A stretch of 33,226 nucleotides of DNA. It comes from Bacteroidota bacterium. Its GTDB lineage: Bacteria > Bacteroidota > Bacteroidia > Chitinophagales > UBA2359. Below the pieces are notes generated by a model. The model was not told the origin of the DNA. It did no database searches and saw only the letters and a program-made list of their open reading frames with translations. Below, in pieces: positions 1-33,226 of this stretch. The translations under genes and the position numbers were made by a program. The DNA lies in NCBI GenBank assembly GCA_020629895.1, contig JAHDCM010000001.1, forward strand, positions 5,217-38,442. The letters run 5' to 3'. The first letter of the stretch is position 1; each line of letters opens with the position of its first letter.

Positions 1-2
1 TC

Positions 3-182
3 TCATTAGTAGCTCTAGGATTACACCTACAACATGGCTTTCAAAGTGCCTTCCGTACTTTAGGACTAGCCCACAAAAAATATACACCTATTATTTCAGG
101 AGTTGGTTTAGCATACTCCATCTTGGTACCAATTGGCTTTGCCATTCAACCATTGTATATCCTCTTCCAATCTATGCAATAA
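3..182 (+). CDS. sdhC: succinate dehydrogenase/fumarate reductase cytochrome b subunit, C-terminal fragment (5' end lies outside the window)
   Basis: Frame 3 is open from the window edge to TAA at 180-182. It reads SLVALGLHLQHGFQSAFRTLGLAHKKYTPIISGVGLAYSILVPIGFAIQPLYILFQSMQ*, with a hydrophobic membrane-like tail and His residues. It lies directly upstream of sdhA/sdhB, as in sdhCAB operons. Confidence 0.6.
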   Translation, partial: SLVALGLHLQHGFQSAFRTLGLAHKKYTPIISGVGLAYSILVPIGFAIQPLYILFQSMQ

Positions 183-273
183 TTAAGCGGAAGAAGTTCC
201 ATGCACGATGCGTCTTTACAACAATAAGACGCCATTCTATCTAATTAACAGTTCATTCTTTATATAGACAAGT

Positions 274-2196
274 ATGAGTTTAGATTCAAAAGTCCCCAAG
301 GGCGAACTAGCCAATAAATGGACCGACTATAAATCGAAAGTGCCATTAGTAGCACCCAATAATAAGCGTCGTATTGATGTCATTGTGGTAGGAAGTGGAC
401 TAGCAGGAGGAGCCGCTGCGGCAACAATGGGAGAATTAGGCTATAATGTGAAATGTTTTTGCTTCCAAGATTCCCCAAGACGCGCTCATAGTATTGCGGC
501 TCAAGGAGGAATCAATGCTGCTAAAAACTATCAAAACGATGGAGATAGTGTGTACCGCCTTTTCTATGATACCATTAAAGGAGGGGACTACCGTTCCAGA
601 GAGTCCAATGTACATCGCCTAGCAGAAGTGAGTGCCAATATCATTGATCAATGTGTTGCACAAGGCGTACCTTTTGCCCGCGATTATGGAGGCTTACTTG
701 CCAACCGTTCCTTTGGAGGGGTACAAGTATCTCGTACTTTTTATGCTAGAGGACAAACAGGACAGCAATTATTACTAGGAGCATATAGCGCATTGAGTCG
801 TCAAATCCATAAGAAAACGGTAACGATGTACAACCGCCACGAAATGCTGGATGTCGTTATTGTTGATGGAAAAGCACGAGGAATCATCACGCGTAATCTG
901 ATTACAGGTGAAATCGAAAGCCATGCTGCCCATGCTGTCGTACTAGCTACGGGTGGTTATGGAAACGTATTCTTCCTTTCTACCAATGCAATGGGATCAA
1001 ACGTTACTGCTGCTTGGAAAGCACACAGAAGAGGAGCTTATTTCGCCAACCCTTGTTTTACCCAAATTCACCCTACCTGTATCCCTGTATCAGGAGAATA
1101 TCAATCCAAACTCACCCTCATGAGCGAGAGTTTGAGAAACGATGGACGGGTATGGGTACCTAAACGAAAAGAAGACCGACTAAAAAATCCATTAGAAATA
1201 AAAGAAGAAGATCGCGACTATTACCTAGAACGCATCTATCCTGCCTTTGGAAACCTCGTACCACGTGACGTAGCTTCCAGAGCGGCAAAATATATGACCG
1301 ATCAAGGAAAAAGTGTCATCGAACACGGAAATGCGGTCTATCTTGACTTTGCTTCAGCAATCGAACGTTTAGGAGAAGATACGGTGCGTGAACGATATAG
1401 CAACCTCTTCGACATGTACGAGCGTATCACTGATGAAAACCCATACAAAGTGCCGATGAAAATCTTTCCAGCCGTACACTATACAATGGGCGGTTTATGG
1501 GTGGACTACGAACTAAATACATCTGTACCAGGCTTATTTGCTGTTGGAGAAGCCAACTTCTCCGATCACGGAGCCAATCGACTCGGCGCATCTGCCCTTA
1601 TGCAGGGGTTAGCCGATGGGTATTTTGTCTTACCTGTTACCATTGGTAGTTTCCTTTCCAAAGAAATTCGTACTCCTAAAATTTCTAACGATTTACCAGA
1701 GTTCAAACAAGCAGAAAAAGCCGTTAAAGAACGACTCAATAAACTCATCAGTATTCAAGGAAACCGTTCCGTAGATTCTTTCCACATGGAGCTTGGAAAA
1801 ATTATGTGGGACAATTGCGGAATGGCACGTAATGAAAAAGGATTGAAAAGTGCCATCACAAAAATCCAAAAACTACGCGAAGAATTCTGGAAAGATGTTT
1901 ATATCCCTGGGAAATTGAATGAGCTAAACCCAGAACTAGAAAAAGCAGGGCGTGTTGCCGATTTCCTAGAACTAGGCGAATTAATGTGTCAAGATGCGCT
2001 TGATCGTAACGAATCTTGTGGAGGACATTTCCGCGAAGAATACCGTACCCCCGAAGGAGAAGCTGCTAGGGATGATGAAAATTATACCTACGTGGCAGCT
2101 TGGGAATACAATACCAACAATGTCTCGGCTCCTAAACTACATAAAGAAAACCTCGTTTTTGACAATGTAGAACTTAAAACTAGAAGTTATAAATAG
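274..2196 (+). CDS. sdhA: succinate dehydrogenase/fumarate reductase flavoprotein subunit
   Basis: 640-aa ATG ORF. N-terminal FAD fold [12 protein letters not shown], covalent-FAD His context [14 protein letters not shown], and the C-terminal [11 protein letters not shown] motif typical of the Bacillus/Bacteroidota-type flavoprotein. Confidence 0.96.
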
Positions 2197-2250
2197 ACAG
2201 GAAATAACTCGTTTATGCTTGTTTTGTTTCCTCATCAAATATCGTAAGCT

Positions 2251-3012
2251 ATGAAACTTACACTAAAAGTTTGGCGTCAAAGAAATAGCCAAGATAAAGG
2301 CAAAATGGAGACTTATCAACTCAATGAGGTCTCACCAGATATGTCTTTCTTAGAAATGATGGATGTGCTAAATGCACAGCTAATTGGAGAAAAGAAAGAA
2401 CCCGTTGCCTTTGACCACGATTGTCGAGAGGGTATTTGTGGTATGTGTAGTATGTATATCAACGGACAACCGCATGGCCCCGTACAAGGAATTACTACCT
2501 GTCAATTACACATGCGTTCCTTCAAAGATGGAGATACGATTTATATTGAACCCTGGAGAGCGCAAGCTTTCCCAGTTATCAAAGATTTAGTCGTTGATCG
2601 TAGTGCTTTTGATACCATTATTCAGTCAGGTGGATATATTTCTGTAAGTACAGGTAATGCAGTTGATGGTAACTCGCTACCTATCGAAAAAGGCTTGGCA
2701 AATGAAGTAATGGATGCTGCTGTTTGTATTGGTTGTGGAGCTTGCGTCGCTGCGTGTAAAAATTCATCAGCCATGCTATTTTTAAGTGCTAAAGCTGCCC
2801 ATCTCAATATGCTGCCACAAGGACAGGTCGAATCAAATCGTCGAGTACTGAATATGATGGATGCACACGATGATGCTGGTTTCGGAAGTTGTACCAATAC
2901 TGGTGCCTGTTCTGCCGAATGCCCCAAAGGTATTTCACTAAGCTATATTGCACGCTTCAATCGAGATTATATGAAGGCGTCAATTGCTTCAGAAGAAACG
3001 ACAGATTCATAA
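2251..3012 (+). CDS. sdhB: succinate dehydrogenase/fumarate reductase iron-sulfur subunit
   Basis: 253-aa ORF with three Cys clusters: [11 protein letters not shown] (2Fe-2S), [11 protein letters not shown] (4Fe-4S) and [12 protein letters not shown] (3Fe-4S). Immediately follows sdhA. Confidence 0.96.
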
Positions 3013-3034
3013 TAGTTGGGTGTACGCTCAATCT

Positions 3035-3202
3035 CTCAGGAATGATGAAAAAATAAATTTACAATTATTTGGGTAGATTATTTTTGTTCCTGGCAAGGCA
3101 GAAAACGTAGCCATAGCCAAAGCTACGGCGAGGCTTTCTAACACAGCTAGGGACAAAAAGAAGCAGTCAAAATTGTAAATTTATTTCGTCTTCATTCCTC
3201 AG
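3035..3202 (+). repeat. Family-A structured repeat, copy A1 (long imperfect hairpin with conserved asymmetric apex)
   Basis: Outer arms ctcaggaatgatgaaaaaataaatttacaatt (3035-3066) and aattgtaaatttatttcgtcttcattcctcag (3171-3202) pair at 27 of 32 positions. Inner stem 3081-3094 pairs with 3146-3159. The apex carries GGCGAGGCTTTCTAAC (3127-3142), shared with copies at 26502-26736 and 29590-29751. Starts 23 nt after the sdhB stop. Confidence 0.8.
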
Positions 3203-3225
3203 TCACCCAAGCATCTTTACTTAGT

Positions 3226-3438
3226 TGGGCGTGTCCCCATTTTGTTGAAAAAGATGCCGCCAGCGTCTCGCTGGTAGCATCTTTTTCAACAAAATGGGGT
3301 CGGGCTATCCGCTTGTAGTTGCCTCGTAGAAAAGGTGTTTGGCTATTTTTGCTGGCAGTGTCTTCCTTCGTCAGCCCTGCCAGCAAAAGCCGCTCTACCT
3401 TTCTACTTCACCAAGCTACCGCTACTATCCCTCACGCA
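3226..3438 (-). repeat. Family-B structured repeat, copy B1 (candidate ncRNA or MITE-like element)
   Basis: The reverse complement aligns block-for-block with 7001-7218, 21920-22162(rc) and 29405-29558. Shared blocks: GCGTGAGGGATAGTAGYGGTAGCTTG ... stem-GGCTGACGAAGGAAGACA-stem ... CAACTACAARCGRATAGCCCGAC ... variable hairpin ... CACGCCC. The 12-bp stem 3347-3358/3377-3388 encloses the invariant loop (3359-3376). A near-perfect 65-nt hairpin lies at 3235-3299. Confidence 0.85.
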
Positions 3439-3489
3439 AGTCACACATCCTACACACAATAGTATCTAGCATTTAATCGTTGCAATTTA

Positions 3490-6240
3490 ATGAAACGGTT
3501 TTATTTTTATTCTTTATTGTTACTATCTATTAGTATCCTTTCTAGTCTAACCGCTTGGGCAACTCACAACCGGGCAGGAGAGATTTCCTATTTCAGTGAA
3601 CCACTGCCAGACGATCCTTACCGATATAGATTCCGAGTGACAACTTACACCAAAACAGGTGGCGAAAGCGATGCCGCTGATCGCGATAGTTTAGATGTTG
3701 ACTTTGGTGATGGAACGCCTATTGTATCGGTACCACGTATCAATGGAACAGGAAGCCCGCCTAGAGGGAGTATCATTCCAGGAACAAATATCAAATACAA
3801 TGTGTATGAGATTTATCACTCGTATGCAGCTCCATTCGACTATTTAGTGTCGATGCAAGACCCTAACCGAATCGACGAAATTATTAATATCAGTAATTCA
3901 GTAGATGTTCCCTTTTATATTGATGCAATGGTGCGAGTACGTAGCCCACAATTTTTAGGATTTAACAGTTCGCCTGTTCTTTTCCAGCCTCCCATTGATT
4001 ATGGAAATGTTGGCTCCACTTTTATCCATAATCCCAATGCCTTTGATGCAGACGGAGATAGTCTTTATTTTGAATTAATTCCACCACGAGCAGATCGAAA
4101 TACCAATGTGCCATTTTTTGCACTTCCCGATGCCTTCCCGCCTGGGCCAGAAAATGATATTTTTTTAGACCCCGCCACAGGAGAGTTTACTTGGGAAACA
4201 CCACAAACACCAGGTATTTATAATATCGCATTTTTAATCACTGAGTTTCGAAACGGTTTAGAGATTGGAAATGTAGTGCGAGATATGCAAATTATTGTCG
4301 AAGATGTAGATAACCGTCCACCAGTAGTAGAAGAGCTAATAGATACCTGTGTAACAGTAGGAGATACCCTAGTAATAGAAGCAGTTGCTTCTGATCCAGA
4401 TAGAGGACAATCAGTAACCATCAGTGCCTTCGGTGGCCCCTTAGAAATGAATACAAATCCTGCCTTATTTCCCATTCAAATATCACAAGATACAGTACGC
4501 TCTACTTTTAGATGGGCAACAATTTGTGATCATATATATAGTGAAGAATATACGGTTGTGATTAAGGCAGAAGATGATTTTGTAAAAACAACTCCTCCCA
4601 ACCGAGGCCCATTACCACTAGCAGATTTAGAAACTTGGCAAATTACGATTGCACCACCCCCCCCCAAAGAACTAAGTGCGGAGGTAGTAGGAGGGGATAT
4701 TTCGCTGATATGGAATGTCAATGTGGCTTATCCGTGCCAAGATAGTGATAAATTTATGGGCTTTTCGATCTGGAGAAGTATCGGCTGTGATAGCCTTACC
4801 TTTGATGGTTGTCAGTTGGGCTTAGAAGGCACCTCCTACGTAAAAATTGCGGATGGGATTATGGGAAATACTTTTGTAGATGAACAAGCCTCTGAAGGAA
4901 TTGTCTATTCTTATCGAGTTATTGCCGAATTTGCAGATGCATTTACAGGTGGAGGAACACCACTCAATGTATCTGAAAGTGTCCCTTCTTTGAATACCTG
5001 TTTAGAATTACCTAAAGATGCGCCTATTATTACACATGTTAGTGTAGAAGCAACCGCAGCAAGTGATGGCCGTATATATGTGGATTGGTCAAAACCTATT
5101 GCAGAGGCTTTAGATACCTTATTAAATGCTGGCCCTTATCGCTATGAACTATATCGCGCGGAGGGAATAGGAGGTTCAAACTTTGAGTTAGTAACTGCTT
5201 GGGATTATGATTTCTTTTATCAGGCAAATGATACCACTTATGTAGATCAAGTAAGTACTTTAAATACCCAAGAATTTGCTTATACTTATAAAATAGCTTT
5301 TTATTCTAAAGGCGAATTGATAGATGAAACAGCTAGTGCTTCATCAGTATTTTTATCTATTCTATCTGCTGATAATGCCTTAGATTTATCTTGGGATTTT
5401 TCAGTCCCCTGGATCAATAACTCCTACGATATTTATCGACAAAATCAACAAGGTACTTTCGATTCGATTGCCACGGTGGAAGGGCAAACAACTTTTCGAG
5501 ATACAGGACTTGCCAATGGACAACGTTACTGTTATTATATCAAAGCAGTAGGTACTTATTCTTCAAATGGCTTGCCCGATCCCTTAATCAATCTCTCACA
5601 AGAAAGCTGTGGAACACCTATTGATACCATACCTCCTTGCGCACCTGTTTTGACGGTTAGAAATGCTTGTGATGAAGGGATAGACCCTGATGTTGAATTT
5701 AATAATGAAATAAATTGGAACAATCCTAACAATATTTGTGCAGATGATGTGGTCGCTTATAATATCTATTATTCCGAATCAGAAGGAGGAGATCAAACTT
5801 TAATTGGTACAGTAGAAGGAGCAGATAATACAAACTTCTCGCATGCTTTAGAAGGAACATTGGCGGGGTGCTACCAAGTAAGTGCGATAGACTCTTTTCA
5901 AAATGAAAGTATTTTGAGTAATATTGAGTGTAAAGAGAATTGTTTGTCTTATGAATTGCCCAACACCTTTACTCCTAATGCTGATGAGTTAAATGATTTG
6001 TTTGTACCTCGAAAGGCGATATTTGTAAGTAGTGTGGATATGAAGATATTTAATCGCTGGGGAGAATTGGTGTTTGAAACCAATGACCCACTTATTAATT
6101 GGGATGGTACTGATATACAATCAGGTGAACCATTGGCTGAAGGGACTTATTATTATGTATGCGATGTACTAGAGGAGACGATTGAAGGCTTAGTAGTGGT
6201 AGGAGAGACTTTGAAAGGATATGTTTATATTGTTAGATAA
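3490..6240 (+). CDS. T9SS type-B sorting domain (gliding-motility-associated C-terminal domain) surface protein with FN3-like and cadherin-like repeats
   Basis: 916-aa ORF. Signal peptide MKRFYFYSLLLLSISILSSLTAWA. The C-terminal ~90 aa (ELPNTFTPNADELNDLFVPRK...MKIFNRWGELVFE...WDGTD...GTYYYV) match, from memory, the Bac_Flav_CTERM / T9SS type-B CTD family. DADGDSL and DPDRGQS Ca-binding-like motifs. Repeated FN3-type strands YSYRVIA, YTYKIAF, YCYYIKAVG and CYQVSAID. Confidence 0.85.
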   Translation: MKRFYFYSLLLLSISILSSLTAWATHNRAGEISYFSEPLPDDPYRYRFRVTTYTKTGGESDAADRDSLDVDFGDGTPIVSVPRINGTGSPPRGSIIPGTNIKYNVYEIYHSYAAPFDYLVSMQDPNRIDEIINISNSVDVPFYIDAMVRVRSPQFLGFNSSPVLFQPPIDYGNVGSTFIHNPNAFDADGDSLYFELIPPRADRNTNVPFFALPDAFPPGPENDIFLDPATGEFTWETPQTPGIYNIAFLITEFRNGLEIGNVVRDMQIIVEDVDNRPPVVEELIDTCVTVGDTLVIEAVASDPDRGQSVTISAFGGPLEMNTNPALFPIQISQDTVRSTFRWATICDHIYSEEYTVVIKAEDDFVKTTPPNRGPLPLADLETWQITIAPPPPKELSAEVVGGDISLIWNVNVAYPCQDSDKFMGFSIWRSIGCDSLTFDGCQLGLEGTSYVKIADGIMGNTFVDEQASEGIVYSYRVIAEFADAFTGGGTPLNVSESVPSLNTCLELPKDAPIITHVSVEATAASDGRIYVDWSKPIAEALDTLLNAGPYRYELYRAEGIGGSNFELVTAWDYDFFYQANDTTYVDQVSTLNTQEFAYTYKIAFYSKGELIDETASASSVFLSILSADNALDLSWDFSVPWINNSYDIYRQNQQGTFDSIATVEGQTTFRDTGLANGQRYCYYIKAVGTYSSNGLPDPLINLSQESCGTPIDTIPPCAPVLTVRNACDEGIDPDVEFNNEINWNNPNNICADDVVAYNIYYSESEGGDQTLIGTVEGADNTNFSHALEGTLAGCYQVSAIDSFQNESILSNIECKENCLSYELPNTFTPNADELNDLFVPRKAIFVSSVDMKIFNRWGELVFETNDPLINWDGTDIQSGEPLAEGTYYYVCDVLEETIEGLVVVGETLKGYVYIVR
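4657..4665 (+). repeat. C9 homopolymer inside the T9SS cargo gene (encodes part of APPPPK)
   Basis: Nine consecutive C read directly at 4657-4665 (gcaccaCCCCCCCCCaaagaa). Confidence 0.95.
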
Positions 6241-6358
6241 TTTTAGTCAATAGTTCATAGTTGTCAGTCGATAGATAAGGTCGGTCTTTTTATTGGGAGA
6301 TGTGACTGATACCATCGAAATTTCGGACTATGGACGGCTAAATTTAAATATAAAGACT

Positions 6359-6976
6359 ATGTTTACAGGAATCATCGAAACACTCGGTACGATTCAGAAA
6401 ATAGAGAAAGAGGGGACTAATTTACATTTCACAATTGCCTCTAGTATTTCTAATGAATTGAAAATTGACCAAAGTATTGCCCATAATGGTGTTTGCTTAA
6501 CAGTGGTAGCTCAAGAGGGAGATACACATGTTGTAACTGCGATAGAAGAGACATTGGTTCGTTCTAGTTTAGGACAATTAAAAGAGGGAAGTGTTGTAAA
6601 TTTGGAGCGATGTATGAAAGCAAGTGATCGTGTAGATGGACACTTTGTACAAGGACATGTGGATCAAACAGGTGTTTGTAAACAAGTAGAAGAACGCAAC
6701 GGTAGTTGGTACTTTTATTTTACTTTTGAACAAAAAGAACATGTAGTTGTGGAGAAAGGTTCTATCACGATTGATGGAACTAGCTTAACAGTTGTAGAGG
6801 CAAAAGAGGGGGCTTTATCTGTTGCAATTATTCCATATACCTATGAACATACGGTTTTCCATAGTTATGAAGTAGGTTCGATTGTGAATCTTGAATTTGA
6901 TATAATTGGAAAATACATCACCCGTTTATTTGAACGGCAACAAAAGGTCGTATCAAAGTACTCTCGTCGCACGTAA
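6359..6976 (+). CDS. ribE: riboflavin synthase (alpha chain)
   Basis: The canonical N-terminus MFTGIIETLGTI starts at ATG 6359. The track ORF starts 22 codons earlier at TTG 6293, which is probably not used. Internal duplication with a second lumazine-binding repeat (DGHFVQGHVD..., ITIDGTSLTV). Confidence 0.9.
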   Translation: MFTGIIETLGTIQKIEKEGTNLHFTIASSISNELKIDQSIAHNGVCLTVVAQEGDTHVVTAIEETLVRSSLGQLKEGSVVNLERCMKASDRVDGHFVQGHVDQTGVCKQVEERNGSWYFYFTFEQKEHVVVEKGSITIDGTSLTVVEAKEGALSVAIIPYTYEHTVFHSYEVGSIVNLEFDIIGKYITRLFERQQKVVSKYSRRT

Positions 6977-7000
6977 ATCGTGAATCGTTCAAACGTTTTC

Positions 7001-7218
7001 GCGTGAGGGATAGTAGTGGTAGCTTGATGAAGTAGAAATATAACTGAGGCTTCCCTTAGCAGGGCTGACGAAGGAAGACACTGCTAGGGGATGTAGCCGA
7101 ATATATTTTCTACGAAGCAACTACAAACGAATAGCCCGACGTGTATAAAAAAAGCGCAATCATAGCGGCAACAAAATACTGCCACTATGATTGCGCTTTT
7201 TTTATACACGGCACGCCC
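7001..7218 (+). repeat. Family-B structured repeat, copy B2
   Basis: Same blocks as B1. Terminal pairing GCGTG (7001-7005) with CACGC (7212-7216). Invariant loop at 7063-7080. The variable slot holds an unrelated 30-bp hairpin, 7141-7170 pairing with 7180-7209, with one C.A mismatch. Confidence 0.85.
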
Positions 7219-7298
7219 TAATAAATAGGGAGATATTTGGGGAGAAATATATAAGGGGATTGACGAATTAAATTTTTTTTCAACTTCTTGGAAGGGAG

Positions 7299-7330
7299 TT
7301 TGCGATTTCTCATTTTTATTTATATCTTTG
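7299..7330 (+). promoter_or_regulatory. candidate Bacteroidota sigma-A promoter (distal) upstream of rpsL
   Basis: TTTG at 7299-7302, a 20-nt spacer, then TATCTTTG (TAnnTTTG) at 7323-7330. About 190 nt upstream of the rpsL ATG. Confidence 0.5.
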
Positions 7331-7484
7331 CACTCGCTTTTCGGGTTAGATGTAATTTCCTTATACTATATATACCTGGAGTTTAGGGAGTTTTGTAGCA
7401 ATAAGCACCACCTAATATTTTGCATCTATACTATTTAATTTAATTAAAATAAGCTGTACACTAGTTATTCTAGTGTCAATTTTC

Positions 7485-7492
7485 TATCTTTG
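7485..7492 (+). promoter_or_regulatory. candidate -7 box (proximal) upstream of rpsL
   Basis: A second TATCTTTG followed by CAACTC, 28 nt before the rpsL ATG. No clear -33 TTTG. Preceded by the hairpin acactag/ctagtgt at 7459-7477. Confidence 0.35.
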
Positions 7493-7519
7493 CAACTCTA
7501 AAAAATCAAAGGAAGAATA

Positions 7520-7894
7520 ATGCCTACTATTCAGCAATTAGTCCGCAAAGGACGAGTATTACAGAAATCAGTCTCTAAGTCAAGAGCCTTAGACCGTTGT
7601 CCGCAACGAAGAGGGGTTTGTACGAGAGTATATACCACTACGCCAAAGAAGCCTAATTCGGCTCTTCGAAAGGTTGCAAAGGTGCGTTTGACCAATGGAG
7701 TAGAGGTGATTGCCTATATTCCTGGTGAGGGACATAACTTGCAGGAACACTCTATCGTATTGATTCGTGGAGGTCGTGTGAAGGATTTGCCAGGGGTGCG
7801 TTACACAATTGTACGAGGTACCTTAGATACGGCAGGTGTGGAGAACAGAAAGCAAGGGAGATCGAAATATGGTACGAAAAGACCAAAGAAATAA
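7520..7894 (+). CDS. rpsL: 30S ribosomal protein S12
   Basis: [12 protein letters not shown]... and [15 protein letters not shown] hallmarks. Heads the str-type cluster. Confidence 0.98.
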
Positions 7895-7922
7895 AAGTAA
7901 ACCATTAATATTTATTTAAGAC

Positions 7923-8390
7923 ATGCGTAAGTCTAGAGCAAAAAAACGACCATTAGCACCTGATACGAAGTATAAAGACCCAATGGTGACTCGCTTTGTG
8001 AATATGATGATGTTGGATGGAAAGAAGAGTACTGCTTTTAAGGTGTTTTATGATGCAATGGCTGAGATAGAACGAATGAGTGGTGATAATGGCTATGAAG
8101 TGTGGAAAAAAGGATTGAAAAACGTAATGCCGGCAGTGGAGGTGAAGAGTCGTAGAATTGGAGGTGCTACTTTTCAAATTCCAATTGAGATTCGTCCTGA
8201 TCGAAAGATTTCAATTGGTATGAAGTGGATGATTAGTTTTGCTCGTAAGCGAAATGGTAAGTCAATGGCTAATAAACTAGCGCAAGAAGTTTTAGCCGCT
8301 TCTAAGAATGAAGGTGCCGCTGTAAAGCGTAAAGATGATACGCACCGTATGGCTGAAGCTAATAAAGCATTTTCCCATTTTAGAGTATAA
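7923..8390 (+). CDS. rpsG: 30S ribosomal protein S7
   Basis: 155 aa with GGATFQIPIEIRPDR and a C-terminal NKAFSHFR. Follows rpsL. Confidence 0.98.
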   Translation: MRKSRAKKRPLAPDTKYKDPMVTRFVNMMMLDGKKSTAFKVFYDAMAEIERMSGDNGYEVWKKGLKNVMPAVEVKSRRIGGATFQIPIEIRPDRKISIGMKWMISFARKRNGKSMANKLAQEVLAASKNEGAAVKRKDDTHRMAEANKAFSHFRV

Positions 8391-8443
8391 AATTTATTTA
8401 CCTGATTAGGTGCTTTAAATGTCACCTGTAATAGTATAATCAA

Positions 8444-10570
8444 ATGGCAAGGGACTTAAAATACACAAGAAATATTGGTATTGCCGCGCATATTGACGCA
8501 GGTAAAACGACTACCACAGAGCGTATCCTTTATTATACCGGGATTACGCACAAAATTGGAGAAGTACACGATGGTGCTGCAACGATGGACTGGATGGAGC
8601 AAGAGCAAGAGCGTGGTATCACTATTACTTCTGCAGCTACTAAAACAACGTGGAACTTCAAAGGAGAAGATTATCAAGTTAATATTATTGATACTCCTGG
8701 TCACGTTGATTTTACCGTAGAAGTAGAGCGTTCTTTGAGAATCTTAGATGGTGTAGTGGCACTTTTTTGTGCGGTTGGTGGTGTTGAGCCTCAATCTGAA
8801 ACGGTATGGCGTCAGGCAAACCGTTACCATGTACCTCGTATCGGATTTGTAAATAAAATGGATAGAACAGGAGCTAACTTCTTGGAAGTAGTAGACCAGG
8901 TTCGTGACATTTTAGGTGCTAATCCAGTACCATTACAATTGCCAATTGGTGCTGAGGATGACTTCAAGGGGGTTGTAGACTTGATTACCAATGAAGCAAT
9001 TGTTTGGGATGATGAATCGAAGGGTATGACCTATAAGGTGATTGATATGCCCGCAGATATGGTAGATCAAGTAGAAGAGTATAGAGAGAAAATGATTGAG
9101 GCGATTGCGGATTATGATGATGCTATTATGGAGAAGTTCTTTGAGGATCCTGATTCGATTACCAAAGAAGAGATTGTTGCAGCGATTCGTGCGGCAGTAT
9201 GTGATTTGAAAATTATTCCTATGTTCTGTGGTTCTGCTTTTAAGAACAAAGGGGTACAAGCAATGCTTGATGGGGTTGTTTCTTTCTTGCCATCTCCATT
9301 AGATGTTCCTCCAATTGAAGGAGTGAATCCTAAGACTGATGCGGTAGAGGTAAGAAAGCCAGAGGTAAGTGAGCCATTTTCGGCATTAGCATTTAAAATT
9401 GCTACTGACCCTTATGTAGGTCGTTTGTGTTTCTTCCGTGTTTATTCGGGTAAGTTGCCAGCAGGTAGCGCGATTTTAAATAATCGTAGTGGTAAAAAAG
9501 AGCGTATCTCTCGTATCTATCAGATGCACTCTAATAAGCAAAATCCAATTGATGAAATTCAGGCAGGAGATATTGGGGCAGGAGTAGGATTTAAAGATAT
9601 TCGTACAGGTGATACCTTGACTTCTTTGGATGCGCCTATTGTATTAGAAAGTATGACTTTCCCTGATCCTGTGATCAGCTTGGCAGTAGAGCCAAAAACA
9701 CAGAAAGATTTAGAGAAGTTAGGAAATGGTTTGAGCAAATTAGCTGAAGAAGATCCTACCTTTAAAGTGAAGTTTGACGAAGAGACAGGACAAACGGTGA
9801 TTAGTGGAATGGGGGAGTTACACTTAGAGATTATTGTAGATCGCTTGAGAAGAGAGTTTAAAGTAGAATGTAATCAAGGTGCGCCACAAGTAAATTATAA
9901 AGAAGCAATTTCAGCTCCTCATATTCATGTTGAGCAATATAAAAAGCAGTCTGGTGGTCGAGGTAAGTTTGCAAAGATTAGTGTGGAAGTGATGCCAGCA
10001 TTGCCAGATGAGGAAAGTGGAGAAGTAGAAGAAGGTTTACAGTTTGTTGATGAAATCAAAGGTGGTGCTATTCCACGTGAATTCATCCCTTCTGTAGAGA
10101 AAGGCTTCAAATTGGCAATGACAACAGGTCCATTAGCTGGTTATCAAATGCCATCGTTACGAGTTCGTTTATTTGATGGAAGTTTCCACCAAGTTGACTC
10201 GGATGCTTTTTCTTTCGAACAGTGTGCGAAAATGGCCTTCCGTAAGGCTTGTGTGTCAGCAAAACCACAAATCTTGGAGCCTATCATGAAGCTTGAAATT
10301 GTTACTCCTGATGAATATAGTGGTAATGTAATGGCTGACTTGAACAGAAGACGTGGAATTATGGAGGGAATGGATATGAAGGGTACTGCACAAGTGATTA
10401 AAGCAAAAGTTCCATTGTCTGAAATGTTTGGCTATGTAACCTCTTTAAGAACAGTTACTTCTGGTCGTGCAACTTCATCTATGGAATTCTCTCATTATGC
10501 GCCTGCTCCTAAAGGAATTTCGGAAGAGGTAATTGCAAAAGCTACTGGAAAAGTAAACGTAGAATCATAA
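8444..10570 (+). CDS. fusA: elongation factor G
   Basis: 708 aa with GTPase motifs [17 protein letters not shown] and NKMD. EF-G domain IV/V sequence. Confidence 0.98.
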
Positions 10571-10576
10571 TCAATC

Positions 10577-10882
10577 ATGACACAACGTATCAGAATTAAG
10601 TTAAAATCATACGATCACAATTTAGTAGATAAGTCTGCTGAGAAGATTGTAAAAACGGTAAGGTCTACGGGGGCAGTTATCTCTGGTCCAATTCCTTTGC
10701 CAACCAAAAAGAAGATCTTTACTGTATTACGTTCTCCACACGTAAACAAGACTTCAAGAGAACAATTCCAGTTGAGTACATACAAACGATTGCTGGATAT
10801 TTATAGTTCGACTTCTAAAACTATTGATGCGTTGATGAAGTTAGAACTTCCAAGTGGTGTTGATGTAGAAATTAAAGTATAA
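10577..10882 (+). CDS. rpsJ: 30S ribosomal protein S10
   Basis: [12 protein letters not shown]...[14 protein letters not shown]. Starts 6 nt after fusA. Confidence 0.98.
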
Positions 10883-10892
10883 TAATAAGACC

Positions 10893-11510
10893 ATGAAAGG
10901 CCTCATTGGAAAGAAAATCGGAATGACTAGCTACTTCGATGAAAACGGAGTGCAAATACAGTGTACTGTAATCGAAGCTGGTCCATGTTATGTTACTCAG
11001 GTAAAAACTGAGGATACAGATGGCTATGACGCAGTGCAACTTGCTTTCGGTGAAAAGAAAGAAAAAAGTACGACTAAGCCATTACAAGGACATTTCAAAA
11101 AAGCAGGAGTTTCTCCCAAGAAAAAGGTGGTAGAGTTTCGCGATTTTGAAGTAAGTGTAAGCTTAGGAGAAACAGTCGGTGTTGATATCTTTGAAGCTGG
11201 TGACTATGTAGATGTTGCTGGAACCTCGAAAGGAAAAGGATTTCAAGGTGTTGTAAAACGACACGGCTTTGCTGGGGTTGGAGATGCAACTCATGGTCAG
11301 CATAATCGCCAACGTGCTCCTGGAGCTATTGGTATGGCATCTACTCCTTCTCGTGTATTGAAAGGTCAACGTATGGCTGGACGTACTGGTGGAAAAAGAG
11401 TGACGGTGCAGAACTTGGAAGTGGTAAAGGTTTTGGCAGATAAAAACCTAATCCTTGTGAAAGGAGCCATTCCTGGACATAAAAATTCTTATGTAATTAT
11501 TGAGCAATAA
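10893..11510 (+). CDS. rplC: 50S ribosomal protein L3
   Basis: [14 protein letters not shown]...[15 protein letters not shown]. Confidence 0.98.
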
Positions 11511-11517
11511 GAGTAAG

Positions 11518-12132
11518 ATGAAACTGGATGTACTAAATCAACAAGGTCAAGCTACGGGAAGACAAATTGACTTACCTGAAGCGTTTTTTGGTGTCGAACC
11601 TAATGACCACGTAATTTATTTGGCTGTTAAGCAGTTCTTGGCTAATCAACGTCAAGGGACGCATAAAGCGAAAGAACGTGGTGAAATAAAAGGATCCACT
11701 AAAAAGATTAAGCGACAAAAAGGAACAGGTACCGCACGTGCAGGTAGCCTCAAGAACCCTTTGTTTAGAGGAGGGGGGCGTGTTTTTGGACCCAAACCTA
11801 GAGATTATAGCTTTAAGGTAAATAAGAAAACGAAAACCGTAGCTCGTAATTCGGCTTTGTCTATCAAGGCACGCGATGAGCGAATTATCATAATTGAAGA
11901 TTTTGATTATGATACTCCAAAAACAAAGGACTTTATAAGCTTATTAAGGACTTTAGAATTGGAAGGCAAGAAAGTAGTCTTGGTGACAGGTGAAGAAAAA
12001 CGTAACCTTTATTTGTCTGCTAGAAATGTGCCTCAGTCAAGTGTGGTACTTGCAAGTGGATTGAATACGTATAATATTCTTAATAACCATACTCTGATAT
12101 TAAGTGAGAGTGTAGTCGCCGGATTGAAATAA
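11518..12132 (+). CDS. rplD: 50S ribosomal protein L4
   Basis: MKLDVLNQQG...KGSTKKIKRQKGTGTARAGS. ATG 11518 is preferred over the track's TTG 11500, which overlaps the end of rplC. Confidence 0.95.
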   Translation: MKLDVLNQQGQATGRQIDLPEAFFGVEPNDHVIYLAVKQFLANQRQGTHKAKERGEIKGSTKKIKRQKGTGTARAGSLKNPLFRGGGRVFGPKPRDYSFKVNKKTKTVARNSALSIKARDERIIIIEDFDYDTPKTKDFISLLRTLELEGKKVVLVTGEEKRNLYLSARNVPQSSVVLASGLNTYNILNNHTLILSESVVAGLK

Positions 12133-12161
12133 TTAAACCAAATCCTTCAACTTTATTAGCG

Positions 12162-12458
12162 ATGTCTAAAAATATACTAATCAAACCCATCTTAACTGAA
12201 AAGATGACCAAGATGGGAGAAAAGCTCAATAAGTTTGGATTCGTAGTTGACAAAAGTGCCAATAAAATCCAGATCAGAGAAGCAGTAGAAGAGATGTATG
12301 GTGTTACAGTTGAGTCTGTGAATACCTATGTGATGCCTGGTAAAAATCGAAGACGTTTTACACGTTCTGGTATTTTGACGGGTCGTACCAAAGTGGTAAA
12401 AAAAGCAATCGTTTCTTTAGCTGAAGGAGAAACAATTGATTTCTTTGAAGATGTTTAA
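12162..12458 (+). CDS. rplW: 50S ribosomal protein L23
   Basis: 98 aa, ILIKPILTEKMT... Conserved position between L4 and L2. Confidence 0.97.
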   Translation: MSKNILIKPILTEKMTKMGEKLNKFGFVVDKSANKIQIREAVEEMYGVTVESVNTYVMPGKNRRRFTRSGILTGRTKVVKKAIVSLAEGETIDFFEDV

Positions 12459-12502
12459 ACAGCTTCTCTTAGTTAATGATCATTATTAAAGAATAGAATA
12501 AG

Positions 12503-13327
12503 ATGCCAGTTAAAAAGTATAATCCTACTTCACCAGGTTCTCGTTTTAGAGTGGGTAATTCTTTCGATGAAGTTACTGCTAGTAAACCAGAAAAGAGCCT
12601 GCTTGGTAAATGGAAGCGTTCTGGTGGTAGAAATAGTACCGGGCGAATGACAGTCCGTAATATTGGAGGTGGGCATAAGCGTCGATATCGTATTATTGAT
12701 TTTAAGCGAAATAAGTCAGGTATTCCTGCTACTGTTAAGACCATTGAATACGATCCTAACCGTTCCGCTTTTATCGCGCTTGTCTTCTATGCAGATGGAG
12801 AAAAACGATACATTATTGCCCCACAAGGATTGAAAGTAGGTGATAAAATTGTATCAGGAAAAGATGCGCAACCAGAAGTGGGAAATACCTTGTATTTAGA
12901 AGATATTCCACTCGGTACTTTGGTACACAATATCGAATTACACCCTGGTAAGGGAGGAATTATGGCTAGAAGTGCAGGTACTTATGCACAGTTAACAGCT
13001 AAAGATGGCAAATATGCAATCCTTAGATTGCCTTCAGGTGAAACAAGAATGATCTTGTTGAGATGTATGGCTACCATTGGAGTGGTATCGAATTCTGATC
13101 ACAGTCTCCAAAAATCTGGTAAAGCAGGACGTAGTAGATGGTTAGGAAGAAGACCTCGTGTTAGAGGGGTGGCAATGAACCCAGTAGATCACCCAATGGG
13201 TGGTGGTGAAGGACGTGCTTCTGGAGGGCATCCTAGATCAAGAACTGGAGTTTTTGCTAAAGGTAAGAAAACAAGAAATAAAAATAAATCTTCCTCTAGA
13301 TTGATAATTAGTAAACGAAAAAAGTAA
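12503..13327 (+). CDS. rplB: 50S ribosomal protein L2
   Basis: [15 protein letters not shown] and [14 protein letters not shown] hallmarks. Confidence 0.98.
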
Positions 13328-13350
13328 CAGTAGTATAACTCGAATATATT

Positions 13351-13617
13351 ATGGCTAGATCACTAAAAAAAGGACCTTATATTCATCACAAATTGCTCAA
13401 GAAGGTTGATGCATTAAATGAGAGTGGCAAGAAAACAGTTGTGAAAACTTGGGCTCGCTCATCAATGATTACACCCGATTTTGTAGGGCATACCTTAGCA
13501 GTTCATAATGGTAATAAATTTATTCCTGTTTATGTGACAGAAAATATGGTTGGTCATAAGTTGGGTGAGTTTGCACCTACGCGTAACTTTAAAGGACACG
13601 CAGCAAAGAAGAAGTAA
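13351..13617 (+). CDS. rpsS: 30S ribosomal protein S19
   Basis: [11 protein letters not shown]...[16 protein letters not shown]. Confidence 0.98.
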
Positions 13618-13675
13618 AGACGTACTTGTACGTAGTTTATTAATAGGAATTCTGGGCATTTAAAATAATAGACTA

Positions 13676-14062
13676 ATGGAAGCAGTAGCAAAGCTTAGAA
13701 ACTACCCAAGTTCTCCTCGTAAGATGAGACTCGTGGCTGATCTCGTAAGAGGAAAGGATGTTAGCGAAGCACTTAGTATTTTAAAATTTACACGTAAACA
13801 TTCTGCACGTCCACTCGAAAAATTATTGGTCTCCGCGATCGCTAATTGGGAAAATAAAAATGGACTTTCAGCAAGTGATGATTTGTATGTAAAAACAATA
13901 CAAGTAGATGGAGCAAGGATGCTTAAACGCTTCCGTCCAGCTCCTTATGGCCGAGCGCACCGAATCAGAAAACGATCTAACCACGTGACTATCGTAGTAG
14001 ATGCTCGAGGAGCAGAAAGTAATGAGGCAGTAGATGTGATAAATAGTGAATCCGAAAATTAA
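13676..14062 (+). CDS. rplV: 50S ribosomal protein L22
   Basis: [15 protein letters not shown]...[22 protein letters not shown]. Confidence 0.97.
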
Positions 14063-14082
14063 GAATGATTTATAAATAGAGT

Positions 14083-14814
14083 ATGGGACAAAAAGTTAAT
14101 CCAATTGCCAATAGATTAGGGTACATCAGAGGATGGGACTCTAACTGGTTTGCTACCTCTGCAGACTTTGCTGATAAGCTCGTTGAAGACGAAAAAATTA
14201 GAGAGTACTTAAATGCACGTATCTCAAAAGGTGGTATCTCTAGAATTGTTATCGAAAGAACGCTCAAGCGTATCACTATCACTATTCATACCTCAAGACC
14301 AGGTGTAATTATTGGTAAAGGTGGTGGACAAGTAGATAGTATCCGTGAAGAGTTGAAGAAACTAACAGGTAAAGAGGTACAAATCAATATTGCCGAAATA
14401 CGTCGCCCAGAGTTAGATGCTTATATTGTTGCTGAAAATATTGCGAAGCAATTAGAAGCTAGAATTAACTTTCGTCGAGCAGTTAAGTTGGCAATCAATA
14501 ATACGATGCGAATGGGAGCTGAAGGGATCAAAGTAAAAGTATCTGGCCGCTTAGGAGGAGCTGAAATGGCTCGTTCTGAAGAGTATAAAGAAGGTCGTAC
14601 TCCCTTACATACATTTCGTGCTAATATTGATTATGCGTTGTATGAAGCGAATACCATTTATGGCAAAATCGGAGTGAAGGTGTGGATCTGTAAAGGAGAG
14701 GTATTTGGTAAGGTTGATCTTGCGCCAACACGTCCTAAGAAAGGAAGAAGAAGAGATGGTGGTAATAATAGCGGCGGGGGAAGAAAAGGAAGAAGAAGAA
14801 ATAATAATCGCTAA
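14083..14814 (+). CDS. rpsC: 30S ribosomal protein S3 (with basic G/R/N-rich C-terminal tail)
   Basis: [15 protein letters not shown]-domain GKGGGQ, and the tail [25 protein letters not shown]. Confidence 0.98.
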
Positions 14815-14879
14815 ACATCTTGCCTTTATTCCTGCTAGAATAGTATAAAATAGTTTTTTATTTAGTAAATAGTTTTATC

Positions 14880-15299
14880 ATGTTACAGCCAAAAAGAACG
14901 AAGTTTAGAAAGATGCAAAAGGGCAGAATGAAAGGAAATGCCCAACGTGGGTCTTCTTTGGCTTTCGGATCATTTGGATTAAAAGCAGTAGAAGGTGCTT
15001 GGATTACGAACCGACAAATTGAGTCTGCTCGTGTTGCCCTTACTAGATACATGAAAAGGGAAGGGAAAGTATGGATTCGAATCTTTCCAGATAAACCAGT
15101 AACTGCTAAACCATTGGAAGTACGTATGGGTAAAGGTAAAGGTGCTCCTAGTCATTGGGTAGCGGTTGTAAAACCTGGACGTATCATGTTCGAAATTGAA
15201 GGGGTGCCTATTGAAGTGGCTACTGAAGCACTTCGATTAGCAGCACAAAAACTTCCACTTAAAACTAAAACAGTTGTTCGTCGAGATTATGCTGAATAA
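14880..15299 (+). CDS. rplP: 50S ribosomal protein L16
   Basis: [19 protein letters not shown]... Confidence 0.98.
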
Positions 15300-15360
15300 T
15301 AGCAGCTTAAAACTGATTGAAAACTGTTTACTTATATCATTCATTGCAATTTTTTAAGAG

Positions 15361-15573
15361 ATGGCAAAAGAAAATAACATAAATCTACAAGATCTTGGAC
15401 TAGAAGAGTTGCTAGAAACACTAGAGGAGTCAAGAGTTCACTTGCGTAAGCTGCGTTTCAATCACGCTGTCTCAGTGTTAGAAGATACTAATTCTATAAA
15501 GAATTCTCGTAGAGAAATTGCACGTATCAAAACAGAAATACGTGCCAGAGAAATTGCTGAAGCAAAAAAGTAA
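15361..15573 (+). CDS. rpmC: 50S ribosomal protein L29
   Basis: 70-aa helical ORF (LEELLETLEESRVHLRKLRFNHAV) in the conserved slot between L16 and S17. Confidence 0.93.
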   Translation: MAKENNINLQDLGLEELLETLEESRVHLRKLRFNHAVSVLEDTNSIKNSRREIARIKTEIRAREIAEAKK

Positions 15574-15592
15574 CAATAAATAATTTGTCAAC

Positions 15593-15850
15593 ATGTCAGA
15601 GAGAAATCTAAGAAAGCAAAGAGTCGGCGTTGTTGCGAGCAATAAAATGGACAAGTCTATCACCGTACTCGTTGAACGTAAAGTGAAACATCCAATGTAT
15701 GGAAAGTTCATTAAAAAGTCGAAAAAATATATGGTGCATGATGAAAAAAATGATTGCAACATAGGTGATACCGTTCGTATTATGGAAACACGCCCACTTA
15801 GTAAAAGAAAATGTTGGCGTTTAGTAGAGATTCTCGAAAGAGCAAAATAA
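15593..15850 (+). CDS. rpsQ: 30S ribosomal protein S17
   Basis: [30 protein letters not shown]...HDEKN...[21 protein letters not shown]. Confidence 0.98.
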
Positions 15851-15862
15851 TCACTTAGCCTT

Positions 15863-16231
15863 ATGATACAACAAGAAAGTAGAATTAGAGTGGCAGATAA
15901 CAGCGGAGCTAAAGAAGCTCTTTGTATCCGTGTTCTAGGAGGTTCTGGTAGACGTTATGCCCGTGTAGGTGATGAAATTATGGTGAGTGTGAAAGATGCC
16001 CTACCCGCTGGTAATGTCAAAAAAGGACAAAAATCTAGAGCAGTCGTTGTTCGTACCAAAAAGCAAATCCGTAGAAAAGATGGTACTTACATCTCTTTCG
16101 ACGATAACGCAGTCGTACTAATTAATAATGACGGAGACCCTAGAGGAACACGTATATTCGGACCTGTCGCCCGAGAACTTAGAGATAAAGGATATTCTCG
16201 AATTATCTCGCTGGCTCCAGAAGTACTATAA
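15863..16231 (+). CDS. rplN: 50S ribosomal protein L14
   Basis: [18 protein letters not shown]... Confidence 0.98.
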
Positions 16232-16307
16232 GTGCCTCATAAGAAGCCATAGAGAATTCAAACTATAAATGATTATTCATTCTCCTCGGAGATTAGATCA
16301 TTAAGCC

Positions 16308-16658
16308 ATGAGTAAAAATAAACAACAACAGCAAAAACGCTTTAAGCCTAAATATCATATCAAAACTGGAGATACCGTTGTCGTGATCTCTGGAGAAGAT
16401 AAGGGTACAGAAGGGCGTGTCTTACGAATCCTTACCAAAAAAGGGAAGGCCATCGTAGAAGGTGTCAATATTATAACCAAGCACACAAAGCCAGATGCTG
16501 AAAACCCACAAGGAGGACTTGTCAAAAAAGAAGCCCCAATTTATATCGCTAAATTGATGCTTATTGATCCTAAAAGTGGTGAGCCTACCAGAGTAGGACG
16601 TAAAAAAGAAGGAAACAAAATTGTTCGTTACGCTAAAAAATCAGGGGAGGTAATCTAA
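16308..16658 (+). CDS. rplX: 50S ribosomal protein L24
   Basis: KOW motif [22 protein letters not shown]. The stop overlaps the rplE ATG (TAATG). Confidence 0.96.
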
Positions 16659-17221
16659 TGACTTACATACCTAGACTCAAGACCAAGTATTTGGAAGAAA
16701 TCGTTCCTAAACTCCAAGAGAAATTTGGATATACTTCCATTATGCAAGTTCCTAAGCTTCAAAAGATTTGTATTAATCAAGGACTTGGAGCCGCAACAGC
16801 TGATAAGAAATTAGTAGATGTTGCCGTTAAGGAAATGACAATGATCGCTGGACAGAAAGCAGTGCCAACTATCGCCAAAAAATCAGTCTCTAACTTCAAA
16901 CTTAGAGAAGGAATGCCAATCGGTGCTAGAGTAACACTACGAGGTGATCGTATGTGGGAATTCTTAGATCGCTTTATGGCCGTAGCACTTCCACGTGTAC
17001 GTGACTTTAGAGGGGTAAATGATAAAAGCTTTGATGGGCGAGGAAATTATTCTTTAGGAGTAACCGAGCAAATCATCTTTCCAGAAATAGACCTCGACAA
17101 AGTTTCACGAATCAGTGGTATGGATGTTACCTTCGTAACTTCTGCTAATACAGATAATGAAGCCTACGAATTGTTGAGCGAATTAGGAATGCCTTTTAAA
17201 AACAAAGTTAAAATCCAATAA
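16658..17221 (+). CDS. rplE: 50S ribosomal protein L5
   Basis: [21 protein letters not shown] hallmark. Confidence 0.98.
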
Positions 17222-17223
17222 TT

Positions 17224-17493
17224 ATGGCTCGTAAAGCTACCATTGCACGGGAAGAAAAGCGTAGAAAGCTTGTGAAAAAGTATGCCGAAAAAAGAGCAAA
17301 ACTGAAAGCTGAAGGACGTTATGATGAACTAGATAAGCTGCCTAAAAACGCTTCGCCAGTTCGTCTGCACAACCGATGCCGACTCACAGGAAGACCTAAA
17401 GGATATATGCGGTTTTTTGGAATTTCCAGAGTGAAATTTAGAAAACTAGCTTCTAGTGGAAAAATTCCTGGTGTTACCAAAGCAAGCTGGTAA
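17224..17493 (+). CDS. rpsN: 30S ribosomal protein S14 (long, Cys-poor form)
   Basis: [39 protein letters not shown]. Confidence 0.98.
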
Positions 17494-17520
17494 ACCAATA
17501 ATTATAAAAAATAACCAAAT

Positions 17521-17553
17521 AAAAAGGACGTAGTTGGCTGCGTCTTTTTTTTT
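17521..17553 (+). terminator. intrinsic terminator after rpsN
   Basis: 7-bp stem gacgtag (17527-17533) pairing with ctgcgtc (17538-17544), including one U.G pair valid only on the + strand. TTGG tetraloop, A-run upstream, then T9 (17545-17553). Confidence 0.75.
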
Positions 17554-17568
17554 CACATTCTTTTTTAG

Positions 17569-17576
17569 TACTTTTG
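17569..17576 (+). promoter_or_regulatory. candidate -7 box (TACTTTTG) for rpsH and downstream genes
   Basis: Matches TAnnTTTG, 16 nt after the terminator T-run and 98 nt before the rpsH ATG. Confidence 0.45.
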
Positions 17577-17673
17577 TGGACTGTTTCAGATGTATGATAA
17601 AATTACATACTTCTTTGTCTCAAATCCTCTAAAACAGTACTATATTCTATTAATCATACCTTAGAGTTCAACT

Positions 17674-18081
17674 ATGTCTGCAATAACAGATACCATTGGC
17701 GATTATCTTACTAGAATACGTAATGCAAATATGGCAGGTCATCGTATCGTCGATATTCCTGCCTCCAAAATTAAAAAACGTATTACCGAAATCTTATACG
17801 ATCAAGGATATATCTTCCGATATAAATTCGAAGATACTCCTAATGGTCAAGGAATGATCAAAATCGCTCTTAAGTATGACCCAATCACCAAAGTTCCTGC
17901 CATTACCAAGCTAATTCGTTATAGCAAACCAGGACTTCGTGTTTATAAACCAGCAAACGAAATTCCTAGAGTAATGAATGGACTTGGAATCGCTATCGTT
18001 TCTACTTCTAAAGGTGTTATCACTGATAAAGAGGCAAGAGCGACCAATGTTGGAGGTGAAGTATTGTGTCTAGTTTATTAA
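17674..18081 (+). CDS. rpsH: 30S ribosomal protein S8
   Basis: [16 protein letters not shown]...GGEVLCLVY. Confidence 0.98.
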
Positions 18082-18099
18082 TTTCAAATCTTGTTTTTT

Positions 18100-18651
18100 A
18101 TGTCTCGGATTGGAAAATTACCCATAGCAATTCCTGATGGAGTAAACATATCAGTAAATGATAATAATATGGTGACTGTAAAAGGTAAAAAAACTGAATT
18201 ATATCAAAAAGTCTACGAAGGAATAGAAGTGGCAGTCGAAGATGGACAAATAGTGCTTAATCGTAAGGACGACCAGAAGAAAACGCGCGCAATGCACGGA
18301 TTATACCGCTCACTTATCAATAATATGGTGACAGGTGTTTCTACTGGTTATAAAAAGCAACTCGAATTTGTAGGGGTCGGTTATCGAGCTAGTAATAAAG
18401 GACAAATCCTAGAAATGAGCGTCGGTTATTCTCATCCTATCTATTTCGCTATTCCTAAAGAAGTCAGCATTTCTTGTGAAACAGTAAAAGGTAAAAATCC
18501 TATCGTTACACTCGAATCTGCTGATAAACAACTACTAGGGCATATAGCCGCCAAAATTCGATCCTTCAGAAAGCCTGAACCATATAAAGGAAAAGGTATC
18601 AAATTCGTTGGAGAAGAATTACGTAGAAAAGCTGGTAAAACAGCCGGGTAG
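18100..18651 (+). CDS. rplF: 50S ribosomal protein L6
   Basis: MSRIGKLPIAIPDGV from ATG 18100. The track starts at TTG 18091. Confidence 0.97.
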   Translation: MSRIGKLPIAIPDGVNISVNDNNMVTVKGKKTELYQKVYEGIEVAVEDGQIVLNRKDDQKKTRAMHGLYRSLINNMVTGVSTGYKKQLEFVGVGYRASNKGQILEMSVGYSHPIYFAIPKEVSISCETVKGKNPIVTLESADKQLLGHIAAKIRSFRKPEPYKGKGIKFVGEELRRKAGKTAG

Positions 18652-18704
18652 TAGAATAGTAACCTTTAGTTTTTTAGATTTAAACGTATTTTCATTTTTT
18701 AGTC

Positions 18705-19052
18705 ATGGCAGTACAAAAACAAGCACGAAGACAACGAATCAGATATAAAATTCGCAAAAAAATTGTAGGTACCAGTGAACGTCCTCGATTAGCAGTGTAC
18801 AGAAGTAATAAGTATATCTATGCGCAAATAATCGACGATCGTAAAGGACATACTCTCGCATCTATTTCCTCAAAAGGAATCAATGCACAGGGAACTCGAA
18901 TCGAACAAGCAAAAGTAACTGGAAAGGCACTCGCAGAAGTTGCTCAGGCAGCAGGAGTTAGTACAGTTGTTTTTGATAGAGGTGGATACCTATTCCACGG
19001 ACGTGTAAAAGCACTCGCCGACGGAGCAAGAGAAGGAGGACTTAACTTTTAA
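18705..19052 (+). CDS. rplR: 50S ribosomal protein L18
   Basis: [20 protein letters not shown]...[26 protein letters not shown]. Confidence 0.98.
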
Positions 19053-19064
19053 TGACGTATATCA

Positions 19065-19583
19065 ATGGCTAATATCAAAGCAAAAAAAGTAAAAGCTAGT
19101 GAGCTTAACCTAGAACACAAACTTGTAGTCGTTAACCGTGTTGCTAAAGTAACAAAAGGTGGACGTACTTTTAGCTTCGCTTCTATCGTAGTTGTAGGTA
19201 ATAAAGACGGAATCGTTGGACATGGCTTAGGAAAAGCAAGAGAAGTTGCAGAATCTATTGATAAAGCAGTGGAAGATGCTAAAAAAGATTTAGTACATGT
19301 CCCTATCAAAGATGGAGCAATTCCGCATGAACAATATGCAAAGTATGGAGCAGCAAAAGTGTTACTTAGACCTGCTTCAAAGGGTACTGGAGTAATCGCT
19401 GGTGGTGCAATGCGTGCCGTTCTGGAAAGTGCAGGTGTTACCAATGTAATCGCAAAGTCTTTAGGCTCTTCTAATCCTCATAATGTCGTGAAAGCTACTA
19501 TTAAAGCATTGTCGCTTATGCGTGACCCTGCTACCGTAGCCAAGCAAAGAGGCGTGTCTATTGATAAAGTGTTTAATGGATAA
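19065..19583 (+). CDS. rpsE: 30S ribosomal protein S5
   Basis: [26 protein letters not shown]. Confidence 0.98.
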
Positions 19584-19624
19584 GAAATCCATATTTAATA
19601 AGCAAGATTCTCAATTTTAAGAAG

Positions 19625-19804
19625 ATGGCTAAAGTAAAAATTACACAAGTAAAAAGTGTTATTGATCGTACCAAAAAACAAAAGGATACCATGTTCGCAC
19701 TCGGATTGCGCAAAATGCACCGAAGCGTAGAACATGAGGCTACTCCGCAAATTGAAGGGATGATCAACAAAGTGAAGCATTTAGTTAAAGTAGAATATTT
19801 ATAG
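19625..19804 (+). CDS. rpmD: 50S ribosomal protein L30 (59 aa, below the ORF-track cutoff)
   Basis: Hand translation gives MAKVKITQVKSVIDRTKKQKDTMFALGLRKMHRSVEHEATPQIEGMINKVKHLVKVEYL*. It aligns with the L30 pattern (MAK..KITQ..S.I.R...Q..TL.GLGLR......E..DTP..RGMIN.V..LVKV). Sits between rpsE and rplO. Confidence 0.93.
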   Translation: MAKVKITQVKSVIDRTKKQKDTMFALGLRKMHRSVEHEATPQIEGMINKVKHLVKVEYL

Positions 19805-19808
19805 TACC

Positions 19809-20264
19809 ATGAGTGTATTAAGCAATTTAAAACCAGCTAAAGGTTCTGTAAAAAACGCAAAACGTAAAGCTCGTGGCCCTGGTTCAGGTAGAGGTGGTAC
19901 TTCTACACGTGGACATAAAGGTGCCCAATCACGATCTGGTTACTCCAGAAAGAGAAACCATGAAGGTGGACAAACACCTATTCAAAGACGATTGCCCAAA
20001 AGAGGGTTCAAAAATATCAATCGTATTGATTACGTGGCTCTTAATCTTGGTGATATCCAACACCTCGTTGAAAAACATGATCTTTCTTCCATCTCTTTCG
20101 AAACATTGAGAGAACTTGGAATGGTAAAGCGTACAGATAAAGTAAAAGTACTTGGTAATGGCCAACTAGCTAAAGGTGTCCAAATAACAGCGCACGCTTT
20201 TAGCGAATCTGCCAAAAAAGCAATCGAAGAGCAAGGCGGAACTGCCACTATTATCGAAAAATAA
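19809..20264 (+). CDS. rplO: 50S ribosomal protein L15
   Basis: LSNLKPAKGSVKNAKRKARGPGSGRGGTSTRGHKGAQSRSG. Confidence 0.98.
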   Translation: MSVLSNLKPAKGSVKNAKRKARGPGSGRGGTSTRGHKGAQSRSGYSRKRNHEGGQTPIQRRLPKRGFKNINRIDYVALNLGDIQHLVEKHDLSSISFETLRELGMVKRTDKVKVLGNGQLAKGVQITAHAFSESAKKAIEEQGGTATIIEK

Positions 20265-20394
20265 CTTTTTTCTTTGTCTGACTGTCAGAATTGCTGTTAA
20301 GTAACTTAAATAATAGATTTGGCTAACTAATTGCAGCTACTGATCTATATATTATACGTAGGCAAAAAATATTCTTGCCTTAATCAAGATTTTT

Positions 20395-21738
20395 ATGAAA
20401 CGGTTTATTGAAACAGTTAAAAATATCTGGAAGATTGAAGATCTTCGAAACAAGATCTTATTGACACTAGGACTTATCTTAGTCTACCGTATCGGATCAT
20501 TTATCGTTATTCCTGGTATAGACCCAAAAGGTTTAAGCGATTTGACCAGTGGTGGACAAGGTATTCTAGGACTTCTAGATATGTTCGTAGGAGGGGCATT
20601 TAGTAATGCCTCTATTTTTGCATTGGGTATCATGCCATATATCTCTGCATCTATTGCGATGCAGTTATTAACATTGGCTGTCCCCTATTTCCAAAAAATG
20701 CAAAAAGAAGGTGAAAGTGGGCGAAAGAAAATCACCCAAATGACGCGCTATCTAACTGTTGCTGTAACTGCTCTCCAATCATTCGGATATATCCAGTATC
20801 TCCGTTCCATAGCTGAACCAGCTATCGTAGCAGATAGTATGTTGATCTTTACCATCTCTACTGTTATTGTACTTACCGCTGGTACCGTATTCTGTATGTG
20901 GCTCGGTGAAAAAATTACTGATAAAGGAATCGGAAATGGTATCTCACTATTAATTACAGTGGGTATTATTGCCCAACTTCCATTCGCAATAGCTGCCGAA
21001 TATGTTGCTAAGAATAGTAACGCTGCTAGTGGTGGATTAGTGAAGTTCCTGATCGAAATTGCCTTCCTAGTCGCTATTATCGCTGCTTGTGTCCTGTTAG
21101 TGCAAGGGGTTCGTAAGATTCCAGTACAATACGCAAAAAGAATTCGAGGAAATAGACAATACGGTGGTACGCGTCAATATATCCCGCTCAAACTTAACGC
21201 TTCGGGTGTAATGCCAATCATCTTCGCTCAAGCATTAATGTTTATTCCTTCACTTATCGCCCAACTCTTCCCAGAGTCTGCGCTTATGCAAAGCATGCAG
21301 TCGGGTGCTTTTATGACTTCGTTTTGGTACAATGCCGCACTATTTTTATTAGTCGTGTTATTTACCTACTTCTATACCGCCCTTATCATCAACCCTACGC
21401 AAATGGCAGATGATATGAAACGTAATGGCGGATTTATTCCTGGTGTTAAGCCAGGTAGAAAAACAGCCGATTTTATTGATACGATTCTTTCCAGAATAAC
21501 ACTGCCAGGCTCTCTATTTCTTGGCTTAGTTGCTATCATGCCAGCTTTTGCAATGATCGCAGGTATCAATACACAATTCGCAATCTTTTATGGAGGAACT
21601 TCACTACTCATCCTTGTAGCTGTAATGCTCGATACCTTACAGCAAATCGAATCGCACTTACTCATGCGTCACTACGACGGATTAATGAAAGGTGGAAGAA
21701 TTAAAGGAAGAGGTGGAATGGTAGGTGCTAGTGTGTAA
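20395..21738 (+). CDS. secY: preprotein translocase subunit SecY
   Basis: 447-aa polytopic membrane protein with ALGIMPYISASIAMQLL and the conserved position after rplO. Confidence 0.98.
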   Translation: MKRFIETVKNIWKIEDLRNKILLTLGLILVYRIGSFIVIPGIDPKGLSDLTSGGQGILGLLDMFVGGAFSNASIFALGIMPYISASIAMQLLTLAVPYFQKMQKEGESGRKKITQMTRYLTVAVTALQSFGYIQYLRSIAEPAIVADSMLIFTISTVIVLTAGTVFCMWLGEKITDKGIGNGISLLITVGIIAQLPFAIAAEYVAKNSNAASGGLVKFLIEIAFLVAIIAACVLLVQGVRKIPVQYAKRIRGNRQYGGTRQYIPLKLNASGVMPIIFAQALMFIPSLIAQLFPESALMQSMQSGAFMTSFWYNAALFLLVVLFTYFYTALIINPTQMADDMKRNGGFIPGVKPGRKTADFIDTILSRITLPGSLFLGLVAIMPAFAMIAGINTQFAIFYGGTSLLILVAVMLDTLQQIESHLLMRHYDGLMKGGRIKGRGGMVGASV

Positions 21739-21789
21739 AATGAACTCCTACAAGCTTTATCTGTTATACTTATAGAAATTAATAAAACG

Positions 21790-21824
21790 AAGTTTCCCTG
21801 TCTGAAAATGACAAGGGAAACTTT
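21790..21824 (+). terminator. strong hairpin after secY (probable terminator)
   Basis: aagtttccctgtc / gacaagggaaactt, 13 bp with one bulged A and loop tgaaaat. The downstream tract TGTTGTG is only moderately T-rich. Confidence 0.5.
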
Positions 21825-21919
21825 GTTGTGTAAGTACTTGAGATGATCGCTTACTAATTCATACCATCACTCAACAACCAATAATCCTATCACCCCATCA
21901 TCAAGTAGTCATTATAAAC

Positions 21920-22162
21920 TGGGCGTGTCCTTCCATAGCTCTTTCGGGAACTGGAGAAATCTGTACAGACGCAAATCTTGCGTCTCTACCGAATCCTCCA
22001 GTCCCTCAATCCCTATTTCAGGTCGGGCTATCCGCTTGTAGTTGTCTCGTAGAAAAGGTGTTCGGCTAAAAGTCCTAGCAGTGTCTTCCTTCGTCAGCCC
22101 TGCTAGTCCAAGCCTCACGAACCTGTCTACTTCGCCAAGCTACCGCTACTATCCCTCACGCA
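21920..22162 (-). repeat. Family-B structured repeat, copy B3
   Basis: The reverse complement carries all family-B blocks. Loop at 22082-22099, flanked by the 7-bp stem ctagcag/ctgctag. The variable slot holds a ~93-nt branched hairpin unrelated to those in the other copies. Confidence 0.85.
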
Positions 22163-22253
22163 GGAGAATAGCAAAAAACGTCGAAATCAGTCGCCAATTT
22201 TAGCTTGACTGAGTACTAACTAGGATTTTTTAGAATTTGAACTATACAATACA

Positions 22254-23072
22254 TTGAGAGCATCCAAGAAAAAAATATTCTATAAAACCGATGAAGAGGT
22301 AGAGCTAATGCGACATAGTAATCAACTTGTCGGAAAAGCACATGCAGCCGTCGTGCCATTTATCGTACCTGGTGTCAAAACAACCAAACTCGATGAAATA
22401 GCCGAAGCATTTATTAGAGATCATGGAGCCGAGCCAGGATTTAAAGGATATGGTGGGTTCCCGTACACACTTTGTATCTCTATCAATGATCATGTCGTTC
22501 ATGGAATGCCTAGCGAATACGAACTCAAAGAAGGAGATGTCGTTTCTATTGATTGTGGCGTATTGGCAAACGGTTTTTATGGTGACTCAGCTTATACGTA
22601 TTGTGTAGGTGAAATTGAACCTGAAGTCAAAAAATTACTCGAAGTAACAAAGGAGTCTCTCTATAAAGGAATAGAACAGGCAGTTGTAGGACGTAGATTA
22701 GGAGATATTAGTTTTGCTATTCAACACTATTGTGAACGTATTCACAAGTATGGAGTCGTAAGAGATCTTGTCGGACATGGAGTAGGTAGAAGCCTACATG
22801 AAGGACCAGAAGTGCCAAACTTTGGAAAAAGAGGGAAAGGCCCCAAATTACAAGATGGACTTGTACTCGCCATTGAGCCAATGGTCAACTTAGGAAGAAA
22901 AGAAGTGAGAAGACTTAGTGACGGATGGACTATCGTTACCATAGATGGGAAACCCTCTGCACACTTCGAACATAGCGTTGTGGTGCGAAAAGGAAAGGCG
23001 GATATACTGTCTACTTTCGAATTTATAGAAAATGCAATAAAAAATAATAAAGAATTAACAAAAATTGCGTAA
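22254..23072 (+). CDS. map: type I methionine aminopeptidase
   Basis: Metal-ligand pattern (VVHGMP, SIDCG, GDSAYT, GHGVGRSLHE, LAIEPM, FEHSV). The start is uncertain: the track uses TTG 22254, and the conserved core begins around KTDEEVELMR. Confidence 0.93.
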   Translation: MRASKKKIFYKTDEEVELMRHSNQLVGKAHAAVVPFIVPGVKTTKLDEIAEAFIRDHGAEPGFKGYGGFPYTLCISINDHVVHGMPSEYELKEGDVVSIDCGVLANGFYGDSAYTYCVGEIEPEVKKLLEVTKESLYKGIEQAVVGRRLGDISFAIQHYCERIHKYGVVRDLVGHGVGRSLHEGPEVPNFGKRGKGPKLQDGLVLAIEPMVNLGRKEVRRLSDGWTIVTIDGKPSAHFEHSVVVRKGKADILSTFEFIENAIKNNKELTKIA

Positions 23073-23199
23073 AAAATACGATATTTGCACTCTGTTTGGA
23101 GATTGCTAATATATAACTTTAATATTATTCGCCCTTTAGTAACAATTAAACCAAATGTTTTAAGAAGTTACTATACATTTTTTTATCTTAAATATTATA

Positions 23200-23418
23200 A
23201 TGGCCAAACAAGATTTAATTAAACAAGATGGATTAGTTATAGAATCCCTCGGAAATGCCAAATTCCGTGTTCGATTAGAAAATGGACACGAAATCATTAG
23301 TCATATCGCTGGAAAAATGCGTATGAACTATATCAAAATTCTACCAGGTGATAAGGTAGCAGTCGAAATGTCACCGTATGACCTTACAAAAGGGCGAATC
23401 ACATACCGTTATAAGTAA
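23200..23418 (+). CDS. infA: translation initiation factor IF-1
   Basis: 72 aa, [70 protein letters not shown]. Confidence 0.98.
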
Positions 23419-23444
23419 GATTTTTTATACCAAATATATTACTG

Positions 23445-23561
23445 ATGAAAGTCAGAGCATCTATTAAAAAACGAAGTAGCGATTGTAAAATCGTGAAAAG
23501 AAAGGGGAAATTGTACGTTATTAACAAGAAGAACCCAAGATTTAAACAAAGACAAGGATAA
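23445..23561 (+). CDS. rpmJ: 50S ribosomal protein L36 (38 aa, Cys-poor form, below the ORF-track cutoff)
   Basis: Hand translation gives [38 protein letters not shown]. Sits between infA and rpsM. Confidence 0.93.
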
Positions 23562-23564
23562 ATT

Positions 23565-23939
23565 ATGGCACGACTAGCAGGAGTAGATTTGCCTAAGAGA
23601 AAACCATCTTTTATAGCATTGACCTATATTTATGGTATCGGGCGAACAAGAGCAAAAGAAATTCTTGACAAAGCTGAGGTAGAATACAGTAAAAAAGTTC
23701 AAGACCTCAATGATAGCGAGATTTCGCGCTTACGTCAAGTAATTGGAGATTATACCCTCGAAGGGGAATTGCGTTCAGAAGTTCAAATGAGCATTAAACG
23801 ACTCATGGACATCGGATGCTACCGAGGTGTTAGACACCGTAAAGGATTACCCGTTAGAGGACAGCAAACGCAAACCAACGCGAGAACGCGAAAAGGAAAG
23901 CGTAAAACCGTTGCTGGTAAGAAAAAAGTAACTAAGTAG
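23565..23939 (+). CDS. rpsM: 30S ribosomal protein S13
   Basis: [13 protein letters not shown]...[28 protein letters not shown]. Confidence 0.98.
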
Positions 23940-23964
23940 TTACCTTTATTGAATTTGTTGGATA

Positions 23965-24046
23965 AGTAAAGATGAAAAAATAGATTGATTAAGTATTGTC
24001 AACAAAGAGATAGCTAGATTGATCAATTTGTTCTCTCCTCTTTATT
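23965..24046 (+). repeat. degenerate or truncated Family-A element (A4, arms only, apex missing)
   Basis: Left arm agtaaagatgaaaaaatagattgattaagtattg closely matches the A3 left arm (29590-). Right arm cagctagattgatcaatttgttctctcctctttatt matches the A3 right arm (..gcagctagattgggcaatttattctttcctctttact). The GGCGAGGCTTT apex is absent. Confidence 0.55.
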
Positions 24047-24314
24047 AGAGTTAAAACCTTTATCAAAATAGAGAAAGTCAATATCAAAAGTATTGATCCT
24101 AATTTGTTCCCTGTTTTATAAGAGAAAATGGCTTTTCCAACAAAATCAACTTGACTGACTAGTAAGTAGTAGTTGAAATTAAAAGTCCAGTACTTTTGAG
24201 AGACAATTAGTCCTGACACATAATGTCAATCTCAAAATCCTGAGCAATAATTCAACTATTACCTAACATGTCTAATCGTTGTCTTATTTTAAATAGCTTA
24301 ATCAATAATTAAAA

Positions 24315-24707
24315 ATGGCTAAATCTAGAAGAGCTAGAGCTAAAAAACGTAAAGTTAGAGTTGAAGCCGAAGGACGTGCTTATATCAAAGCAAGCTTCAA
24401 TAATATCATGATTACCTTTACCAATGCAGGTGGGCAAACCATTTCTTGGTCTTCTGCCGGTAAGTCTGGTTTTAGAGGATCAAAGAAAAATACACCTTAT
24501 GCTGCTCAAGTAGCCGCAGAAGATGCTGCCTCTAAAGCAGCAGAAGCAGGACTTAGAAGAGTAGAGGTGTATGTGAAAGGACCTGGGTCTGGTAGAGAAG
24601 CAGCTATTCGTACAATTAGTTCAAGTGGTATCGAAGTAACCCTCATTAGAGATGTGACTCCGCTACCTCATAACGGCTGTCGTCCTCCTAAAAGAAGAAG
24701 AGTATAA
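24315..24707 (+). CDS. rpsK: 30S ribosomal protein S11
   Basis: [30 protein letters not shown]...[16 protein letters not shown]. Confidence 0.98.
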
Positions 24708-24736
24708 TCCTGAATGTCGCGTACATAAATCAGGAT
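24707..24736 (+). other. hairpin immediately after the rpsK stop (weak terminator, processing or regulatory candidate)
   Basis: atcctga (24707-24713) pairs with tcaggat (24730-24736), followed by CTTTTA. The stem is only 7 bp and the loop is 16 nt. Confidence 0.3.
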
Positions 24737-24814
24737 CTTTTATAATAATTCATCGCGCAACGCGCATAGTGATATAATAATCACACATCGATCGTATTGT
24801 AACTATAGATAAAC

Positions 24815-25420
24815 ATGGCAAGATACACAGGACCAAAAACAAGGATTTCTAGAAAATTCGGTGAGGAAATCTATGGCGTAGATAAAGCCTTCAAAAAAAG
24901 ACCATATAAGCCTGGACAACACGGGCCTTCGAAAAGAAGAAAACAATTGTCTGAATATGGTCAACAATTAATGGAAAAGCAAAAAGCAAAATATACCTAT
25001 GGGGTATTAGAACGCCAATTCCGTAATCTATTCAAAAAGGCAAGTAGAAAACAAGGAATTACAGGTGATATCTTGTTACAATTACTAGAGTCTCGATTAG
25101 ATAACGTTGTTTTTCGATTAGGAATTGCTCCTACTCGTAGAGCTGCTAGACAGTTAGTATCACATAGACATATCACTGTTAATGGTAAAAGAACCAATAT
25201 CCCTTCTTATGCACTCAAACCAGGTGATGTAATTGGTATCCGCGAAAAATCAAAAGGACTCGAAGTAATTACCTCTTCTGTCAGTGCAAAAGGAAGACAG
25301 TTTTCTTGGTTAGATTGGAATAATGACGAAATGAGCGGTACCTTTATCGCTGTGCCAGATCGAGAAAGTATTCCTGAAAAAATTAATGCACAGCTGATTG
25401 TCGAATTGTATTCTAAGTAA
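24815..25420 (+). CDS. rpsD: 30S ribosomal protein S4
   Basis: [17 protein letters not shown]... plus the S4 RNA-binding domain [31 protein letters not shown]. Confidence 0.98.
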
Positions 25421-25498
25421 TAATACAAAACAACAAGAAGAACCATCACTATCCATTTATCTATTCTATTTCTTTCACCATAACCGTAAGATCAATAT

Positions 25499-26497
25499 AT
25501 GGGATTACTAGCATTTCAAAAACCAGATAAAATCGTTGCTCAAAAAGCAACAGAATTTGAAGGAACCTTCGAATTTCGCCCCTTAGAGCCTGGTTTTGGT
25601 GTAACGATTGGTAATGCATTGCGTAGAGTCTTACTTTCTTCTTTAGAAGGACATGCTATTACCGCAATCAAGATAGGAGGAGTTGACCATGAATTCTCTA
25701 CCATTAAAGGGGTTTTAGAAGACGTTACCGAAGTTGTACTCGCACTAAAACAAGTACGACTAAAGAAAATAGTGAAAGACGATGAAGCACCCGCTGAGAA
25801 AATTTTCTTGTCTATCTCTAACCAAGAAACATTTACCGCAGGAGATATCGAAAAACATACTGCCTCTTTTAAAGTGACAAACCCTGACTTAGTGATTTGT
25901 CAAATGGAGCCTTCTGTAACACTTGATATTGAACTCGTAATTGGAAAAGGAAGAGGTTATATTGCGGCTGATGAGAATAAACCTAAAGATTGGGTGCATG
26001 GAATGATTCCTATTGATTCCATTTATACACCTATCCGTAATGTAAAGTACTTTGTTGAAAATACACGGGTTGAGCAAAAAACAGACTTTGAAAAGCTAAT
26101 TGTCGAAATAAGAACAGATGGTACTATCCATCCTGAAGATGCAATCAAAGAAGCTGCTAAAATATTGATCCAGCATCTAATGCTCATCTCTGATGAAAAT
26201 ATTGACTTTGATAATAAGGCTGAAGATGACCACGATATTGTAGATGAACATATTCTACACATGCGTAAGTTGTTGAAAACGCCATTAGAAGATTTAGACC
26301 TTTCTGTAAGAGCGTATAACTGCCTGAAAGCAGCTAAAATTAATACACTTGCAGAACTTGTTACTTATGATACCAATTCCTTGATTAAGTTCAGAAACTT
26401 TGGTAAAAAATCATTGATGGAAATCGAAGCAATGATTAACGAAAGAGGACTCTCTTTTGGAATGGATCTTAGTAAATATAAATTAGATGAGGATTAG
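25499..26497 (+). CDS. rpoA: DNA-directed RNA polymerase subunit alpha
   Basis: 332 aa with N-terminal [17 protein letters not shown] and C-terminal-domain [26 protein letters not shown]. Confidence 0.98.
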
Positions 26498-26501
26498 TCC
26501 T

Positions 26502-26736
26502 CCTAGGAATGATAATTAAATAACGTTACAATTTTTTGGATAGATTATTTTTGTGCCTAATGAGGTATAAACGAGCGATAAAATGCAATAGCATTTTTGA
26601 ATGTCCAGTGGACATTCAAGCGTAGTGAACCGCTTGCGGATGTCTAGCTGCAGCGTATCGGCGAGGCTTTCTAACAAAATTAGGTGCAAAAAGAAGCAGT
26701 CAAAAATGTAAAGTTATTTAACCTTTGTTCTCTAAC
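26502..26736 (+). repeat. Family-A structured repeat, copy A2 (carries an extra ~85-nt multi-hairpin insertion in the apex)
   Basis: Starts 5 nt after the rpoA stop. Shares TAGATTATTTTTGT and ACAAAAAGAAGCAGTCAAAA-type segments and the apex GGCGAGGCTTTCTAAC (26660-26675) with A1. Inner stem 26548-26561 pairs with 26679-26692. Extra perfect hairpins at 26580-26597 and 26598-26618. Confidence 0.8.
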
Positions 26737-26789
26737 TAGTTTTTTCTTTATAAATTAATTGTTATTCAATTTGTAAACGTTGGTAAGCG

Positions 26790-27419
26790 ATGCGACACGG
26801 TAAAAAATTTAATCATCTCGGACGAACATCTGCCCATAGAAAAGCAATGCTTTCTAATATGGCTTGTTCGCTTATTGAACACAAAAGAATCAATACAACC
26901 TTAGCAAAAGCAAAGGCACTCCGAAAATATGTAGAGCCTTTAATTACTAAAGCTAAGAATGATTCTACGCACTCTAGAAGAATGGCTTTTAGAAAGTTGC
27001 AAAGTAAAGAGGCAGTAAAAGAACTCTTTGGACCTATCTCGCAAAAAATAGGCGACCGTCCAGGTGGTTATACACGTATTCTTCGAACTGGTTTCAGATA
27101 TGGAGATAATGCAGACATGTGCCTCATCGAGTTGGTAGACTTCAATGAGGGAATGTTGAAAGCCGCAGGTGCAGGAAGCGAAGGTAAGAAATCAAGAAGA
27201 AAACGTACTAGAAGAGGTAGACGTAAAGATGGTGCTGCTGAAACAACAAACCAAAATAATGTTGCAGAGCAAAGCGATGGCACATTTGAAGATGCACAAA
27301 TTGTGGAAGATACTATGGATCAAACACAAGAAAATATCACTGATGTTGTAGAAGATGCTACGGATACAACAAGTGATGATACAACCACTGGTACAGATGA
27401 TACGAATAATAATGTATAA
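26790..27419 (+). CDS. rplQ: 50S ribosomal protein L17 with a ~85-aa basic-then-acidic C-terminal extension
   Basis: [25 protein letters not shown]... is the L17 core. The tail is [14 protein letters not shown] followed by a D/E/T-rich segment ([22 protein letters not shown]). Confidence 0.97.
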
Positions 27420-27493
27420 GTAGACACCAATGTATAATGCTGAATTTATGGTCTAGGAACCTTTTCCTATTTTCATAATTCAATTATTATATG

Positions 27494-27501
27494 TATCTTT
27501 G
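27494..27501 (+). promoter_or_regulatory. candidate -7 box (TATCTTTG) upstream of rimP-nusA
   Basis: Matches TAnnTTTG. TTTC lies 19 nt upstream (27471-27474). The box ends 58 nt before the rimP ATG. Confidence 0.4.
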
Positions 27502-27510
27502 TACACAAGA

Positions 27511-27542
27511 AAAAAAAGAGGGGACAAACGTCCCCTCTTTTT
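27511..27542 (+). terminator. terminator-like hairpin: either the rplQ terminator or a rimP-nusA leader attenuator
   Basis: agagggga (27517-27524) pairs with tcccctct (27531-27538), loop caaacg. Extended by an upstream A-run and a downstream T5, so it looks bidirectional. Confidence 0.65.
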
Positions 27543-27559
27543 ATTATCTATACATTCAA

Positions 27560-28048
27560 ATGAAAATAGTTACTGATAGAATAGTAAAATTACTAGAAGA
27601 AGAGTTCGAAAATACTTCCGAATTTATTGTTCAAGTGAAAATGGGACAAGATGGAAGCATTAGTGTTACTGTGGATTGTGATAACAGCATCACTATTGAA
27701 CGGTGTGTTAAATTGAGTCGAATGCTAATGCGGCAGCTAGAAGCAGAAAACCTCTATGAAGATCACTTTACCTTAGAAGTTTCCTCCCCAGGTTTCACTA
27801 ATCCTTTCTTAGTCCCACGTCAATATCAAAAAAATATCGGTAAAGAAGTGGAAGTCCTTTTGTTGGACGGAAGGAAAATAGAAGGACTACTCAAAGAGTA
27901 CACATCTGAACATATAAAAGTAGATGAATATCTCATAGAATTAGATAAAAGAAACAAAAAAAACATTAAAAAAAAGATTGTTGGAACAAGAGAGCAATTT
28001 TTTTTATTAAAGGAAGTGAAACATACTAAAGAAAGATGTCTCTTTTAA
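27560..28048 (+). CDS. rimP: ribosome maturation factor RimP
   Basis: MKIVTDRIVKLLEEEF... with the LEVSSPGFTNPF motif, directly upstream of nusA. The track ORF starts 23 codons earlier (27491) and runs through the hairpin, so that start is unlikely. Confidence 0.88.
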   Translation: MKIVTDRIVKLLEEEFENTSEFIVQVKMGQDGSISVTVDCDNSITIERCVKLSRMLMRQLEAENLYEDHFTLEVSSPGFTNPFLVPRQYQKNIGKEVEVLLLDGRKIEGLLKEYTSEHIKVDEYLIELDKRNKKNIKKKIVGTREQFFLLKEVKHTKERCLF

Positions 28049-28107
28049 TCCTTTTAACTAATAATCATAAAATTAATTTTTTACTAAGTTATTCAAATTA
28101 ACGAATA

Positions 28108-29352
28108 ATGGCAGCAAATATAGATCTAGTTGAGTCGTTTCAAGAATTTAAGCAATTTAAAAATATTGACCGCCCAACAATGATGCGCGTTTTAGAAGAT
28201 GTCTTCAAAACGCTACTCCGAAAAAAATATGGTACTGATGAAAATTTTGACATTATTGTCAATACCGAAAAAGGAGACCTAGAAATATGGCGAAAAAGAA
28301 TGATTGTACCTGATGGAGAAGTGGTTGATTCGAACTTAGAAATTCCCTATTCACAAGCAATCAAAATTGAAGACGATTTTGAAGTTGGAGAAGAAGTTTA
28401 TGAGGAAATAACACTAATAGATTTCGGTAGAAGAGCAATTCTCGCTGCTCGACAAACATTGATCTCACGAATATTAGAACTAGAAAAAGACGAACTTTAT
28501 CGTAAATATAGTGAACGAGTAGGGGATATTGTGACTGGAGAAGTGTACCAAGTCTGGAAAAGAGAAATGTTGGTACTAGATGATGAAGGTAATGAATTGA
28601 TTCTCCCCAAATCAGAACAAATAAGAAACGATTATTATAAAAAAGGAGACTCTATAAGGGCAATTGTCAAAAAAGTAGAACTGAGAAATAATACCCCGCG
28701 TATTATTCTCTCTAGAACAGATAATTCTTTCCTCGCTAAATTACTCGAACTCGAAGTTCCTGAAATTTTTGAAGGAATGATCTCTATTAGACGAATCGCA
28801 AGAGAACCTGGAGAAAGAGCCAAAGTCGCTGTTGAGTCTTTTGATGATCGAATTGATCCTGTTGGTGCTTGTGTCGGAATGAAAGGGTCAAGAGTACATG
28901 GTATTGTTAGAGAATTGCGAAACGAAAATATCGACATTATCAACTTTACCAATAACGCAAAACTCTTTATCCAAAGAGCTTTAACACCCGCTAAAATATC
29001 AACGATTGATATAGATGATGATAATAAAAGGGTGTCAGCGTATCTTAAACCAGAAGAAGTTTCTAAGGCAATTGGTAAAGGTGGAGTAAATATTCGACTC
29101 GCATCTAAACTTACCAAATATGAGATTGATGTCTTCCGCGAAATAGAAGAAGATGAAGAGTATGACATCGAATTAGACGAATTCTCTGATGAAATTGATC
29201 AATGGGTCATTGAGGTATTGAAAGGAATTGGATGTGATACCGCCAAAAGTGTGCTTGAGTTGAACCGTGATGAACTTGCTAGAAGGTCTGACCTAGAAGA
29301 AGAAACCATTGAGGATGTAATCAAAGTGATTAGATCAGAATTTGATGAGTAA
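28108..29352 (+). CDS. nusA: transcription termination/antitermination factor NusA
   Basis: 414 aa. S1-like GDIVTGEVYQV and KH domains with DPVGACVGMKGSRVHGIVREL and AIGKGGVNIRLASKLT. Confidence 0.97.
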   Translation: MAANIDLVESFQEFKQFKNIDRPTMMRVLEDVFKTLLRKKYGTDENFDIIVNTEKGDLEIWRKRMIVPDGEVVDSNLEIPYSQAIKIEDDFEVGEEVYEEITLIDFGRRAILAARQTLISRILELEKDELYRKYSERVGDIVTGEVYQVWKREMLVLDDEGNELILPKSEQIRNDYYKKGDSIRAIVKKVELRNNTPRIILSRTDNSFLAKLLELEVPEIFEGMISIRRIAREPGERAKVAVESFDDRIDPVGACVGMKGSRVHGIVRELRNENIDIINFTNNAKLFIQRALTPAKISTIDIDDDNKRVSAYLKPEEVSKAIGKGGVNIRLASKLTKYEIDVFREIEEDEEYDIELDEFSDEIDQWVIEVLKGIGCDTAKSVLELNRDELARRSDLEEETIEDVIKVIRSEFDE

Positions 29353-29404
29353 GTAATGGGGACAAGTTATTCTTTAGCCATTCATTACATAGCATAAATA
29401 AATC

Positions 29405-29558
29405 GCGCAAGGGATAGTAGTGGTAGCTTGACGAAATAGCTGCTTTTGTGAAGCAAAAACTAGCGGGGCTGACGAAGGAAGACACCGCTAGGATTATGCT
29501 GAACTAGCAGCTATGAGACAACTACAAACGGATAGCCCGACCCAACGGGTTGCGCCCC
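29405..29558 (+). repeat. Family-B structured repeat, copy B4 (minimal version)
   Basis: Carries all conserved blocks and the invariant loop (29467-29484). Terminal pairing is changed to GCGCAA (29405-29410) with TTGCGC (29550-29555), the second helix to ATAGCTGC/GCAGCTAT, and the loop-closing stem to CTAGCGG/CCGCTAG. The variable hairpin slot is almost empty. Confidence 0.85.
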
Positions 29559-29589
29559 AAAATAAATTTAAATGCATTGGCATTTTATT

Positions 29590-29751
29590 AGTAAAGATGA
29601 AAAAATAAATTGATCAAATATTGCTAGACTATTTGCTAATAAGACAAGGCGAAAAACGTAGGCATAGCCGTAGGCTCTGGCGAGGCTTTTCAACGTAGTA
29701 TTGTTAGCAAAAAGGCAGCTAGATTGGGCAATTTATTCTTTCCTCTTTACT
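29590..29751 (+). repeat. Family-A structured repeat, copy A3
   Basis: Arms agtaaagatgaaaaaataaattgatc... / ...aatttattctttcctctttact. Inner stem 29632-29642 pairs with 29701-29711 with one U.G. Apex AAACGTAGGCATAGCC...GGCGAGGCTTTTCAAC (29679-29694). Confidence 0.8.
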
Positions 29752-29871
29752 TAAAAGAAAGGAAAATCAAATAGTTGTGTAGCCTTCTTGCTTTATTGAG
29801 AAGAACAGATATTCGGTTTTACCATAAATAAAGTTTAATAACAAATACTTAACTAGAGATTAATAGCTTAC

Positions 29872-32800
29872 ATGACAGGCACCAAAAAGGGAGTTAGATT
29901 AGTCAAAGTAGCAAAGGAGATCAATGTCGGAATTGATACTATTTGTGAACATCTCAGGAAAAAAGGTTTTAAAGTAGAAGCCAAACCTACTACAAAACTG
30001 ACTCCTGAAATGTATCAGGTATTGCTGAAGGATTTTAAAGATCAAATCGTTCTTAAAGAGCAAGCCGAGCAAATTAACTTCAGAAACTCTACCAAAAAAG
30101 AGGAAGAGAAAAGCGAAGTAAAAACGCAGGAGCTTAACAAAGATAAAGTCCCACCGGCAACAGTACCACTCAAGGAAGAGATCCCAACTACGACTAAACA
30201 ATCTATCGTACAGAAAGAAACTACATTACCTGATAAAGAAATCAATCAGGATAAGGAAAGCTCTATCTTGTCTGAAGTAGTAGAAGTAGGAAATAAAGTT
30301 GAAGCAGAAAAGACACCAAGCATATCACCGCCTCCAGTCGATGAACCGAAAGTTGAGCCAGAACCAAAAGTTGAGCCAGAACCAGTAACAGCCAAAGAAG
30401 AACCTGTTATTGTTAAGAGTGCTACTCCTGATAAAATAGTTGCACCAAGTGAGAAAAAGGTTGACGAACCACAACCTCAACCTGTTGCTGAGGTACCTGT
30501 GGTGAAAAGTGAACCTAAGAAAGATCCCTTGCTGGTTGTGGAAAAACCCGAATTGGAAAAACCAAAGGTGGTTGGTAAAATAGACTTGTCTAAACCTGTT
30601 CAAAAGGAAGCTCCTAAAAAAGAGGTGGTAAAACAAGACGTTCCTAAAAAAGAGGTGGTAAAACAAGAAGCTCCCAAAGTAGAAAAACCTAAAAAAGAAA
30701 CTGTAAAGAAGGAAGATAAAGTGGTAGAGGCTAAAAAAATAACTACACCACCCCCGCCACCGAAAAAAGAAAGAATCCCTAAGAAACAAGTACAAAATAC
30801 GCCGCCTCCCAAAAAAGAGCAACCCAAAAGAACTGCTCCCAAAGTTGAAGCGACGAAAACAACAAAGCAGAGGGAAACAACTCCTACTCCTGAACTCAAA
30901 CGAGTGAAGGCTCCTAAACTTACTGGGCCTAAAGTAATTGGTAAAATTGAACTGCCGACTAAACAGGAGAAAAGTGCTGCTGATAAAAAGAAACGTCGTA
31001 GAAAACGGATTGTAAAGCCTGCCACGAACCGACCTCCTCGAAATAACAATAACAACAAAGGAGATGAGAAGAAAAGTGCAGGAGGAAATAATAACACTAG
31101 ATCTGGAGGAGGCGATCGTCGTAATAGTAGAGGTAGAGGACGTAATAATGACCGTCGAAGAGGTGCCAACAAAAAGAAAGAGCCAGAATTACAAGTATCA
31201 GAAAAGGAAATTCAAGATAAGATTAGAGCAACCATGGCCAAATTAGGTGGCGGTGGTAAAGGTAAAACGAATCGAGCCAAATTTAAACGCCAAAGACGAG
31301 AAGCCGCTGCTGCTAATCAAAGTCAAGAAGAACAAAAAGATAAGAGTTTACTTCAAGTAACAGAGTTCATCTCTGCCAATGAGTTGGCAAATATTATGGA
31401 GGTATCGGTTACCCAAATTATTACTACTTGTTTCAACTTGGGTATCATCGTTTCTATCAATCAACGACTAGATGCTGAGTTGATCGAATTGGTAACCGAG
31501 GAATTTGGATATGAAGTAGAGTTTATTAGTGTAACCGAACAAGATGATGAAATCATTGAGGAAGAGGATGATCCAGCAAAATTAAAAGATCGCTCTCCTA
31601 TTGTGACCATTATGGGACATGTTGATCATGGTAAAACATCTTTACTGGATTATATCAGGAGCGCGAATGTAGTAGCTGGTGAGGTTGGAGGAATTACCCA
31701 GCATATCGGTGCTTATGAGGTAACAACAGATTCGGGTAAACAAATTACTTTCCTTGATACACCAGGTCACGAAGCCTTTACAGCAATGAGGGCGAGAGGG
31801 GCAAAAGTAACGGATGTTGCCGTAATTGTGATTGCTGCTGACGATAATATCATGCCGCAAACAAAAGAGGCAATCAGTCACGCACAGGCAGCAGATGTAC
31901 CTATGATTTTTGCAATCAACAAGATTGATAAGCCAGATGCTAATCCTGAAAAAATCAAACAGGAATTAGCAAGTATGAACCTCTTGGTAGAAGACTGGGG
32001 AGGAACCTATCAATCACAAGAAATATCAGCGAAACAAGGATTGAATATTGATGAGCTTCTAGAAAAGATTCTATTAGAAGCAGAATTGCTAGAGCTGAAA
32101 GCAAATCCTGATCGAAACGCTGTTGGTACCGTAGTGGAAGCCTCACTTGATAAAGGACGAGGGTATGTAACAACAGTTCTCGTGCAAACTGGTACAATGA
32201 GTGTCGGAGATGTGATCGTAGCAGGGCAATATAGTGGTAAGGTAAAAGCTCTTTATAATGAAAGAGGACAGGAAGTAAAAGAGGCAGGACCAGCAACACC
32301 TGTATTAGTGTTAGGGCTTAATGGCGCACCACAAGCTGGAGATAAAATGCGTGTGATGGACTCTGAACAAGAGGCAAGAGCAGTGGCTAATAAGCGAGAG
32401 CAGATTATGCGAGAACAGCAGCAACGTGCTAATAAGCATATTACGCTTGATGAAATTGGTCGTCGATTGGCTTTAGGAAACTTCAAAGAACTAAACCTTA
32501 TCGTAAAGGGAGATGTAGATGGTTCCGTAGAAGCTCTTTCCGATTCCTTACTCAAACTGTCTACCGAAGAAATCCAAGTGCGTATCATTCACCGATCAGT
32601 AGGAGCAATCAAAGAGTCAGATGTACTGCTCGCAAGTGCCTCCGATGCAATTATTATCGGTTTCCAAGTGCGACCAACACCAAATGCGCGTAGAAAAGCA
32701 GAAGGAGAAAGCATTGACATCCGTATGTATTCGATTATATACGATGCCATTGAGGAAATTAAGTCGGCAATGGAAGGAATGCTCGAACCTAAGTTTGAAG

Positions 32801-33099
32801 AACGCTTTGTATGTAATATTGAGGTGAAGGATGTCTTCAAGATTACACGTGTAGGTACTATCGCTGGATGTTTTGTTAGTGAAGGAAAGGTAACTAGAGA
32901 TACTAAAGTCCGTTTATTAAGAGATGGTATTGTGATCTATACAGGTGAGATTGCTAGTTTGAAGCGTTTTAAAGATGACGTGAAAGATGTACTGCCTGGA
33001 CAAGAGTGTGGTATCGGACTTAAAAACTATAACGATATTAAGGCAGGAGATATGATTGAAGGGTACGAAGAAATAGAAATCAAACGTAAACTTCGTTAA
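29872..33099 (+). CDS. infB: translation initiation factor IF-2 with a long K/P/E-rich N-terminal region
   Basis: 1075 aa. The N-terminal IF2_N-like segment is followed by ~450 aa of low complexity, then the GTPase motifs [20 protein letters not shown] and NKIDK and the C-terminal IF-2 domains. Confidence 0.97.
30343..30384 (+). repeat. in-frame 18-nt tandem repeat (EPKVEP x2.3) in infB
   Basis: gaaccgaaagttgagcca / gaaccaaaagttgagcca / gaacca, read directly. Confidence 0.9.
30607..30680 (+). repeat. in-frame 30-nt tandem repeat ([10 protein letters not shown] x2 plus a partial unit) in infB
   Basis: gaagctcctaaaaaagaggtggtaaaacaa / gacgttcctaaaaaagaggtggtaaaacaa / gaagctcccaaagta... Confidence 0.9.
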
Positions 33100-33132
33100 G
33101 TAACTCCTCTTTGTAAGAAACTTAGTTTCTGT

Positions 33133-33169
33133 AAAAAATCCCTATCTTGAAAAAGATAGGGATTTTTTT
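33133..33169 (+). terminator. intrinsic terminator after infB
   Basis: aaaaaatccctatct / agatagggatttttt is a perfect stem with loop tgaaaa, followed by T7. Lies 34 nt after the infB stop. Confidence 0.85.
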
Positions 33170-33226
33170 GCCTTAATACATATAACAAAGCCATGCAACT
33201 CGTTCTAAAATATCAATTACAAGGAC

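What the first reader, a model, noticed from the sequence alone, without database searches (positions are those of the whole stretch)
3035..3202. Family A: long hairpin repeat with a conserved asymmetric apex, always on the coding strand, with + strand-only G.U pairs (definition and copy A1)
**Copies.** Three full copies (3035-3202, 26502-26736, 29590-29751) and one truncated copy (23965-24046).

**Shared parts.**
- AT-rich outer arms: (GGAATGATG/AGTAAAGATG)AAAAAATAAATT... and their complements.
- Conserved internal segments: TAGATTATTTTTGT on the left, ACAAAAAGAAGCAGTCAAAA on the right.
- An asymmetric apex: AAACGTAG[C/G]CATAGCC ... GGCGAGGCTTT[C/T][T/C]AAC.

**Inner stem.** It differs in sequence between copies but stays paired, using G.U or U.G pairs that are valid only if the + strand is RNA.
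- A1, 3081-3094 with 3146-3159: two such pairs.
- A2, 26548-26561 with 26679-26692: two.
- A3, 29632-29642 with 29701-29711: one.
- No A.C mismatches occur in these inner stems.

**Placement.** The apex is on the + strand, co-oriented with the genes, in all three informative copies. Copies begin 5-26 nt after a stop codon (sdhB, rpoA, rpsM).

**Interpretation.** This resembles REP/BIME-, BOX- or RUP-like elements that act on mRNA 3' ends (stability, termination, processing). The sequence is not one I recognise.
Basis: partly seen in the sequence, partly recalled or inferred. Interest (0 to 1): 0.62.

Follow-up and report, generated by a model that had tools for sequence, protein, structure and literature searches.

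The report
Hairpin mini-transposon with Correia-like conserved tip
The repeat is a small non-coding jumping element (a MITE) that duplicates 3 bases (TTA/TAA) where it lands; it is ordinary in kind, but its hairpin tip is a conserved folded module also found in mini-transposons of distant bacteria, including the Correia elements of Neisseria.

Summary
The four copies are real. They belong to a repeat superfamily with about 105 loci in this 3.37-Mb Saprospiraceae-type MAG.

**What it is.** They are MITEs.
- They are 148-171 nt long, with terminal inverted repeats G[TG]AA[ATC]G[AG]T..AAAAAATAA.
- 39 of 44 full copies have an identical 3-nt flank on each side (chance about 2%); 34 of these are TTA or TAA.
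- Some copies are 96-98% identical.
- The orthologous sites in a same-genus genome lack the elements.

- The inner stems with G.U pairs check out base by base.
- "Always on the coding strand" is a window artefact. Genome-wide the split is 27 same to 23 opposite; adding other genomes gives about 60:40.

**The tip.** Its layout is P0 - [AAGGC/AACGNN] - 5-bp P1 - [ACGYAG/YGAGGC] - variable hairpin.
- The stems covary strongly.
- The unpaired loops are almost invariant across arm families and across phyla: Bacteroidota, Burkholderiales and Lujinxingia isolates.
- A covariance model built only from these tips hits short Correia elements of Neisseria-like genomes (35 bits, E 6e-8).
- The tip is not needed for jumping, because a 67-nt tip-less derivative has spread.
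- Wobble statistics mildly favour folding on the AAGGC strand.

No match was found in Rfam or in the paper library. No partner transposase was found.

The parts
3039..3198 (+). A1: full MITE copy (GGAATGATG arm family), 160 nt, flanked by TCA at 3036-3038 and 3199-3201
3083..3157 (+). A1 apical module. P0 is 3083-3094 with 3146-3157. J1 is AAGGC 3095-3099 opposite AACACA 3140-3145. P1 is AGAAA 3100-3104 with TTTCT 3135-3139. J2 is ACGTAG 3105-3110 opposite CGAGGC 3129-3134. The variable hairpin is 3111-3128.
   Evidence: sequence; structure and covariation
26506..26731 (+). A2: full copy of the same arm family with about 70 nt inserted in the tip hairpin. The right end is degenerate. It is flanked by CTA at 26503-26505 and 26732-26734 and begins 8 nt after the rpoA stop. 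It is absent at the same site in the same-genus genome G001.
29591..29750 (+). A3: full copy (GTAAAGATG arm family), 160 nt, flanked by TTA at 29588-29590 and 29751-29753, in the nusA-infB spacer. Copies 96-98% identical lie on other contigs.
29642..29716 (+). A3 apical module: AAGGCGAAAAACGTAGGC - hairpin - GGCGAGGCTTTTCAACGTAG, with 12-bp P0 on each side
23966..24045 (+). A4: internal-deletion derivative of the GTAAAGATG family without the tip, 80 nt, 26 nt after the rpsM stop. The G001 spacer lacks it.

Best explanation
**Shown.**
- They are non-coding hairpin-shaped DNA of about 160 nt, moved in trans by a cut-and-paste (DDE-type) transposase that makes a 3-bp staggered cut at TNA. That target is the signature of IS5-superfamily (IS1031/IS427-like) and Harbinger-like enzymes.
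- Several arm subfamilies coexist in this genome. They recombine with one another at the sequence they share.
- The shared sequence is the hairpin tip, a conserved folded module: P0 stem - internal loop AAGGC/AACGNN - 5-bp stem - internal loop ACGYAG/YGAGGC - variable hairpin.
- Related tips occur on other transposon chassis in distant bacteria, and a relative is found in the Neisseria Correia element.

**Inferred.**
- The module is a fold-dependent recognition site. It is read in single-stranded form, mainly on the strand carrying AAGGC, most likely as RNA when the element is co-transcribed inside operons, as known for Correia (RNase III) and ERIC (RNase E).
- It probably binds a widely conserved factor through its two purine-rich loops.
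- It is not part of the transposition machinery proper, because tip-less derivatives have jumped.
- It may help full-length elements to persist, for example by making insertions in operons tolerable.
For: **MITE status.**
- About 105 nhmmer loci, 49 of them full length.
- 39 of 44 full copies have identical 3-nt flanks against 2% by chance; 34 are TTA or TAA.
- Some copies are 96-98% identical.
- A2, A3 and A4 are absent from the orthologous spacers in same-genus G001.
- Three copies sit exactly on a TAA stop codon.

**Recombination at the shared core.** The arm chimeras C35, C124, C98 and C27 are the copies whose flanks differ between the two sides.

**Fold of the tip.**
- 88.8% of cells are paired, against 63% in shuffles and about 42% when partners are slid.
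- 22 of 24 pairs show changes on both sides.
- The covariation score is 0.652 against 0.18.
- P1 shows A-T, G-C, C-G and T-A exchanges.

**Strand preference.**
- Near the tip there are 158 G.U against 29 A.C pairs.
- Unique changes within subfamilies: 31 WC>GU against 16 WC>AC (p 0.04), with no transition bias at unpaired sites.
- The AAGGC strand folds better in 35 of 49 copies.

**Breadth.**
- 9 of 41 relatives carry the motif.
- Named isolates of Phaeodactylibacter, Vandammella, Hydrogenophaga, Herbaspirillum and Lujinxingia carry it.
- 46 of 201 Burkholderiales genomes and 5 of 301 Bacteroidota genomes are hit by model R1.

**Link to Correia.** R1 hits the 107-bp Correia elements over its full length at 35.4 bits, E 6e-8.

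**Tip dispensable for jumping.** At least 7 near-identical 67-nt tip-less copies lie at different loci. Six have matching 3-nt flanks of their own; one has tta/taa.
Against: - No autonomous insertion sequence with matching ends was found in this MAG (68% complete), in Vandammella or in Hydrogenophaga. The IS5-type assignment therefore rests on the TNA duplication alone.
- Orientation relative to genes is close to random, which weakens an RNA-only role for the tip.
- Over the whole element in this genome, the number of G.U pairs is the same on both strands, 168 and 168. The asymmetry is local and modest.
- G.T wobbles also stabilise single-stranded DNA, so RNA and ssDNA are not distinguished.
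- No transcript data could be consulted.
Confidence: 0.72

Rival explanations
1. One reading: a host-selected, strand-specific RNA element of the REP/BIME/BOX type. It would sit after genes on the coding strand and control mRNA 3'-end stability, termination or processing.
For: - Three window copies start 8-26 nt after stop codons.
- G.U exceeds A.C on the + strand.
- The AAGGC strand folds about 5 kcal/mol better on average.
- There is a weak overall co-orientation with genes, about 60%.
Against: - Orientation between co-directional genes is 18:8 in this genome and 15:13 elsewhere. Copies with one callable flank give 9:15.
- Copies also lie in divergent and convergent spacers.
- The elements have terminal inverted repeats and target duplications, and they have spread recently.
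- No T-run follows the hairpin.
- Nearness to a stop codon follows from a TTA/TAA target in AT-rich spacers.
Confidence: 0.12
2. The tip module is the real mobile or replicating unit. An unidentified enzyme would recognise the folded tip as single-stranded DNA or a cruciform and move whatever hairpin carries it. This would explain why no partner insertion sequence is found and why the tip tops unrelated chassis.
For: - The unpaired loops are near-invariant across arm families and phyla.
- No autonomous partner was found in any genome examined.
- The mobilising mechanism of Correia elements is still reported as undetermined (PMC2649163).
- The two loops carry the same words (RAGGC and AACGYAG) in a near-dyad arrangement about P1, which would suit a dimeric protein.
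Against: - Tip-less 67-nt, 46-nt and 37-nt derivatives, and 39-nt minis that are only the two ends, have spread; six of the seven 67-nt copies have matching flanks of their own.
- The duplicated triplet varies between copies, as expected for a staggered DDE cut.
- Target duplications differ between chassis: TNA here and TA in Correia. This points to different enzymes acting on the ends.
Confidence: 0.1
3. REP/RAYT system: the conserved GTAG followed by a hairpin at the tip is a GTAG-tagged REP handled by a Y1 (RAYT) transposase.
For: The tip reads ACGTAG-(N)C-hairpin, which resembles the GTAG head of REPs (PMC3733652).
Against: - No Y1_Tnp match in this genome or in Vandammella, although both carry the motif.
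- No tip motif next to Y1 genes in four other carriers.
- The G of GTAG varies: CGCAG, CACAG and CCGCAG occur.
- REPs have no target duplication.
Confidence: 0.03
4. No function: the tip is conserved only because all these families share a recent common ancestor spread by horizontal transfer.
For: The distribution is patchy: 5 of 301 Bacteroidota, 9 of 41 relatives and 46 of 201 Burkholderiales. This fits horizontal spread.
Against: - The arms have diverged beyond alignment while keeping their pairing. The unpaired loop letters, which neutral drift should change first, stay fixed from 39%-GC Bacteroidota to high-GC Burkholderiales genomes.
- The variable hairpin and P1 show many compensated changes.
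Confidence: 0.05

Closest known systems
Correia elements (CREE / NEMIS) of Neisseria
   Same: - Both are roughly 105-160-bp non-coding hairpin MITEs, abundant and intergenic, with no cognate transposase identified (PMC2649163).
- The inner motifs come in the same order: stem - AAGGC - ACGNAG - hairpin - RAGGC - AACGNN - stem.
- Model R1, built without any Neisseria sequence, aligns over its full length to 107-bp Correia copies at 35.4 bits, E 6e-8.
- Long and short forms differ by an insertion in the tip region, as A2 differs from A1.
   Different: - The terminal repeats differ: TATAGTGGATTAA... against G[TG]AA.G.T..AAAAAATAA.
- Correia duplicates TA (from the literature); these elements duplicate 3 bp, TNA.
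- The covarying 5-bp P1 is degenerate in Correia.
- The host phylum differs.
- The IHF site, the promoters and the RNase III cleavage known for Correia were not tested here.
IS5-superfamily-derived MITEs (IS1031/IS427-type, 3-bp TNA duplication) and eukaryotic PIF/Harbinger MITEs
   Same: A 3-bp TTA/TAA target duplication, short terminal inverted repeats, non-coding, high copy number, and internal-deletion derivatives.
   Different: - No parent insertion sequence with these ends was found.
- The element is complementary along its whole length, not only at its ends.
- It carries a conserved tip module that ordinary deletion derivatives of an insertion sequence would not have.
ERIC / IRU of enterobacteria
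   Same: A hairpin MITE-like repeat of about 127 bp, transcribed with neighbouring genes. The words AAGGCG and AACGCAG occur in the E. coli copy.
   Different: Model R1 does not match the E. coli ERIC copy: best 6.5 bits, E 8.3. The architecture of the centre differs. The duplication is TA according to the literature.
REP / BIME with RAYT transposases
   Same: Short conserved palindromes with a GTAG-like head, able to act as RNA or single-stranded DNA hairpins.
   Different: REPs are 20-40 nt, lack terminal inverted repeats and target duplications, and go with RAYT genes. None of this holds here.

Membership tests
Bacterial MITE | Small (under 300 bp) and non-coding | tested here: met
   148-171 nt (226 nt for A2). 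No ORF of 60 aa or more lies within the copies.
Bacterial MITE | Terminal inverted repeats | tested here: met
   GTAAAGATG...CATCTTTAC, GGAATGATG...CATCATTCC and GTAACGGTT...AACCGTTAC.
Bacterial MITE | Direct target-site duplication that varies between copies | tested here: met
   39 of 44 copies have identical 3-nt flanks (chance 0.02): TTA 19, TAA 15, others 5.
Bacterial MITE | Dispersed multi-copy family with presence/absence differences between related genomes | tested here: met
   About 105 loci. The orthologous spacers in G001 lack A2, A3 and A4.
Bacterial MITE | Autonomous partner insertion sequence with the same ends | tested here: inconclusive
   None found in G000 (68% complete), Vandammella or Hydrogenophaga. 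ISfinder was not available.
IS5-superfamily (IS1031/IS427-type) MITE | 3-bp TNA duplication | tested here: met
   36 of 39 duplications fit TNA.
IS5-superfamily (IS1031/IS427-type) MITE | Ends match those of a known IS5-family insertion sequence or transposase present in the genome | tested here: inconclusive
   There is no DUF4096 (PF13340) match in G000 or Vandammella. The DUF4096 insertion sequence of P. xiamenensis has other ends (GAAGTTGTCTAAAAA).
Correia element (CREE/NEMIS) | Correia terminal repeat TATAGTGGATTAA... | tested here: not met
   Absent from Family A. It is present only in three Neisseria-like genomes of 201.
Correia element (CREE/NEMIS) | TA target duplication | tested here: not met
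   The duplication here is 3 bp.
Correia element (CREE/NEMIS) | Directional conserved core | tested here: met
   R1 aligns over its full length to 107-bp Correia copies, 35.4 bits, E 6e-8. The AAGGC, ACGAAG, CAAGGC and AACGCC words come in the same order.
REP/BIME-RAYT | RAYT (Y1) gene in the genome, flanked by the repeats | tested here: not met
   PF01797 is absent in G000 and G041. No tip motif lies next to Y1 genes in L136-L139.
REP/BIME-RAYT | No target duplication; 20-40-nt unit | tested here: not met
   160-nt unit with a duplication.
ERIC/IRU | Sequence and fold of the ERIC centre | tested here: not met
   The best R1 match on the E. coli ERIC locus L135 is 6.5 bits, E 8.3.
Any Rfam 15 family | Match at or near the gathering score | tested here: not met
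   No match at gathering thresholds. At E up to 10 only generic long-hairpin or snoRNA-like noise appears.
Intrinsic terminator | GC-rich stem followed by a T-run | tested here: not met
   No terminator-like site at A2-A4. No T-run follows A1.

The most novel reading that the evidence does not exclude
The tip would be an undescribed, widely spread structured nucleic-acid module: two purine-rich internal loops, AAGGC/AACGNN and ACGYAG/YGAGGC, on either side of a covarying 5-bp helix, capped by a free hairpin. It would be read on one strand by a conserved, probably dimeric, protein. It would unite the Neisseria Correia elements with hairpin MITEs of Bacteroidota, Burkholderiales and other phyla into one superfamily. 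Finding its partner would name the long-missing factor that processes or mobilises Correia-type elements.
Probability: 0.3. Interest if true: 0.8.

Novelty: new variant of a known kind. Interest (0 to 1): 0.55.

Why it matters
**As a repeat.** This is one more MITE family, and it explains the unusually long spacers inside the ribosomal-protein, rpoA and nusA-infB operons of this organism.

**Beyond that.**
- The unpaired letters of the hairpin tip are better conserved than the transposon ends.
- The tip sits on unrelated chassis with different target duplications.
- It recurs from 39%-GC Bacteroidota to high-GC Burkholderiales.
- It matches the core of Correia elements, whose mobilisation has been unexplained since 1988.
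- Neither Rfam 15, the 2024 MITE review (PMC10969869) nor the sequence and word searches of the paper library describe this shared module.

**If the module binds a conserved factor,** it offers a handle on how such elements are tolerated inside essential operons. It would also give a simple testable RNA or ssDNA motif.

**Genome rearrangement.** The shared tip acts as portable homology. Chimeric copies with discordant flanks show that copies recombine there.

Tried and rejected
- **Rfam.** Gathering thresholds on the whole window and E up to 10 on two copies gave nothing relevant.
- **Ribozyme readings by eye.** A hammerhead-like CUGANGA/GAAA occurs in a few copies only. The A6 and U4 positions are not conserved, so this was rejected.
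- **REP/RAYT.** Rejected.
- **ERIC homology.** Shared words only; no model match.
- **Partner insertion sequence.**
  - End pairs 0.3-4 kb apart in G000 enclose ordinary genes.
  - The DUF4096 insertion sequence of Phaeodactylibacter has other ends and a non-TNA duplication.
  - Unpaired ends in Vandammella and Hydrogenophaga are solo ends or 39-nt minis.
- **Paper searches.** Searches by sequence strings and for 'Correia-like' returned only unrelated hits, such as U1 snRNA.
- **Viral contigs.** Five hits are one phage coding region without hairpin context, so a chance match.
- **Strict pattern in complete Burkholderiales genomes.** It found nothing because their loops vary (GAGGC/TAGGC, CCGCAG/CGAGGA). 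The planned test of orientation against replication direction was dropped.
- **Promoter and terminator scan.** No enrichment.
- **Caveat on taxon names.** The AT-rich copies in the 'Halioglobus' MAG carry Saprospiraceae-type ends, and the 'Eubacteriales' MAG copies may also be binning contamination. The cross-phylum claim rests on isolates.

Full report
**1.

The four stretches are as described. The refined borders, set by the terminal repeats, are:
- A1: 3039-3198
- A2: 26506-26731
- A3: 29591-29750
- A4: 23966-24045, an internal-deletion copy without the tip

3081-3094 with 3146-3159 gives 14 bp with two wobbles. 29632-29642 with 29701-29711 gives 11 bp with one wobble. Neither has an A.C mismatch.

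A1 folds far better than shuffled sequence on both strands: -60.8 kcal/mol (z -9.3) on + and -57.7 kcal/mol (z -9.1) on -.

**2. It is a transposon family, not a window curiosity**

The window lies in a 445-contig, 3.37-Mb, 39%-GC assembly. Loci of other genomes that carry the same tip motif bear Saprospiraceae names.

An iterated nhmmer search finds about 105 loci, 49 of them full length (148-171 nt). Many contig ends fall inside copies. Some copies are 96-98% identical.

The full copies end in inverted repeats of one pattern: GTAAAGATG, GGAATGATG, GTAACGGTT or GTAATGGTT, followed by AAAAAATAA. 39 of 44 are flanked by the same three bases on both sides, against 2% expected by chance. The triplets are TTA 19, TAA 15 and others 5.

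The triplet differs from copy to copy. It is therefore a real target duplication of the TNA kind. By established knowledge that is the mark of IS5-superfamily (IS1031/IS427-type) and Harbinger-type DDE transposases.

In the same-genus genome G001 the orthologous spacers lack the elements. For example, the rpoA-rplQ spacer is about 35 nt there, against 292 nt here. Three copies sit exactly on the TAA stop codon of the upstream gene.

Shorter derivatives exist. The 67-nt tip-less form occurs in at least seven near-identical copies at different loci. Six have matching flanks of their own (taa, tta, tga, ttt); the seventh has tta/taa.

**3. Orientation**

A crude ORF-based gene call covers 86% of the genome. 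Between co-directional genes, the tip motif is on the gene strand in 18 cases and opposite in 8. Copies with only one callable neighbour give 9 and 15.

In 8-kb loci from other low-GC carriers the figures are 15:13 and 27:11. Overall about 60% are co-oriented.

**4. The tip**

Copies with unalignable arms share a core. Its layout is:
- P0 stem, ending in C
- J1: AAGGC on the 5' side, AACGNN on the 3' side
- P1: 5 bp, RNNAA with TTNNY
- J2: ACGYAG(N) on the 5' side, (R)YGAGGC on the 3' side
- P2: a hairpin of free sequence and length, from a few nt up to the large insert of A2

On a 37-sequence alignment from many genomes (A1), the pair counts are as follows:
- 88.8% of cells are paired, against 63% in shuffles and about 42% when partners are slid.
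- 22 of 24 pairs show changes on both sides.
- The covariation score is 0.652 against 0.18.

P1 alone shows A-T/G-C at one pair and A-T/C-G/T-A/G-C at the next. The letters of J1 and J2 are almost invariant.

J1 and J2 are made of the same two words (RAGGC and AACGYAG), placed in a near-dyad about P1. Each can be drawn as A.G / G-C / G.A. This drawing is inference and was not probed.

**5. Which strand folds**

- In 146 distinct tips, the ten P0 pairs nearest the tip hold 158 G.U and 29 A.C. P1 holds 15 and 4.
- Inside this genome's subfamilies, pairs predicted on both strands were counted with each change scored once. 31 Watson-Crick pairs became G.U and 16 became A.C (p 0.04). Transitions at unpaired sites are balanced (raw counts 44:19).
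- The AAGGC strand is more stable in 35 of 49 copies, with a mean of -50.7 against -45.7 kcal/mol. The total number of G.U pairs over whole elements is equal on the two strands, 168 and 168.

So there is a real but modest preference for folding on the AAGGC strand, concentrated near the tip. It fits RNA or single-stranded DNA equally.

**6. Distribution**

- The strict motif occurs in 9 of 41 relatives, covering 8 genera and a second family.
- In the species collection it occurs in many Saprospiraceae/Lewinellaceae MAGs. It also occurs in isolates of Phaeodactylibacter xiamenensis, Vandammella animalimorsus, Hydrogenophaga, Herbaspirillum and Lujinxingia vulgaris. In every copy read in context (22 loci), it sits at the top of a long hairpin. 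Several of those hairpins have their own ends, such as GAGCCTGTTCAAAG or GGGCCTGTTCAC, and a TNA-type flank.
- A covariance model of the tip (R1) hits 5 of 301 Bacteroidota genomes and 46 of 201 Burkholderiales genomes.
- Variants keep the plan but change loop letters. J1 can be GAGGC or TAGGC. ACGCAG/CGAGGC becomes CCGCAG/CGAGGA, so the A.C next to P1 swaps to C.A. One Bacteroidota lineage keeps only J1.

**7. Link to Correia elements**

Three genomes of the Burkholderiales sample carry hundreds of Correia terminal repeats. Their 107-bp elements read CAGGAC-AAGGC-G-ACGAAG-CCG...CGG-CAAGGC-GAGGC-AACGCC-GTACTG.

R1 was built without them. It aligns to them over its whole length at 35.4 bits, E 6e-8.

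Correia elements differ in three ways: their ends, a TA duplication (from the literature), and a degenerate P1.

The literature held here reports them as binding IHF and RNase III, as carrying promoters, and as having no determined mobilising mechanism (PMC2649163; PMC10969869).

The E. coli ERIC copy shares a few words but is not matched.

**8. What was excluded**

- Rfam 15 has no such family.
- REP/RAYT is excluded. There is no Y1 transposase in this genome or in Vandammella, and no tips beside Y1 genes elsewhere.
- It is not a terminator.
- No partner insertion sequence was found in any genome examined.
- IMG/VR holds only a chance match.
- Paper searches by sequence and by name found no description of a shared tip.

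**9. Reading**

*Shown:* Family A is a MITE superfamily with a TNA duplication, recent mobility and several arm lineages.
- The lineages recombine at the shared tip. The chimeras C35, C124, C98 and C27 are the copies with discordant flanks.
- The tip is a conserved fold related to the Correia core.
- The tip is not needed for transposition itself.

*Inferred:* the tip is a recognition module read in single-stranded form, most likely as RNA in co-transcribed copies. This is by analogy with RNase III on Correia and RNase E on ERIC. It probably helps full-length elements to persist.

*Unknown:* the partner protein and the transposase.

**10. Earlier notes of this scan**

Notes e1-914158, e1-5078211 and e1-1426015 report hairpin MITE superfamilies with a shared tip in other genomes. 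One of them names Correia as the nearest known element. I treated them as leads.

The Correia link and the multi-chassis claim were tested here and hold. An ERIC link (e1-2191311) was not borne out for this tip.

Noticed in passing
window 3297-3452 (+), 22019-22162 (+), 7001-7143 (-), 29390-29543 (-): A second dispersed repeat ('family B', about 145-155 nt, GGGTCGGGCTATCCGCTTGTAGTTG...CGCGTGAGGGATAGTAGTGGTAGCTTG). It has 80-95% identity between copies. Twice it lies next to a Family A copy (after sdhB and in the nusA-infB spacer). It also occurs on other contigs (C69, C80, C174, C346, C433).
   Followed up: partly
window 3235-3299 and 7140-7210: Two near-perfect palindromes with 31-nt arms (94% and 97% complementary, loops of 3 and 9 nt), directly beside family B copies.
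   Followed up: no
genome contigs C35:12006-12176, C124:5587-5746, C98:6291-6447, C27:3169-3338: Copies whose 3-nt flanks differ between the two sides (TAA/TTA). In C35, C124 and C98 the left and right arms visibly come from different subfamilies, joined at the shared tip; C27 has both arms of one family. This is the signature of recombination between copies at different loci.
   Followed up: partly
genome contigs C246:5214, C399:3143, C35:12006: Three elements are inserted exactly on the TAA stop codon of the upstream ORF, so the duplicated triplet serves as the stop.
   Followed up: partly
G041 (Vandammella) C16:242220-242951: Five matches to the tip model on one strand at about 165-nt spacing. 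This looks like a head-to-tail array of the element.
   Followed up: no
L157-L159, L166, L172 (Burkholderiales loci): A loop variant in which ACGCAG/CGAGGC becomes CCGCAG/CGAGGA. The A.C opposition next to P1 is swapped to C.A, which suggests a specific non-canonical pair.
   Followed up: no
L173, L174, L181 (Hydrogenophaga and relative); genome contigs C202:1825-1861, C8:4249-4294: Mini-elements of 37-46 nt that consist of the two terminal repeats only, with TNA-type flanks.
   Followed up: no
L022, L053, L085 ('Halioglobus sp.' MAG): AT-rich contigs whose element ends (GGAATGATG...) match the Saprospiraceae families. This is probably binning contamination and not a gammaproteobacterial host.
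   Followed up: no
window 24046-24314: The rpsM-rpsK spacer is about 375 nt here against about 45 nt in same-genus G001. Beyond A4 it holds about 270 nt of further unexplained sequence.
   Followed up: no
L146 (G001 C236, nusA-infB spacer): G001 carries its own 40-nt mini-element (TAA-GTAATGGTTGCTAAATAATTTCCTAATTTATAGCCATTAC-TTA) where G000 has B4 plus A3.
   Followed up: no

What the first reader, a model, noticed from the sequence alone, without database searches (positions are those of the whole stretch)
3226..3438. Family B: an unrecognised structured repeat with an invariant 18-nt purine-rich loop (4 copies in 33 kb; definition and copy B1)
**Copies and alignment.** Four intergenic segments align block-for-block once two are reverse-complemented: 3226-3438(-), 7001-7218(+), 21920-22162(-) and 29405-29558(+).

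**Invariant or near-invariant blocks** (read in the 7001 orientation):
- GCGTGAGGGATAGTAG[C/T]GGTAGCTTG
- a hairpin whose 18-nt loop GGCTGACGAAGGAAGACA is identical in 4 of 4 copies
- CAACTACAA[G/A]CG[G/A]ATAGCCCGAC
- a 3' CACGCCC

**Between the blocks, sequence varies but pairing is kept.**
- The loop-closing stem is TTTTGCTGGCAG/CTGCCAGCAAAA (B1), CCCTTAGCAG/CTGCTAGGGG (B2), CTAGCAG/CTGCTAG (B3) and CTAGCGG/CCGCTAG (B4). B4 shows a double compensatory change.
- The next helix out is GTAGAAAGG/CCTTTTCTAC (B1), GTAGAAATATA/TATATTTTCTAC (B2) and ATAGCTGC/GCAGCTAT (B4).
- The terminal helix is GCGTG/CACGC in three copies and GCGCAA/TTGCGC in B4.
- A slot after CCCGAC holds hairpins of entirely unrelated sequence, roughly 65, 69, 93 and 10 nt long.

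**Interpretation.** Conserved unpaired sequence plus covarying helices is the signature of a structured nucleic acid under selection, not a decaying duplication. I do not recognise it as any Rfam-type family or IS end. There are no obvious terminal inverted repeats beyond 5 nt and no target-site duplications.
Basis: seen in the sequence. Interest (0 to 1): 0.72.

Follow-up and report, generated by a model that had tools for sequence, protein, structure and literature searches.

The report
Enlarged Flavo-1 RNA-motif repeat copies
The four "Family B" segments are real, structured, multi-copy elements, but they belong to the known Flavo-1 RNA motif of Bacteroidota, whose function is unknown; this is an enlarged form that the Rfam model scores below its threshold.

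Summary
Four copies sit at 3227-3437(-), 7001-7218(+), 21921-22161(-) and 29405-29557(+). All four share the exact 18-mer GGCTGACGAAGGAAGACA.

Thirty-eight full copies (4 from the window, 34 from a related metagenome-assembled genome, MAG-72) support a Y-shaped fold. 96.9% of cells are paired, and 28 of 44 pairs show compensatory changes.

The element is not an unknown family. A profile built only from 16 published Flavo-1 (RF01705) seed sequences finds exactly these four copies, at E = 7e-11 to 2e-8. Flavobacterium seeds carry the same end blocks and the same CUGACGAAGGAAG apical sequence. Rfam's own model scores only 16.5-17.7 bits against a cut-off of 42, because 70-100 nt lie in its apical slot.

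I also found that a 5-bp closing helix, a 3' hairpin and a CCA-like tail are general to this Flavo-1 type.

The element behaves like a spreading repeat:
- at least about 40 copies in the sampled part of one related genome;
- either orientation relative to genes;
- no linked ORF;
- differences between syntenic genomes;
- two loci with 100% identical cores;
- cores and hairpins that reassort independently.

How it spreads and what it does are inferred, not shown. It is a new member of a known kind, of moderate interest.

The parts
3226..3438 (-). Copy B1, whole element. Read 5'->3' on the minus strand from 3437 (GCGTG...) to 3227 (...CACGCCC).
   Evidence: Flavo-1 seed profile E = 6.5e-11; Rfam Flavo-1 16.5 bits, minus strand
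3433..3437 (-). B1 closing helix P1, 5' strand, GCGTG
   Evidence: Pairs with 3229-3233. Across 38 copies it covaries as GCGTG/CACGC, GCGCA/TGCGC and GCGTA/TACGC.
3229..3233 (-). B1 closing helix P1, 3' strand, CACGC. It is followed by CCA at 3228-3226.
   Evidence: tail C 36/36, C 34/36, A 31/36
3411..3431 (-). B1 Flavo-1 shell, 5' strand, GGGATAGTAGCGGTAGCTTGG
   Evidence: Matches the published Flavo-1 seeds. Its pairs GGG/CCC, UA/UA and GC/GC (C-G to U-A in 15 of 38 copies) enclose purine-rich internal loops.
3299..3321 (-). B1 Flavo-1 shell, 3' strand, CAACTACAAGCGGATAGCCCGAC
3322..3410 (-). B1 apical extension: helix GTAGAAAGG/CCTTTTCTAC, helix GGCT/AGCC, and stem TTTTGCTGGCAG/CTGCCAGCAAAA. 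This is the stretch that sits in the short apical slot of the Rfam model.
   Evidence: Helices 6 and 7: 17 of 21 pairs have compensatory changes. Searches show about 100 nt skipped by the Rfam model.
3359..3376 (-). B1 apical loop, GGCTGACGAAGGAAGACA
   Evidence: The core CUGACGAAGGAAG is shared with Flavobacterium Flavo-1 seeds and with divergent Bacteroidota copies.
3235..3298 (-). B1 variable 3' hairpin, in the slot between CCCGAC and the P1 3' strand
   Evidence: pair I8: 31-nt arms, 94% complementary. One search shows that hairpin types reassort independently of cores.
7001..7218 (+). Copy B2: P1 7001-7005 / 7212-7216, loop 7063-7080, hairpin 7141-7211. Lies between ribE and rpsL, sense to both.
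   Evidence: E = 1.2e-8
21921..22161 (-). Copy B3: P1 22157-22161 / 21923-21927, loop 22082-22099. Lies between secY and map, antisense to both.
   Evidence: E = 5.5e-10. MAG-72 holds a copy of a different subtype at the same site.
29405..29557 (+). Copy B4, the minimal version: P1 GCGCAA 29405-29410 / TTGCGC 29550-29555, loop 29467-29484, and a 9-nt slot. Lies between nusA and infB, sense to both.
   Evidence: E = 2.4e-8. Absent from the same spacer in MAG-72.

Best explanation
**What it is.** Family B is a Chitinophagales subfamily of the Flavo-1 RNA motif (RF01705). Flavo-1 is a non-coding element of Bacteroidota that is present in many copies per genome. Its function has never been established.

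**Shown here.**
- On the strand read GCGTG...CACGCCC, each copy folds into a Y shape with three parts.
  - A 5-bp closing helix.
  - A long arm: the Flavo-1 shell (short helices separated by nearly two-fold symmetric, purine-rich G-A internal loops), extended by about 90 nt of covarying helices and capped by the conserved loop.
  - A 3' hairpin of 9 to about 100 nt, followed by a CCA and A-rich tail.
- The element is a dispersed repeat.
  - Roughly 40 copies lie in the sampled part of one related genome.
  - Copies lie in either orientation relative to genes.
  - No ORF is linked to them.
  - Occupancy differs between syntenic genomes.
  - Two loci carry identical cores.
  - Cores and hairpins reassort independently.

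**Inferred.**
- It spreads as a non-autonomous element, or by recombination between copies.
- Selection acts on one folded single strand, either RNA or single-stranded DNA.
- The symmetric G-A loops and the conserved apical loop are recognition surfaces for a factor encoded elsewhere in the genome, probably a dimeric protein.

**My confidence by step.**
- Identity as Flavo-1: about 0.9.
- Spreading repeat rather than a classical regulatory small RNA (sRNA) gene: about 0.6.
- The specific recognition mechanism: low.
For: **Identity.**
- The profile built from published Flavo-1 seeds hits only the four copies, at E = 6.5e-11 to 2.4e-8.
- The seed alignment shows the same blocks.
- Seeds printed with their flanks show the same hairpin followed by CACGCCC, with GCGUU/AACGC covariation.
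- Divergent relatives score 28-36 bits on RF01705.
- The host is a Chitinophagales bacterium of the phylum Bacteroidota.

**Structure.**
- G-U 30 against A-C 8 in the core, and 62 against 10 in the hairpins.

**Repeat behaviour.**
- Orientation relative to flanking genes: 10 antisense to both, 8 sense to both, 7 and 2 mixed.
- No recurrent neighbouring ORF and no transposase in 238 kb around the copies.
- B4 is absent from the nusA-infB spacer of MAG-72, whose NusA is 96% identical.
- The sites of B2 and B3 are occupied there by other subtypes.
- A third syntenic genome has no copy in 40 kb.
- L006 and L038 cores are 100% identical but their hairpins only 58%. Core and hairpin identities correlate at r = 0.11.
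- Compact copies also occur in 19 places on viral contigs.
- A transcriptome study of F. psychrophilum found Flavo-1 hits sense or antisense to transcribed regions, and many outside them (PMC9723704).
Against: - Rfam's own model does not reach its threshold on any window copy.
- No transposase, reverse transcriptase or other partner was found.
- There is no target-site duplication, and the terminal inverted repeat is only 5 bp. The mechanism of spread is therefore unsupported.
- No exact empty site could be aligned, because the spacers have diverged too far. Loss cannot be separated from gain.
- No expression data are available.
- G-U and A-C counts are cells, not independent events.
- Different subtypes at one orthologous site could reflect gene conversion rather than transposition.
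Confidence: 0.7

Rival explanations
1. A family of independently transcribed, trans-acting small RNA (sRNA) genes. This is how Rfam labels Flavo-1 ('Gene; sRNA'). The conserved purine-rich loop would act as a seed or as a protein-titrating site, by analogy with the multicopy FopS sRNAs of Bacteroides.
For: - The fold is strand-specific and has conserved unpaired sequence.
- The loop core is conserved from Flavobacterium to Chitinophagales and Bacteroidales.
- Some divergent copies are followed by terminator-like hairpins.
- Multicopy sRNA families do exist in this phylum (PMC11697453).
Against: - There is no Bacteroidota promoter consensus (TAnnTTTG) at a fixed distance upstream. Upstream flanks are unrelated repeat modules.
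- No U-tract follows the element. The tail is A-rich.
- Roughly 40 copies were sampled from one genome, including copies inside operon spacers and in both orientations.
- Many Flavo-1 hits in F. psychrophilum lie outside transcribed regions.
- FopS has a different architecture, a single-stranded 5' seed plus a terminator.
Confidence: 0.15
2. A cis-acting element of the flanking mRNAs, such as a terminator, a processing site, a stabiliser or a leader.
For: - The copies are intergenic and often close to a gene end.
- The long 3' hairpins look terminator-like, with A- and T-tracts at their bases.
- On viral contigs, copies fill tight spacers between co-directional genes, with a strong orientation bias.
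Against: - In host genomes the orientation relative to both neighbours is close to random (10 antisense to both, 8 sense to both).
- No gene family recurs next to the copies.
- In neither orientation does a U-run follow the hairpin.
- In the viral spacers it is the complement of the better-folding strand that would be transcribed with the genes.
Confidence: 0.08
3. [quoted passage not shown]
For: Size of 150-250 bp, intergenic location, high copy number, presence/absence differences between genomes, and assembly breaks at the copies.
Against: - The terminal inverted repeat is only 5 bp, and there is no target-site duplication for any tested boundary offset or length.
- Compensatory changes run through internal helices, and G-U outnumbers A-C. 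A purely double-stranded recognition site would not produce either.
- No transposase was found in 238 kb.
Confidence: 0.05
4. Simple local duplications that are decaying, with the apparent structure arising by chance.
For: None beyond the four copies lying in one 33-kb window.
Against: - Dozens of copies lie on other contigs of related genomes.
- Homologues occur in Flavobacterium, Bacteroidales and viral contigs.
- Covariation is far above both controls.
Confidence: 0.01

Closest known systems
Flavo-1 RNA motif (Rfam RF01705; Weinberg et al. 2010, Genome Biol 11:R31)
   Same: - Same 5' block (GCGUGAGGGAU[A/U]G.AG.GG).
- Same 3' block (A.CGGA[U/A]AGCCCGACC).
- Same shell pairing with symmetric purine loops.
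- Same CUGACGAAGGAAG apical sequence as the Flavobacterium members.
- Same phylum, many copies per genome, either orientation, function unknown.
   Different: - The apical domain is 70-100 nt longer than in the 76-position Rfam consensus, so the model scores 16.5-17.7 bits against a cut-off of 42.
- The 3' hairpin reaches about 100 nt.
- The closing helix, the 3' hairpin and the CCA tail are present in the published flanks, but they are not part of the 76-position Rfam consensus as printed.
REP/BIME and REPIN elements (repetitive extragenic palindromes, mobilised by RAYT, the REP-associated tyrosine transposases)
   Same: High-copy intergenic palindromic repeats, found in either orientation, with no target-site duplication. 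They are thought to act as a folded single strand and often form mosaics with other repeats.
   Different: REPs are about 35 nt, with a GTAG motif and one imperfect hairpin. This element is a 150-250 nt multi-helix structure with conserved loops. No RAYT gene was seen, and whole genomes could not be searched.
IS200/IS605-type miniature derivatives and their omega-RNA / HEARO relatives
   Same: No inverted terminal repeats, no target duplication, strand-specific folded ends, and many orphan structured copies.
   Different: - No TnpA, TnpB or IscB gene was found near any copy.
- No Rfam hit to HEARO or the IS605-orfB motifs.
- The left flank is only loosely conserved (TTTY in about 60% of copies).
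- There is no variable guide-like segment.
Retron non-coding RNA (msr-msd)
   Same: The architecture is alike. Terminal inverted repeats close the RNA, a conserved structured 5' part follows, and a long hairpin of variable sequence sits just before the 3' repeat.
   Different: Retrons are single-copy and lie next to their reverse transcriptase gene. Here there are dozens of copies and no reverse transcriptase nearby. This is a resemblance recalled from general knowledge, not a tested homology.
FopS multicopy sRNAs of Bacteroides (PMC11697453)
   Same: A multicopy non-coding RNA family in Bacteroidota, also found on a phage.
   Different: FopS is a single-stranded 5' seed plus a terminator hairpin, with its own promoters and 12-15 copies per genome. 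It shares neither sequence nor structure with this element.

Membership tests
Flavo-1 RNA motif (RF01705) | Score at or above Rfam's gathering cut-off (42 bits) | tested here: not met
   No hit at the gathering threshold. B1 scores 16.5 bits and B4 17.7 bits. The model skips about 100 nt in its apical slot. Divergent relatives score 28.2-36.2 bits.
Flavo-1 RNA motif (RF01705) | Sequence homology to published seed members over the whole motif | tested here: met
   An nhmmer profile built from 16 type I seeds of Weinberg 2010 hits exactly the four copies, over profile positions 3-83, at E = 6.5e-11, 5.5e-10, 1.2e-8 and 2.4e-8. Nothing else in the window matches at E <= 10.
Flavo-1 RNA motif (RF01705) | Shell secondary structure: three short helices separated by symmetric purine-rich internal loops | tested here: met
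   GGG/CCC, UA/UA and GC/GC pairs are kept. The C-G pair changes to U-A in 15 of 38 copies, and helices 2-4 are 96-100% paired. The cmscan alignments place these columns on the model's pairs.
Flavo-1 RNA motif (RF01705) | Bacteroidota host, many dispersed copies, no fixed gene association | tested here: met
   A protein with a CHU_C type IX secretion domain is encoded in the window, and the NusA relatives are Chitinophagales.
[quoted passage not shown] | Terminal inverted repeats of 10 bp or more, and a target-site duplication | tested here: not met
   Only the 5-bp GCGTG/CACGC repeat is present. No duplication of 2-6 bp exceeds chance at any boundary offset.
IS200/IS605-type miniature element | A fixed tetra- or pentanucleotide 5' of the left end, and a cognate Y1 transposase in the genome | tested here: inconclusive
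   The left flank is TTTY in about 60% of copies, which is not strict. No multicopy transposase-like ORF was found in 238 kb. Whole genomes were not searchable.
Retron ncRNA | An adjacent reverse transcriptase gene; a single locus | tested here: not met
   No recurrent ORF lies next to the copies, and there are dozens of copies.
Omega-RNA / HEARO (IscB, IsrB, TnpB guide RNAs) | A match to the RNA family model, and an adjacent nuclease gene in at least some copies | tested here: not met
   No Rfam hit at either threshold, and no associated ORF.
tRNA-like element | A cloverleaf detectable by a tRNA finder | tested here: not met
   ARAGORN finds nothing in the window. Only the CCA after the closing helix resembles a tRNA 3' end.

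The most novel reading that the evidence does not exclude
Flavo-1 elements, including Family B, may be a so far undescribed kind of non-autonomous bacterial mobile element. The unit of recognition and propagation would be a folded single strand: a Y-shaped RNA or single-stranded DNA with a tRNA-like closing helix plus CCA tail, and a retron-like variable hairpin. It would be copied or inserted by an enzyme encoded elsewhere in the genome, such as a reverse transcriptase or an HUH-type nuclease. That would explain several observations together:
- structure conservation without a linked gene;
- identical cores at different loci;
- reassortment of modules;
- presence on viral contigs;
- the lack of terminal repeats and of target duplications.
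Probability: 0.12. Interest if true: 0.8.

Novelty: new member of a known kind. Interest (0 to 1): 0.38.

Why it matters
Flavo-1 is among the most abundant sRNA families in Rfam (PMC9029176). No function has been given for it in the papers found here.

This window and its relatives add four things:
- The published model is truncated. It lacks the closing helix, the 3' hairpin and the CCA-like tail.
- The model misses enlarged members, so the family's range is underestimated.
- In Chitinophagales the family behaves like a proliferating, recombining repeat rather than a regulated sRNA gene.
- Viral contigs carry compact copies with a marked orientation bias.

Together these turn "unknown sRNA" into specific, testable alternatives: a mobile structured element or a trans-acting RNA. 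For genome annotation, it explains assembly breaks and inflated spacers in these genomes.

Tried and rejected
- **Rfam searches of the window.** At the gathering threshold and at E <= 10, only chance miRNA-like hits on the perfect hairpins came up.
- **Plasmid BLAST.** No match.
- **tRNA/tmRNA scan.** Nothing found.
- **FopS sRNAs of Bacteroides as a possible identity.** Rejected, because the architecture is different.
- **A linked protein.** There is no recurrent ORF within 600 nt of the copies. No multicopy protein occurs in 238 kb of flanks.
- **Target-site duplications.** None for lengths of 2-6 bp at any boundary offset.
- **Bacteroidota promoter consensus upstream.** None at a fixed distance.
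- **Whether the slot hairpins are independent mobile palindromes.** Outside Family B copies they give only two hits, one of 56 nt and one of 26 nt. That idea is not supported.
- **Exact empty site for B4.** The spacers have diverged too far to define boundaries.
- **Strains closer to the window genome.** An exact rpsL look-up found nothing. The window's own NusA sits only on 1.46-kb contigs that end just outside the gene.
- **Minimum-free-energy comparison of the two strands of the compact viral copies.** Uninformative: 33 G-U pairs forward against 27 reverse, with inconsistent folds.
- **Literature search for a described Flavobacterium MITE or REP element matching this one.** Nothing relevant.
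- **The 14-base loop pattern on viral contigs.** It gave mostly chance hits, and none matched the Family B profile.

Full report
**1. Observation**

The four segments are as described. The refined limits are:
- B1: 3227-3437 (-)
- B2: 7001-7218 (+)
- B3: 21921-22161 (-)
- B4: 29405-29557 (+)

The 18-mer GGCTGACGAAGGAAGACA occurs exactly four times. It has no further match with up to 3 mismatches, and 0.03 matches are expected by chance. All four copies are intergenic:
- B1 lies between sdhB and a gene for a CHU_C type IX secretion protein, antisense to both.
- B2 lies between ribE and rpsL, sense.
- B3 lies between secY and map, antisense.
- B4 lies between nusA and infB, sense.

**2. More copies and structure**

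It returned dozens of copies on contigs of one metagenome-assembled genome, MAG-72 (JAHDHP01). It also returned divergent versions in two other Bacteroidota MAGs and one Bacteroidales MAG. A profile search of these loci found about 47 copies.

Thirty-eight full-length copies were aligned.
- RNAalifold gives 46 pairs, 28 of them with compensatory changes.
- For a curated 44-pair structure, 96.9% of cells pair, against 85.2% in shuffles.
- 28 pairs carry double changes, against 16 in shuffles.
- No shuffle out of 500 reaches the observed values, and slid controls pair at 28-44%.

The fold is Y-shaped and has three parts.
- A 5-bp closing helix. It is GCGUG/CACGC in most copies, GCGCA/UGCGC in six and GCGUA/UACGC in one.
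- A long arm.
- A 3' hairpin of 9-103 nt.

G-U pairs outnumber A-C mismatches 30 to 8 in the core and 62 to 10 in the hairpins. The strand read GCGTG...CACGCCC is therefore the one under structural selection. This fits RNA or one strand of DNA. It does not fit a purely double-stranded site.

**3. Identity**

Rfam gives no hit on the window at its curated thresholds. At E <= 10 it gives no hit on the core. On the divergent relatives, however, Flavo-1 (RF01705) appears at 28-36 bits. On short stretches of the window it is the only sensible match, at 17.7 bits for B4 and 16.5 bits for B1. It aligns the outer blocks and skips about 100 nt in its apical slot.

The published Flavo-1 seed alignment (Weinberg et al. 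2010, PMC2864571, supplementary file 151) contains members such as GCGUGAGGGAUAGAAGUGGAAAGCCCGCAGCCUGACGAAGGAAGUGCGAGGACUUGUAACGGAUAGCCCGACC from Flavobacterium johnsoniae. It has the same 5' block, the same 3' block and the same loop core.

A profile built only from 16 such published sequences finds exactly the four window copies over its whole length, at E = 6.5e-11 to 2.4e-8, and nothing else. I therefore file Family B under Flavo-1, although the Rfam threshold itself is not met.

The published sequences printed with their flanks also show a short hairpin after CCCGAC, followed by CACGCCC. One case covaries as GCGUU/AACGC. All 19 compact copies on viral contigs show the same. So the closing helix, the 3' hairpin and the tail belong to this Flavo-1 type in general. 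They are absent from the 76-position consensus that cmscan prints.

The tail is C 36/36, C 34/36, A 31/36, then A-rich.

The shell is nearly two-fold symmetric. Both strands carry GAU.G.AGCGGA.A-like sequence, and they pair through G-A-rich 3x3 loops. I read this directly from the sequences.

**4. Behaviour in genomes**

The window comes from a Chitinophagales bacterium. Two syntenic genomes were recovered:
- MAG-72, whose NusA is 96% identical;
- GCA_020628015.1, whose NusA is 83% identical.

Site by site:
- **B4 site.** B4 is missing from the nusA-infB spacer of MAG-72, which is 180 nt against 520 nt in the window.
- **secY-map site.** It is occupied in both genomes, in the same orientation. 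The copies differ in shell subtype and in hairpin.
- **ribE-rpsL site.** In MAG-72 the copy has the same shell, closing helix and hairpin type. Its apical domain has diverged.
- **Third genome.** It has no copy in 40 kb of synteny.

Further observations:
- Orientation relative to flanking genes is close to random.
- No ORF family recurs next to the copies. No multicopy protein was found in 238 kb.
- There is no target-site duplication and no promoter consensus. The 5' flank is pyrimidine-rich.
- Two loci in MAG-72 have 100% identical 161-nt cores but unrelated hairpins.
- Overall, core and hairpin identities are uncoupled, at r = 0.11.
- The hairpin types are almost never found outside these elements.
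- Assemblies break at or near copies.

These are the marks of a repeat that proliferates and recombines.

**5. Viral contigs**

A shell pattern found 20 stretches on IMG/VR contigs, and 19 profile hits confirm compact Flavo-1 type I copies. They fill tight spacers between co-directional genes. In about 10 of 11 independent contexts they are antisense to those genes. Four related contigs keep one just after the same ORF, which I guess to be a terminase from its P-loop-like motif; it was not annotated. Host copies show no such bias. I cannot explain this. One possibility is that the sense orientation is harmful inside an operon.

**6. What it does**

The literature found here gives no function.
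- Weinberg et al. only note the taxonomic range.
- The F. psychrophilum transcriptome study found hits sense or antisense to transcribed regions, and many outside them.

My best reading is a non-autonomous, spreading, structured repeat, selected as one folded strand and recognised by a factor encoded elsewhere.
- Shown: identity, structure, strand asymmetry, and variation in copy number and occupancy.
- Inferred: mobility, the nature of the strand (RNA or DNA), and recognition by a protein.

The rivals are a trans-acting sRNA family, a cis-acting mRNA element, a classical MITE and chance. They are weighed in their own section of this report.

**7. Verdict**

What is new is limited to three things:
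- an enlarged, high-copy Chitinophagales subfamily that Rfam's model scores below its threshold;
- a fuller architecture for the family;
- evidence that it behaves as a spreading repeat.

Interest is moderate.

Noticed in passing
window 3033-3202 and 26500-26730; partial copies at 23962-23998 and 29587-29623: A second repeat family that looks like a true MITE. It is about 170 nt long, with 32-nt terminal inverted repeats (3035-3066 / 3171-3202, 88% complementary). A related copy lies in MAG-72 (L046:3348-3554, 88% identity). Copies lie 25-30 nt from the 3' ends of B1 and B4.
   Followed up: partly
window 21961-21989 (minus strand, inside B3's variable arm); L015, L040, L006, L038, L047, L019, L022: A small REP-like hairpin, GTAGAGACG...CGTCTGTACAG, recurs at different places. 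It sits in B3's 3' arm. It is inserted into helix P2 of seven MAG-72 copies, and it also occurs in the flanks of others.
   Followed up: partly
window about 21850-21905 and 6977-7000; many MAG-72 flanks: Tandem arrays of 8-nt units flank many copies: (GATTGNNT)n, often next to a GCGTAACGC mini-hairpin, and (AATCGTNN)n next to CCGTCGGACG. They occur on either side and in either orientation.
   Followed up: no
3' ends of all copies, e.g. window 3226-3228, 21920-21922, 29556-29559: The closing helix is followed directly by CCA (C 36/36, C 34/36, A 31/36) and an A-rich tract. Published Flavo-1 seeds and viral copies show the same. It resembles a tRNA 3' end, but no tRNA-like fold is detected.
   Followed up: partly
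L060-L079 (IMG/VR contigs): Compact Flavo-1 copies on viral contigs are antisense to the flanking co-directional genes in about 10 of 11 contexts. They fill the whole spacer, with the stop codon about 8 nt from one end and a start codon 3-20 nt from the other. L067 carries three copies in 9 kb.
   Followed up: partly
L058:3584-3790 (MAG-72, ribE-rpsL spacer): The copy at the site orthologous to B2 keeps the shell, the closing helix and the hairpin type. Its apical domain is strongly diverged, with the loop GGCTGAGCGGAATGAGCGAAGACA. It is barely detected by the Family B profile (E = 6.5e-4).
   Followed up: partly
L058:1-40; L056 and L057: The MAG-72 contig ends 40 nt upstream of the CHU_C gene, where the window has B1. 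The only other contigs carrying the window's exact NusA are 1.46 kb long and stop just outside the gene. These repeats appear to break short-read assemblies.
   Followed up: no
window about 21785-21825: A hairpin, GTTTCCCTGTCTGAAAATGACAAGGGAAAC, lies downstream of secY. It is conserved almost exactly in MAG-72 while the rest of the spacer differs. It is probably the operon terminator.
   Followed up: no
L013, L042, L051 (MAG-76); L020 (Bacteroidales MAG): The same 18-nt loop and the flanking UGARGC...GCYGAA helix occur on copies whose shell is of the other Flavo-1 type (UAGCC-CCGAUUG...AGCGGGA). The apical module therefore predates the split between the two shell types.
   Followed up: no
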